In this document: positions 1-64,000 of the stretch, piece by piece
Layout: the number at the start of each line of letters is the position of its first letter
Numbering within the stretch: the first letter of the stretch is position 1
Assembly: GCA_031290615.1 (NCBI GenBank)
Contig: JAITNF010000075.1
Location: 5,845-69,844, forward strand
Source: Desulfovibrio sp.
GTDB lineage: Bacteria > Desulfobacterota > Desulfovibrionia > Desulfovibrionales > Desulfovibrionaceae
Direction: 5' to 3'
Length of the DNA stretch: 64,000 bases
Notes under the pieces: generated by a model
Told to the model about the DNA's origin: nothing
Seen by the model: only the letters and a program-made list of their open reading frames with translations
Databases searched by the model: none
Made by a program: the position numbers and the translations under genes

Positions 1-9746: not shown

Positions 9747-10475
9747 TCAGCGGCGGCTGAAGAAATCGTACCTTGAGGCGGATCCGAGAAATTTTTCGTC
9801 CATATACCGCCACCGCACGGCATCGGTATGGCCTTTCGCGATATTCACGCGTTCTGAAGGCGCGGCTCCCACGATAAAACTCTCCCCGGCGCGCCGCTCG
9901 AACTCCTTAACAAAATCCCCATAACCCATCGGCGGGGAGGAAAGCGAAACAATGCTTTCCGGCAGGCGTTCGCGGTATTCCAGAATAATTTTATCCGTAT
10001 AAAAATTGGCCCGCGCCGCAAATCCGCGCGCTATCCAGCGAACGGGCGCGCCGGCAGCCCCCGGGGCAAGCGTGCCGAAAGGATCACGAGCGCTGTCTAC
10101 AATATAGGTGCAGGCCTGAAATTCCTGATTTCCGACAACTTCCACTCCCTCATTTACACTGAACGGGCGACGCATGATGCCGTCCCAGTACCAGCCGGTC
10201 GGCGCCTCGGCGTGCGCGGCAATGACCATGATGTCCCCGCCGCCGTATACAGCAAGCCACACGCACACCTGAGCGCCTGTCAGCATTTCGCCGGAAACAA
10301 GCTGGGCAAAGCCCTTTCCCGACGCGCGCAGGGGAAGCCCGGCGGCCTGAAGGGAAATGGCTGGCCTGGCCGTGGAAACATAGGCGCCGCCGCTCATGCC
10401 GCGCTGCTGGACGGCGGAACAGCCGAGGAACACCGCGAAAAGAGACATCATACAAATGGCACTCGGAGTTTTCAT
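9747..10475 (-). CDS. Conserved hypothetical lipoprotein (DUF4851-like)
   Basis: Start at ATG 10475 gives MKTPSAICMMSLFAVFLGC with a lipobox; family name from recollection only. Confidence 0.6.
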   Translation of the reverse strand: MKTPSAICMMSLFAVFLGCSAVQQRGMSGGAYVSTARPAISLQAAGLPLRASGKGFAQLVSGEMLTGAQVCVWLAVYGGGDIMVIAAHAEAPTGWYWDGIMRRPFSVNEGVEVVGNQEFQACTYIVDSARDPFGTLAPGAAGAPVRWIARGFAARANFYTDKIILEYRERLPESIVSLSSPPMGYGDFVKEFERRAGESFIVGAAPSERVNIAKGHTDAVRWRYMDEKFLGSASRYDFFSRR

Positions 10476-10509
10476 GGGAACAGCTCCTGTAACATCGTGG
10501 AAAAATAGC

Positions 10510-11403
10510 CTAAACAACGGCCTCATTTTCCATAAATACCCAGTGTAGCAGACGCTTGTGCACACGCAAACGGTACTCCGCCTGACGGCGCAACAGGAAG
10601 GCGGAGCTGGCAAAAATTTCGTCATCCACTGTAATGACATCCAGAGGCGAAGCGCTCAGGAGCACGCGCGCGTTATCAGTGGCCAAAGTCATGAGTTTTG
10701 CGTCCAGATGCCATATCTTCGCTTCATCTTCGTCCAGTTCGCCGTTGCAGCCGGCAAAAATATAGTCAACGCCGCGAACTGCTTCTTCCGGGCTTTCCAC
10801 GAAGGTCACCGGCGTTTGTAAACGCTTTGCGGCCTCCCGCAAAGGCGCGTCATCTACATAAGGCGGCACTGAAACGCGCAGGGCGAAGGGAAAGAAGGCC
10901 GTGGCCTCGACCAGCGACTGCAGGGTGCCGTTGCGGCAGCCTATCCAGACGGCGGTGACATTGCGCAAGTCCTTTGAATTCCACAGCATACAGGATATGT
11001 CCGCAAGGACGTGAGCCGGGTTAGCGTCTGGACTGCCGGCATTGATGACGGGAAAATTTACATTGGCGCTTTCGGAAATCCAAGGTTTCACGGCCAGACC
11101 GTAAGAATACAGGCAGTCCACAAAGTAATCGAAAACAGGCAAAATCTGGCGCTTGTAGCGGCACAATTCTTCCAGCACGCGGGCACTGGGAACCTCATAC
11201 ACCACATACCCGGACATCTGGCGCACGGCCGCCGTCACACAGAGGCGTTCCGGCAGAGACGGGGGGTAAAAAACCAAGGCCGCCGTCCTGTTCAGCATAA
11301 AATCCGTGCGCTCTCCAGTGTCGCGTATACTCATGGCCTGCCGCGTCAAAAGCTGGCATGCCTCTTCGCCCAATTCCCTGATTGTCAATACATGTCTCGG
11401 CAT
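10510..11403 (-). CDS. Ornithine/aspartate carbamoyltransferase-fold protein lacking catalytic motifs
   Basis: Layout matches OTCase (RHVLTIRELG, VINAGS..NPAHVLAD, WIG, PEEAVRGVD, QAEYRLRVHK), but STRT, HPxQ and HCLP are replaced. Confidence 0.75.
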   Translation of the reverse strand: MPRHVLTIRELGEEACQLLTRQAMSIRDTGERTDFMLNRTAALVFYPPSLPERLCVTAAVRQMSGYVVYEVPSARVLEELCRYKRQILPVFDYFVDCLYSYGLAVKPWISESANVNFPVINAGSPDANPAHVLADISCMLWNSKDLRNVTAVWIGCRNGTLQSLVEATAFFPFALRVSVPPYVDDAPLREAAKRLQTPVTFVESPEEAVRGVDYIFAGCNGELDEDEAKIWHLDAKLMTLATDNARVLLSASPLDVITVDDEIFASSAFLLRRQAEYRLRVHKRLLHWVFMENEAVV

Positions 11404-11433
11404 AAACTTTCCCTTTATGTTTCCCCCACTATA

Positions 11434-12150
11434 TCAGGGCCGGCTGAAGCTGTCCAGAAAGGGACGAATGCTATCAAGCCAGACAGTGTATGCTGTGGGG
11501 AGCAGATGCACACCGTCCCGGTCAAAGTCCGCGGCCAGCCTTCCGCCAGCATCGGCAAGACGGGGGTAGAGCCGGATATAGGGCAGATTTTCTTCTATCG
11601 CGGCCTTTTCAAGCCGCGCGTTGATCTCCCTGATACCCTCGTTTATCCGTCCGTCGGCGTCAAAGGGAAACGCCGTCGGCAAAAGGGAACAGACATACAG
11701 TCGCAATTGCGGCAGAGCTTTCCGCAATCGGCGCCATGCGGTCTGATGATTACGCGCAATGAGCTGTGCAATCTTCTCCCTGTCCGGCGGGCTTTCCCCC
11801 GTCCAATCTTCCATGCCCAGATAATCGTTGATGCCGATCTGCAGAAAAACAACGTCGGGATTTTCGGCGATCACAGCAGAAAGTCTTTGCAGAACGCCAT
11901 CTGTTGTGTCGCCATCAATACCGAAGTTGCGGACATCGTATGCCGGAAGCGCCCTGGCCCAGTCAAAACGCCAAGTCAGGCTGTCGCCCAGAAAAAGAAT
12001 GCGTATGGCGCCGCCCCCCTGCTTTTTGCCGTCGGGCAGGTTCCCGGAAAATGGCGCCGCAACGCCGAGCAGGCCGAGGCCCCCGACGATAGACATAAGA
12101 CTCAGCAGGAATGCCACAACCCTCCGGCGTAAGACTCTCCCGGAAATCAT
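11434..12150 (-). CDS. GDSL/SGNH hydrolase, N-terminally anchored or exported
   Basis: FLGDSLT, NFGIDGDTT, QIGIND, DGVHL. Confidence 0.88.
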   Translation of the reverse strand: MISGRVLRRRVVAFLLSLMSIVGGLGLLGVAAPFSGNLPDGKKQGGGAIRILFLGDSLTWRFDWARALPAYDVRNFGIDGDTTDGVLQRLSAVIAENPDVVFLQIGINDYLGMEDWTGESPPDREKIAQLIARNHQTAWRRLRKALPQLRLYVCSLLPTAFPFDADGRINEGIREINARLEKAAIEENLPYIRLYPRLADAGGRLAADFDRDGVHLLPTAYTVWLDSIRPFLDSFSRP

Positions 12151-12155
12151 TCTCG

Positions 12156-12836
12156 CTATTCCTCCTGATTTTCGCGCTCCCCGTTGACGCGCAACACGAG
12201 TTCGTCAAGATTTTCCACGGCCGTCAGCCGGAAGTGCCCCTCCATGGGGGTCACGCGGCCCAGCACCGGATACGTTTCGCCGTTGCCGGCGTCATACACG
12301 ACAAAAGGAACAATCCATTCCTCCCCCTGAGGACGCGGTCTGCCGATCTCACGAATTTCCTTGCGGCCCGTGGACGCATCGGCGAAAATCGGCGCAAGAA
12401 GCCCGCCGGCCGCCGGGCCCGCAGGCGGACGGCCAGCAAAAGCGCCGGATGAAATGCCGTTCAGTACAAAAGCCTTGGCTTCATTGATGAGTATCTTGCG
12501 CACTCGCTCCCCCGCGGCGTCCTGTGTCGCGGCGCGGGAGAAGACCAGAGCCAGCAGGGGCGGCACATTACCCGTTGCCTGCATGGCTTCAGGGTCGCGC
12601 AGAAAAGTATTGAGGGCCGTATTCAAAATGGCACCAGTGTCCACCAGTTTTTCAAAGGCAACCGTGTCTGCAGCGTCTATGGCCTTGCCGATCTCTACGG
12701 GGCAACGCGCGGCGAGATCGGCATCCCCGGGACAAACGGACGCGACGGCAAATGTCGGCGCAAGCAGCAGCAGACAAAAACCTGTACAGAGTTTGCGGCG
12801 GAATTTGCAAAAAACAACACGGAAAAAGGATTTCAC
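12156..12836 (-). CDS. Hypothetical exported protein
   Basis: 226-aa ORF packed in the operon with a hydrophobic signal-like N-terminus. Confidence 0.6.
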   Translation of the reverse strand: MKSFFRVVFCKFRRKLCTGFCLLLLAPTFAVASVCPGDADLAARCPVEIGKAIDAADTVAFEKLVDTGAILNTALNTFLRDPEAMQATGNVPPLLALVFSRAATQDAAGERVRKILINEAKAFVLNGISSGAFAGRPPAGPAAGGLLAPIFADASTGRKEIREIGRPRPQGEEWIVPFVVYDAGNGETYPVLGRVTPMEGHFRLTAVENLDELVLRVNGERENQEE

Positions 12837-12847
12837 CGGAAATTCTC

Positions 12848-13435
12848 TTATAGTCTGAAATCTTTCTCTTCCGGGGGAAAATCAGGACACAATCCACCCG
12901 GCAGAGTCCCCTTGAGGGACAGCGGCAGACCACAACTGACGAATATAACTGTCTGACAGAAGCTGGCCAGGATCTGATTGGCAAGACCCAGCGTATCCTG
13001 AAAACGGCGGGCGATAGGATTGGCTGGCACAACGCCGAGGCCAACTTCCGCGCTGACCAGAGCGGCGGGAAAGTTGAGCGCGGCTAGATATTCCGCGAAC
13101 CGGATCACCCTGGAAAGAGCGTCCTCCCGCGTTAGTCCAGCATACAGCATATTGGCGATCCACATGCTTGCACAGTCAAAGAGCAGCACGCACAGCTCGC
13201 GAGAAAAAAAATACGACTCCAGTGCCTTTTGCGGATCAAGGCCTTCCTCAAGACAGTTCCAGCCTGGACCGCGTTCAGCCTTGTGCCTGTCCACGCGCGC
13301 GACCATTTCCGCATCCTCCGGCACACAACTTGCCAAAAACAAACGGTTATCAGTCTGTCCCCCGGCCCAACGGAGGGCGAGAGCGCTTTTACCACTGCGT
13401 ATGCCACCTGTAAAGAGCAGCACAGGAGCGTTCAT
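12848..13435 (-). CDS. cobU: Bifunctional adenosylcobinamide kinase / adenosylcobinamide-phosphate guanylyltransferase
   Basis: TGGIRSGKS, DAEMVARVDRHKAER, DCASMW, SAEVGLGVVP, RFQDTLG. ATGA overlap with the upstream stop. Confidence 0.9.
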   Translation of the reverse strand: MNAPVLLFTGGIRSGKSALALRWAGGQTDNRLFLASCVPEDAEMVARVDRHKAERGPGWNCLEEGLDPQKALESYFFSRELCVLLFDCASMWIANMLYAGLTREDALSRVIRFAEYLAALNFPAALVSAEVGLGVVPANPIARRFQDTLGLANQILASFCQTVIFVSCGLPLSLKGTLPGGLCPDFPPEEKDFRL

Positions 13436-14637
13436 TGCGACTGCCTGCCCATGCCAATGGCCGACGCGGACGGAGGGGTTGCCGCCGTGGACTGCATATC
13501 GCCCATTCGGGAACAACGCCGCGCCAGGTCCCGCAATACACCTGCCGCGCTACGCACTGAAGCCAGTGACTGCGAGGTGTCGGCGTCGTTCAGGCGGCGC
13601 CCAACCCATTGAGCAAGGAAGAGCAGAGAATCGTCATCCGGCGACTGACCGCCACCCTTGCGGATGTCCGCCGCTAGGGTACGTTGCTCCTCCTCCTTTT
13701 CGTTCAGAGCGCGGCGGCAGCGCGCGCTCTGATTGTCCATGCGCTTACGCGCTTCGTCAATACGGGAGCTTGCGGCGTCATTTTCCCGCAATTGGTCAAT
13801 ATCAAAAACAGCCTGCATCATCTCGCCATTGACACTGACCACGCTTTGCGACGCCTCATCCAGTTTTTTGAGCCGCCCGCCAATATCCGGCACAGCTGCC
13901 ACTCCCTCCAGGTCTCCTGATAGGACGACACTGCGTACGGCAACAGACAAGAGAAGCTGGCACATCTGCTCGGAATTGAAGAATTTTTGCGTACCGCGCT
14001 GTACCAGGATTTCCAGAAAACGATCCACATACAGACCATACAGCCCCTGAATCATGGAGGGAGAAAAGACATAACGCAGTATTTCGGCCCTGTTGCCATG
14101 ATTCCCGCCGCTGTTGGCAAGCCCCGTCATTTTTGTACCATAGTGCTGGTTTATTTCCTGCACGTCGAGGGAAAGAGAGCCTGCGCCACGCCCAGGCCTG
14201 TAATTGGCGACAATATAGTCGGCCAGATCTTCAATAAAGTCAGGGCGCACGGTTGTGTCTGCCGTAACCTTTGGGACTGCAGCCTGTTGCGGCTGAACGG
14301 ACGCCGCTGGATCGGGGGAAATGACCTGTTCCGGCGACACGGGAGTCACGCCGCGCAGGACATCGCTCAAAACAGCCAACGGCGTACCCTGTGTCACACC
14401 GTCAAAGACTGTCGCCGCCTGTTCGCGTAAGGCTACGCGTGTTTCCCCGTCGCGGGTGAGCCAGAATGCCGCACCTCCGACCAGCAGCAGGGCGACAACT
14501 ACCACCAAAATAAATTTCCCGACGCTGGACCTTTTGGGCACAGGGCGGGGGAGCCTGTCAGGCAAGAAGGATGACGACGCTGGGGACGCTTTCAAAATTC
14601 GGGAGGAAGTTTCGTGTTTCATACTTGTCAGATTCAT
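13432..14637 (-). CDS. Hypothetical membrane-anchored periplasmic protein with coiled-coil region
   Basis: GAGGAG RBS before ATG 14637; single TM (FILVVVVALLLVGGAAFWL); long helical C-terminus. Confidence 0.65.
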   Translation of the reverse strand: MNLTSMKHETSSRILKASPASSSFLPDRLPRPVPKRSSVGKFILVVVVALLLVGGAAFWLTRDGETRVALREQAATVFDGVTQGTPLAVLSDVLRGVTPVSPEQVISPDPAASVQPQQAAVPKVTADTTVRPDFIEDLADYIVANYRPGRGAGSLSLDVQEINQHYGTKMTGLANSGGNHGNRAEILRYVFSPSMIQGLYGLYVDRFLEILVQRGTQKFFNSEQMCQLLLSVAVRSVVLSGDLEGVAAVPDIGGRLKKLDEASQSVVSVNGEMMQAVFDIDQLRENDAASSRIDEARKRMDNQSARCRRALNEKEEEQRTLAADIRKGGGQSPDDDSLLFLAQWVGRRLNDADTSQSLASVRSAAGVLRDLARRCSRMGDMQSTAATPPSASAIGMGRQSQ

Positions 14638-14847
14638 GCCTAATCTCCTCATGTCATAATTCCAAATAAAAATCGTGGCCCACAATTTTTATCGGAAATC
14701 CCTTTATGGTTTGAAACTTCCCCTGAAAATCTTGCTCGTAATTCTTCCCTCGGGGAGGGACAATCCACATGGCTTCTGTCCGCCGGGAGTGGAGTCATTC
14801 GATGGATGGAGAGAACTGTGGATGAAACACCGGAATCATAATTCAGA

Positions 14848-14879
14848 TTTTTTGTGCCGCCCCGCGGCGGCACAAAAAA
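14848..14879. terminator. Intrinsic (potentially bidirectional) terminator downstream of the OMP gene
   Basis: ttttttgtgccgcc-ccgc-ggcggcacaaaaaa inverted repeat with T and A tails. Confidence 0.8.
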
Positions 14880-14940
14880 CGGGCAACACAAAAAGCGGAT
14901 ACTGCCGCTGGGATTTCCGCAACGACGTCCAAGCGTAGCC

Positions 14941-15618
14941 CTAGAACATGAAACGAAGACCCAGCAGGAATTCGTTGTTGTAGGGATCGTTGGAAACTTT
15001 AGCTTTACTCCCTTTTATAGAGGTGCTGACCTCGTTGTAGCCGAGGCCCACAAAACGGTAGGCAAGATCCAAGGCAAAACTGTCGTTAAAGTTGAAAGCT
15101 ACACCCGCGCCCGCGTTCCAGGCGAAATTAGTAAAGTGATCGTCCATGGAATATCTTGTGGAATCGTAATCGGTGTAATCGTAACCGGTGTAATTGAAGG
15201 CCATGCCCAGCCCCACGCCGATATATGGGGTGAAGGTGGTATTGTTGTGGAAATCCCAGAAGAAATTGGCAAAGATCGTAGAATTGTTCCATGTGCCCTT
15301 GATGTCTGTCACATTTTTTCCGTTACTGCTCCAGCTTTTCTCGCTGTTACCGCGCAGGACGAATTCGATTTCAGCGCGAACGGGAATCATTTGCTGCGGC
15401 CAGAAGTCATAACCGGCAGCCAGACCGCCTCCCAGAGTAAACTGGCCGTATTGGTCCAGACCCGTACCCTGCAAATACGAAGAACGACTCATTTCCCCCG
15501 TGTTTTGAAAGGACATCAGGAATTTTGGGGCAAGATACATCCCCGTGCCTTCCGCCGCCGCCATATCGGGCAGCAGCAAGGCGAAAGCAAGCACAAAAAC
15601 GGCAATACCACGTTTCAT
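14941..15618 (-). CDS. Outer membrane beta-barrel protein (OmpA/Opa-like 8-stranded family)
   Basis: Signal peptide MKRGIAVFVLAFALLLPDMAAA; PVRAEIEF, FTPYIGVGLG, FAWNAGAGV, LDLAYRF; terminal LRFMF. GAGGAGG RBS. Confidence 0.88.
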   Translation of the reverse strand: MKRGIAVFVLAFALLLPDMAAAEGTGMYLAPKFLMSFQNTGEMSRSSYLQGTGLDQYGQFTLGGGLAAGYDFWPQQMIPVRAEIEFVLRGNSEKSWSSNGKNVTDIKGTWNNSTIFANFFWDFHNNTTFTPYIGVGLGMAFNYTGYDYTDYDSTRYSMDDHFTNFAWNAGAGVAFNFNDSFALDLAYRFVGLGYNEVSTSIKGSKAKVSNDPYNNEFLLGLRFMF

Positions 15619-16109
15619 GACACAAACCTCCTCAAATGTATTTCCCTTCCGTAAAAAAGCAATTCCAAAATCAATCCGGTAATGGCCAATAAGCCGGAAA
15701 CGCAAGAATTTTTATCTTCGCCACTTTTTCAAAAATTGTCAAAATATTTTTTTGTTGGGATCAGTACTCATTAATTGAAATAAAAAATGACACAAGCAGC
15801 CAAACATATTGCTGTAAAGTTATAGAAATTCCTGCGGAGAAGCGATTCAAAAATTATTGCATGGCGTCTGTTTCCGACGACACGTCCGAACATCATACCA
15901 GATTTTTCTGGGAATATAGCAATCCGCAAGGCCAGAGACATTCAGAAGGTTATGTTGCTTAAAGCTGGGAGGATTTGGTGGAGATATAGATGGTAAAGCC
16001 GCCCCGCTGATGCCGGAATTGCCTGAAGACGAACCTGACAATTCTTCCACGTCAGATTCGTACAAAAAATCGTCCAAGCGTTCAAGCCGGTTCGACGATT
16101 TTTTTATCT

Positions 16110-17120
16110 TTACCAGTCACCTTTGCCCGTCGGGCGTTCGGGGAAATGAAGATCACCCGCCGCGTCGCGCAATTGCGCGGCTGTGACGGCACGAATGAAA
16201 AAATTCTCTTCAAGCCATTGCAGAAAAGAATAAATTTTTTTGAAAAGCGCTCTGGAAGCAGACTTGTCCGGCACATTGGGCGATGCGCCGGGCAGCATTT
16301 CCGAGGAGTGCCAGAACAGATGCAGCACCCTGCCACCGCGGAACAGGTGCAGGCGAGTTGCAAAACGCATCATCCGCGCACTGTGCCAGACAGGGTTGGC
16401 GCTGACAGCGCTCCAGAAGTGAAAGGAATCCAGCGGCGCCGAGCTGTGGACACACTTATGCCACAGACGCGCGACAGTCGGAGCAAGCGCGACCTGCGTA
16501 ACTGGCGATTCCAGAAGCCGGATGTCCTGTCGGCTGTCAAGGCCGCCGTACCAGTAAGGGTCTGCCGGCGCAAGAAAGTGATCCGCCCCGTCTCTGAACG
16601 CGCGCAGGGGGCAGACAGAACTGTCCAGTGTGATGCCCGCTTCTTGCAGCAAGGGGCGCAATTCTGATTTCATATCCCATCGTCCCATTCGAAAACTCGT
16701 CAGGGGCATGCTCTGGAATTGCCGGCCCGCTGTCAGAAGGGACTTCAAGCATTGGCGTAGCAGGTCGCGGTCCATCCGGTGCGTACGATCCGGCTGCCCT
16801 GTTTCCACCGTGTTCTCGCGCAGGGGAGGGGTACTCCAGTGGTGCAAGTGCGCCGCTATTTCCGCGCCGCACTTGTCACGCATAAAGGCCAGCACACGCC
16901 GGGCTTCGGGGTTGTCAAAAACCGTGTAGGCGCAAAAAAGCGTGAGCGGAAAGCCCAGTTCCCGCGTAAGAGGAGCCAGACGCGGCAGCAAGGCCACATT
17001 GTGCACACCGCCGGCCGCAGAATAGCGTCCGGAAAAAAGCCCTTCCTCCTCCACGTCCAGACTCACAATGACATACAGAGGAAATTTGCGGGGAGAAGGG
17101 GCGTTTGCATCTTTTTTCAT
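16110..17120 (-). CDS. WalW-like polysaccharide deacetylase family protein
   Basis: SLDVEEEG, AHLHHW, SFRMGRW, DSSVCP, FWHSSE motifs. ATGA overlap with the GT4 stop. Confidence 0.75.
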   Translation of the reverse strand: MKKDANAPSPRKFPLYVIVSLDVEEEGLFSGRYSAAGGVHNVALLPRLAPLTRELGFPLTLFCAYTVFDNPEARRVLAFMRDKCGAEIAAHLHHWSTPPLRENTVETGQPDRTHRMDRDLLRQCLKSLLTAGRQFQSMPLTSFRMGRWDMKSELRPLLQEAGITLDSSVCPLRAFRDGADHFLAPADPYWYGGLDSRQDIRLLESPVTQVALAPTVARLWHKCVHSSAPLDSFHFWSAVSANPVWHSARMMRFATRLHLFRGGRVLHLFWHSSEMLPGASPNVPDKSASRALFKKIYSFLQWLEENFFIRAVTAAQLRDAAGDLHFPERPTGKGDW

Positions 17121-18202
17121 GCTGGCTTCCGCCTGTTTTCCCACAAACGCGTGAAAAGCACTTCGTGCTCCGCCGCCATGCGGCTGAAGGAAAAATCCCG
17201 TTCCACTCGCTCCCTGCCTGCGCGGCCCATATCGTCGCAACGGCGTGGTTCACAGAGCAGGGACAGACAGTTGTCGGCGAGCACGCGGGCATCTCCGACC
17301 GGGGAAAACAGGCCGTTGTCCTCCACAAGTGCCGGAATGCCCCCAACAGCGGTGGCACAGACCGGTAGGCCGCAGGCCATGGCCTCCAACAGCACGTTGG
17401 GCTGACCTTCACGGACGGAGGCGAGGGCAAACAACCGGGCTTCGCCGTAATGGGGGAACACGTCGTCCGTGCCGGGGAAAAAGTCGATGTTGCTTCCGGC
17501 GGCATGATTTGCGGCCCAAGCACGCAGGGTGGATCTTTCCGGCCCATCGCCCACAATGCGTAGGCGAGCACGCGGCATGCTCTGTAAAATGTGTTCGAAC
17601 GCCCGGAAGAGCGTCAGGTGATCCTTGTCGCGGGCCAGACGTGCCACACACAGAATCAACGGCGGGCGTGCCGAGGGATGAGGTTCCGCAGGGGCAAAGC
17701 GGTGCGAGTCAATGCCGTTGAAGATGCAGGTCAGATGCCCAGCAGGCGCGCCGAGAGACAGGAGTGTCTCGCGCAGTGCTCGGGAATTGCAGATTATATG
17801 GTCCGTCAGGCGCCAAAGCAGGCGCTCGTGCTGGCGGCGCGGCCCGCCGCCGCCCCTGCATGTGCCCACGATAACTGGCGTTCCGGCCGGCCGGCCCCAT
17901 ATCCGGCCCCAGATGTTGGGCAAAGCCGTGCAGGTGACAAGGATGTCCGGCCTGTGTATTTTTAGCGCCCTGTGAAGGCGTAGAAAGAACAGGGTGGGCA
18001 CGTCACGGCCCGTGCCCAGGTGGTTGAGTGATATTCCGGCCTCAAGAGCAACATCGTCCATGTCTGTCCTGCCGGCGAGCGTCAGCATAGCCGGGACAAA
18101 ACGCGACCTGTCCAGGCGGCGCGCAAGCTCCAGCGTCTGGCGTTGTGTGCCCCCGAAACAGAGGTCTTCCATAAGAAAAAGAATGTTTAGCGGCTGCGTC
18201 AT
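17117..18202 (-). CDS. Glycosyltransferase family 4 (GT-B)
   Basis: GGTQRQ, CNSRA, VARLARDKDH, EGQPNVLLEAMACGLPV. Confidence 0.9.
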   Translation of the reverse strand: MTQPLNILFLMEDLCFGGTQRQTLELARRLDRSRFVPAMLTLAGRTDMDDVALEAGISLNHLGTGRDVPTLFFLRLHRALKIHRPDILVTCTALPNIWGRIWGRPAGTPVIVGTCRGGGGPRRQHERLLWRLTDHIICNSRALRETLLSLGAPAGHLTCIFNGIDSHRFAPAEPHPSARPPLILCVARLARDKDHLTLFRAFEHILQSMPRARLRIVGDGPERSTLRAWAANHAAGSNIDFFPGTDDVFPHYGEARLFALASVREGQPNVLLEAMACGLPVCATAVGGIPALVEDNGLFSPVGDARVLADNCLSLLCEPRRCDDMGRAGRERVERDFSFSRMAAEHEVLFTRLWENRRKPA

Positions 18203-18470
18203 TTGCTATACCGTCATCAAACCCGAAATCCTTTACTCTCAGCGTCCGGAGGTTTCAGATGCCGTATTGGTTGAATGTTATTGCAGAGCTTTCTGCGCCG
18301 GAAAACCGCGCAATGTGTTGATTCCATGCCCGGATCCGGATATGTATCTTGTCTCGCATAATTGAACCAAAATACAATACACTCCGTAAAAATTCAAGTC
18401 ACGGCGGCATGACATATCAGCGCGTTGAAAATGCTTTACGGATCCCAGGATCGGGCGGTTAGAAGATCTG

Positions 18471-19871
18471 TTATGTCTCTTCAAACGGCGGCGGCGGCCG
18501 CCAGGCCCACAACAGGGTTAGGAGCGGGGACAGTCCGGCGATTTCTGCCACTTCACGAGGCGCAACAAGGACCGCGCTCTGCCACAGGATAAAGGAGGAT
18601 GCCGCTGCAGCTAAAAGCAGTCCCCATTGGCCGGTGGACATGGGTTTGACGGTCCACTGGAAAAAGAAAACCGTAAGCGCCGCCACCCAGATTTTTGTCA
18701 CCGTCAGGGAAAGGGCCGCGCCTTCCAACGGCGCGGCCGGAATGAGCGCGCAGCAGCAGACAATGTTGACAATGAGCCCACTCAGGTAAAACAGAAAAAG
18801 CAAATTGTGCCGCCGCATGCCTATCATGACGTAGGCGGCCAGATTGTGCAGAAAGGCCGTGGCGAGACATGGGGTGAGCAGTCGCTGGGCCGTGACGGCA
18901 ACGCGGTAATCTTGGCCGTAGATGAAGGGCAGAAGCCTGTCGCTCTCGACGCAGATCACAAAAATCATCGGCAGGGACGCCGCCCAGAGGGAGCGTGCCG
19001 TCTGGCCGGAAAGTCTGTGGAAAGTCTGGCGATCTTCACTCCACAGGCGCGTCAGAAGTGGGAAAATCACCTTGCCCAAAAGTGCGCCGGAAAGCAGCAC
19101 CGTAAGCCCCTCCACCATCTCCCAGGCCACGCTGTAGCCACCGACAGCCCCGTCTCCCCCGTACTGTTTGAGAAAAAAGACGTTGATCTTGTTATAAAAC
19201 ATGGCGCAAAGGCTTATGCCGGTGAAAACAATGCCGTGTTTCATCCGGCGCGCCAGACGCAACGAGTCCGTAAAGCTGATTCCAGCCAGTGGATTACGAC
19301 CCAAGGCAAGGCAGGCGAAAGCCATGCAGAGAAGGGATTCCACCATTTTGTACATGGCGATCATGAGCGGCGGTGTATCAAGCAAAATACAGACAAAACC
19401 GTAACCGATGCCGATGAGCGCGGAAGGCGCACGTATGCGCATTTCCATATCCTGGCGTCCACGCGCCTCGCAGAGCCCGAAAAAGGATTCGCTCACTCCG
19501 TCAAGACCGAAGCCAGCCGCGACGCAGATGACGACAAGACGCAGTTCCGGCGTGTAATCCTGCACGCCAGTCGCCGCCCAGGCAATGCAGAGCGCCACCA
19601 GCAAAAGCGTGAGTTTGAGCCAGGTAACGCCGCCGAGCAGAACAAGGGGACGTATTTCCCGGCGGGCAAAGGAAGAAAGCAAAAAATCCGTAAGGCCCAC
19701 ATCCGCCACTGTTTTGACAAGATAACCGTATGACAGGGCCAGCATGATCTGCCCCAGCATATCCTTGCTGTGGCGGGCGAGAAGGATGGTGAAAGCTGCC
19801 CAGGCCAAGTCGCGCGCCCACTGCGCGCCCACGATATATCCGAGTCGCCTGGGGATGCTTTTCAGCTTCAT
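18471..19871 (-). CDS. Wzx-like oligosaccharide flippase (MOP superfamily)
   Basis: About 12-14 TM segments; DVGLTDF, AVGGYSVAWEMV, LGKVIFPLLTRL, YGQDY, PLEGAALS. Confidence 0.8.
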   Translation of the reverse strand: MKLKSIPRRLGYIVGAQWARDLAWAAFTILLARHSKDMLGQIMLALSYGYLVKTVADVGLTDFLLSSFARREIRPLVLLGGVTWLKLTLLLVALCIAWAATGVQDYTPELRLVVICVAAGFGLDGVSESFFGLCEARGRQDMEMRIRAPSALIGIGYGFVCILLDTPPLMIAMYKMVESLLCMAFACLALGRNPLAGISFTDSLRLARRMKHGIVFTGISLCAMFYNKINVFFLKQYGGDGAVGGYSVAWEMVEGLTVLLSGALLGKVIFPLLTRLWSEDRQTFHRLSGQTARSLWAASLPMIFVICVESDRLLPFIYGQDYRVAVTAQRLLTPCLATAFLHNLAAYVMIGMRRHNLLFLFYLSGLIVNIVCCCALIPAAPLEGAALSLTVTKIWVAALTVFFFQWTVKPMSTGQWGLLLAAAASSFILWQSAVLVAPREVAEIAGLSPLLTLLWAWRPPPPFEET

Positions 19872-19880
19872 TTGAGCGAA

Positions 19881-20795
19881 TTACCTGTTTTTCCCGCCGA
19901 AATGCACCACCGTTTTAAAACCGGGTTTGAGTTCCAGGTCGTGGTTAGGCACTTGCAGCTCCACCATATAGTACGAAGGTTTTGACACGTCCATCTCGGT
20001 GGAAATCCAAGAAATTGCGGTGACGACCGCCGAGTATTTTTTGTTGTTCAGGGATGGAACTTCCACCATGGCGGAATCTCCCGGTTCGATGCCGGTAATT
20101 TCCGCTTCATATACATGCACTTGAACGAGCATGGGATCAAGCTGTCCCACCTGAACGGGCGTAGCCCCCGCGTTCAGCAGAGTGCCCGGATTTACCGCGC
20201 CGCTCAGAGAAAGCACATGCCCCCGGATGGGCGAGATGAGCGTAAGAGTTTGGGGCAGTTGCTCCTCCGCCCTGACGGGTACGCCAAAATAGCCTTGCAG
20301 TTCTTTTAGGCGGTCGGCGAAGATGCTTTCCTTTTTACGGAGAGTTGCGTTGAGCAGCTCAATGCGTTGATTGAGGGAGTGTACGTCGTCTTCCAGACGT
20401 GACGAGGCCTGGTTAGATCCCAATCCAGAAGCCGCAAGTTGGTGCGTCTTGTTGCGCTGGGCAATGGTTTCCGCAAGTTGACGCTCCATGTTCAGCATCT
20501 GGCTCCTGGTTTCTTCCGTATTCGCGCCGGTTGTCACTTCCCGCTGCAGGACGCGTTCCGCCTCTTCCTGCAGGTGATAACGCAAGAGGGGAGAGTCGTT
20601 CTCCACAGCGTCGCCGGGCTTTACCAGGACTTCGTCCACTATGCTGTTGAAGGGCATGGGTACGGCGCGGGTGACGGTGGTGACAATCTTGCCGGTGAGG
20701 ATGGTGGAATGGATCTCTGCGGCATGGACGCGACACGGCATGAAAGACAGGCACAAAAACGCGCAGGACAGAAATATGGACATGGTTTGCGGCAT
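19881..20795 (-). CDS. Efflux periplasmic adaptor (membrane fusion protein, HlyD/RND-MFP family)
   Basis: VDEVLVKPGDAV lipoyl motif, coiled hairpin, SPIRGHV, VYEAEITGIEPG, LKPGF. TAATG overlap with the TolC gene. Confidence 0.85.
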   Translation of the reverse strand: MPQTMSIFLSCAFLCLSFMPCRVHAAEIHSTILTGKIVTTVTRAVPMPFNSIVDEVLVKPGDAVENDSPLLRYHLQEEAERVLQREVTTGANTEETRSQMLNMERQLAETIAQRNKTHQLAASGLGSNQASSRLEDDVHSLNQRIELLNATLRKKESIFADRLKELQGYFGVPVRAEEQLPQTLTLISPIRGHVLSLSGAVNPGTLLNAGATPVQVGQLDPMLVQVHVYEAEITGIEPGDSAMVEVPSLNNKKYSAVVTAISWISTEMDVSKPSYYMVELQVPNHDLELKPGFKTVVHFGGKNR

Positions 20796-22255
20796 TACAG
20801 AACCTCCCTAGCGGGCAGCCCCAAGAAATGCTCCTGTAAAAGACCGGAAATGTACATCAAGGTCAGCCCGGCGAGCCGCAGGTCAAGTTCAGCCTCAATC
20901 ATGGCGATGTGCGCCCTGACCATGCCTTCCCGGCAATCAGCCACAGCGGAAAACTGTTCCGTGCCCGCCTTGAAGGATATCTGAGCTTCTTTGAACTGCA
21001 TTTCCGCTGTCTCAAAACGCGTTTGCGCTAGCCTGAACTGGGTGCGCGCCAAGGTGATGTTCTGCTCTGCCTGGAGCCACTCGTTGGAATAATCGGTGCG
21101 CTTGCGCGACATTTCGTGGAAAGCCTGAGCCTTGGTCATTCTGGCTGTCTGTACGCCCCGATAGCGACGGCCCCAGTCAATCAGCGGGAAGTCCAGATTG
21201 AAATGCAGGAAATAGTCTTCCATACCGCCCGGCGGCTGATATTGGCCGGCCGGAGGATATTTGTTGAAGTGCAGGGTCATGTCCGGCACATATTGCGCCC
21301 AAGACACCATGATATTGTAATCCGCCAGTTTCACCTGGCCACGCAGCAGATATTCCTCTTCAAGCATGGGCCAACGGTCGTCCCAGGCAAGTTTGCTTCC
21401 CTCAAAGCCCGTCAGAATTGTGTCGGCGCTTCGGGTGTCTATCTGCAGACGCTGGGTGGGGTCCACTCCGGCCAGGATTTTGAGCTGGGTACGCTGGATG
21501 GTTTCCTGCATAACTGTCTGCTCCACCATCAGCTCCAACTCGCGATCGTGTTGCCTGGCCCAATTTAGGGAAGTACCCTGACGGCCTTCCACGGATTCCA
21601 CCTGTTGCCAGTAAGCCACAAGCTTCTTGCCCAAAGGCAGAAGTTTCTTCTGGGCCGCCGCGATTTTTTCCTTGCCCTGAAGCTGCAAATAGGCCTGCGC
21701 TATTTTGTAAATAGCTTCTCCGACAGCCTTGCGGTGCATGGCTATGGCCAGATTGACCATAATTTTTCGCGCCTGATGCTGAAAATAGGTGGCAACGGGA
21801 TTGGGGAAATCGGCGTAAAATCCGATGTCAGGTTTTGTTTTGCCGTAATCGCCCGGCGTGTCACGGATATCCTGATTATACCGGGTCATGTTGTTGGAAA
21901 CACTGATGGTCATGCGCGGTTCCGGCAGATACTGCCATACGGCGCTTGTCAGCTCCACGCGTTTGATCTCAAGGTTTACGGCGCTGTTGACAAGCAGGGG
22001 AGACTGCTGAATGGTCAGATAGACGCAGTCTTCAAAGGAAAAAACCTTGTTGGGGTCGTAGAGATTGGGGACGGCACCCTCAAGTTTTTCCCTGTTTTCC
22101 ACCGGCACGCCGGGGGCTTCTTCCAGCCAGTGTCTGGCGGGGAGTTCCGGCGACTTCAGCCCGGCCTTGTTGGAAGCGCATGCAGAAAAAAGGAAAAGCA
22201 GACACAAGCAGAGCGCCGTCCACAAACGCCGTGTCCTCGAGAGTGATTGGGTCAT
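20795..22255 (-). CDS. TolC-family outer membrane efflux protein, lipoprotein-type
   Basis: Lipobox FLFSAC; two OEP repeats (QQSPLL..., FPLIDWGRR, ARTQFRLAQTRF). Confidence 0.8.
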   Translation of the reverse strand: MTQSLSRTRRLWTALCLCLLFLFSACASNKAGLKSPELPARHWLEEAPGVPVENREKLEGAVPNLYDPNKVFSFEDCVYLTIQQSPLLVNSAVNLEIKRVELTSAVWQYLPEPRMTISVSNNMTRYNQDIRDTPGDYGKTKPDIGFYADFPNPVATYFQHQARKIMVNLAIAMHRKAVGEAIYKIAQAYLQLQGKEKIAAAQKKLLPLGKKLVAYWQQVESVEGRQGTSLNWARQHDRELELMVEQTVMQETIQRTQLKILAGVDPTQRLQIDTRSADTILTGFEGSKLAWDDRWPMLEEEYLLRGQVKLADYNIMVSWAQYVPDMTLHFNKYPPAGQYQPPGGMEDYFLHFNLDFPLIDWGRRYRGVQTARMTKAQAFHEMSRKRTDYSNEWLQAEQNITLARTQFRLAQTRFETAEMQFKEAQISFKAGTEQFSAVADCREGMVRAHIAMIEAELDLRLAGLTLMYISGLLQEHFLGLPAREVL

Positions 22256-22272
22256 GGTTGTCCCTGTTTCGT

Positions 22273-24933
22273 TTATTCCTGGCAAAAAAATTTTAAATGG
22301 TGCATGGTTACAAGTACTTGCCCGCGCACGTCGCTCACCTGGGCGTCAAAACATTGTGTCGTCCCATCGTCCCAGGATTTGCGCATTTGTATGCGCCGCG
22401 CTCCGGACATGGGCAGTAGCGTATTGAAAAAGACAAAGCCCGCAGCGTCGAGCCGCCAGAAACGCAGAGCCGCAAGAATTTCCGCCGCAGACGTAGAGTC
22501 TGCGCGCTCGCCGGCCGGTTCTGCTACAGCCATGAAAGCGGCCTGCACAATTCCCTCAACAATACAAAGAATATCAGTATAGCGAGATTTTTCTTTTTTG
22601 GCAATGCTTGCGGTTCGGGCAACATTTTTGTCACGGGCACACTCATGCTCCGCAGCCATTCCCGCGCGGTACATTCCTCCGGGCAGGGCCGCCCAATCCG
22701 TGAGAAGCCGCCAGGACGCGGTTAGACCCAGAGCGTCATAAAATTTTCTGGTGAAGGTATTTTCTTCGCCGTCGTCGTCGTCGGGCGATGCAGGCCAGAG
22801 GGGACGTGCCACATAGGGGGCGGCCGTCATGTGTACCGTGCCGCTTATTATCTCGGAGATGGTGCCAGCACGGCGCCCGTTTTGAGTTATATCCTGCACA
22901 AAAAGGTCCGCACGGCACATTTGCGTCATGAGACAGTCGTATGTGAATTTTGCTTGTGCTTTTACCGTGATACTGCATTCTCTGGTGACGCCCGGCGGCA
23001 GCAGTGGCGTATCATAAAAACGGACATCCGAAAGACCGTGCCCGGCAAGTTGCGGAAAGAGCATGCAGGCGCCTTCCACAAGTGCCTGCATGGCGTAACT
23101 CACAGGAAGACAGGGCATATCCGCGCGCAGGCGGACAATATGCGCGGCAAGGGCTGGGTCAGCAAAACGAGAAAAGTGGCAAGAACCATCCAGCGCAACG
23201 GCCGAGGGAGGGGAGACCGCGGAGAGAAAGACAAGGGTGGAAATATCCGATACTTCCACAAAGCGTCTCCGGCGTTGAGCCTCGATCGCGACATTGCGCT
23301 CCGGCGACGCATCCGTCGGTATTCGCGCTACAGGCGGTGTGTCTGCTCCGGCCGTGCAGACGACGTGCGCCAGATCCCCCACGCAGGTCACGCCAAGCAA
23401 ATTTTCAAAAAGTAGACGCACGCCCATTACTTCCTCAATTTCCTGCGCAAGAAGGGGGAAACGGCTGGATCTCAGGGAGAGGTCATAGCGCAAATCCGTT
23501 TCCGGCTTGATGCTGTCCACAGGGCATGCGGCGGCTTTTGCCAGTATTGTAGCGAGACTTTGCATGCTGACGGCAAAACGCGGGTCTGTCCTGGAGAAAA
23601 CTTGCGGCGCGGTGGAAGCTGGTTTGACGTCCGGCGCCGTTTCCGAAATCGTTTCCGGAGCACCGGCGGCTCTTCGTGCCAGCAGTGCGGCGCTTACAGC
23701 CGCACGGGGCAAATTTCCGAGAGCATGGAGGCGGGCGCAGACCAGACGCATCTGCTCGGTCTCGCGGCCCTTGCGTCCCGCGGGCAGGCATATGGCCAGG
23801 GGTTCATTATCGGTGATGAGGCCGCACAGGGTGTCCTGCGGGCCGAGTTCAAGAAAATAGCTTATGCCCTGCCCCTCGTACATGGCGCGTACACAGTCCG
23901 TCCAGCGGACAGGGCTTTCGTCCAGGTCTGTGATACAGCGACAAATGGAAGGCTGGTCCACGGGATAAAAATCCGCCGTGACGCCGCTGAGGACGTTGAT
24001 ACACGGAGCCTGCATGGGCAGGGCATTGAGGCGGCGCAGGGAGAGATCGCGCAGAATGCGCATGCCCGGATGGTGGTAGGCAAGGCTCACATTGAGCACA
24101 ATTGCCGGAACACGCTGTTTGCGCAAACTCTTGCGAGCCTCCATCAGGGCGTCCCGTGATCCGCTAACGATAAATTGCCGGGGAGTATTGTAATTGGAGA
24201 CAATCAGCCCCGGCCAAGTTTCACGCAATTGCTCCATCACGGCGACGTCGGCATGTACGGCCATCATGCCGTTTTCCCGCGTGGACCGCGCTTCCATTTC
24301 GGCCATTTGCATGGCGCGGGTGTCCAGGATGTGCCAGGCCACTTCCGGCGTATAGATACCGGCAAGGCACAAGGAGACAAGTTCCCCGAGGCTGTGGCCG
24401 CAAAGCAGGGCTGGATTGAGGCCCAGGGCTGCGAACTGGCTCCATTGGGCGTATTCCAGCAAAAAGAGATAAGGTTGTTGCCAGCGGGTGTGGCTGATTT
24501 TTTCCGCATCCGGCTCGTCCATAAGAGCCAGGATGTCCCAATCTGCGGCGGCCGCGACGCGATCCATGCCTGCTCTTGCTGCCGGAAAATTGTCGTACAA
24601 TTTCCGCCCCATATGGGGCCAGACGTTGCCTAGGCCGCAGCAAACCACGGCAAGGGATGGCGGATCCCCCCGGCCGAGCCACAAACCCATCGAAGCAAGG
24701 ACGCTGATATCTTTCGGCCCTGGACCGGCGGACAGAATCGGCAGTTTCTCGCGCCAGCGCACGCTTACGCTGCCCAGTCGCCAGATATGACCTGCCTGTG
24801 GCAGATCAACGTAGATCACACCGTCAAGAGCCAGTTCAGAGTCAAATTTTTCGTCGACAGCTTCCGCCGTCTCCTCGATGGATTTTTCCGGGTTTTGACG
24901 GGCTGAATTTTTTGTATTGTCAGTGGTTGACAT
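22273..24933 (-). CDS. Polyketide/fatty-acid synthase-like protein: acyltransferase, ACP-like and dehydratase (double-hotdog)-like domains; no ketosynthase
   Basis: AT: CCGLG, WQQP, GHSLGE, NYNTPRQFIVSG, VSLAYH, PVRW, FLELGP. ACP-like: TDLRYDLSLRSSRFPLLAQEIEE. DH-like: LAAHIVRLRADMPCLP and distal EGIVQAA. Confidence 0.8.
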   Translation of the reverse strand: MSTTDNTKNSARQNPEKSIEETAEAVDEKFDSELALDGVIYVDLPQAGHIWRLGSVSVRWREKLPILSAGPGPKDISVLASMGLWLGRGDPPSLAVVCCGLGNVWPHMGRKLYDNFPAARAGMDRVAAAADWDILALMDEPDAEKISHTRWQQPYLFLLEYAQWSQFAALGLNPALLCGHSLGELVSLCLAGIYTPEVAWHILDTRAMQMAEMEARSTRENGMMAVHADVAVMEQLRETWPGLIVSNYNTPRQFIVSGSRDALMEARKSLRKQRVPAIVLNVSLAYHHPGMRILRDLSLRRLNALPMQAPCINVLSGVTADFYPVDQPSICRCITDLDESPVRWTDCVRAMYEGQGISYFLELGPQDTLCGLITDNEPLAICLPAGRKGRETEQMRLVCARLHALGNLPRAAVSAALLARRAAGAPETISETAPDVKPASTAPQVFSRTDPRFAVSMQSLATILAKAAACPVDSIKPETDLRYDLSLRSSRFPLLAQEIEEVMGVRLLFENLLGVTCVGDLAHVVCTAGADTPPVARIPTDASPERNVAIEAQRRRRFVEVSDISTLVFLSAVSPPSAVALDGSCHFSRFADPALAAHIVRLRADMPCLPVSYAMQALVEGACMLFPQLAGHGLSDVRFYDTPLLPPGVTRECSITVKAQAKFTYDCLMTQMCRADLFVQDITQNGRRAGTISEIISGTVHMTAAPYVARPLWPASPDDDDGEENTFTRKFYDALGLTASWRLLTDWAALPGGMYRAGMAAEHECARDKNVARTASIAKKEKSRYTDILCIVEGIVQAAFMAVAEPAGERADSTSAAEILAALRFWRLDAAGFVFFNTLLPMSGARRIQMRKSWDDGTTQCFDAQVSDVRGQVLVTMHHLKFFCQE

Positions 24934-24948
24934 GGCATAAAAAGCTGT

Positions 24949-25473
24949 TCAGGACAGGTACACTGCCACCAACCCTTGGGGCGGATCAATATGCACGGCT
25001 CGTCGGCCGGCGTCAAAACCCAGGATAAAGCAGGGCTGCGCCGGAAAGAGCACTTCCTCTCCGGCGTCTGTCAGAATAACCCAGATATCCTGTCCGGCCG
25101 GACATTCCAGATGGTCAAAACGTCCCAGCCGTTGTCCGTCCGGCAGAATTACATCAGCGCCGAGCATGTCCCGCACATAGAATTCGTCCTCAACCAGAGC
25201 GGGGAGGCAATCGCGGTCAACAAGGAGTTTCCTCCCGCGCAGAACCTCGACGGCCGAACGGTCTGTTATGCCTTCAAAGTACACCAGCATACATCCCTGG
25301 TGGTTACGACTGGAGAGGGCTTTGACGGGTATGGGAGAGGTTTGGCCGTCGGCAAGCCATAGAGGTGCGTCAAGCGGCAAAAGAGAATCCGCATGCCAGT
25401 CAACGCGTACTTCCCCCTTGGTGCCGTGTGGCCGAAGCAGTGTGCCCAAATGAATCAGTGCGCCGTACGGCAC
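24949..25473 (-). CDS. rimM: Ribosome maturation factor RimM
   Basis: RPHGTKGEV, FEGITDR, DEFYVRDMLG, PRC barrel; position after rpsP and KH. Confidence 0.93.
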   Translation of the reverse strand: MPYGALIHLGTLLRPHGTKGEVRVDWHADSLLPLDAPLWLADGQTSPIPVKALSSRNHQGCMLVYFEGITDRSAVEVLRGRKLLVDRDCLPALVEDEFYVRDMLGADVILPDGQRLGRFDHLECPAGQDIWVILTDAGEEVLFPAQPCFILGFDAGRRAVHIDPPQGLVAVYLS

Positions 25474-25476
25474 GAG

Positions 25477-25707
25477 CTACTCCCGAATTTCCAGGATAAC
25501 GCGTTTTTTGAGTCTGGCGGAAGCCGCGCTCAAAACAGCACGGATCGCGCGGACCATGCGTCCCTGCTTGCCTATCACCTTGCCCACGTCTTCCTTGGCT
25601 ACGGCCAGTTCAATGACACATATCTGATCCCTTTCCGCCTCCGTGACCTGCACCGCGTCGGGTTTGTCCACCAGAAATCCGACGATATATGCGATCAGCT
25701 CTTTCAT
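25477..25707 (-). CDS. khpA: KH-domain RNA-binding protein
   Basis: MKELIAYIV...[11 protein letters not shown]; ATGA overlap with rpsP. Confidence 0.9.
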
Positions 25708-25949
25708 TGCCGGGGCATGTGTTTTTTGATCAGGGAGCGCACCGTGTCCGTCGGCTCTGCGCCGCGGGCAAGCCAAACATTGATCTTTTCCGCGTCGAGT
25801 TTCACTTCCGCCGGATCACACATAGGGTTGTAGTAGCCGAGGAATTCCAACGGACGTCCGTCGCGGCGTGTCTCATCACTGGCGGCCACCACTCGATAAA
25901 AAGGATGCTTTTTGCTGCCGAGACGGGTAAGTTTCAATTTTACAGCCAT
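25704..25949 (-). CDS. rpsP: 30S ribosomal protein S16
   Basis: [23 protein letters not shown]...[15 protein letters not shown]...GAEPTDTV. Confidence 0.98.
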
Positions 25950-25969
25950 AAATGTAATCCTTTTTTTGT

Positions 25970-27418
25970 TCAGGTTTTATTTTTTCCCCGGCGCTTTTTC
26001 TTTTTGGTCACGCCGGAGGATCTGGCGGGCAAGGCTTCCATGCCTGGAATGGCGGGCATACCAAGTCCTCCCATACCGGAAAAGCCGCGGCACTGCATGC
26101 CATTGCTGCCCATCATGGATTTCATCATCTGCCGCATCTGTTCAAACTGGCGCGCCATTTGGTTAACCTGAGCCACGGAGACCCCCGCGCCTTTGGCTAT
26201 GCGCGCTCGCCGGCTGCCGTTCAGTATATCCGGGTTGCGGCGTTCGGCCATGGTCATAGAATTGATGATGGCCTCCGAGCGCTCAAGTTCTTTTTCCGGC
26301 GCGGCAGCGTTGGCTTCAGCAAGTTTTTCCCGCAGATCACCTAGGCCCGGAATGAGTTTCAGCAGGCCATCCAAAGAACCCATTTTTTTCAGACGGCGCA
26401 TTTGTATACGAAAATCCTCCAGATCAAAGGAGGCTTTTTGCATCTTGCGCGCCAAGGCTTCGGCTTCTGCGGCGTTAATGGCTCCCTGCGCTTTTTCCAC
26501 TAGGGTCAACACATCACCCATGCCCAAGATACGCCCGGCAATTCGGTCCGGGTGAAAAACCTCCATTTCCGAGAGCTTTTCGCCCACGCCCACAAATTTT
26601 ACCGGAGCATTCGTTACCGCGCGGATTGAGAGGGCCGCGCCGCCGCGCGCGTCGCCGTCCATCTTGGTCAACACGATGCCCGTGAGTCCGAGACGTCCGT
26701 TAAAGGCCTCGGCTACAGTGACGGCGTCCTGGCCTGTCATGGCGTCGGCCACAAAAAGTATTTCCTGCGGATTTACGGCCGCCTTGATGGCGGAAAGTTC
26801 CTCCATAAGAGCTTCGTTCACATGCAGGCGTCCCGCCGTGTCAAGCAGAAGCACTGTGGCCTGGACGTCGTCGTCGCGGGCCTTTTTCACGGCGTCGCGG
26901 GCTATTTCCACGGGATTCATGTCAGTGCCCGAGGGGAAGCACGGAATATCCAACTGCTTTGCCAGCACTTTCAACTGGTCAATGGCCGCCGGGCGGTACA
27001 CGTCGGTCGGAACAAGGCAGGGACGCATTTTCTGCTTGCGCAACAGATTGGCGATTTTGGCGGCGGACGTGGTCTTGCCGGAGCCCTGTAAGCCCACCAG
27101 CATGACGACTGCGGGGATTGACCCCTGCAGCCGGAGTGTTGCCGTTTCCCCGCCGAGGAGAGAAACAAGCTCGTCATGGACGATTTTTACCACCTGCTGG
27201 GCGGGATTAATGCCCTTGACGACATCCTGGCACTGGTCCAGACATTTTGCGCGGACACGCTCCACAAAGTTCTTGATGACTTTGAAGTTGACGTCCGCCT
27301 CTAGTAAGGCCAGACGCACCTCGCTCAGACCACCCTGGATATTTTCTTCCGTCAGGTGGCAGCGGCCGCCCAATGAACGGAACACGCCGGAGAGTCTGTC
27401 AGAAAGGCTTTCAAACAT
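25970..27418 (-). CDS. ffh: Signal recognition particle protein
   Basis: [42 protein letters not shown] domain. Confidence 0.98.
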
Positions 27419-27709
27419 GCAAACCCCAGTTCAGCGGATCAGGAAGAACTTTCTTCGTTGCGCGTCCAGTAGAGCAGAATGAGGGCCGCTTCGTCGTCCT
27501 GATTTTCCAGGTTGCTGACACGCAGAAAAACCTGCCGGGAGTTTTCATCCGCGTTGACGGAAAATATTGGTAGAATACGCACTCCACACCATGGCGGTCT
27601 TTTCCACAATTTCCGCAGCCTTGACGGTGAGCGCGCACGGCGTCATGACATCCTTTAGCCCTGATTTCGGCAAACAAATTTTGTACAAGCATACTTTACT
27701 CCCGCGCCG

Positions 27710-28822
27710 CTAATCAATGCCCATGGCTTTTTTGATTTTTTTAGCGGCCCGTTTGACTTTTTCCAAGGGTTTGTCTTCACCTGCTTTTTCAAATTCGCGC
27801 AGAAGCTCAATCTGTTTTTCCGAAAGGTGGGTTGGGGTGAGCACCTTGATCTCCACGAGCAAATCGCCGCGCTGGTTGCGGCCGGGAAAGGGCAGCCCCT
27901 CTCCGGCAAGTCGCAGGAGCGAGCCGCTTTGCACCCCCCTGGGGATTTCAAGGGACAGGGGGCCGTCAAGACCAGGCACTTCCATCTTGTGGCCGAGGGT
28001 GGCCTGTACAAAGGTGATTTCCTGCGTGCAGAGGATATTTTGCCCTTCGCGCTGGTATCGCTTGTCCTGCTCAACCGTGATTACCACATAGAGATCGCCG
28101 AGAGGGCCGCCATGTACGCCGGGCTCCCCTTCGCCACGGACGCGCAGCCGTGTGCCCGTATCCACGCCGGCGGGCACGCGCACAACCAGTTCGCGTACGT
28201 CCGTAACAATACCCTCGCCCGTGCAGCGCGGACAGGGTCTGGCTATTACTTGACCCGTGCCGTGACAGGCGTTACAGGGCACAGCTACCTGGAAAAATCC
28301 CTGAGTATGGCGTATCTGCCCTGTGCCATTGCAGTGACGGCAGGTTTCCACCCTGCTGTCCCCGGCCGCGCCGCTGCCGTTGCAATCCTTGCAGACGACG
28401 CGCTTGGGCAGGCTCAATCTGACTTCGTCGCCCTTGGCGGCTTGGAGGAAACTGATGTTCAGATTGTAGCGCAGGTCGGCGCCGGCCATGGCGCGCGGAC
28501 CGCGCGAGGTCGTGGAAAAACCGAAAAGATCTCCAAAAATATCACTGAAGTGGGCAAAAATGTCTTCAGCGCTGTCAAAATCTCCGGCTCCGCCGCCCTG
28601 CAGTCCTGAATGTCCAAAGCGGTCATAACGAGCGCGTTTTTCCGGATCGCGCAGAACGTCATACGCCTCTGCGGCATCCTTGAATTTTTGTTCGGCCTCG
28701 GCATTGCCTGGGTTGCGGTCAGGGTGGCACTGCATGGCCATCTTGCGGTAGGCCCGCTTGATCTCTTCCTCGCTCGCGGTGCGCGAGACGGCAAGCACTT
28801 CATAATAATCGCGCTGCGTCAT
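27710..28822 (-). CDS. dnaJ: Molecular chaperone DnaJ
   Basis: J domain with HPD, G/F region, four CxxCxGxG repeats. Confidence 0.98.
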   Translation of the reverse strand: MTQRDYYEVLAVSRTASEEEIKRAYRKMAMQCHPDRNPGNAEAEQKFKDAAEAYDVLRDPEKRARYDRFGHSGLQGGGAGDFDSAEDIFAHFSDIFGDLFGFSTTSRGPRAMAGADLRYNLNISFLQAAKGDEVRLSLPKRVVCKDCNGSGAAGDSRVETCRHCNGTGQIRHTQGFFQVAVPCNACHGTGQVIARPCPRCTGEGIVTDVRELVVRVPAGVDTGTRLRVRGEGEPGVHGGPLGDLYVVITVEQDKRYQREGQNILCTQEITFVQATLGHKMEVPGLDGPLSLEIPRGVQSGSLLRLAGEGLPFPGRNQRGDLLVEIKVLTPTHLSEKQIELLREFEKAGEDKPLEKVKRAAKKIKKAMGID

Positions 28823-28894
28823 GATTTGTGTTCTTTTTTTAGCATATTGCGCTTGACTTTTTGTGTTTGTGCTTTTTTTGATAGCGCATTGTTT

Positions 28895-29134
28895 TCAATC
28901 TTCGCCGTCCGCAACTTCCTGGCACTCAGGCACAGGAGCGTACAGAGTAATGTCGGCGGGCAATATCTTGCCAGCGGCGATCTCGCGCAGGGCGGTGACG
29001 ACCTCCTTGTTGCGGGAGGTGACAAGCGGCTCATAGCCATCTCGGTACTGGCGCACGCGTTTGATGGCCATCTGCACCAGCAGAAAACGGTTGTCCACAC
29101 GTTCTTGGCAGTCTTCCACAGTTATACGGGCCAT
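28895..29134 (-). CDS. rpoZ: RNA polymerase omega subunit
   Basis: MARITVEDC...[13 protein letters not shown]...[11 protein letters not shown]; GGAGG RBS. Confidence 0.97.
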
Positions 29135-29153
29135 AAAACCTCCCTATTCCAAA

Positions 29154-29333
29154 TTTGTCAGAGCAGACGCATGAAGTTCGGCATTGGATCGCCGCAGTAA
29201 TAATAAGGCTGCTCTCTCGCATGTAAAGGGGTGCGATCTGAATCCATGTTTGACGAAAATATTTATTTTATACGCCTCAAGAATAAAAGTCAAGAATTAC
29301 GCCGGATTTTGTCAGAGCAGACGCATGAAGTTC
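29154..29333. repeat. Two exact 26-bp direct repeats tttgtcagagcagacgcatgaagttc (29154-29179 and 29308-29333)
   Basis: Direct comparison of the two segments. Confidence 0.95.
29265..29293 (-). promoter_or_regulatory. Sigma70-type promoter for rpoZ-dnaJ
   Basis: Minus strand TTGACT (29293-29288), 17 bp spacer, TAAAAT (29270-29265). Confidence 0.65.
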
Positions 29334-29432
29334 TGTAATACTCTGCAATACCTAACATAAATTTTTTTGAATGTGTTTTCATAACGTCTTGTTATTTCAA
29401 ATAGTTGCTGGTTTCGATGCGTTAGCCCTGTG
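29313..29432. mobile_element. Putative miniature ISAs1-like element (MITE) with imperfect terminal inverted repeats
   Basis: Left CAGAGCAGACGCAT versus reverse complement of right end CAGGGCTAACGCAT (11/14). The right end reads ...AGFDALAL*, like ISAs1 transposase C-termini. Family assignment is inference. Confidence 0.45.
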
Positions 29433-29733
29433 AATTTTTACCGGCGGACAATGCGAAAGAACAATATAATTGGAGACTGTATCACATTATAATTTTTGGC
29501 AAAAAATATTTTGAGAGATTTACACAAAGAATGTTGAGAGTGTTCGCCGGTCGATAGATTTTGTCTGCCTTTCCGGATTTTAGATAGTATCGTCAATAGA
29601 TTTTAAACCAAATGGCAATACATCCGCATGGAAAAACACTACTCAAATCCAACAGACCGCTCTTTTCCTGTGGCTGTGTGGTTTTCCTTGTTTCTCAATC
29701 ATAGAAAAGGATGATTCTGCTGTGCCGCGCCCA

Positions 29734-30063
29734 TGGTGTGAGGGACTTTTGACCAACGGTGAACATTGGATGTTGGTTAACGCTCCAGTCGGTTCCACTT
29801 CCAATTTTAACCTCCTGGTTTGCGCGGTGGTTTAAGGAGCCGAATACCCTGAAGGCGTTTCAATCGTTGTTGGGCGTCCGCCGCCGCTTCGGCCCAGATG
29901 AAGTTACAGACACTTTGGGCGAGCAGGTGCGGCGGACCGTCGATGTTTTAGTGCAATATCTTGATAAGGCTAATGAAGACCGCAACCGCGAACTTTTGCG
30001 GGATGTAAAACCAACCGATCCGTATGAAGTCAGATTGACGGTCATGATGCGGCTGGTTATTTT
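29734..30063 (+). pseudogene. Internal fragment of a large type IIG/Eco57I-like restriction-modification DNA methyltransferase
   Basis: GLLTNGEHWMLVNAP, frameshift, then SWFARWFKEPNTLKAFQSLLGVRR...DEVTDTLGEQVRRTVDVLVQYLDKANEDRNRELL...LTVMMRLV. No start and no methylase motifs remain. Confidence 0.6.
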
Positions 30064-30353
30064 TGACCGCGCCACGAAAAAATCCTGGGACGACAAAATA
30101 TCCGTGGTTCACGGAAAGCCCGCCGGACGACAAAATCGTATACATTGGCGGGTGTTGATGCAGCGACAATTTCAGGCGTAACACTCGGCCCGCGCATGGC
30201 TTTGGTCTTCGGGCATATATGTTATGTATTGCTCTTCCTCCGCAAAGGGTTTATTCTCAACTGCGAAGTCCGCAGAGAGGGATTCTTTTCAACAGGTTGT
30301 TATAAAGGGTGAATCCGGAAAGAACGCCAAATGTTGTGACTACAGGACAAGAC

Positions 30354-31859
30354 ATGACCGACATACGTTTTCAGAATCTCGGCCCTGAACAATGGAAGGC
30401 CGACATCATGCTGGCCCCTTTCTGCGAGGGTGAGGTTGATCTAGCCCAATGTCCGGAACTGGACAAGGCGGCACCGTGGCTTGCTGTGGCTCCAGCCTTA
30501 CGCGACGTGCGTGGGGAAAAAGAGGAGCTGACCTTGCTCCACGGACACCATGATCTTTCTGTCCCGCGCGTGCTGACTGTGGGCCTCGGCCAGCGCGACA
30601 CACTGGACATGGAGATTTTCCGCAAGGCCGTTGCCGGAGCTGTGCGGCTGTGCACCCAAAAAGGTTTTGCCTCCATTCTTCTACCGGAGCCGATGCTGGC
30701 GGCGCTACCCGGCGGCAGAGAGCGCCTTGTGGAAGAATCCGTCTGCGCCGCCCTGCTGGCCGTCAACCGTTTTCCCTCCCTGAAAAAAAAGCTGGAAAAA
30801 AGTCCGCCTGAGCCGGAATGGATTGCTTTGGGTTTTATGGACGACAAACCAGACTGTCTGCATGCTGCCGCACGTCGCGGGGAAAACGCGGCAACCGCCG
30901 TGAGTCTGGCCCGCGAGCTTGCCAATACACCGGGCAATCTTCTTTCACCGCGGGCACTTGCCGAACGGGCGACGCGTCTTGCCGAAGAGTGCGGTTTCGC
31001 CTGTACTGTTTTTGACGAAGACACCCTGGAAAAAAACGGCTTTGGCGCGCTTCTGGCAGTGGGGAGGGGTTCCGCGCAGCCCCCGCGGCTTATTATCCTG
31101 GAGTACGCCTCCGGGGGGTGCGAACAGGATAAACCGCTGGTTTTTGTCGGCAAGGGAATCACCTTTGATTCCGGCGGACTGTGCCTCAAGCCCGCTGCCG
31201 GCATGGGCGAGATGAAAAGCGACATGTCCGGAGCAGCGGCTGTACTGGCAGCTGTGGCAACGGCCGCGCGCGAGGGTGTGCCACGTCGGATTGTCGGCCT
31301 TCTGGCCTGTGCGGAAAATATGCCCGATGGCCGGGCCATGCGGCCCGGAGACGTGGTGCGCGCGGTCAACGGCGACACGGTGGAAATTGCCAATACCGAC
31401 GCCGAGGGCCGCCTTGTCCTTTGCGATGCGCTCGCTTGGGCTCAAAAGGAATGGACGCCTACCGCCGTTGTGGATATCGCCACTCTCACCGGCGCCTGCG
31501 CCGTGGCCTTGGGCAAGGACATGGCAGGAATATTCTGCGACGATGCGGAACTTGTCGAGCGTATCCGGGCGGCTGGGGGAACGTGCGGCGAACATTACTG
31601 GGAACTGCCCCTCTGGAAGCCCTATGCCGAACAACTCAAAAGCGAAATAGCGGACATCTGCCACATGGGTCCGCGTGAAGGCGGGGCCGTCAACGCCGCC
31701 CTCTTTCTGCGGCATTTTGTGACGGACGGCGTACGCTGGGCGCATCTGGACATCGCCGGCACGGACTGGGCGGAAAAAGCCTCTCCCCTATGCCCCGTGG
31801 GTGCCACGGGTTTTGGAACGCGCACGTTGCTGGAGCTAGCAAGGGAAGACGCGCTGTGA
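30354..31859 (+). CDS. pepA: Leucyl aminopeptidase (M17)
   Basis: GKGITFDSGG, MKSDMSG, NTDAEGRL, DIATLTGA, WAHLDIAG. Confidence 0.95.
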   Translation: MTDIRFQNLGPEQWKADIMLAPFCEGEVDLAQCPELDKAAPWLAVAPALRDVRGEKEELTLLHGHHDLSVPRVLTVGLGQRDTLDMEIFRKAVAGAVRLCTQKGFASILLPEPMLAALPGGRERLVEESVCAALLAVNRFPSLKKKLEKSPPEPEWIALGFMDDKPDCLHAAARRGENAATAVSLARELANTPGNLLSPRALAERATRLAEECGFACTVFDEDTLEKNGFGALLAVGRGSAQPPRLIILEYASGGCEQDKPLVFVGKGITFDSGGLCLKPAAGMGEMKSDMSGAAAVLAAVATAAREGVPRRIVGLLACAENMPDGRAMRPGDVVRAVNGDTVEIANTDAEGRLVLCDALAWAQKEWTPTAVVDIATLTGACAVALGKDMAGIFCDDAELVERIRAAGGTCGEHYWELPLWKPYAEQLKSEIADICHMGPREGGAVNAALFLRHFVTDGVRWAHLDIAGTDWAEKASPLCPVGATGFGTRTLLELAREDAL

Positions 31860-33370
31860 AAGTCTGCCTTCTCGGCGCCGGTCCAGGAGATCCCGGCCTT
31901 CTGACCATCAGGGCGCGGGACGTTTTGGCAAGCGCCGACGTGGTTGTGTACGACGCTCTGGCCTTTGACGGTCTGCTTGACTTGGCCGACCCCGATGCGG
32001 AACTGGTCTACGTCGGCAAGGTGGCCGGAAGTCATGCCATGTCCCAGGACCGAATTAATGCCCTGCTGATAGCCAAAGCGAGGGAAGGCAAGATTGTGGC
32101 GCGGCTTAAGGGTGGGGATCCGTACATTTTCGGGCGAGGCGGCGAAGAGGGCGAGGCGCTCCACGCTGCGGGAATACCGTTTGAGGAAGTGCCGGGCGTC
32201 AGCAGCGCCGTCGCGGTGCCAGCCTATGCTGGCATTCCGGTGACGCACCGTGATTTTGCCTCGTCGGTCACCATCATCACCGGAAATGAAAATCCTGGCA
32301 AGGGAGAATCAGCGCACAATTGGCAGGCCCTTGCCCACAGCGCTTCCACGCTGGTGTTTGTGATGGGCGTGGCCAATCTGCCCGCGATTGCCGAAAATCT
32401 TGTAACCGCCGGCCTTGATCCGCAAACCCCTGCGGCTCTTGTTCATCGCGGCACAACCCCCCAACAGCGCAGCCTCGTGTCCACCATAGCGCGATTGCCA
32501 GATGAGGCGCGAAACAGGGGCTTTACCAACCCATCCGTGATTGTTGTGGGCAAGGTGGCGTGGCTTGCCGAAAAACTCAACTGGTTCGAGCGAAGACCGC
32601 TTTTCGGCAAAAGCGTTGTGGTGACGCGCGCGCTGAAGCAGGCCAGCGGCATTGCCTCCGCTCTCGCGCAACTTGGGGCGCAGGTTCTTGAATTCCCAAC
32701 CATAAGAATACGCCCTCCGGAGGATTTCGTCGAACTCGACGCAGCGATTGCGCGCCTTCAGGATTACGACTGGGTGATTTTTACCTCCGTCAACGGCGTG
32801 AGTTCTTTTTTTGACCGCCTCTCCCTTGCCGGAAATGACAGTCGGGCCCTTGCTGGACGCAAGGTGGCGGCCATAGGCCCGGCAACAGCCGGGGCGCTGG
32901 CGGGATACGGCATCCGGGCGGACTTTGTTCCGGAACATTTTGTGGCGGAAAGCGTGACTGAAGGGCTTCTGCGCACGGCATCGCTTGACGGACGACGCAT
33001 CCTGCTGCCGCGCGCGGCAAAAGCCAGAGACGTGTTGCCGCAAGAACTACGCAAAGCGGGAACGCGCGTGGACGTGGTCACGGCCTACGAAACTGTTCCG
33101 GCCGGAGCGCGCAAGGAAGAAACTATCACGCGCCTGAAAGAAGGCAGCCTTGACTGCGTGACCTTCGGCTCCTCCTCCACGGTGGAGAATTTTTTGGCCT
33201 TGGTGCCGCCGGACGTCGTCAGGCAGTCGGGGGCGCGCCTGGCGGCCATAGGCCCGATGACAGCCCAAACCCTGTGCCGACACAGGCTTGAGTGCCACAT
33301 CATGCCCGAAAAATATACCATATCAGCACTTGTGGAAGCCGTTAAAATTTTTTTTGCGCCATGCCTGTGA
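31856..33370 (+). CDS. cobA: Fused uroporphyrinogen-III C-methyltransferase / uroporphyrinogen-III synthase (CobA-HemD)
   Basis: [27 protein letters not shown], then VVVTRA, FTSVNGV, AIGPAT HemD domain. GTGA overlap with pepA. Confidence 0.95.
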
Positions 33371-34035
33371 ATATCGCCATACTTGCCTCGGGCAACGGCA
33401 CCAACGCCCAAGCCATCATGGACAAAATCGCCGCCGGCGTGTTGAACGCTCGCCTGTGCCTTGTGGTGAGCAACAGGCCGGGCGCTGGTGTGCTGGAACG
33501 CGCACGCAAGGCGGGTGTTCCGACTCTGCTGCTGGATCACACGGCCTGGGCGGACAGAACCGCCTATGACGCGGCGCTTGTGTCGGCGTTCAGAGAGCAC
33601 GGGGCGGAATACATCGCGCTGGCCGGCTATATGCGTCTGGTGACGGCACAGTTTCTCCGGGCCTTTGAGGGACGCGTGGTCAATATCCACCCCTCCCTAT
33701 TGCCGAGTTTCCCAGGTTTGCGCGGCGGGGCAGACGCGCTGGCTTACGGCGTTACCCTGACCGGCTGCACCGCGCATTTTGTAGACGAAGCAATGGACAG
33801 CGGGCCGGTCATCATTCAGGCCGCTGTCCCCGTCCATGCCGGAGAGAACCTGGAAAGCCTTATGGAACGCATTCACGCCCTTGAACACCGCATTTTTCCT
33901 CAGGCTTTGCAGTGGCTGGCGCAGGGTCGTGTAATAAGAAAAGATAGGCTGGTTTGTCTGGCGCCGACCGGAGCAAAACGCGTTCGCCGCAGAGATGACT
34001 GCCTTGTATGGCCGCCACTGGAAGAAAATTTTTAG
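33361..34035 (+). CDS. purN: Phosphoribosylglycinamide formyltransferase
   Basis: ASGNGTNAQA, LAGYMR, NIHPSLLPSFPG, GCTAHFVD, DSGPVI. Confidence 0.96.
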   Translation: MPVNIAILASGNGTNAQAIMDKIAAGVLNARLCLVVSNRPGAGVLERARKAGVPTLLLDHTAWADRTAYDAALVSAFREHGAEYIALAGYMRLVTAQFLRAFEGRVVNIHPSLLPSFPGLRGGADALAYGVTLTGCTAHFVDEAMDSGPVIIQAAVPVHAGENLESLMERIHALEHRIFPQALQWLAQGRVIRKDRLVCLAPTGAKRVRRRDDCLVWPPLEENF

Positions 34036-34254
34036 AATGGACGATTGCGGCTAAAAGCCACTTGCGTTGTTGCGAATTAAAAAAGTTATTCTTCGCCTGT
34101 AATTTTGAAACTACACACCCCCCAACAAGCACTTGTTTGCGATATTTTGGTTATCCGGACCACATATTGTCTCTGCTCAGGAAAGATACCGAAGCTTTTC
34201 TTATAATATAACGGCAATGGCATGTTCTAGGTAAACGCGATGAATTATTTCAAT

Positions 34255-34340
34255 TAGAGCAGATCAACTTTGAAAAAGTTGCTCCTCGCGGCAAGGAGTT
34301 GCCTGTCGTAGAGCAAGCATCTCAAGCATTAAATGCTCTA
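34255..34340 (+). mobile_element. TA-flanked MITE copy A (internally deleted), TAGAGCA...TGCTCTA ends
   Basis: Terminal inverted TAGAGCA/TGCTCTA; both ends align with the reverse complement of 53289-53416. Confidence 0.7.
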
Positions 34341-35504
34341 GTTCTGAAAAATCTTTTTTGTTTTTTTGCGGTACTGGTCAGTGGGGCGTGCGGCTTCCTG
34401 CGCGCGCAGAACGGCCTTGGCGTTGGCGTCACCGTTTTGGGCGGCCAGCCTATACCAGCGGTTGGCTTCGCTCAAGTTACGCGTCACACCTGTGCCCTGC
34501 TCATACATGACCCCAAGGCTGTACTGGGCCGCAGGCTCGTTCTGTTTTGCGGATTTGCGGTAATATTCCACAGCGTTGTTGTAATCCTGGGGCACTCCGC
34601 GCCCCTGTTCATACATGAGACCGAGATTATACAGCGCCTCGGCTGAGCCGCGCTCGGCGGCGCGGGAATACCACTGCACGGCTTTGGCGGCGTCTTGGGC
34701 AAAGCCGCGGCCTTCAGCGTACATGTAGGCTAGATTGTTTTGAGCCTTGACGTGATCCTGTTCAGCGGCCCTGCTGTACCAGTGAGCGGCCTTGGTGTCA
34801 CTCTGGTTTTCGTCCTTTCCGTTCAAATAGACCCATCCCAAGGAATATTGGGCCTGTGCAAGACCCTGGTTAGCAGCCCTGCTGTACCAGTCTATGGCCG
34901 TGTTTTCATCCTTGGGTACGCCCCGGCCGTAGGCATATAGATAACCGAGGCTGAACTGGGCCAAGGCATGGCCCTGTTCGGCGGCTTTTGTCAGCCAGTG
35001 CGCTGCGTCCCTGTAATTGCTGCGTATGCCCGTACCCGAGGCCAGCGCCGCGCCGACGGCGTATTGGGCGCTGATGTCGCCCTTTTCTGCGGCCTGACGA
35101 AAAAGCTGCACGGCACGCGTTTTATCCTGCTTGACGCCCTTGCCTTCCAGAAGCAGTATACCCTTCACATACATGGCTTCGGCGCTGCCGACGGCGACGG
35201 CTGTATTGAGCAGAGCGGCCGCTCTGACATAGTCCTGCCTGTCAAGTGCCCCCTGGACTTCACGCAGGGAGTCGGCCTCGAGGGAGTCGCCCTCGCCGGC
35301 GCGGCACGGGGCACCTGCCAAAAGGCAGAGAGCTGTCAAGCAAAGGGCGACGCCGAATCGTCCCGGTACTACCAACAGGAGCGAAAAACGATTACATTTT
35401 TCGCTCCGAAGCGTTTCAGAGAAAGCGCGGAGTTGCCTCGCTTCAGTTCGCTGCCCGCCGCTCGTAAAAAAGCAGAAATTTTTTGCTCTTTGTGCTAAAA
35501 TCAT
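34338..35504 (-). CDS. Sel1-repeat protein (about seven repeats), probably exported
   Basis: Repeats of AQYxLGxxYxxGxGVxxD..AxxWYxxAAxQG; hydrophobic leader; ATGA overlap with the upstream gene. Confidence 0.9.
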   Translation of the reverse strand: MILAQRAKNFCFFTSGGQRTEARQLRAFSETLRSEKCNRFSLLLVVPGRFGVALCLTALCLLAGAPCRAGEGDSLEADSLREVQGALDRQDYVRAAALLNTAVAVGSAEAMYVKGILLLEGKGVKQDKTRAVQLFRQAAEKGDISAQYAVGAALASGTGIRSNYRDAAHWLTKAAEQGHALAQFSLGYLYAYGRGVPKDENTAIDWYSRAANQGLAQAQYSLGWVYLNGKDENQSDTKAAHWYSRAAEQDHVKAQNNLAYMYAEGRGFAQDAAKAVQWYSRAAERGSAEALYNLGLMYEQGRGVPQDYNNAVEYYRKSAKQNEPAAQYSLGVMYEQGTGVTRNLSEANRWYRLAAQNGDANAKAVLRAQEAARPTDQYRKKTKKIFQN

Positions 35505-37201
35505 AGTTTTACCAATGTGTTGAGCCAATACGCATTTTCACCGCCCCGCACCGTCATGGCATATACGGCGCAATAGCGGCGGCGGGCGGTCTGCACGGGC
35601 GCGCTCCTCCACCATGCCGGATTGTCAAAAACGCGCTCCGCCGCGCCTGCGGCCTCTTCCGGTGTGGGATACCAGATACCTGCGGCCGCAAGCTCGCCAC
35701 GCATATTTTCGCTTTGCGGCGTGCAGAGCCAAGCCGGACACGACCAGTACAACACTGTGGGCACGTCGGCGGCCAGAGCTTCCAGCATGGTAGTTCCGGG
35801 ATGGTCCAGAACAAGCAGGCGGCAAGAGAGCATCTGTCTGGCAAGGGAGCCGGCGCAAAGGCGCACTTGCGGAAATTGCGGCAAAAGCCAGTCCGCGTCT
35901 CCGAGAGTTCCTGGTATGGGAAAATAGGGACGGTACAGAGCGCGGCCGCGCAGATCAGGCCGCAGGGCGGCAAAAAAGCGTTTCTTGGCCCGGCGGTAAT
36001 CCATCACCTGCAAAGGAGTGGGGCAAGCGTCCAGCCGGTAGGGGAAAAGCGGCATTTCCGTGCCCACAAACAGCAGGGTTTCTCCCCCTTCCATGTGCCT
36101 GTCCGCAATGCGGGCGAGTTGGGGATAGGGCAGGGGCACAAAGTTGCCGCGATGGCCCGTATACTCCCGCCAGCCCCAAGTGCCGAAAGCGTGCTGGCAG
36201 TATTCCACGGCGGCGGGCAGGCAGTGTGTCAGCGCCTGGCCGTAGCCCGCGCCGTGCTGCACATACATGAGACGGTTCCCGCATCCGCGCCAGACAGCCA
36301 AGCGTTGACGGTAGGCTTCGTTTTCATAGGCCAGGATGCTCGCAATGCGCAGGCGGGGGGCGCGCGTCACAGTCAGGACGCGGGGATGCCCAAGTTTGCG
36401 AAGGCTTTCCGGCAGAGCCGCAAGAAAAACTGGCAGGCATGGCATCGGCAAATCAGGCGCGTGTGTCTTTGCCCCGGAAAAAGCGTCGGCAGGAGGCGCA
36501 GAACGGTCTTCTCCCCTGCTTTTGTGCAGCAGCGCCAGCGAAAAAAGCAGGCTCTGCCCCAAGCTCACGCCCTTGAGGGGCGGGCAGGGTAAGCGCAACA
36601 CAAGGTTGCCCAAGCATTTTTTCAAGCGGCTTTTCAGGCCCCAGCTCCTGTTTTCACCGCTTTCTCCGTAGCTTTCCCTGACAGGGGGCAAGAACTCCTT
36701 TTGCCAGGACTCGGGCCACACGGCCTCCAGCAGGCGGGAGAGTAGCCAGTGGTTGAAGACAGCACCCAATGCACCGTAGAGGGTAAAATCGTGTCCGGTG
36801 GCAAAAATGAAGGCGCATTCCTGCGGCAGCAGAGGCACACGCAGGGATAGTCTGCCCCAACATCTCGTCATGGACAGAACACGCGTCCACCGTTCGGCGA
36901 TCTGCCGGGCCACGTCCACGCCCCAAGGCGAGAGTAGCGTTTCCCAATACGTCCGGGGCAAGGTGTTGTCGGGGCAAAGGGTTGCGGCTATGGCTGGCAG
37001 GGCTTCGGCATAGATGCGTAGAGCATATTTTGCGCAGCTTTCCAGTTGGGCTGGAGCGCGCAGAGGCTCCGGCGCAAAGGTGAAATTTTCCCAGTCCGGA
37101 AACAAGTAGTCCCGGCCGGCGAAACACCACGGCCCGGCGGCAAGGCAGTCTTCCTGGCGCGTCCCTTCCGGCATAGCGCCCAAAATCAGAGTTTTCACCA
37201 T
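35501..37201 (-). CDS. LIC12162-family putative transferase (surface glycan locus)
   Basis: CLAAGPWCF, PEPL, QHGAGYG, TWGW, YRPY, VLDHPGTTMLEALAADVPTVLYW. Confidence 0.7.
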   Translation of the reverse strand: MVKTLILGAMPEGTRQEDCLAAGPWCFAGRDYLFPDWENFTFAPEPLRAPAQLESCAKYALRIYAEALPAIAATLCPDNTLPRTYWETLLSPWGVDVARQIAERWTRVLSMTRCWGRLSLRVPLLPQECAFIFATGHDFTLYGALGAVFNHWLLSRLLEAVWPESWQKEFLPPVRESYGESGENRSWGLKSRLKKCLGNLVLRLPCPPLKGVSLGQSLLFSLALLHKSRGEDRSAPPADAFSGAKTHAPDLPMPCLPVFLAALPESLRKLGHPRVLTVTRAPRLRIASILAYENEAYRQRLAVWRGCGNRLMYVQHGAGYGQALTHCLPAAVEYCQHAFGTWGWREYTGHRGNFVPLPYPQLARIADRHMEGGETLLFVGTEMPLFPYRLDACPTPLQVMDYRRAKKRFFAALRPDLRGRALYRPYFPIPGTLGDADWLLPQFPQVRLCAGSLARQMLSCRLLVLDHPGTTMLEALAADVPTVLYWSCPAWLCTPQSENMRGELAAAGIWYPTPEEAAGAAERVFDNPAWWRSAPVQTARRRYCAVYAMTVRGGENAYWLNTLVKL

Positions 37202-37205
37202 TGCG

Positions 37206-38264
37206 CTATTTATCAAGATCAGACCAGGAAAGAACCGCGCCTTCAGGAAGATCGCGGCGGGCACGCATGGCGATAACCTCGTCGTAATTACGCGGAGAAA
37301 TGCCGTGGCCCGGGCGTTTCCAGGTCAGGTCTTCCGGGGTAAGATTTTGACCGGCCCTTAAGGCGCGTGCCGTCACTAGAGATCGGCGGGCGTGGACTCT
37401 GGCGGGCTCTTCTTCCGGTAGGGAGCGCAGGCCAAATTCCCCTATGGAGGTCAGCGTTTCCTTGATGCGCCGCATAAAGAGCTTCAAGTCTTCCCTGTCC
37501 ATGGCATGGTAGTGGTCATTGCCTGGCAGACTCTTGTCGTGGGTAAAGTGCTTTTCCAGCGCGCGCGCGCCCAGCAGGGCGGCGGTTTCCAGGATATGCA
37601 TGTCCTTCGGCAGGGTGTGGTCCGAATAGCCAATAACACATTGCGGAAAATGCTGTTTGAGGGCTGGTATCATGCCCAGCGTCGCGTTTTCGTCGGCCGT
37701 CGGATAGTTCAGAACGCAGTGCAGAAGGACTAGGGGATTGCCTTTTTCCTCAATCCATTCCACAGCTTCCGCGATTTCGTGTAGATGCGCAGCGCCGGTT
37801 GAGAGCAGGATAGGTTTTTTGAAATCGCAGAGAGTGCGGATAAAAGGTTTGTTGGTGATGTCGGAAGAAGAAATTTTGAAGACATCCATGAGATCGTTAA
37901 GAAAATACGCGCTCTCCACATCAAAGGGTGTGGAGAGAAAAGCAATGCCCTCGACGTCGCAATATTTTTTCAGGGTCTCAAATTCATTTTTCCAGAAGGA
38001 ATCGTGCTTTTTGAAGAATTCGTACTGGCTTTCTGCAGGTTCCTTGCCGGTGTCCCAATAAGCGGGTGAGTTCCTGGAGGCAAGCGTCTCAGCCCTATAG
38101 GTCTGAAATTTGATGGCGTCCGCGCCACCTTCGGCAGCCTCGGCGACAAGACGTCTGGCAATGTCCATGCTGCCTTCGTGGTTCACGCCTGCCTCGGCGA
38201 TGACACAGGGCATGGGGATGATTTTTTCCGGTTTGGAATTGGCAAAGACATCGGCAAGTTTCAT
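37206..38264 (-). CDS. Nonulosonic acid synthase (NeuB/PseI/LegI family) with C-terminal SAF domain
   Basis: IAEAGVNHEG, GADAIKFQT, STPFD, KPILLSTG, LHCVLNYP, GYSDHT, EKHFT, KRPGHGISP. Confidence 0.9.
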   Translation of the reverse strand: MKLADVFANSKPEKIIPMPCVIAEAGVNHEGSMDIARRLVAEAAEGGADAIKFQTYRAETLASRNSPAYWDTGKEPAESQYEFFKKHDSFWKNEFETLKKYCDVEGIAFLSTPFDVESAYFLNDLMDVFKISSSDITNKPFIRTLCDFKKPILLSTGAAHLHEIAEAVEWIEEKGNPLVLLHCVLNYPTADENATLGMIPALKQHFPQCVIGYSDHTLPKDMHILETAALLGARALEKHFTHDKSLPGNDHYHAMDREDLKLFMRRIKETLTSIGEFGLRSLPEEEPARVHARRSLVTARALRAGQNLTPEDLTWKRPGHGISPRNYDEVIAMRARRDLPEGAVLSWSDLDK

Positions 38265-38579
38265 GAGGCAACCTCGTTTTATCATATTTGTACAACAAAC
38301 ATCGTTACAAGTCAATAATCGGGCATGTGTCATCACAGAGCTGACGCATCTTGATTGTTTACAAAGAAGTGTTGGTAACCATCCCTTAAAATAATACCAT
38401 GTTCCACGCCATGAAAGCTCTGGAGCGCTGAAACACCTGGACTTTGCCTCCATGTCCTCAGTCTATGGGGACCACTGGGCCGAGACCGACCTTAGGTCTC
38501 TCGGCGCAAATCTAGGACTGCCTCAACGAAGGACTGCTGGCAGCGCCTTGAAGAGCTGGCACAGACGTTTTTCTGGGAC

Positions 38580-38800
38580 TACCCCTTTACTCACCAGGCA
38601 GTGATGATACGCCGTTCTGTCCCGGAACAGTTTTGTGGCTACGCTTTTACGATCACACGGAATGAACAATCTGTCCGAGGTGCTGCTCTGTTACCGTCTG
38701 CAGCAGAACGCCCTTGAAGTACGCCGATACGCTTTTTTCGTGCAGGCCGCATGGCCACGCCGTGTACGTAGCGAAAATCCTCGGGATTTCGTAACCTGAA
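38580..38800 (+). pseudogene. Glycosyltransferase family 2 remnant
   Basis: PFTHQAVMIRRSV...GY, then frameshifted MNNLSEVLLCYR, resembling GT2 C-terminal motifs. Confidence 0.45.
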
Positions 38801-39121
38801 TCCGTATTTGAGTTGTCCTGAATTTTGATCCGAAAGTGTTCACTTGAAGATAGACAGAAAACAGATCTGGTATCGGGCAAAAACAGATGGCGTTGTGAGC
38901 GCCACCCAAAGTTTGAGTGAATCATCCATCATGTCCGCTGTTTTTGAACCCACTTTAATATCTTGACAATAGGCGGAAAAATCTTCATTTTTCAAAAATT
39001 GTCGAACTTGCCGTTGTACATGGACAATATGGACGTTCAAAAAGACCGGCAAGCCGCCGCGTTGTGTTGACGCCATAATTAACAGCTTCAAAGTCAAATT
39101 GCATCAACCTGGAGATTCAGC

Positions 39122-40042
39122 ATGAGACGACGTGATTTTCTCAAGTGGCAAATAGCCGGCATCGGCATGCTCGGCGCGGGCGGGCCACTGCTCGCGGCCG
39201 CGGAAAAAGTTCTTGCCTATCCCCTGCCGGACATAGCCGTAGTCAGGGGGGCCCCTGGACACGCCGCGAGAACGGCTGTGGAACAGATCGGCGGTATGGG
39301 ACGTTTTGTCAAACCGGGGCAAAAAGTGGTCGTCAAGCCCAACATGAGTTTTGCCCGTGGCCCTGAAAGCGCCACCAACACACATCCCGCAGTGATTCGC
39401 GAAGTGCTCGCCATGTGCAGGGAAGCCGGAGCTAGCCAAATCCGCGTGCTTGACAACGTCCTACAGGATGCGGAACTCTGCCTGAGCCGCTCGGGCATAC
39501 GCGACGTTTGCAACGCCTTCCAGCCGGGAATCTGCCACAACCTCGCAAGCCGGACATTTTACGTCGACAGCAACCTGCCCCGGGGCGTGGAAATGCGCTC
39601 CAACGCCTTCATGCGCGATGTGCTTGAGGCGGACGTAATTATTGCCGCGCCCGTGGCCAAATGCCACGGCTCCGCCGGCGTGTCCCTCTCCCTCAAGGGG
39701 CAGATGGGTCTGATTTACAACCGCCGCGACATGCACTCCCGTTATGACCTGAACACCTCCATTGTGGATTTGGTCACACGCGTCAAACCTACCCTTGCAA
39801 TCATTGACGCCACGCGGGTGCTCACCACCAACGGCCCCGGCGGACCGGGCAAGGTGATAACGCCGGGCGAAGTCATCGCCTCGGCGGACCCTGTGGCGGC
39901 GGACACCACGGCTGTCGTATCCTACGAGTGGTACGGCCGCAAAATAGAACCGCGCCAGGTGGAGCATCTGTGCATTGCCCACGAACGCGGTCTCGGCCGC
40001 ATGGATATCGCCGCGCTTGTGACAAAACGGATGACCGTGTAG
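39122..40042 (+). CDS. DUF362-domain protein with Tat signal peptide
   Basis: MRRRDFLK twin-arginine leader; VKPGQKVVVKPN, ATNTHP, PVAKCHGSAGVSLSLKG, IDATRVL..NGP. Confidence 0.85.
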   Translation: MRRRDFLKWQIAGIGMLGAGGPLLAAAEKVLAYPLPDIAVVRGAPGHAARTAVEQIGGMGRFVKPGQKVVVKPNMSFARGPESATNTHPAVIREVLAMCREAGASQIRVLDNVLQDAELCLSRSGIRDVCNAFQPGICHNLASRTFYVDSNLPRGVEMRSNAFMRDVLEADVIIAAPVAKCHGSAGVSLSLKGQMGLIYNRRDMHSRYDLNTSIVDLVTRVKPTLAIIDATRVLTTNGPGGPGKVITPGEVIASADPVAADTTAVVSYEWYGRKIEPRQVEHLCIAHERGLGRMDIAALVTKRMTV

Positions 40043-40052
40043 CGCAAGGGGT

Positions 40053-41714
40053 ATGAAACATTCCCGCCACCTGATCGGCGGTCTGGCGCGTTGCGTCCAG
40101 GCCGCGAGTCTTGCATTTTTCTGGTATCTGCTTCTGGACGCGGCTTGGCCTCTGGCGGAAGAGTGGTTGCCTCCGGATAGCTTTTTGCGCATGGACCCAC
40201 TGGCGGCACTGCTCGCGCCTCTGGCTAGCCGAAACTGGAGCACGGCACTTGCTCCGGGGCTTGCGATACTGGCTCTGACTCTTGTGGCAGGACGTTTTTT
40301 TTGCGGCTGGCTGTGTCCCTTCGGAGTCACCCTGACCCTAGCGCGACGGCTACTGTGGGGGCCGGCTTCACCCAAAAAACCTAACGGATCTGGGGGCAAT
40401 GGACGCAACCTCAAATTTTTCACGCTGGCACTCATGGCCAGCGCGGCGGCCATGGGGGTCAACGACTTTTTCTGGGGATCCCCCATCCCGCTGATCACGC
40501 GATTCTACGCGCTGCTCGTACATCCCCTGCTGCTCATGCTCTCCAAAATAGCTCTAGCCCTGGGGCATACGCTCATTGTCGCCTTGGACATGCAGACCCT
40601 GCAATACCTGGATGTGCCCGCGCGCCGTTTTGACAGCCTCTATTTCCTGCTGGCTTTTTTCTGCCTCCTGTTCTGGCTGGAGAAGCACCAGCCGCGTTTC
40701 TGGTGCCGTAACCTCTGTCCTGCCGGGGCGCTGCTCGCTCTTTTCACCCTGCACCCCCTGTTCCGGCGCAGGGTGAGCGGCTGCGCAGAGTGCGGACGGT
40801 GCGCGCGTTTTTGCCCCATGGAGGCCATTGATCCGCGCGGCATGGGCACACGCCACGGCGAATGTATCGTCTGCTGCTCCTGCGCGGACGTATGCCCTGC
40901 GGGAGCCGTCACCTTCGGGCCGGGCACGTCAACGCCGCCGGAATCTTCCGAAATCGCGGGCCATTTGCCCGCGCTGCCTTCTCGGCGGTCTTTCCTGGGC
41001 GCGACCGGCTTGGGCGCGCTCCTTGCAGGGGTGCAGTATTCCGGCGCACACAGCCTTCTCAACGCGGACAATCGCCGCGTTTCCCCAACCTACGTCCGCC
41101 CGCCCGGCGCTGTGCCGGAGCCGGAGTTTCTGGCGCTTTGCCTGCGTTGCGGGGAGTGCATGAAAGCCTGCCCCTCCAATGCCCTTCAACCCGTCTGGCT
41201 GACAGCCGGACCAGAGGGGATCTTCAGTCCTGTCATAACGCCCAGATGCGGCCCCTGCGAACCGGACTGCCATGCTTGCGGCCGGGTTTGTCCCACGCAG
41301 GCCATCAGGGCCTTACCCCTGGAAGAAAAACGCTGGGCCAGAGTGGGAACGGCCGTGGTGCTGCAAAATATCTGCCTCGCTTGGGCGCAGGGCCGTGCCT
41401 GCGTCGTCTGCCAGGAAGTCTGCCCCTACGGCGCAGTGAATCTGAAAAAAATGGAAGGCCGTGCCGCGCCCGTCGTCAATAATACCCGATGCTACGGCTG
41501 CGGCTATTGCGAACGACATTGCCCGGCACTTATGCCAGCCATTGTGGTGGAACCCCTTAACGCACTGCGGATGAAAAAAGGCTCTTACAGACAGGCGGCC
41601 GAAGCGGTGGGCATGGACTACACTCCGTTTGACGCCGCCGGAGGGGAGGACGCGCAGACGCAAACTCTGCCGGAAGACGCCCTAGACTCCCTGCCTCCGG
41701 GATTCAGTCAATAA
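40053..41714 (+). CDS. Membrane polyferredoxin (NapH/MauN-like domain fused to NapG/MauM-like domain)
   Basis: TM helices, GRFFCGWLCPFG, RFWCRNLCPAG, multiple CxxCxxCxxxCP motifs, internal SRRSFL motif. Confidence 0.85.
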   Translation: MKHSRHLIGGLARCVQAASLAFFWYLLLDAAWPLAEEWLPPDSFLRMDPLAALLAPLASRNWSTALAPGLAILALTLVAGRFFCGWLCPFGVTLTLARRLLWGPASPKKPNGSGGNGRNLKFFTLALMASAAAMGVNDFFWGSPIPLITRFYALLVHPLLLMLSKIALALGHTLIVALDMQTLQYLDVPARRFDSLYFLLAFFCLLFWLEKHQPRFWCRNLCPAGALLALFTLHPLFRRRVSGCAECGRCARFCPMEAIDPRGMGTRHGECIVCCSCADVCPAGAVTFGPGTSTPPESSEIAGHLPALPSRRSFLGATGLGALLAGVQYSGAHSLLNADNRRVSPTYVRPPGAVPEPEFLALCLRCGECMKACPSNALQPVWLTAGPEGIFSPVITPRCGPCEPDCHACGRVCPTQAIRALPLEEKRWARVGTAVVLQNICLAWAQGRACVVCQEVCPYGAVNLKKMEGRAAPVVNNTRCYGCGYCERHCPALMPAIVVEPLNALRMKKGSYRQAAEAVGMDYTPFDAAGGEDAQTQTLPEDALDSLPPGFSQ

Positions 41715-41744
41715 TAATCACGGGTTTCCCGTCAAACAGCATTA

Positions 41745-41987
41745 TTACAAAAAATCCGGGGCAGCAGCGGCCTTGCCGCCGGCCAGCATGACGCGCACAT
41801 AGCGCATGCCGTGCTTATCCACCGGGATGATGGGGAAGGATCTGCCGCAGCCGTCACAGTTCAGCATCCTGGGATCTGTGGGGCTTGGCACGGGCATATG
41901 CTTGCCGCAGTGCGGACACTGGTAAAAAAATATTATCTCCATGCCGTCCGGCGGCACAGGGATAATGCGCCGGACTTTCTCAGACAT
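41745..41987 (-). CDS. Small zinc-ribbon protein
   Basis: YQCPHCG...CDGCG; overlaps the gpmI stop. Confidence 0.7.
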   Translation of the reverse strand: MSEKVRRIIPVPPDGMEIIFFYQCPHCGKHMPVPSPTDPRMLNCDGCGRSFPIIPVDKHGMRYVRVMLAGGKAAAAPDFL

Positions 41988-43512
41988 TTTCTTGTCCGTC
42001 CGCCAGATTACGACCTGTCATAGCCGGAGAGGCTGGCATCCCGGAAAGGCCAAGTATCGTGGGGGCCACATCCGCAAGCCTTCCGTCGATCAGGCGGCGC
42101 GCCTTGCCGGGGGCAAGCAGAATGCAGGGCACGGGATTGGTGGTGTGGGCCGTTTGCGGCCGCCCGCCGGGCGTGAGCATGGTTTCGCAGTTGCCGTGGT
42201 CGGCGATGATGAGCATATTGCCGCCGCGTTCTTCCACGGCTTTCGCCATGCGGCCCACGCACTCGTCCACCACCTGGCAGGCTTGCACGGCCGCGTCAAG
42301 CACACCTGTGTGCCCCACCATGTCGCCGTTGGCCAGATTGCAGACGACAAGGTCGTACGTTTTTTTGTTCCAGGCGGTTTCAAAGGCTGCCGTCACCTCG
42401 TACGCGCTCATGGCGGGCTTTTTGTCATAGGTGGGCACGTTGCGCGGCGACTCCACAAGAATGCGGTCTTCGCCTTCAAATGGGTCTTCCAGACCGCCGT
42501 TGAAAAAATAAGTCACATGAGCGTATTTCTCGGTTTCCGCAAGGCGAAGCTGACGCAATCCAGCCTGCGAAACAGTTTCGCCCAGCCCTTGGCGAACCGG
42601 CTCTTTGGCAAAGGCGACGGGGAGGGTAAAATGGGCACCGTAGCTTATCATGGAGGCAACAGCCGAAATGGCTGGCACGCGGCCGCGGTCAAAGGCCGAA
42701 AAATCCGGCGCGGTGAGGGCGGACGTCAACTCGCGCATCCTGTCCGCGCGAAAGTTGAACAGAAAAACAGCGTCGCCGTCCATAATGCCCGGCACATCCC
42801 CGGTATCAAAGCTGACTGGCGTGACGAATTCGTCCGTAATGCCGGAGACGTATGATGCCTCCAACGCTACAGAGGGGCTTGCGGCAAGCTCTGACTGACC
42901 GTGAACAAGGGCCTGCCAAGCCGTCTGCACGCGCTCCCAGCGATTGTCGCGGTCCATGGCGTAAAAACGGCCGATCAGCTCGGCTATGCGCACATTATCG
43001 AGGGGCGTAATATGGGCTTCAAGATCGCGCACATAGCCAAGGCCGCTCTGGGGGTCCGTGTCGCGCCCGTCGGTAACGGCGTGTACGCGCACTGGCACGC
43101 CGGCGCGTGCCGCGAGAGAGCAGATGGCCTTGAGATGGTTTGTGTGGCTGTGCACTCCACCGTCGGAAAGCAGACCGATGAGGTGCAGCCGACCCCTGCT
43201 CCGGCGCGCGGTGGCAAGAAGGTCGTTCAAAACCGGATTGGCGGCAAGGGATCCGTCTTCCAGGGCGACGTCAATACGCGTCATATCTTGGTAAATCACG
43301 CGGCCAGCGCCTATGTTGAGGTGTCCCACCTCGGAATTGCCGATATAGCCCCAAGGCAGGCCAACGTCCAAGCCGGAAGCGATGAGACCGCTGTGGGGGC
43401 AGCGGGCCAGCAGGGCGTCAAGATTGGACGTTTTTGCCAGATACGCGGCGTTGCCGGGGCCAGCTGGAGAAATACCCCAGCCGTCCATGATCAAAAGCAG
43501 TGTCGGCGTCAT
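41980..43512 (-). CDS. gpmI: 2,3-bisphosphoglycerate-independent phosphoglycerate mutase
   Basis: LLIMDGWG, GNSEVGHLNIGAGR, SDGGVHSH, GRFYAMDRD, NFRADR, AETEKYAHVT, ADHGN, TAHT. Confidence 0.97.
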   Translation of the reverse strand: MTPTLLLIMDGWGISPAGPGNAAYLAKTSNLDALLARCPHSGLIASGLDVGLPWGYIGNSEVGHLNIGAGRVIYQDMTRIDVALEDGSLAANPVLNDLLATARRSRGRLHLIGLLSDGGVHSHTNHLKAICSLAARAGVPVRVHAVTDGRDTDPQSGLGYVRDLEAHITPLDNVRIAELIGRFYAMDRDNRWERVQTAWQALVHGQSELAASPSVALEASYVSGITDEFVTPVSFDTGDVPGIMDGDAVFLFNFRADRMRELTSALTAPDFSAFDRGRVPAISAVASMISYGAHFTLPVAFAKEPVRQGLGETVSQAGLRQLRLAETEKYAHVTYFFNGGLEDPFEGEDRILVESPRNVPTYDKKPAMSAYEVTAAFETAWNKKTYDLVVCNLANGDMVGHTGVLDAAVQACQVVDECVGRMAKAVEERGGNMLIIADHGNCETMLTPGGRPQTAHTTNPVPCILLAPGKARRLIDGRLADVAPTILGLSGMPASPAMTGRNLADGQENV

Positions 43513-43568
43513 GCGAATTTTTCCCGGTTGATGGAGCAGACGGATACAAAAATTACAGACACAAGCGT

Positions 43569-43901
43569 TTACGAGCTTTCTCCGACATAAGCCCAGAGGG
43601 ATTCAAGACGGTAAAGCTCACGCGCGGATTCAAGAAAAATATTGACCACAATATCGTTCAAATCCACCAGAATCCACCGGCTAGTGTCATAGCCTTCCGT
43701 ATGCAGGTATTCCCACGATTTTTCACGGCAGAGTTCAGCGACATCGTCGGCAAGGCTGCGGGCGTGACGCGACGAGCTTGCCGTAAGCACCACCAAACCA
43801 TCGGTGAAAAGACCCTTACCTTCAAGATTCACACACTCCACATGCCGGGCCTTGCGTTCTTCTAGTCGGAGCCTGATACTGACCAGTTTCTCCTCAATCA
43901 T
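43569..43901 (-). CDS. rsfS: Ribosome silencing factor
   Basis: LEERKARHV..., TASSSRHARSLAD, EG...WILVDLNDIVVNIF...RELYRLESLW. The native start may be frameshifted just upstream. Confidence 0.85.
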   Translation of the reverse strand: MIEEKLVSIRLRLEERKARHVECVNLEGKGLFTDGLVVLTASSSRHARSLADDVAELCREKSWEYLHTEGYDTSRWILVDLNDIVVNIFLESARELYRLESLWAYVGESS

Positions 43902-44008
43902 GTCGGACGGGTTCCGATGCTTTGCGCTTCTTCATGAACAATAAAATATAAGAAACACGACTGTTGTCAAGGTATTTGTCCCGTTGAATCCGGTCGGTCT
44001 TTCGCCCG

Positions 44009-44190
44009 GTGGACACCGCTTGCGAAAACGTATACGGATATATCTGCGCCCTGCTTGCCGTCGTCATCTGGGCTGGCAATTTTGTCACCGCCAGAGTGCT
44101 GGCCACTCCTCATTCCCCCATGCAGTTCAATTTCTAGCGTTGGTTTATGGCCTTGACCGCGCTGTTGCCCTTTGCCGTCAACCACTCAAA
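44009..44190 (+). pseudogene. DMT/EamA transporter 5' remnant
   Basis: YGYICALLAVVIWAGNFVTARV...QFNF*RWFMALTALLPF, with an in-frame TAG at 44135 and truncation after about 60 codons. Confidence 0.7.
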
Positions 44191-44194
44191 AAAA

Positions 44195-44303
44195 TTTGAA
44201 ATTTGTACTCCGCGCACTAGTTCCGGTTTGTACCGACCGTCAAGTATAAGGCCAACAAGGAGTCCTTCAAGAAGAAGGCTACTATGCCCTCGGCAGATTT
44301 CTG
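44195..44303 (-). mobile_element. Group II intron remnant: domain-I-like motif abutting an RT fragment
   Basis: Minus strand cagaaatctgccgagggcatagtagcc (resembles the gaagtcagcagaggccatagta motif), followed by LILDGRYKPELVRGVQISK (RT LLxGxYxPxPVRxVxIPK motif). Confidence 0.65.
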
Positions 44304-44359
44304 CCGCGATTCAGGACAACATCCCTATCCCTGCTGCCTTGGTGTCCGCTACGAGCGCA

Positions 44360-44388
44360 TTGACATAAGGTTATTGCTGCTGCATAAA
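44360..44388 (+). promoter_or_regulatory. Candidate sigma70 promoter for metF-larC operon
   Basis: TTGACA, 17 bp spacer, CATAAA. Confidence 0.45.
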
Positions 44389-44455
44389 ACAGTTGAGGCA
44401 GAAATCGTTGCTTCAGGCCTGTACAGCAGCAATACAGCAATCATGAGGGATAACA

Positions 44456-45355
44456 ATGCACATCGGATCCATGATTTCCGGGGCTTCCAACCCATTTTTT
44501 TCTCTGGAATTTTTTCCGCCGGTGGACGAAAGTCAACTGCCGTCTTTTTTCAATACGGCGGAGCGGCTGCGGATTCTTTCGCCGCTCTTTGTCTCAGTCA
44601 CCCACGGTGCCAGTGGCAGCCAGCACCGCAATACCTTGGCCGTGACGGCGGAACTTGCCCGGCGTGACTTCACATGCATGCCCCACCTGACCTGCGTGGG
44701 GGCCGAACCGGGAGGCATAGCACAGTTTCTGCGTGAACTACGCGCCGCCAGTGTGGACAATGTGCTTGCGTTGCGCGGGGATACGCCCGCCTGGCAAAGT
44801 CGGTCCGCAGAGGAGCATTTCAAGCACGCCGGCGATCTGGTGGCCTTTATCCGGGCCAATGCGCCGGACATGGGCATCGGCGTCGCCGCCTATCCCGCCC
44901 CGCATCCCGAATCCCTCACCTTTACGGAGGATCGCGAATATACGGCACAAAAACTCCGGTCCGGCGCGGATTTTGCCGTCACCCAGCTTTTTTTCGACGT
45001 GCGCGAATATGAGAACCTTGTGACGTCCCTGCGCGTCAGGGGCGTGAACACTCCCGTCGTGCCGGGCATTCTGCCCATACAGAGCTTTGATTCCCTGCGG
45101 CGCGTACTTTCCATGTGCGGGGCCAACATACCGGGCAATTTCTACCTGGACTTGGAAGAGGCACTGCGCAATGGCGGGGAAGAGGCACTGCGCGAGGCGG
45201 GGCTCAAATTCGCCGTGCGGCAGATCCGCCACCTGCTAGATATGGGCGCGCCGGGCATCCACCTGTACACGCTCAACAGGAGCGAGTTGTGCCTGCGCAT
45301 CGCGGATGAGGCGAAACTGGGGCGTTCAAAATCCAATAGCTCAAAAACGGTGTGA
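44456..45355 (+). CDS. metF: 5,10-methylenetetrahydrofolate reductase
   Basis: SLEFFPP, FVSVTHGASG, PHLTC, LALRGD, AAYP..HPES, FAVTQLFFD, GIHLYTLN. Confidence 0.95.
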   Translation: MHIGSMISGASNPFFSLEFFPPVDESQLPSFFNTAERLRILSPLFVSVTHGASGSQHRNTLAVTAELARRDFTCMPHLTCVGAEPGGIAQFLRELRAASVDNVLALRGDTPAWQSRSAEEHFKHAGDLVAFIRANAPDMGIGVAAYPAPHPESLTFTEDREYTAQKLRSGADFAVTQLFFDVREYENLVTSLRVRGVNTPVVPGILPIQSFDSLRRVLSMCGANIPGNFYLDLEEALRNGGEEALREAGLKFAVRQIRHLLDMGAPGIHLYTLNRSELCLRIADEAKLGRSKSNSSKTV

Positions 45356-45358
45356 AGC

Positions 45359-46528
45359 ATGAATCTATATCTGGACTGTTCACGCGGTATCAGTGGCGAC
45401 ATGACTCTGGCGGCCCTCAATCATCTGGGCGTGGATACGGCCCCCTTTGAGGGGATTCTGGCGGCGGCTGGCATTGAGTGCCATATCAAAACTTGGGCGG
45501 AGAACCGGGCTGGCGGCCCTGGACGCCGGGTGGAAGTGACTTGGGACGAAACGCAGCCTCTGCGCCAACCGGCTGACATCGCCGCCATTTTTCGGCGTCT
45601 GGCCGTCAGCGCCGGGGCGCGGGAACGCGCCCTTGCCGTGCTTGACGCCCTGACACTAGCGGAAGCCGACGCCCATCATATTCCGTCAGAGAAAGTACCT
45701 TTTCACGAATTGGGCGCCATTGACACCCTTGTGGACATTGCCGGTGTGTGCTGGGCTCTTGACGAACTCGGGGCAGAGAGCATCACGGCCTCGCCACTAC
45801 CCTGGTTTTCCGGCGTAGTGGAGTGCGCGCACGGCCTTCTCCCCCTTCCGGCCCCTGCCACAGCTTTTCTTATGCGCGGCAAGCCCGTGCGCCCCGTGCC
45901 GGACTGCGAGGAACTGGTCACGCCCACTGGCGCAGCCCTTGTCCATGTGCTGGCGCAGTCTTTTGCCAACGGTCCCGCGGGTAGAGTTCACGCCTTGGGC
46001 ACGGGCTACGGCTCGCGGCCTTCGCCTATGGGGCTGCGCGTCTGGCAGCTGCAACCCGTGGCGGCGCGGGTGCGCCATACTCGTGGGGGCCTTGAGCTTG
46101 TGACGCAGCTGGAAACGCATTTGGACCATCTGACTGGCGAAGAACTCGGCTGTGCCCTGTCGTCTTTGGCTGGGCTGGACGAAGTGTTGGATGTGCTATG
46201 GCTGCCCGGTACGGGCAAAAAAAACCGCCCGGCTGGACTCCTCCGCGTTCTGTGCCGACCCGAAGACGAAGACGCCGCCGTCGGCGCCCTGCTGCGCCAT
46301 ACCCACAGCCTCGGCTTGCGGCGGCAATGCCTAGAGCGTCTGGCGCTGCCTAGACAGACGGCGGCCATTGACTGTGCTGATAGCAAACTGGATGCCAAAA
46401 TGTACACGCTGGAGGGCAAGGACTATGTGCGGCCAGAGGCCGATGCCGTCAGCGCCAGCGCTGACCGACTCGGTCTAGGCGCACCCGCCCTGCGCTTCAG
46501 TGCCGAACAGTATAAAACAACAACGTAG
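45359..46528 (+). CDS. larC: LarC-family nickel insertion protein
   Basis: LYLDCSRGISGDM, EADAHH, FHELGAIDTLVDI, HGLLPLPAPAT, ELVTPTGAA, LETHLDHLTGE, KKNRP. Confidence 0.85.
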   Translation: MNLYLDCSRGISGDMTLAALNHLGVDTAPFEGILAAAGIECHIKTWAENRAGGPGRRVEVTWDETQPLRQPADIAAIFRRLAVSAGARERALAVLDALTLAEADAHHIPSEKVPFHELGAIDTLVDIAGVCWALDELGAESITASPLPWFSGVVECAHGLLPLPAPATAFLMRGKPVRPVPDCEELVTPTGAALVHVLAQSFANGPAGRVHALGTGYGSRPSPMGLRVWQLQPVAARVRHTRGGLELVTQLETHLDHLTGEELGCALSSLAGLDEVLDVLWLPGTGKKNRPAGLLRVLCRPEDEDAAVGALLRHTHSLGLRRQCLERLALPRQTAAIDCADSKLDAKMYTLEGKDYVRPEADAVSASADRLGLGAPALRFSAEQYKTTT

Positions 46529-46550
46529 AGTAGAGTCAAGGAGTTTCACT

Positions 46551-47120
46551 ATGCCAAGGTTCATGGTTCTTGTTTTTGCCCTGATGCTTGCCGCAATACA
46601 GGGCTGTAACGCCCTCGGCATCAACAACCCTTTCCCCAGTAATCCCCTGACCGGCGGATTCGAGGCTGCCACAAGCCGCCTTCTGAATATTCCCCTACCT
46701 TCCGGTATGGAGCGCTACCTCTCCCACGGTTATCAGACTTATGGGGCGTATAGAGGGAGTGAAGGCCTTGAAACCCTGCGCGGCAAGATAGACCCCCACA
46801 CAGCGGCTCAAAGCCTCCATTCCTCTCTCATCGCCCAAGGCTGGCAACTGCGCCTCTCCCTGCGCAATGGGGACAGATCCGTTTATATTTATGAGCGGGG
46901 TAATACCCTTGCTCTGCTGCATTTTCGGCGTCAGACGGTCATGACCATTCTGGAAATCTGGACAGGTAGGCGCCTGCCCGACGGCACCATGCCAAATTTT
47001 GTCGACGGGCGCGACTGGCAGACAACTCCAGAGGCGGACAACATCGCTCCCGAATCTGTTCCCGGCACTATGGAGCAGTGGAGTGGATCGTCCGGCGGCC
47101 TGCAGGAGCGTAACCTGTGA
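46551..47120 (+). CDS. Hypothetical lipoprotein
   Basis: MPRFMVLVFALMLAAIQGC lipobox; GTGA overlap with coaBC. Confidence 0.7.
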   Translation: MPRFMVLVFALMLAAIQGCNALGINNPFPSNPLTGGFEAATSRLLNIPLPSGMERYLSHGYQTYGAYRGSEGLETLRGKIDPHTAAQSLHSSLIAQGWQLRLSLRNGDRSVYIYERGNTLALLHFRRQTVMTILEIWTGRRLPDGTMPNFVDGRDWQTTPEADNIAPESVPGTMEQWSGSSGGLQERNL

Positions 47121-48352
47121 CGTGGGGCATTTTTGCCGCGAGCACGCGCTTTGCGAGGCGGCGTCTGCACTTGGGCGTCTGCGGCTCTGTGGCCTGCTAC
47201 AAGGCGGCGGAACTACTCAGGGCCTGGCTCAAACTCAATATGCATGTTTCCGCAACCCTCACGGATGCAGCGCAGCATTTTGTGACGCCCCTCCTTTTCG
47301 AATCACTAGGGGCCATGCCTGTTTATGGGGGAATGTTCACTCCTGGGGGGGAGCCTTTCGCGCATCTGGAAACGGGCGCCCACGCCGGGGTCTTTGTGGT
47401 GGCCCCTGCCTCGGCCGACGTCTTATCCCGTCTTGCCTGCGGCGGTGCGTCGGACATGCTTTCCGCTCAAGCCCTTGCTTTTACGGGGCCGCTCATACTG
47501 GCGCCGGCCATGAATCCGCGCATGTGGGACAACAAGGCTACCCGAGCCAATGTGGCCGTATTGCGGGAACGAGGAGCCGTACTGGTGGGGCCTGTTTTCG
47601 GGAATGTGGCCTGCGGGGAGGAAGGAGAGGGCAGGTTTGCGCCCTTGCCGGAAATTTTTTTGGCGGCCCTGCGCGCCCTTGCGCCGCATGATATGGCCGG
47701 CCTCCGCGTGCTGGTGACGCTGGGACCCACCCGTGAACCTTGGGATGGTACGCGCTTCTGGTCCAACCCATCCACCGGGCGAATGGGAGCGGCGCTGGCC
47801 GTCAGCGCTTGGTTACGCGGCTCGCGGGTAACGGCCATATGCGGGCCTGGGAGCGCGGAGCTTTTGCCGCGGGGCGTCGCCACATGCAGTGTCTGCCACG
47901 CGCGGGAAATGTTTGAGGCCGCGCAGGACGTCTGGCCACAGATGGATGTGGGCATGTTTGTGGCGGCTGTGGCCGATTTTTCTCCTGCGGAGACGAGCCC
48001 GGAAAAATTCAAAAAGTTCGTGGCTCCGGATGGCTTCAGCATTGTCTTCAGTCCCAACCCGGATATTCTTGCTACTTTGGCCGCCCGGCGCAGGCCGGAG
48101 CAGAAAGTGCTGGCATTTGCGGCGGAAAGCGTGCCGGACATGCAGGATCTGCTTGTCCTCGCCAAGGAGAAACGCGCGCGTAAGAATGTCGATCTGCTGG
48201 CCGCCAACTACATCAACAGAGAGGGCAGCGGCTTTGGCACACTCACCAACAGCGTGGCTGTTACGGATATTCACGGCCGTGAAGAAATCTGGCCTGAACA
48301 GAGCAAAGCGGATGTGGCTTGGGATTTGTGTTCATGGCTTTTGAAGCTGTAG
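47117..48352 (+). CDS. coaBC: Phosphopantothenoylcysteine decarboxylase / ligase
   Basis: GVCGSVACYKA, PAMNPRMW, ACGEEGEGR, GPTREPWD..RFWSNPSTGRMG, AAVADF, NPDIL. Confidence 0.95.
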   Translation: MTWGIFAASTRFARRRLHLGVCGSVACYKAAELLRAWLKLNMHVSATLTDAAQHFVTPLLFESLGAMPVYGGMFTPGGEPFAHLETGAHAGVFVVAPASADVLSRLACGGASDMLSAQALAFTGPLILAPAMNPRMWDNKATRANVAVLRERGAVLVGPVFGNVACGEEGEGRFAPLPEIFLAALRALAPHDMAGLRVLVTLGPTREPWDGTRFWSNPSTGRMGAALAVSAWLRGSRVTAICGPGSAELLPRGVATCSVCHAREMFEAAQDVWPQMDVGMFVAAVADFSPAETSPEKFKKFVAPDGFSIVFSPNPDILATLAARRRPEQKVLAFAAESVPDMQDLLVLAKEKRARKNVDLLAANYINREGSGFGTLTNSVAVTDIHGREEIWPEQSKADVAWDLCSWLLKL

Positions 48353-49056
48353 GTTTTTACGCCACTCTCTGGCAGGGGCAGGGAATCAACTGGATTTTGC
48401 TGCCGGAAAATCCGTCCGAACCCTGGTTTGCCTCCCTTCCGCGTCCACAACCGGCAGCTCGCACAACGCTGCGGCCAATTCCTTTCGCGCCGCCGTCAAC
48501 GCCAGCCGCAGACGGGCGGGAAAAGATGACGCCGCAGGCCCCGGAGCGCCAAACGGAGGCAAAATGGACGCCCGTGCCACAAAATCTCTGGCCGTCCCCT
48601 TGGCGTGAACGTATTGCGGCTGTACGACGCGGGCGTATTGTCTGGACATATTGGGAATTGGGGCGGGATCTGTGCCAAAACTCTAACCCCGGCCGCCGGG
48701 CCCTCTTTCAACGGCTGATCACAGATCTCGCCCATCCGGGCGGCACATATACTTTTTTCCCGGTCTGTGTGCCTGCCCCTCAGGATCAAGAGAACCCGGC
48801 CGTCTATGCACCGGATGCCGAAATTTTCTGGTCCGCCCTGAAACAACTTGGCGCGCGCGCGACGCTGATCATGGGCGAGGCGGCGGTAAAAGCCCTTGCC
48901 TTGGAGGATGAATTACCACTTTGGGGCATGTCGCGGCGGCACAGCTTTTTTGTATGGCGTTTGCCAGAGGCGGACGCCGTTTTGCAGGACGAGAATCTCT
49001 ATTCCACGCTTCTTGACTTTTTGCGTACCGGAATGCGTGATTTAGCGCGGCGGTAA
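48334..49056 (+). CDS. Conserved hypothetical protein
   Basis: Long ORF continuing the operon; Pro-rich linker then a globular domain. Function not recognised. Confidence 0.6.
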   Translation: MAFEAVGFYATLWQGQGINWILLPENPSEPWFASLPRPQPAARTTLRPIPFAPPSTPAADGREKMTPQAPERQTEAKWTPVPQNLWPSPWRERIAAVRRGRIVWTYWELGRDLCQNSNPGRRALFQRLITDLAHPGGTYTFFPVCVPAPQDQENPAVYAPDAEIFWSALKQLGARATLIMGEAAVKALALEDELPLWGMSRRHSFFVWRLPEADAVLQDENLYSTLLDFLRTGMRDLARR

Positions 49057-49156
49057 ACTCTGTCGGCGCAGGATAAGAACGTTGCAAATTAGAAATAATT
49101 TCTTGATATTATTGAATAATATATTGCCTTCAGGTGAATGTTGACAGGAGGCAAAT

Positions 49157-49395
49157 ATGGAACGTTATATGGTGAACAACAATCTGGCAGATTACACCGT
49201 TGATCATAAGCATAAAAGATACACGGCACCTGATGGCATTGACGCCATAATAAACCGGATCACACATTTACCGGTTCAGAAATTTGCTGACTGCCAATGG
49301 GCTGCTGAAGAAGCTACTGGATAAAATCAACAGACCGTTCGAGAAGCAGAGTAAACTCGTTAAAAGCGATGTGTCCGTGGATGCCTCATCAGTTC
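49157..49395 (+). mobile_element. IS5-family transposase N-terminal remnant
   Basis: MERYMVNNNLADY...DGIDAII, then frameshifted LLKKLLDKINRPFEKQSKLVKSDVSVDASSV (first catalytic D region). Confidence 0.55.
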
Positions 49396-49407
49396 TGCCG
49401 CCCATCC

Positions 49408-49541
49408 CCGTACACGTCCTGTCAGCTTGGGGATTTGTACCCCGCTCACCAGTTCCGGGTTGGAGCGTCCAGTAATGAGGCCAATAAGGCGTCCACCGTC
49501 ATCCGGTCTATGCCTGCGGCTCCCTTGTTGGATACGCGTTT
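49408..49541 (-). mobile_element. Group II intron reverse transcriptase N-terminal remnant (second copy)
   Basis: KRVSNKGAAGIDRMTVDALLASLLD, frameshift, NPELVSGVQIPKLTGRVR. 23/26 nt identical to 44201-44226. Confidence 0.75.
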
Positions 49542-49959
49542 GGAGAGTTTTCATTTATAGACAGATAAAGCTATAGTCCGCATTTTTTTCAAAAATATGA
49601 GGTATTGTTAAAGCGTGCCAAAGCCGTAACGTAGCTTCAACAGCCTTGTCTGATTTGGAGACAACCTTGGTTTTCCCATCTCCGTCAGCATACGCGCTCG
49701 TTAGCTGGACGTGCCGCGGGCTTCAATGCCGATGCACGCGGTTGAAGCGGAGTGAAATGTTCTATCCCGGCTGAGTGTTTAATTTTTCTGTTTCCGGGAT
49801 CAAGGCCTTTACTGTCAGCCGAAAAAAACCAGAAAATATTCCTGACAATGTCCAAACTAGTATAGTGCTTTTTCTTTATGACCTGCCTCAATATTTGGCG
49901 GTTCTCACCGGATGACACCGTTTGCGTTAATAATAACCTGCCTTGTTGGTTAGATGGAG

Positions 49960-50437
49960 ACGGGTCTAGAACATCAATCAAACGCGGTCATTTCTGGCTG
50001 AACGAGGCATTGTCATCCAACAGAGCATACATAATTTTGAAAAGACTGTCTCCATGATTATCGCGGATCGCCGGGAAGGATTCGGCTGAATGTGTTAGAC
50101 CACCGGATATTGGCCTTGAAGGAAAGAAATCATTGGCAAACAAAATGCGCAAACAGCTTGGGCCGTGCTTGCCGAAGGCGTGCCGTTTGATCCCACAAAA
50201 GCCAAGCGCACAGGAGGAGGAACATAAAGGCAATAAGGAGGAATACGAGCCGAACGACCGACAGTCTCGGCATGCTTTCAGAGGCGCTGCACAGTGCGCT
50301 TGATCTGTCGGCGGCGATCACATATTTCACCGTGCGCTACGTATCGTTCCAGCCCGAACAATCACCCACCTACGGACATGGAAAAACGGGCCTAGAACAT
50401 CAATCAAACGCGGTCATTTCTGGCCGAACGAGGCATT
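49960..50437. repeat. Two 52-bp direct repeats (49960-50011 and 50386-50437, 2 mismatches) containing CTAGAACATCAATC; probable mobile-element end
   Basis: acggg(t/c)ctagaacatcaatcaaacgcggtcatttctggc(t/c)gaacgaggcatt. Confidence 0.9.
50100..50227 (+). mobile_element. IS110-family transposase C-terminal remnant
   Basis: LANK, frameshift, NAQTAWAVLAEGVPFDP, like the ALANKNARxAWAVL C-terminal motif. Confidence 0.5.
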
Positions 50438-50640
50438 AAAAATCTTTCGCCCCCTGAATGGATTGCTCAGGCAATACGGGGGAGAGCTTTACGTCAGTTT
50501 TCACTGCCGCATGCATCACTCCACCACAGTGGCGGAGGCTCTTACGACACGGCCTCCCGCCTGCAGGCGGCTCTCCACGGATTACGGATGCCGGATTTAC
50601 GATTGGATAACAATACGGTTTTTATTTGAAAATGGAACAA
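50257..50640 (+). pseudogene. Cation diffusion facilitator (FieF-like) pseudogene with the middle replaced by the 52-bp repeat
   Basis: TDSLGMLSEALHSALDLSAAITYF...TYGHGK stops at the CTAG of repeat copy 2. C-terminal dimerisation domain follows (GGELYVSFHCRM...VAEA..DTASRLQAAL). Confidence 0.7.
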
Positions 50641-50736
50641 ATTGATTGTTCCATAAATTTATTTGGTGTATTCTCCCAAAAAAAGAGCATAGCGCAGTTA
50701 TAACATAATTTTTCACACCCTTTTTAGGAGTATCCA

Positions 50737-51507
50737 TTGAGTGAAAATGTGAAGCACAATTTCGGCGAGTATCAAGCGGAATTCCTCGGCACATTTGTCT
50801 TTTTGCTGCTCGGCATGGGTTGTGTGGCCGGCCTGAAAGTTGCCGGGGCCAGTTACGGACAATGGGAAATCAGCATCATCTGGGGCATGGCCGTTGCATT
50901 GGCTATCTACCTCACTGCCGGAGTGTCGGGGGCGCACCTCAACCCGGCGGTGACTGTGGCCCTGTGGTTGTTCGCCTGTTTTGACAGACGCAAAGTTGTT
51001 CCTTTTATCAGCGCCCAAGTCCTGGGCGCTTTTTGTGCGGCCATAGTTGTCTATTTTCTCTACCACAATCTTTTCGCCGTCACCGACGGCGGCGCGAAAC
51101 TTGTCAACACCGCCAGCATTTTTTGCACTTTCCCCAATCCCGGAATTAGCATTGGGCAAGCCTTCATGACCGAGGTGGTGATAACCGCCACGCTCATGGC
51201 CGTGATCATGGCTTTGACCGATGATAGAAACGGAGTTCCCAAAGGCCCCATGGCTCCGCTGTTGATCGGCATTTTGGTGGCGACCATCGGCGGCTCTTTT
51301 GGTCCGCTGACCGGCTTTGCCATGAACCCCGCCCGTGACTTCGGCCCTCGTCTGTTCACCTTCATCGCGGGCTGGGGTTTCGATACCATGACAGGCGGCC
51401 TCTCCGTACCGTATTTCTTGGTGCCGATTCTCGCTCCAATCGTCGGCGCCGTTTTGGGAGCCTTTATATACAAACGTTGTATCGACAACAATCTTCCCTG
51501 CAACTGA
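50737..51507 (+). CDS. glpF: Glycerol uptake facilitator (aquaglyceroporin)
   Basis: AEFLGT, SGAHLNPAVT, IFCTFP, GPLTGFAMNPARDFGPR. Confidence 0.95.
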   Translation: MSENVKHNFGEYQAEFLGTFVFLLLGMGCVAGLKVAGASYGQWEISIIWGMAVALAIYLTAGVSGAHLNPAVTVALWLFACFDRRKVVPFISAQVLGAFCAAIVVYFLYHNLFAVTDGGAKLVNTASIFCTFPNPGISIGQAFMTEVVITATLMAVIMALTDDRNGVPKGPMAPLLIGILVATIGGSFGPLTGFAMNPARDFGPRLFTFIAGWGFDTMTGGLSVPYFLVPILAPIVGAVLGAFIYKRCIDNNLPCN

Positions 51508-51552
51508 AAACTGTAGGACGGATGCCGTCGGAATCAGCAAAAGGAATACGCT

Positions 51553-53058
51553 ATGGCCTCAGCAAAATATATCGCCGCTCTAGACCAGGGAACTACCAGT
51601 TCGCGTACGGTCATTCTGGATGAAAACGCCAACATCGTGAAGGTGTCCCAACGCGAATTTCCCCAGATATATCCTCAACCGGGCTGGGTGGAACATGACC
51701 CCATGCAGATATTGGCCACCCAGATGTCCACCCTTACCGAAGCCTTGACCGAGTGCGGCATCACCCCGGATCAAATCTCGGGGATCGGCATCACCAACCA
51801 GCGTGAAACAACAGTGGTCTGGAACAGGGAAACAGGCAAACCGGTCTACAACGCCATTGTCTGGCAATGCCGCCGTACGGCCGCCATCTGTGAAGAACTC
51901 AAAAAAAACGGCCTCAGCGACTATGTGCGAAAAAACACGGGGCTGCTCATTGATCCCTATTTTTCTGGCACCAAGATCAAGTGGATACTGGATAATGTTG
52001 ACGGCGCTAGGGGCAGGGCCGAACAGGGCGAACTGCTGTTCGGAACCATAGACTCCTGGCTTGTCTGGAACATGACCCAAGGGCTGGTTCACGTCACCGA
52101 CTACACCAATGCCTCGCGCACCATGCTGTTCAATATTCACAAGCTGTCGTGGGATGAAACTATTCTGAAGGCCCTCGGCATCCCGGTTTCCATGCTGCCG
52201 AAAGTCAAGTCGTCGTCAGAAGTGTACGGCCAAGCCAATATCGGCGGCAAAAGTGGTACCCGCATCCCCATTTGCGGCATCGCGGGTGACCAGCAAGCGG
52301 CTCTGTTCGGCCAGTTGTGCGTGCAGGACGGCATGGCCAAGAACACATACGGTACCGGCTGCTTCATGCTTATGAACACGGGCGAGACTGCCTTCATATC
52401 CAGACATGGGCTCATTACCACCCTTGCTTGCGGCTCCAGAGGCAAAGTCTGCTATGCTCTGGAAGGTTCAATTTTCGTGGCCGGGTCCGCCGTGCAGTGG
52501 CTTCGTGACGAACTCAAACTTGTGTCCGACGCCGGGGATACGGAATACTTCGCCACAAAAGTCGGTACCAGCAACGGCGTGTATGTGATCCCGGCCTTTA
52601 CCGGCCTCGGTGCGCCCTACTGGGATCCTTATGCCCGCGGGGCCATATTCGGCCTTACCCGTGGAGTGAACTCCAGCCACATCATCAGGGCCACCCTGGA
52701 ATCCATCGCCTATCAGACTAGGGACGTGCTTGAAGCCATGCAGGCCGATTCCGGCATTACCCTTCATGCCCTCAAAGTTGATGGAGGGGCTTGCGCCAAT
52801 AATCTCCTTATGCAATTCCAGGCCGACATTCTCGGGGCCAATGTAGAACGCCCGGCTGTTCTGGAAGTCACGGCGCTGGGGGCTGCTTTCCTTGCCGGAC
52901 TCGCCTCGGGTTTCTGGAACGACTTGTCAGAGGTGAAAAACCGCCTGACGGTGGAACGAATTTTTAAACCTTCCCCGAACAAGGCCAAACAGGAAGCGCG
53001 GTACAACGGCTGGAAAAAGGCCGTTTCCAAGGCGCTCAAGTGGATAGACGCGGAATAG
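51553..53058 (+). CDS. glpK: Glycerol kinase
   Basis: [60 protein letters not shown]. Confidence 0.98.
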
Positions 53059-53288
53059 TGAAGACGACCTTCGGCATGAAGAGAAACGAGCCTCACCCGA
53101 AAAGAATTTTTCCGCCGTCTGAAGCGGCTCTCTGAAACCTGAATATTTTCAGGTGAAGTTTCAGGTGAAATGCTTCAAATTTAATTCGTCACAGGGACGG
53201 GAGGTGGAGACAATTCCGCTTTACGTCCTTCCACCCACATCAAGCCGGTTGTATTACTGTAAAAACGTACGCAATACAATACTCTGCC

Positions 53289-53416
53289 TAGATCATTTCA
53301 CGCTTGAGATACTTGCTTTACGGCAGGGTAAAAACAGCCTGCAAGCATTTCGCGGCAAGGATTTGCAAGCAAATCCTTGCCGCGCAGAGCAATTTTTTCA
53401 AAGTTAATCTGTTCTA
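53289..53416 (-). mobile_element. TA-flanked MITE copy B with a perfect 16-bp internal inverted repeat (53351-53384)
   Basis: Reverse complement begins tagaacagattaactttgaaaaaattgctc and ends aagtatctcaagcgtgaaatgatcta, matching copy A. Hairpin cgcggcaaggatttgc-aa-gcaaatccttgccgcg. Confidence 0.75.
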
Positions 53417-53589
53417 TCCTGGTATTTTTAAGATATTCTTTCTGACGGGGAGGCAGCAGTTTTAATACCATGACGGCCATGTCTTTGATTATATTTTTGA
53501 GGATATTAGATAATGTAGTCGTGAGACATGTAACAGTATAAAATAATTATCAATTTACTAAAATCGCTACGCCAAAAACAGTCAGTATT

Positions 53590-53875
53590 TTCAGTAATAA
53601 ACAGTTTTTTGCTATTCAGCCTATTACGCTGGCATTCACGTTCGGCCAGAGGCTTGCTGCGCATGCCTTTATTCATAATCCCATCCTTTGTACCCCTTGT
53701 CGATATATACTCTGTCCCGTTCCGGCATTCCGGCGTTCTCAAGAATCGAATCCAACTCTCTGGTATCTGATTAGTAACATGGCGCGACGACAACAAGCCG
53801 TGTCCGCGTCTGCGCCCATATGAACATTGTAGCCGCAAGACGCTTAATTCGGGCGACATCAGCATCATACGAATA
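53590..53875 (-). mobile_element. IS5-family transposase DDE-core remnant
   Basis: GYNVHMGADADT, DTRELDSILE...RVYIDKGY, DGIMNKGMRSKPLAERECQRNRLNSKK across frameshifts. Confidence 0.7.
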
Positions 53876-53909
53876 CTTCTTTGTGACAACGCAATTTGAG
53901 GGGGGGGGC

Positions 53910-54164
53910 AGAGAGCTGATTCATCCGGGTATGGGTCTTTCCTTGGGGAAGCCAACAAGTTCTAGATTCTCTCCCCTTCCGCGCCCGACAACATGCCTGG
54001 GCTGACTGATTTAAAATGCCCACGTACTTTATTCCCACGTCGGGGGAGCCTTTTTGGTCTGGGTATCTCTCGCCTTTCTCACCCACATTACGATACATTT
54101 CGTCCGCCTCAATTACGAAGTCCGACTCCAGGCCCCCGAGGAAAAAAACCAATTCTCTCGGCAC
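53910..54164 (-). mobile_element. IS1595-family transposase remnant
   Basis: FVIEADEMYRNVGEKGERYPD motif (EADEMYxNxGEKG). Confidence 0.55.
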
Positions 54165-54184
54165 CCATGACGAATACGTAACAA

Positions 54185-54705
54185 ATGCATATGTTCAATC
54201 CCTTGCTTGACCACAATTGCCACCTCCCCGCCTTTTTTGTGGACATAAGCCGCGCTAAAAATCACGAAAGGCGTATGGTAAAAAGTCTGTCCCTAGCTCA
54301 AGGCTCCATCGTGACACTTGACAACGGGTTACATCAATTACGAATTTTTGACCAACCATTTTCGACTGTCTACCAGGACCATCGCCGATATTTACAAAAA
54401 TCACTGGCAGATTAAGATTTTCTTTAGGGAAATCAAGCAAACTCCGCGTATAAAAAATTTGTCGGCACATCGAAAAACGTCGTTCATATTCAGATTTAAA
54501 CAGCCTAACCGTATACCCGCTACTGGTCTACCAGAAATTCCTGAATAAAATCGGCCTATCTGTGCAACAGCTTTTCCAGCTCATTACCCTTAATTTCATC
54601 GGAACCAGTTCCCTGGAAGCTGGAGGAACTCCTGAAATCACGAAGGCAAAAAATAGAAAAATCTTATAACCTCGTTAGAATGGACGACTTAGCCGGACAG
54701 CAATG
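54185..54705 (+). mobile_element. IS4-family transposase remnant with right end
   Basis: LLDHNCHLPAF, KSLSLAQGSIVTLD, YEFLTNHFRLSTRTIADIYKNHWQIKIFFREIKQ, YQKFLNKIGLSVQQLFQ; ends tagccggacagcaatg. Confidence 0.8.
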
Positions 54706-55179
54706 AAAAACATTTTCACGATTGATGAAACGACTCAAACTGTGGAATGTAAAAATTTTCTGCACAGATCATTGAAATATCTATCCAACTAAAATATCAA
54801 GAAATAAGCTGATTCAAAGCAAGCAAGAAACTATTGCGATTGAACGCAGCAATGCCGTCAGCGTCATTGGTTCGCCCATTTCAAGTGGACCACTGGTATT
54901 TTAAAATGCTTATACATGGTTGATCTGATGAAGAATCTTTTTGCAAGATTCTCTGTGAACTGGACAAGGAAAGATATAGCATCATTCTTTTAGCAATACT
55001 CTCCGTCGAAGAACCGAACATCTCGCGACCTACTACAAGCCACAACCTTAAGCCACAACCTTCTCAGTCAATTTTCACTAACATCGTATTTTCACAGGAT
55101 ATTTTTTTATCACAAAAAATATATAAAAACTTTGGCATGTATTATTGCGTAATTCCTGCATGTTTTTGATCGCTTACGC

Positions 55180-56001
55180 TCAGGCATTTACCCCGTCCTC
55201 GCTCTGCCATTTTTGCAGTGTTTGCCCGATAAAGTCACAAATGGCGGCGTGTTCTTCCTTCCCACGGTTTGTAATGCGGACAGGCTCGGCAAAACGGTAA
55301 CGTACCGTCAAATCCGGTCGAATTTTTCCCAGTTCCCTGATTTTTTTGCCCTGTCCCCAAGCATCTGTTTTGAGGGCCAGTGGTACGATCGGCACATTGG
55401 CCCACAAAGCCAGTTTAATACCGATTGTATTGAAATACCGCCAGTCAAAAATCGCTGACCGCGTGCTCTGCGGAAAAATGATGATGGAGATGCCCCGATC
55501 AAGGCGCTTTTTTCCTTCTTTCAGCACAACGGTCAGGTCATTGCGCGGGCTGATACGATTGACGACGACAGGTTCACGCGAGCGCATGACAGGGCCAAAA
55601 AACGGTACGGTGGTCAGACTTTTTTTGACCACAAAAGTCACAGGGCGGCGCGGCCTTATAATGCCCGGCAACATAAAAGTTTCAAGAGTGCTCATGTGAT
55701 TGGCGACAAAAAGGCAGGAGCCGTCAACCGCATTGATGGAGTCCATGCCCTGGATATCAATTTTTCCACCGATTTGCTCAACAAGTTCAGAAACTTCAAT
55801 ACTTGCTTGAGACCATGCCGCATCGTCGCACAGACCTTTGGCGGCAAGCGCGCAAAGCCGGAATACCGGGCCAAGGAAAAGCCGGCTGTAGAATGAAAGT
55901 GAAGGGAAAAAACAGGTGAAAAAGCCAGGTGAAAGGCCGGGACTTTGATAGAGGTTCCCTGTGAAAAATTTGTTGCCGAATTCAGATGTGACAGGTGTCA
56001 T
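55180..56001 (-). CDS. 1-acyl-sn-glycerol-3-phosphate acyltransferase (PlsC-like)
   Basis: VANHMSTLET (HxxxxD-like), FVVKKSL, IIIFPQSTR. Confidence 0.85.
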   Translation of the reverse strand: MTPVTSEFGNKFFTGNLYQSPGLSPGFFTCFFPSLSFYSRLFLGPVFRLCALAAKGLCDDAAWSQASIEVSELVEQIGGKIDIQGMDSINAVDGSCLFVANHMSTLETFMLPGIIRPRRPVTFVVKKSLTTVPFFGPVMRSREPVVVNRISPRNDLTVVLKEGKKRLDRGISIIIFPQSTRSAIFDWRYFNTIGIKLALWANVPIVPLALKTDAWGQGKKIRELGKIRPDLTVRYRFAEPVRITNRGKEEHAAICDFIGQTLQKWQSEDGVNA

Positions 56002-57227
56002 TTTGTCTCATCCGAAGAGGGTATTTTATAAATTTTGCGCCATCGTTGCGTCAGACGCGGTTCTTCTCCGTTGTTGCGCGCCTGGTAAAAACGCCTGCCT
56101 TTAAGCTCAGGTGGCAAATAGTTCTGCTGTATCCAGGAGTCAGGATAGTTATGTGGATATTTGTATTCCTTGCCGAAACCCCAGTTTTTTTGCATCTGTG
56201 TTGTGGCATTGCACAGGTACAGCGGAACCGGCTTGGCCCCGTTGAATTTGACCTCGCGCGCGGCGTTTAGGTAGGCGGCATAGGAGGAATTGCTTTTGTG
56301 CGCCAGCGCCAGGTAAACAACTGTTTCCGCCAGCGGAATAAAGCCTTCGGGCATGCCTACCATTTCCACAGCTTGCTGACACGCCACCGCGAGAGAAAGA
56401 GCCCTTGGATCAGCAAGGCCAACGTCTTCGGAGGCTGAAAGAATCAGGCGGCGGCAGACGAAACGCGGATCTTCGCTTCCCTCAAGCAGGCAGGCCAGAT
56501 AGTACAGAGCCGCATCGGGATCGCTGCCGCGTATGGATTTGATGAGCGCGGAGGCGAGTTCATAGTGACAGTCGCCGTCTTTGTCGTGACGGAGCAACAC
56601 TTCCGGTAAGAGATTTTCGATCTGCTCGGCAGTTATTTTATCTTGGGGGAGGGCGGCGACATATTCCACAAGATTGAGGAGTATCCGCGCATCGCCGTGA
56701 GAAACGTCGGCCAGGAGATCCAGCACATCTTCCGGAACCCCGGCCTGAATGTTTTCTGCGCCGCGCCGCGCAAGTTCCGCGAGTTCACTGTGCCCGAGCG
56801 GATGCAGACGCAACACATGCAGACGGGAAAGCAACTGGCGTGTAATGCTGAAAGAGGGATTTTCCGTTGTGGTGGCAAGAAGCGTCAATTCGCCGGATTC
56901 TACCAGCGGCAGAAAGAAATCCTGTTGCGCCTTGGAAAAACGGTGCAGTTCGTCCAGCACAAGAATTTCCATCCCGTCCAGGAAACGGCGCAAATGCTGT
57001 AACCCGGCTTCAGAAGCGCTTAATCGCAAGTATTTTTTATTGGCGGATTTTGCCAGCAAAAGAGCCAGGGTAGATTTCCCGCAGCCCGGCGGACCGAAAA
57101 ACAGAAGACTAGGCAGCCTATTGGCGTTGATGAGAGAACGTAGCCGATCGGACAGGTGCGCCTGACCCAAAAAGAGGGCAAGGTCATCAGGACGCATGCG
57201 TTCAGGCAGAGGTCGGTTTATCGTCAT
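55998..57227 (-). CDS. rarA: Replication-associated recombination protein A (MgsA/RarA AAA+ ATPase)
   Basis: PLPERMRP, GPPGCGKST, LDELHRFSKAQQD, ATTENPSF, LIKSIRGSDPDAA, SASEDVGLAD. Confidence 0.95.
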   Translation of the reverse strand: MTINRPLPERMRPDDLALFLGQAHLSDRLRSLINANRLPSLLFFGPPGCGKSTLALLLAKSANKKYLRLSASEAGLQHLRRFLDGMEILVLDELHRFSKAQQDFFLPLVESGELTLLATTTENPSFSITRQLLSRLHVLRLHPLGHSELAELARRGAENIQAGVPEDVLDLLADVSHGDARILLNLVEYVAALPQDKITAEQIENLLPEVLLRHDKDGDCHYELASALIKSIRGSDPDAALYYLACLLEGSEDPRFVCRRLILSASEDVGLADPRALSLAVACQQAVEMVGMPEGFIPLAETVVYLALAHKSNSSYAAYLNAAREVKFNGAKPVPLYLCNATTQMQKNWGFGKEYKYPHNYPDSWIQQNYLPPELKGRRFYQARNNGEEPRLTQRWRKIYKIPSSDETK

Positions 57228-57988
57228 TGTACCGTGTTTCCAGTGCTGAAGTCGTTCAGGTGGGATGCCCACAAGTGCAGCCCAAGACAAAGCGTCGCTG
57301 CAGTTTCACACTGCAGAATGCATGTTCCTAGGCTGCTGGCGATAAAACCGGCCGCAGTAATCGCAAAAAATTCTCTGGAGGAAAAGCCGCCTTCCGATCC
57401 GAAGTCATAGACGGTAAGCCACTGTGTATTGGCTGTCCACGGCGACAGCAGGGAGATATTATCCTGCCTTTCCCAGAGCAGGATACGCTGATCCGCCGGT
57501 GAAGCCAATTTCACAACATCGTCAATACCCCTGGACAGTAAACGCAGTTCCGGCAGCCAAGGATTTTTACACTGTTTGGCCCCGGCGATCATCTGTTCCT
57601 TCCAAGATTGCTCCGAGAAGGACGAAAGCTTGTTCTGGCTGTGATCAGCCTGCCATATCCAAATGGCGTCCGCGCCCAGTTCAACGGCTTTTTTCAGAAA
57701 AAAGCCGCGACGTACAGTTTTGCTCAGTGATAGAGCTAGGCCAGCACGAGCCTCGGGGCTGGAAAAAATCAGTTCTTCCAGGCGTTCCATCCGGACGTCT
57801 TGTTTATTGATGCCGTGAATGCCGAAGCGTCCGGCCCCCCCTCTTCCGAAGTACTTCAATGTTGCGGGCTCTTGTATCTCAAGTGAACACCACATGCTGA
57901 ACGCTATTCGCAGCTTACGGATGCTCGTCGCCTTGCGCTGGAGAAGCATTATTTTATTATCCACGCTGCCTGTCAGGCAAGACCACAT
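57224..57988 (-). pseudogene. rsmE: 16S rRNA m3U1498 methyltransferase RsmE, degenerate (eroded N-terminus, substituted conserved motifs)
   Basis: Recognisable core (RRGFFLKKAVELG, GAKQC, GSEGGFS, LGTCILQCETA), but EK is KK, GPEGG is GSEGG, LRxET is LQCET, and there is no HxxxVLR N-terminus. Confidence 0.55.
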
Positions 57989-58005
57989 TCCATCCGTAAA
58001 TTAAG

Positions 58006-59388
58006 CTACTTCTTCTTGTGGCTTGAACGCAGATGCAGGCGCATGGGCGCGTGGGCGATGCCGAATATCTTGCGGAGCGTGTGTTCCAGGTAGCGTACAT
58101 AATTTTCCGGCACACGCTCCGCGTCGTTGACAAAAAAAACAAAGGTGGGCGGCGCGGTTTCGGCTTGGGTGAGATAATAAAATTTTATCCGCACCCGTTT
58201 GACCACAGGAGGCTGATGTTTTGCGAGCGCTTCCGCCATGGCCCGGTTGAGCTGTCCTGTAGATACACGAGCTTGGCATTCACGGTGAATTTTTTCCGCC
58301 AGAGGCAGAATTTTGTCGAGGGCATGCCCCGTGTTGGCGGAAACCGGCAGCACGGGCACATGCGCGCAGAAGGCCAGCATGGCGCGGATATTCTTTTCCA
58401 GTTGTTTGAGGGCCGTGCGCGGAGCCAGATCGCATTTGTTGATGAGCACGCAAAAGGGAATTTTGCGTGTGTTCAGAAGATCCATGAGACGCTTATCCTG
58501 CTGGCTAACGCCTTCGGCCGCGTCCAGTACAAGGAGGGTCATATCCGCTTTGCCGACGGATTTGAGGGCCGAGCTGACCGAATATTTCTCCACGCTGTCC
58601 GTTATTTTCGCGCGTCGGCGCACGCCAGCCGTATCCACAAAAACATAATCCCACCCGTCGCGGGCAAAACGTACGTCCACGCTGTCGCGGGTGGTGCCCG
58701 CAATGGTGGAAACAATCATCCTTGCCTCGCCGGAAAGAGCGTTGACAAGAGATGATTTCCCAGCGTTTGGCCGTCCAAGCATGGCAAGACGCAGGGTCGT
58801 AGCTTTCTGCGCCGGGCTGTCAGCTGGAGCGTCTGCCAAGGGAGCGAGGGCGGCAAGCATATCGGCAAGCAGGGGCATATTGTGCCCGTGCTCGGCGGAA
58901 ACCGCGACAACCGGCAGGCCTAGGGCGTAAAACTCTGCCGTCAGTTCGTCTTCCCGCTCAATTCCGTCCACCTTGTTGACAACGCACAGGGCGGGCAGGC
59001 CTGTGCGGCGTAAGTAGAATGCCAGATGCTCGTCCAAGGGCAAAAGGCCGTCGCGTCCGTCCACAACCAGAGCAAGGCCTGCGGCGGCGGCCAGCGCCGT
59101 CTCGGTCTGGCGCAGGATATCTTCCTCAAAACCGCGCGATTCTTCCGGACCTTCGGTCACGGCGGCATGCGCGCCCAAGGTTACGCCGCCGGTGTCCACA
59201 ACGGCGAAGGCTGGCAGGGAGCTCCGCAGCACAGTGCCCTCCATGCGGTCGCGCGTCACGCCCGGCCTGTCATGGGTAATGGCGCGGTTGGCGCGGATAA
59301 GACGGTTAAATAGGGTGGATTTGCCCACATTGGGACGTCCTGTCAGCACAATGCGGGGAAGAGCGTTTTCGGCTTGTATTTCAGGCAT
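58006..59388 (-). CDS. der: Ribosome biogenesis GTPase Der (EngA)
   Basis: Two G domains (GRPNVGKS, DTGG, NKVD; GRPNAGKS, DTAG, NKCD) and a KH-like C-terminus. Confidence 0.97.
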   Translation of the reverse strand: MPEIQAENALPRIVLTGRPNVGKSTLFNRLIRANRAITHDRPGVTRDRMEGTVLRSSLPAFAVVDTGGVTLGAHAAVTEGPEESRGFEEDILRQTETALAAAAGLALVVDGRDGLLPLDEHLAFYLRRTGLPALCVVNKVDGIEREDELTAEFYALGLPVVAVSAEHGHNMPLLADMLAALAPLADAPADSPAQKATTLRLAMLGRPNAGKSSLVNALSGEARMIVSTIAGTTRDSVDVRFARDGWDYVFVDTAGVRRRAKITDSVEKYSVSSALKSVGKADMTLLVLDAAEGVSQQDKRLMDLLNTRKIPFCVLINKCDLAPRTALKQLEKNIRAMLAFCAHVPVLPVSANTGHALDKILPLAEKIHRECQARVSTGQLNRAMAEALAKHQPPVVKRVRIKFYYLTQAETAPPTFVFFVNDAERVPENYVRYLEHTLRKIFGIAHAPMRLHLRSSHKKK

Positions 59389-59599
59389 GCTCAGTTGTTC
59401 TTGGCGTATCGCGATGTTGTAATTCGGAAAACACGGACGGACCACGCAGACTTTGACGGTTGACTTTTAACCTAAAAAGGTGGCGCAGGCAAGCAGAATT
59501 TGTCCTGTTTTTTTCGCAGGACAAGCGCACAAAAATATCGAGAGTTTCACCTTTGTGATGATTTTTTCGGCATAACTATTTGTATTTAATAACTCAATC

Positions 59600-59800
59600 T
59601 CTGTAAAAGTGAATCTCTTAAAATATCAGGCTGTGTCAGCAGCCAAAGCAGAATCCGGGAAGTAGTTAAATCGTTTCTTGCTGATCAATCTGTTGCGTTG
59701 CGGTTCGGACAGAGGCTTGTTGCGCATGCCTTTGTTAATGATACCATCAAATATTATTTTTTGGTTTTTCTCACGTAGTTCAAGCAACTTTCCGAAAAAT
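59600..59800 (-). mobile_element. IS5-family transposase C-terminal remnant (paralogous to 53590-53875)
   Basis: DGIINKGMRNKPLSEPQRNRLISKKRF. Nucleotide similarity ttcgg(a/c)cagaggcttg(t/c)tgcgcatgccttt with 53641-53670. Confidence 0.65.
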
Positions 59801-59917
59801 TCTTTACCTTGTATTCATAATACGCCATCATCGACTTGCAACAGGCATATGCAAGCAAGTCGGTAACTTCAATCACACACAACAGCATGTTCAGGATAAA
59901 AATATCCGGAAGAATTT

Positions 59918-60571
59918 ATGGCGGAAAATCGACACAATGCCATTGACGAACTCTCGTCCCTGACCACGGAATCTTGGCGTATTTTTCGCATCATGGCCGA
60001 AATGGTGGAAGGCTTTGACACCCTTAACGGGATCAACGCCAAATGCGTTTCCATTTTCGGCTCCGCCCGCGCCACTCCGGACAGTCAGCCTTACAAGGAT
60101 GCGGAAAAACTCGCCGCCAGCCTTGTAGATGCCGGTTTCGGCATCATCACCGGCGGTGGGCCGGGCATAATGGAGGCGGCCAACAAGGGTGCAAGCGAGG
60201 CAGGGGGCGTATCCATCGGTCTGCACATCCATCTCCCCCACGAACAGAGCTGCAATCAGTATGTGAAAATCAGCTGCGCTTTTCGATATTTTTTCGTCCG
60301 CAAGCTCATGTTTGTCAAATACGCCATGGCTTATGTGGCCATGCCCGGCGGCATGGGCACTATAGACGAGCTTTCGGAAGCCTTTGTGCTGGCACAGACG
60401 GGCCGCCACTTCCCTATTGTCCTCTATAATTCCGGTTATTGGAGCGGGCTGATGCAATGGCTGCGCACTTCCATGGCAGGGGGGGGGTTCATACACGAAG
60501 GAGAGATCGACCGCTTCATCACCCTGTGCGACAAGCCGGAAGACGTGCTCAACCACCTGTCAATTGTCTAA
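59918..60571 (+). CDS. LOG-family (TIGR00730) nucleotide monophosphate nucleosidase-like protein
   Basis: VSIFGSAR, TGGGPGIMEAANKGA, YFFVRK, PGGMGTIDE. Contains a G9 tract at 60479-60487. Confidence 0.9.
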   Translation: MAENRHNAIDELSSLTTESWRIFRIMAEMVEGFDTLNGINAKCVSIFGSARATPDSQPYKDAEKLAASLVDAGFGIITGGGPGIMEAANKGASEAGGVSIGLHIHLPHEQSCNQYVKISCAFRYFFVRKLMFVKYAMAYVAMPGGMGTIDELSEAFVLAQTGRHFPIVLYNSGYWSGLMQWLRTSMAGGGFIHEGEIDRFITLCDKPEDVLNHLSIV

Positions 60572-61076
60572 GCTCTGGTCCCGCGTTTTCGCGCCTGCGG
60601 GCCCTGTGCCGCCCCCACCGCCAGGACATACTTGGGAGGGTTTGATGGACATGGCTTTGTGCCTTGCCCGCCAAGGCGCTGAAGCCGGGGAAACGCCTGT
60701 CGGGGCACTGGTGGTGGGGGCGGGAGGGCGTGTTCTCGCCGAGGCCCGCAATACGCCCATAGGTCTTGCCGATCCTACGGCACACGCGGAAATACTGGCT
60801 CTGCGGGCGGCGGGCACGGCCTTGGGCAATTACCGCCTCAAGGGATGCAGTCTTGTTGTAACCTTGGAGCCCTGCCCCATGTGCGCGGCGGCCCTTGTCC
60901 ACGCGCGAATAGACGGTCTGGTTTTTGGCGCGGCCGATATTTTAGCCGGGGCGGTCATTTCTCACACGGAATACCTGGACATGCCAGCATGTCACAAAAT
61001 CTGGCACATGGGCGGCGTGCGTGCGCAAGACTGCGCCGATCTGTTGCGTGATTTTTTTGCGGAAAGGCGAAGATAA
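60564..61076 (+). CDS. tadA: tRNA adenosine(34) deaminase
   Basis: GETPVGA, DPTAHAEI, VTLEPCPMCAAAL; start codon uncertain. Confidence 0.9.
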   Translation: MSKLWSRVFAPAGPVPPPPPGHTWEGLMDMALCLARQGAEAGETPVGALVVGAGGRVLAEARNTPIGLADPTAHAEILALRAAGTALGNYRLKGCSLVVTLEPCPMCAAALVHARIDGLVFGAADILAGAVISHTEYLDMPACHKIWHMGGVRAQDCADLLRDFFAERRR

Positions 61077-61229
61077 GTTGCTATAATTCGGATGAGATTC
61101 ACCGGATGGGTTCCGATTGCGCCAGTAGATTTTTATGGTTCATCCGGTTAAAATGTACTTTACCTCATGAATAGCCAGTATCTTGAGTTTGAAAAAAGGT
61201 AGTGTGTTAGTTTGAAATTAACGTTTTAG

Positions 61230-61882
61230 TTCGCTGTTTGTAGGTCTCCCGCCTCTTTGAGAAGGCCATGGTCTTTCTTGTATGTCGGCGGTTGAGTATT
61301 CCGGTAGTGAGATTAAAACGCCCAGTGTAGCTGGCGGATATATTTTCCCCATCCGGATTACCACTGATCGTCCGCTTGTTTGCACCAGCATAACGTGACT
61401 TGCCGTAATAATTTTTGACCGGCACGGCATAATCAGCCTCCACGCCAAGCGCATTTAATCCACGTATCCATCAGGTTATGAGTTCGATTCGATTTGCCAT
61501 ACGTTCAGACAGGCTTTAAAGGCTTGCGTTGGACGTATTCTTTTGTTCGTAAATTCGTTCGCCGAGCAATTATCATTTTGGTGTTAACATCCACCGCAAC
61601 CAGGGCCCAGGTATTTCCAAAAACTAACATACCCTGCTTGTCAGGGGATACATTCTTCTTTTTTGCATAACAAAATGTCCGGATTTCATCACACTGTACC
61701 CGTTTTGCGCGAATATTATGAATGCCTTTGTTATGATACTCCAAACAGGCTTTTTCAGCATCAACCAGTCATTCTAAACCGTATTGACAGCCACATCAGT
61801 CAGGCGTGCCACACCCTTTATACTCCGCCTTCCACCAAAACCCGGAGAATCTGGCACGTTTTTCAGAAGGGAACTGATTCAT
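61230..61882 (-). mobile_element. IS1-like (DDE) transposase pseudogene
   Basis: MNQFPSEKRA, RLTDVAVNTV, ACLEYHNKGIHNIRAKRVQCDEI, VAVDVNTKM, ISGNPD..ISASYTGRFNLT, AFSK; multiple stops and frameshifts. Confidence 0.7.
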
Positions 61883-61928
61883 TCGGGTGCGGAATAGTTC
61901 ATATGAACAAGAAAATAAATCTGTTTTG

Positions 61929-62268
61929 TTACAATAATTGTAATACTTCATCATTCATATCAAGCAATATGGATGCCAGTTTTCTGAAATTAGACTCATG
62001 TTTTTCATCAATATTCGCCGTGGAAGACTTTTCAAATATACAAAAAAGCTCTATGCTCTATGCGCAGCAGGATGAGCAAAATGATGATTCTGTAGCCTCT
62101 CGATCTTCCTTCTCCAGACCTTGCAACACGCTACTTGTATTCGCCTGGAGCCAAATTTACATCTATCAATCCATTTTTAATACGCTCAAGGGTTTCCAGC
62201 AATACCTTATCGGCAACGGATTCACGCCGCACCCAGCGACTGAATATTTTTGATTTGAATCCTCTCAT
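61929..62268 (-). pseudogene. RelE/HigB-2-like type II toxin pseudogene
   Basis: MRGFKSKIFSRWVRRE...GLIDVNLAPGEYK*RVARSGEGRSRGYRII...FEKSSTANID; TAG at 62131-62133 plus a frameshift. Confidence 0.75.
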
Positions 62269-62329
62269 TCGGGACCGGCATAACAGAGCAATAATGCTCT
62301 TGCAAGATTAGAAAATTGTTATTCTGACA

Positions 62330-62545
62330 TTATGAGTACCTCTTCTTGTCATTCATTCAAAAAAATCACACTCTTGAGTTGTAATGACAAATCTAGCCAA
62401 GGCGCTCCAGTCTTTGCTGTCCACATTACAAGCTTCTACAAATAAACGATTATCGGCACATGTTCCCGCCAGAATCTTCAGACTTCCCCGGCAATGCGTC
62501 CTTTATCCGCTAATTATGAATGTCGATAGTACTTAGTACATCTCT
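62330..62545 (-). mobile_element. IS5-family (IS427/IS1031-type) transposase N-terminal remnant
   Basis: RIKDALPGK, DNRLFVEA, WTAKTGAPWLDL. Confidence 0.65.
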
Positions 62546-62795
62546 CAGCCGGAATTCTGGCTGACGAAATAATTTTTTTGAATAGTTCGTCAGAATTATT
62601 TACAAAGCTCGTGCGCGCTGAGCCTTGTTGAGCTCATTGAATTTCTTCCACTCCGGCATTAACATTATTACGGCCAAACGCAGCTTCAAAGAAACTTTTT
62701 CCTCTCCAGATTTTGCCGTAAACCCTGATAGTCAATCCTGAAATTCCATCGGCACGCCTTTTATCGTAATATGAAACTGAGCTGGATAATCCTGT

Positions 62796-64000
62796 TTACT
62801 GAAACAGTATGCCTTCCGGCGTCGGCACGCCAAGCAGCATGGCAAAGACCAGCCACACGGCAAGGCACATTATGAGGGTCAGCAGACAGGCGGCAACATA
62901 AGGGGAGCCGCCGGAGTTGTTAAGAATAATGGCCGAAAGGCAAAGAAAGAAAGAGCTGGACGGATAAAAACCAAGAATGGGAATAAAGGCCGCATATGCG
63001 ACGGACGCGACGACTATAACAGCTACGCGGCGCATGTTCACAGGCTCCTCATCGGACGAAACGCCACCGGCCAGACGGCGTCTTTTCAAGACTCCCTGAA
63101 AGCAGAGATAAAGTCCCATCAGTGTGATAAACGCCAAAAGCAGCAGGGCGTAGCTTCTGCCCACATCTTCCAGTTCAAATATCTGGGTGAAAAAGACCAC
63201 CGAGATCAGAAGGACAAAAAACCCGGACATCACGTCTTTCAGCCAGTCCTCCGGGACGGTCAGCACAGGCTGCGCGGACAGACCGGCTTCAGCCGCCGCG
63301 CGTTGATGCCACAAATGCATGATGAAAGGCGTGCACAGGGAAAGCAAGGTCAGACAGATCAATATAAGCGTAATAGGACTGTCCAGAAAAACCTGTATGA
63401 CAGAGTCTCTGGAAGCCTTGGAAAGGCTCACGCATTTGCCGAAATTTTCTTCAATCATCGGCCCCAGAATAATGCCGAGGGCCATGGCCCCCGTGTCCAA
63501 TTTGACCCGGTTGCAGAAGTATCCGAGAATACCGAAAATCAGGGCAATCCAGACGTCCAGCATGCTGTTGCGTATGGCGTATGCTCCGATGACCGAAAGC
63601 AGCACGATGCCGATGGCCACAAAGGTGAGCCGGACACGAAGCAGGCGAACCAGCACTTTGACAAGCAGCAGACCAACGGGAATCATGAGCAGATTCACGA
63701 CAAACTGGGAAAAAATGAAAGTATAGGCCAGTTCGCCCGTGACCGTGAAGACTTTGAAACCAGGCTGAATGCCCTTGGCCAGCAGCGCACCCAGAATGAC
63801 GGCGGCAACCGCGCTGCCGGGAATGCCCAAAGTGAGCATGGGAATAAACGAGCCGCCTATAACGGCGTTATTGGCGCTTTCGCTGGAAGCCACGCCCTCA
63901 ACGATGCCGGTGCCGTAACGGTCCGGCCGCTTGTCCCATCGTTTGCTTTCATTATAGGCAATGATGGAGGCTATTTCCCCGCCCGCGCCCGGCAACATGC
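62796..64000 (-). CDS. Tripartite tricarboxylate transporter TctA permease fused to a C-terminal TctB-like domain; 5' end beyond the right edge
   Basis: LPGAGGEIA, EGVASSESANNA, PMLTLGIPGS, LGIILGPMIEEN, then four more TMs with LGFYPSS and LLGVPTPEG. Confidence 0.85.
   Translation of the reverse strand, partial: MLPGAGGEIASIIAYNESKRWDKRPDRYGTGIVEGVASSESANNAVIGGSFIPMLTLGIPGSAVAAVILGALLAKGIQPGFKVFTVTGELAYTFIFSQFVVNLLMIPVGLLLVKVLVRLLRVRLTFVAIGIVLLSVIGAYAIRNSMLDVWIALIFGILGYFCNRVKLDTGAMALGIILGPMIEENFGKCVSLSKASRDSVIQVFLDSPITLILICLTLLSLCTPFIMHLWHQRAAAEAGLSAQPVLTVPEDWLKDVMSGFFVLLISVVFFTQIFELEDVGRSYALLLLAFITLMGLYLCFQGVLKRRRLAGGVSSDEEPVNMRRVAVIVVASVAYAAFIPILGFYPSSSFFLCLSAIILNNSGGSPYVAACLLTLIMCLAVWLVFAMLLGVPTPEGILFQ

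Follow-up and report, generated by a model that had tools for sequence, protein, structure and literature searches.

The heterocyst glycolipid system of Nostoc/Anabaena, with its HglE-type PfaA-like synthase, HglT, DevBCA and HgdD/TolC, passes heterocyst glycolipids to the outer membrane or surface through DevBCA-HgdD. MacAB-TolC and type VII ABC pumps load their substrates from the periplasmic side, and a bacterial ceramide pathway of Caulobacter, Spt/bCerS/CerR, reportedly relies on a triad of an alpha-oxoamine synthase (AOS), a GNAT-type acyltransferase and an epimerase-family reductase. A polyketide synthase (PKS) combined with an AOS is a proven route to sphinganines, as in SgaAB of Pseudomonas fluorescens, whose strain MYb115 has the PKS-derived sphingolipid pathway SgaA/SgaB/SgaC (Peters et al. 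2025, PMC12134224).

The window, meaning the whole stretch of 64,000 nucleotides analysed here from a termite-gut Desulfovibrio, carries a locus that the initial annotation read as an acyl-glycoconjugate synthesis and export system. In our reading, to which we assign a probability of roughly 0.55, the window would contain part of an envelope pathway, conserved in the Desulfovibrionaceae, that builds a glycosylated lipid, most likely a sphingoid-type amino-lipid, and brings it to the surface.

The SgaA/SgaB/SgaC pathway and the Desulfovibrio system have in common a type I PKS-like acyl-ACP source paired with an AOS and a linked reductase gene, and the supercluster of one sister genus (g36) contains a complete iterative-type PKS beside AOS, PPTase and SDR genes. 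On the other hand, the Desulfovibrio PKS is devoid of the ketosynthase (KS), its insert at the ketoreductase (KR) position is also lost in the clade of this genome, the AOS is not assignable to Spt and is here located on another contig than the AT-ACP-DH gene, and the system extends further, by glycosyltransferases, deacetylases and AsnB as well as by a MOP flippase with a tripartite exporter. The ceramide triad has counterparts on contigs C57 and C34, a likeness at the level of gene families, with the GNAT assignment being sub-threshold (E ~1e-3), and the acyl donor is a PKS remnant instead of an ACP with an acyl-ACP synthetase. Features shared with the heterocyst system are the PfaA-like domain order (KS-AT-ACP-KR-DH in relatives, reduced to AT-ACP-DH here), a glycosyltransferase, and the set of MacB-type ABC, MFP and TolC. 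However, the window MFP reaches only 33.1 bits with the DevB family model (TIGR02971, cut-off 129) and the ATPase 169.5 bits with that of DevA (TIGR02982, cut-off 295.8), while AOS, deacetylases, amidotransferase and MOP are present and the Desulfovibrio pump genes are split between loci. MacAB-TolC and type VII ABC pumps are likewise matched part by part: the permease is FtsX-type and has a MacB periplasmic domain, the ATPase is separate, the adaptor is of the HlyD type and the duct of the TolC type. The loading of these pumps from the periplasmic side fits the need for a separate flippase. In contrast to MacAB-TolC, permease and ATPase are not co-encoded with adaptor and duct in this genome, and in D. 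desulfuricans the pump ATPase forms a fusion protein with a glycosyltransferase domain of the GT1 type (Glycos_transf_1).

Architecture of the locus and its proteins

Six co-oriented open reading frames free of internal stops occupy positions 16110-24933, all of them, including the domains described below, on the minus strand. They encode AT-ACP-DH (22273-24933, 886 aa), a TolC/NodT-type protein (20795-22285, 496 aa with a TTG start, or 486 aa with the ATG at 22255), an MFP (19881-20795, 304 aa), a MOP flippase (18471-19871, 466 aa), a GT4 glycosyltransferase (17117-18202, 361 aa) and a deacetylase (16110-17120, 336 aa). The TolC stop and the MFP start overlap by 1 nt (TAATG), MFP and MOP are 9 bp apart, and the ATG start of the deacetylase gene overlaps the GT4 stop by 4 nt (ATGA), in agreement with the gene set and junctions annotated initially. 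The domain calls of that annotation were also borne out by Pfam, complemented by predicted structures for the DH and deacetylase folds. Upstream, rimM (24949-25473, same strand; Pfam and NCBIfam) ends 15 bp before AT-ACP-DH, and a promoter-like site is located at 24988-25016, inside the 3' end of rimM.

MOP and GT4 are separated by a lineage-specific spacer of 268 bp (18203-18470, 47% GC) containing a weak terminator-like hairpin at 18398-18413. The spacer, only 23-26 bp long in the three nearest relatives, does not resemble a divide separating unrelated operons. Estimated against three relatives, dN/dS of all six genes amounts to 0.12-0.24, similar to that of rimM (0.17-0.27), indicating that the genes are under purifying selection, as had been suspected.

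The AT-ACP-DH protein can be described as a PfaA-like PKS remnant on the basis of Pfam, NCBIfam and an alignment of 13 homologs. A 2398-aa NMO-KS-AT-ACP-KR-DH protein of a sister genus is 35% identical to it over the AT-ACP part. Neither a ketosynthase nor a ketoreductase was found by Pfam or NCBIfam in the 886 residues of AT-ACP-DH, and the KS segment of the sister-genus PKS matches nothing in this genome but FabF-like genes, on C89 and C80. The FabD-like acyltransferase domain (23878-24645, residues 97-352; Acyl_transf_1 E = 1.5e-28) has Ser181 of the GHSLG motif, Arg206 and His287/288 invariant in the 13-homolog alignment. It is followed by an ACP-like domain (23362-23559, residues 459-524) with the unusual motif LRSSRFP and a weak PP-binding match (18 bits, E = 0.0035, under the curated cut-off), in which the invariant Ser489 aligns (phmmer) to the phosphopantetheine-bearing serine of AcpM. 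The C-terminal third (22276-23241, residues ~565-886) has no Pfam match; its profile matches the CurJ DH 3kg8 with E = 4e-4, and its AF2 model (pLDDT 87) finds PKS DH domains in Foldseek at E = 1e-14 to 1e-11 with TM ~0.7, so that this region is predicted to be a PKS-type double-hotdog DH. His598, Pro610, Tyr732, Glu793 (replacing the usual Asp) and Gln797 are found there. Among the hallmarks of a type I PKS or PfaA-like secondary-lipid synthase, the protein lacks the chain-elongating KS but has the AT Ser-His dyad, the carrier serine and a double-hotdog DH bearing the His and Asp/Glu-xxx-Gln residues.

The flippase belongs to the MOP superfamily (Wzx/PST-like, Polysacc_synt_3; PF13440 51.2 bits with a cut-off of 23, PF01943 31.6 with a cut-off of 28.2) and is a multi-span membrane protein of the Polysacc_synt type. 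GT4, of the GT-B fold type, matches GT4 family models (E ~1e-30), with PF13439 (Glyco_transf_4, N-terminal) at 62.9 bits and PF00534 (Glycos_transf_1, C-terminal) at 104.3 bits. For the last protein no sequence match was found in Pfam, NCBIfam or PDB, and its AF2 model (pLDDT 90) retrieves 3rxz in Foldseek (E = 5e-12, TMt 0.68), then HP0310, PuuE and ArnD, with further matches to 3qbu, 3cl6 and 8t0j. It is modelled as a deformed (beta/alpha) barrel of the CE4/polysaccharide deacetylase fold, as seen in the PuuE/HP0310/ArnD branch, and the invariant D22-V-E-E-E (DVEEE) and HxHxW (H91/H93) motifs are candidate equivalents of the CE4 Asp-His-His metal site. Orthologs of GT4 (GT4_364, 65% identity) and of the deacetylase (66%) are found in D. 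desulfuricans in a separate glycan locus, together with hldE, glk, GT2 and a MacB-type ABC pump (FtsX and ATPase).

Gene neighbourhoods and the probable export pump

Across the genus the conserved unit is, judging by synteny, a four-gene operon and not the block of six genes assumed in the initial annotation. The order AT-ACP-DH/TolC/MFP/MOP is kept in 59 of the 62 Desulfovibrio loci having enough flank to be informative. GT4 and deacetylase come after MOP in just 3 of 48 loci, and the genomes with this arrangement are the present one and the three termite-gut relatives closest to it. The system occurs in each of the 14 genomes sampled from the genus. The proposed acyl-glycoconjugate function holds in part: gene neighbourhoods far beyond this genome favour it, but GT4 and the deacetylase are outside the conserved unit.

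The usual divergent partner of the AT-ACP-DH operon is an AOS-GT4-deacetylase-GT4-AsnB operon, with AOS in divergent position in 51 of 64 loci. In this genome the corresponding operon, AOS-GT4a-DAC'-GT4b-AsnB, is intact on C57, and the window deacetylase is a paralog (~42% identity) of the deacetylase of the AOS operon. A pair of GNAT-like and SDR reductase genes is located on C34. These main biosynthetic partners are situated outside the window, beyond the view of the initial annotation. The AOS is a member of the BioF/Kbl/Spt family, although it does not reach the Spt, BioF or Kbl cut-off. Structures of KBL, BioF and Spt are equally distant from it, and it is distinct from the bona fide bioF of D. 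desulfuricans and D. falkowii. Altogether, the pathway genes of this reduced genome lie at no fewer than four sites. Sister genus g36, on the other hand, holds all parts in a single supercluster of ~38 kb, including a complete PfaA-like PKS, in the order AsnB, GT4, PfaA-like PKS, PPTase, GNAT-like, SDR, GT2, AOS, FtsX, ABC, TolC, MFP, ..., DAC, GT4 (window type), GT4a, MOP.

In regard to export, the TolC/NodT-type outer-membrane factor (20795-22255; Pfam OEP in two stretches, 80.8 bits) has a probable lipoprotein signal (LFSAC), with the longest frame starting from the TTG at 22285, and the HlyD-type periplasmic adaptor (19881-20795; HlyD_D23, 51.2 bits) carries an N-terminal signal or anchor. 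The order FtsX-ABC-TolC-MFP is found in three sister genera (g36; g44; g47, where AOS precedes FtsX) and in one distant family (f26), where MOP follows MFP and the neighbouring GT4, GT4a and DAC genes run on the other strand. The window MFP is the reciprocal best match of the MFP in these operons in genomes G038, G164, G295 and G465 (E = 1e-26 to 1e-33, next-best MFP 1e-4 to 1e-10), and the window TolC is the sole match in this genome for the TolC following FtsX-ABC in the four other lineages, although both orthologies are based on 21-32% identity. An FtsX and ABC pair is intact on contig C8 with no adjoining MFP, the window locus being on C81, and D. desulfuricans likewise has an intact MacB-type pair lacking an adjoining MFP. 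The C8 permease matches MacB and ADOP models, and both L118 and the D. desulfuricans ortholog of the permease (72% identity) have MacB_PCD and FtsX domains. All components of such a pump, namely an FtsX permease with a MacB core, an ABC ATPase, a HlyD-type MFP and a TolC-type OMF, are thus available, MFP and OEP being above cut-off. The phyletic patterns of FtsX and AT-ACP-DH match at genus level, a match that mere relatedness may account for. Gene order in other lineages and the reciprocal MFP matches suggest that the pump missing from the window operon is probably encoded in trans, on C8. The initial annotation supposed a transporter different from DevBCA, which is probably wrong, given the DevCA/MacB-type pair on C8 whose relatives are syntenic with orthologous TolC-MFP in four lineages. 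With the pump in trans, the system is probably closer to Hgl/DevBCA than first held, with the MOP flippase as an extra step.

Alternative explanations and proposed pathway

The MOP protein itself could be the inner-membrane energising partner of MFP-TolC, representing a new class of tripartite pump without ABC. The 9-bp distance between the MFP and MOP genes would suit such a role, as would their adjacency in 59 of 59 complete Desulfovibrio loci, in an operon holding no other transporter. However, orthologous TolC-MFP genes directly follow FtsX-ABC in g36, g44, g47 and f26, the g36 MOP gene being ~11 kb from TolC-MFP on the opposite strand, and MacB-type pairs with no adjoining MFP are intact in both this genome and D. 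desulfuricans. The MOP flippase is therefore probably not the pump, and we regard this explanation as very unlikely. Genome shuffling could also have juxtaposed two unrelated units, the four-gene operon being one system, and GT4 and deacetylase being LPS-core or other glycan enzymes that landed downstream. The rarity of GT4 and deacetylase after MOP, the hairpin-bearing spacer, and the divergent orientation of their D. desulfuricans orthologs in another locus with hldE, glk and GT2 speak for it, together with visible rearrangement of the genome, where counterparts of that glycan locus are scattered over C8, C21, C78 and C84, with neither hldE nor glk detected. Yet the same D. desulfuricans locus holds the FtsX/ABC pair, whose apparent partners are the window MFP and TolC, and the MOP-GT4 gap is short in the nearest relatives. 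Furthermore, elsewhere in the phylum, in other families, MOP homologs (30-44% identity) have GT4 of the window type, GT4a and deacetylase genes as neighbours, within a few kb in 5 of 7 distant contexts and likewise in the g36 supercluster, making chance juxtaposition improbable.

We consider equally doubtful that the product is an acylated or amidated exopolysaccharide, built on undecaprenyl phosphate by a Wzx-type pathway, with AT-ACP-DH supplying an acyl decoration after N-deacetylation as in Nod-factor chemistry (NodB/NodA/NodF). Und-PP-linked sugars are normal MOP/Wzx cargo, a deacetylase and a GNAT-like acyltransferase suit de-N-acetylation followed by re-acylation, Bac_transf and Wzy_C genes flank the PKS in locus L085, and the nearest NCBIfam models of GT4 (TIGR03088, E = 3.8e-41) and AsnB (TIGR03108, 610 bits) are of the PEP-CTERM/XrtA EPS-locus type, both under cut-off. 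The Desulfovibrio core, however, is devoid of a Wzy, Wzz/PCP or Wza partner, the AOS conserved beside AT-ACP-DH would have no role, and the substrates known for MacB-type pumps with TolC are lipids, lipoproteins, peptides and glycolipids, not long polysaccharides.

For the amino-lipid pathway, the following sequence of events can be proposed. The acyltransferase domain would charge the protein's own ACP domain with an acyl group, either carboxy-acyl/malonyl-type or a fatty acyl supplied by fatty-acid synthesis, which the DH domain may modify. The AOS (C57) would join the ACP-bound acyl group with an amino acid into a keto-amine lipid, to be N-acylated and reduced by the GNAT-like protein and SDR reductase (C34). 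GT4 enzymes would then add sugars, deacetylase-fold proteins take off N-acetyl groups and AsnB amidate, after which MOP would flip the lipid-linked product to the periplasmic leaflet, and the MacB-type ABC (C8) with the window MFP and TolC would extract it to the outer membrane or surface, like DevBCA-HgdD. In the reduced termite-gut lineage the pathway genes would have been scattered, and the GT4-deacetylase pair joined anew to the export operon, immediately after rimM. Several observations argue against this scheme. The protein has neither a KS nor, in this clade, a KR-position insert that would account for the acyl chain, and a malonyl-type substrate, which suits the invariant Arg206 and the AFHH motif, would not be expected to yield a long-chain base. 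In addition, the D. desulfuricans window-type GT4 and deacetylase genes sit with hldE, where an LPS-core role would fit too.

Implications for Desulfovibrio

Tentatively, and with less confidence than the general reading above, the KS-less PKS remnant could act as a dedicated acyl carrier/loader for a Spt-like oxoamine synthase. Gut and termite-symbiont Desulfovibrio would thereby make a glycosylated amino-lipid of the sphingoid type, reaching the surface via the MOP flippase and then a MacB-type ABC/MFP/TolC extractor with genes split between loci. If true, this two-step route would be so far undescribed for any bacterial sphingolipid or glycolipid, and the handover from a flippase to a MacB-type tripartite extractor could be put to the test in this system, while AT-ACP-DH would illustrate the decay of a PKS into a carrier/loader module. 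The principal sulfate reducers in human and animal guts are Desulfovibrio species, namely D. piger, D. desulfuricans and their relatives. Host immunity is shaped by bacterial sphingolipid-like and glycolipid surface molecules; a conserved pathway for such a molecule would be a concrete lipidomics target. The 1.6-Mb termite-gut lineage retains every pathway part under purifying selection despite having lost the neighbouring hldE and glk, which argues that the product may matter at the cell surface.

The six genes and the conserved four-gene operon

Six intact minus-strand ORFs were found at 16110-24933, co-oriented as the initial annotation had described them, and encode AT-ACP-DH, TolC, an adaptor (MFP), a MOP flippase, GT4 and a deacetylase. 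The junctions also read as claimed: TAATG gives TolC and MFP one base in common, MFP and MOP lie 9 bp apart, MOP and GT4 268 bp, and GT4 and the deacetylase meet at ATGA. No repeat and no relative was found for the 268-bp spacer. Selection had been suggested as the reason for the intactness of the genes, and dN/dS values of 0.12-0.24 against three relatives, obtained for all six, are in agreement with it. The window corresponds to 5845-69844 of contig C81. The genome itself comprises 1.59 Mb in 92 contigs and is 93.6% complete, and the nearest relatives of the six genes are found in termite-gut Desulfovibrio MAGs.

The proposed domains were largely recovered with Pfam and NCBIfam, which supported a FabD-like acyltransferase, a weak carrier, OEP/TolC, a HlyD-type adaptor, a MOP/Wzx-type membrane protein and GT4, with no family match for the C-terminal ~320 residues of AT-ACP-DH and for the last protein. 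According to a structure search with its AF2 model (pLDDT 90), the last protein is predicted to have the polysaccharide-deacetylase fold of 3rxz, HP0310, PuuE and ArnD.

In regard to the setting, rimM (24949-25473) of the ffh-rpsP-rimM ribosomal cluster directly precedes AT-ACP-DH (24933) in the termite clade, at the position where trmD is expected; 15 bp separate the end of rimM from AT-ACP-DH in the window, and in three related loci (L001, L002, L004) the two genes overlap by 14 bp. On the other side, 400 bp downstream of the six genes and beyond an AT-rich spacer, a minus-strand gene (14941-15705) encodes a beta-barrel protein of the outer membrane (OMP_b-brl, E = 1.7e-13) that also shows a faint signal of PagL, a lipid A deacylase (E = 0.0098).

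The claim that all six genes form one co-conserved block stood only in part. Alignment of the AT-ACP-DH protein collected 80 genome loci, and the consecutive order AT-ACP-DH, TolC, MFP, MOP was present in 59 of the 62 with enough flank, the other three reaching contig ends. GT4 and the deacetylase, however, come after MOP in the window and in just three of 48 loci (L001-L003), and in these three the MOP-GT4 gap measures 23-26 bp. Two contigs with the Desulfovibrio AT-ACP-DH, TolC and MFP genes (L057, L060), binned as Odoribacter splanchnicus and Bulleidia sp., are probably cases of mis-binning.

A putative polyketide synthase remnant

The C-terminal ~320 residues of AT-ACP-DH match the CurJ dehydratase (E = 4e-4), which was reached only with a profile of 55 DH sequences; sequence-only searches of the PDB, with the single sequence or with a deacetylase profile, returned nothing useful for this domain or for the deacetylase. 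Structure matches to the AF2 model of DH (pLDDT 87) were exclusively PKS DH domains (E = 1e-14 to 1e-11), and the catalytic positions are largely retained among the 55 homologs: His598 in 41, Pro610 in all 55, and Glu/Asp793 and Gln797 in 51 each. The carrier domain has an invariant Ser489 (motif LRSSRFP), which falls, in alignment, on the AcpM serine that carries phosphopantetheine. Invariant Arg206 and an AFHH-type motif in the acyltransferase domain would fit a carboxy-acyl (malonyl-type) substrate.

PKS relatives were found in sister genera. In one of them (g44), a 2398-aa NMO-KS-AT-ACP-KR-DH protein, whose AT-ACP part is 35% identical to the window protein, is flanked by AOS (alpha-oxoamine synthase), Bac_transf, Wzy_C, PPTase, a GNAT-like gene, a reductase and two GT4s. 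In another (g36), every pathway part lies within ~38 kb of a single contig (genome G038, C10): GT4, AsnB and another GT4; a PfaA-like PKS; PPTase, a GNAT-like gene, an SDR/epimerase-family reductase, GT2 and AOS; FtsX, ABC, TolC and MFP; several unknowns, GT1, a radical-SAM/SPASM protein, an amine oxidase and a DUF2142 protein; and finally a deacetylase, window-type GT4, GT4a, MOP and a GDSL hydrolase. These relatives, together with the 35% identity, argue that the Desulfovibrio protein is a KS-less PKS remnant. Most AT-ACP-DH homologs are 1100-1480 aa long and carry an insert of ~250 aa between ACP and DH, the position of KR; in the termite clade this insert is missing. Since a profile search with the insert gave only insignificant SDR and phosphatase matches (E = 0.08-0.17), it is position alone that suggests a decayed KR.

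The divergent AOS operon

Beside the four-gene operon, 51 of 64 loci hold a divergent partner operon, AOS-GT4a-deacetylase'-GT4b-AsnB. The own genome has it intact between recN and rpsA on another contig (C57:14381-21175; 8381-15175 of locus L082), and the ~2-kb stretch there between recN and AOS, the site of the AT-ACP-DH operon in most Desulfovibrio, is devoid of a long ORF. In D. piger ATCC 29098 (L021) the operon seems to be cut to AOS-GT4a-AsnB, tblastn having detected neither the deacetylase nor GT4b, so that the tailoring set differs between species.

The AOS is a BioF/Kbl/Spt-family enzyme scoring under every equivalog cut-off. D. desulfuricans and D. falkowii possess a separate, better-scoring bioF, and the idea that the AOS is simply BioF was therefore rejected at the level of the genus. 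In the own genome, at 93.6% completeness, the cluster enzyme is the only alpha-oxoamine synthase found, so either bioF was lost or left unassembled, or the cluster AOS could have a second role there.

In P. fluorescens MYb115, a PKS and an AOS, along with a reductase, make sphinganines (PMC12134224). Two translationally coupled genes in the own genome (C34:8588-10770) encode a GNAT-like protein of 380 aa and an SDR/epimerase-family protein of 347 aa, which share 46% and 31% identity with their homologs located after PKS and PPTase in a sister genus. The first shows only a weak GNAT signal, and the second, the reductase, resembles HpnA/OleD-type lipid reductases; the pair is possibly bCerS/CerR-like. 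No literature specific to this cluster or to Desulfovibrio sphingolipids was found.

Tailoring genes, product and export

The D. desulfuricans orthologs of the window GT4 (65% identity) and deacetylase (66%) form a divergent pair at another locus, accompanied by glk, hldE, a glycosyltransferase-fused ABC ATPase, a MacB-type FtsX permease, GT2, a small unknown protein, a phosphodiesterase and an EamA transporter. The own genome holds such genes scattered, with FtsX and ABC on C8, GT2 on C21 and the phosphodiesterase on C78; neither hldE nor glk was found in it. That GT4 and the deacetylase serve the LPS core is a viable explanation, as is an acylated EPS as the product, next to the glycosylated amino-lipid proposed here. 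Heterocyst glycolipids are formed by a PfaA-like synthase and a glycosyltransferase and exported through DevBCA/TolC, but the Desulfovibrio proteins do not reach the DevB and DevA family cut-offs. In two distant lineages, a radical-SAM/SPASM protein recurs beside homologs of the window-type GT4 and MOP (L117 12325-13911; L124 9042-10352); the window lacks a counterpart.

Four TolC-type and five HlyD-type genes are present in the own genome, and C8:3146-5052 encodes a MacB-type pair, both genes intact, of an FtsX permease (396 aa) and an ABC ATPase (235 aa); no gene for an adaptor lies alongside. This ATPase is devoid of the glycosyltransferase domain fused to its 660-aa D. desulfuricans ortholog, and the 3 kb next to the pair contain no long ORF. 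Elsewhere the components are contiguous: a genome of a distant family (G465) has FtsX-ABC-TolC-MFP-MOP, with window-type GT4, GT4a and deacetylase on the opposite strand, and FtsX-ABC-TolC-MFP occurs in sister genera g44 and g47, the latter with AOS directly upstream. Once this synteny was found, MOP in the position of the pump was demoted. FtsX and AT-ACP-DH also agree in phyletic profile at genus level (g1, g42, g48, g64, g68), which was set aside as evidence since these genera are close relatives.

Within the own genome, TolC and MFP from G465, g44 and g47 match only those of the window, and their FtsX and ABC match C8. Exactly these MFPs are the best matches of the window MFP (E = 1e-26 to 1e-33; next-best MFP 1e-4 to 1e-10). 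MacB-type pumps (type VII ABC transporters) draw substrates from the periplasmic leaflet. The synteny, the MFP matches and the adaptor-less C8 pair point to the window MFP and TolC as probable partners of a MacB-type ABC encoded in trans, with MOP probably acting as the flippase that supplies the periplasmic leaflet.
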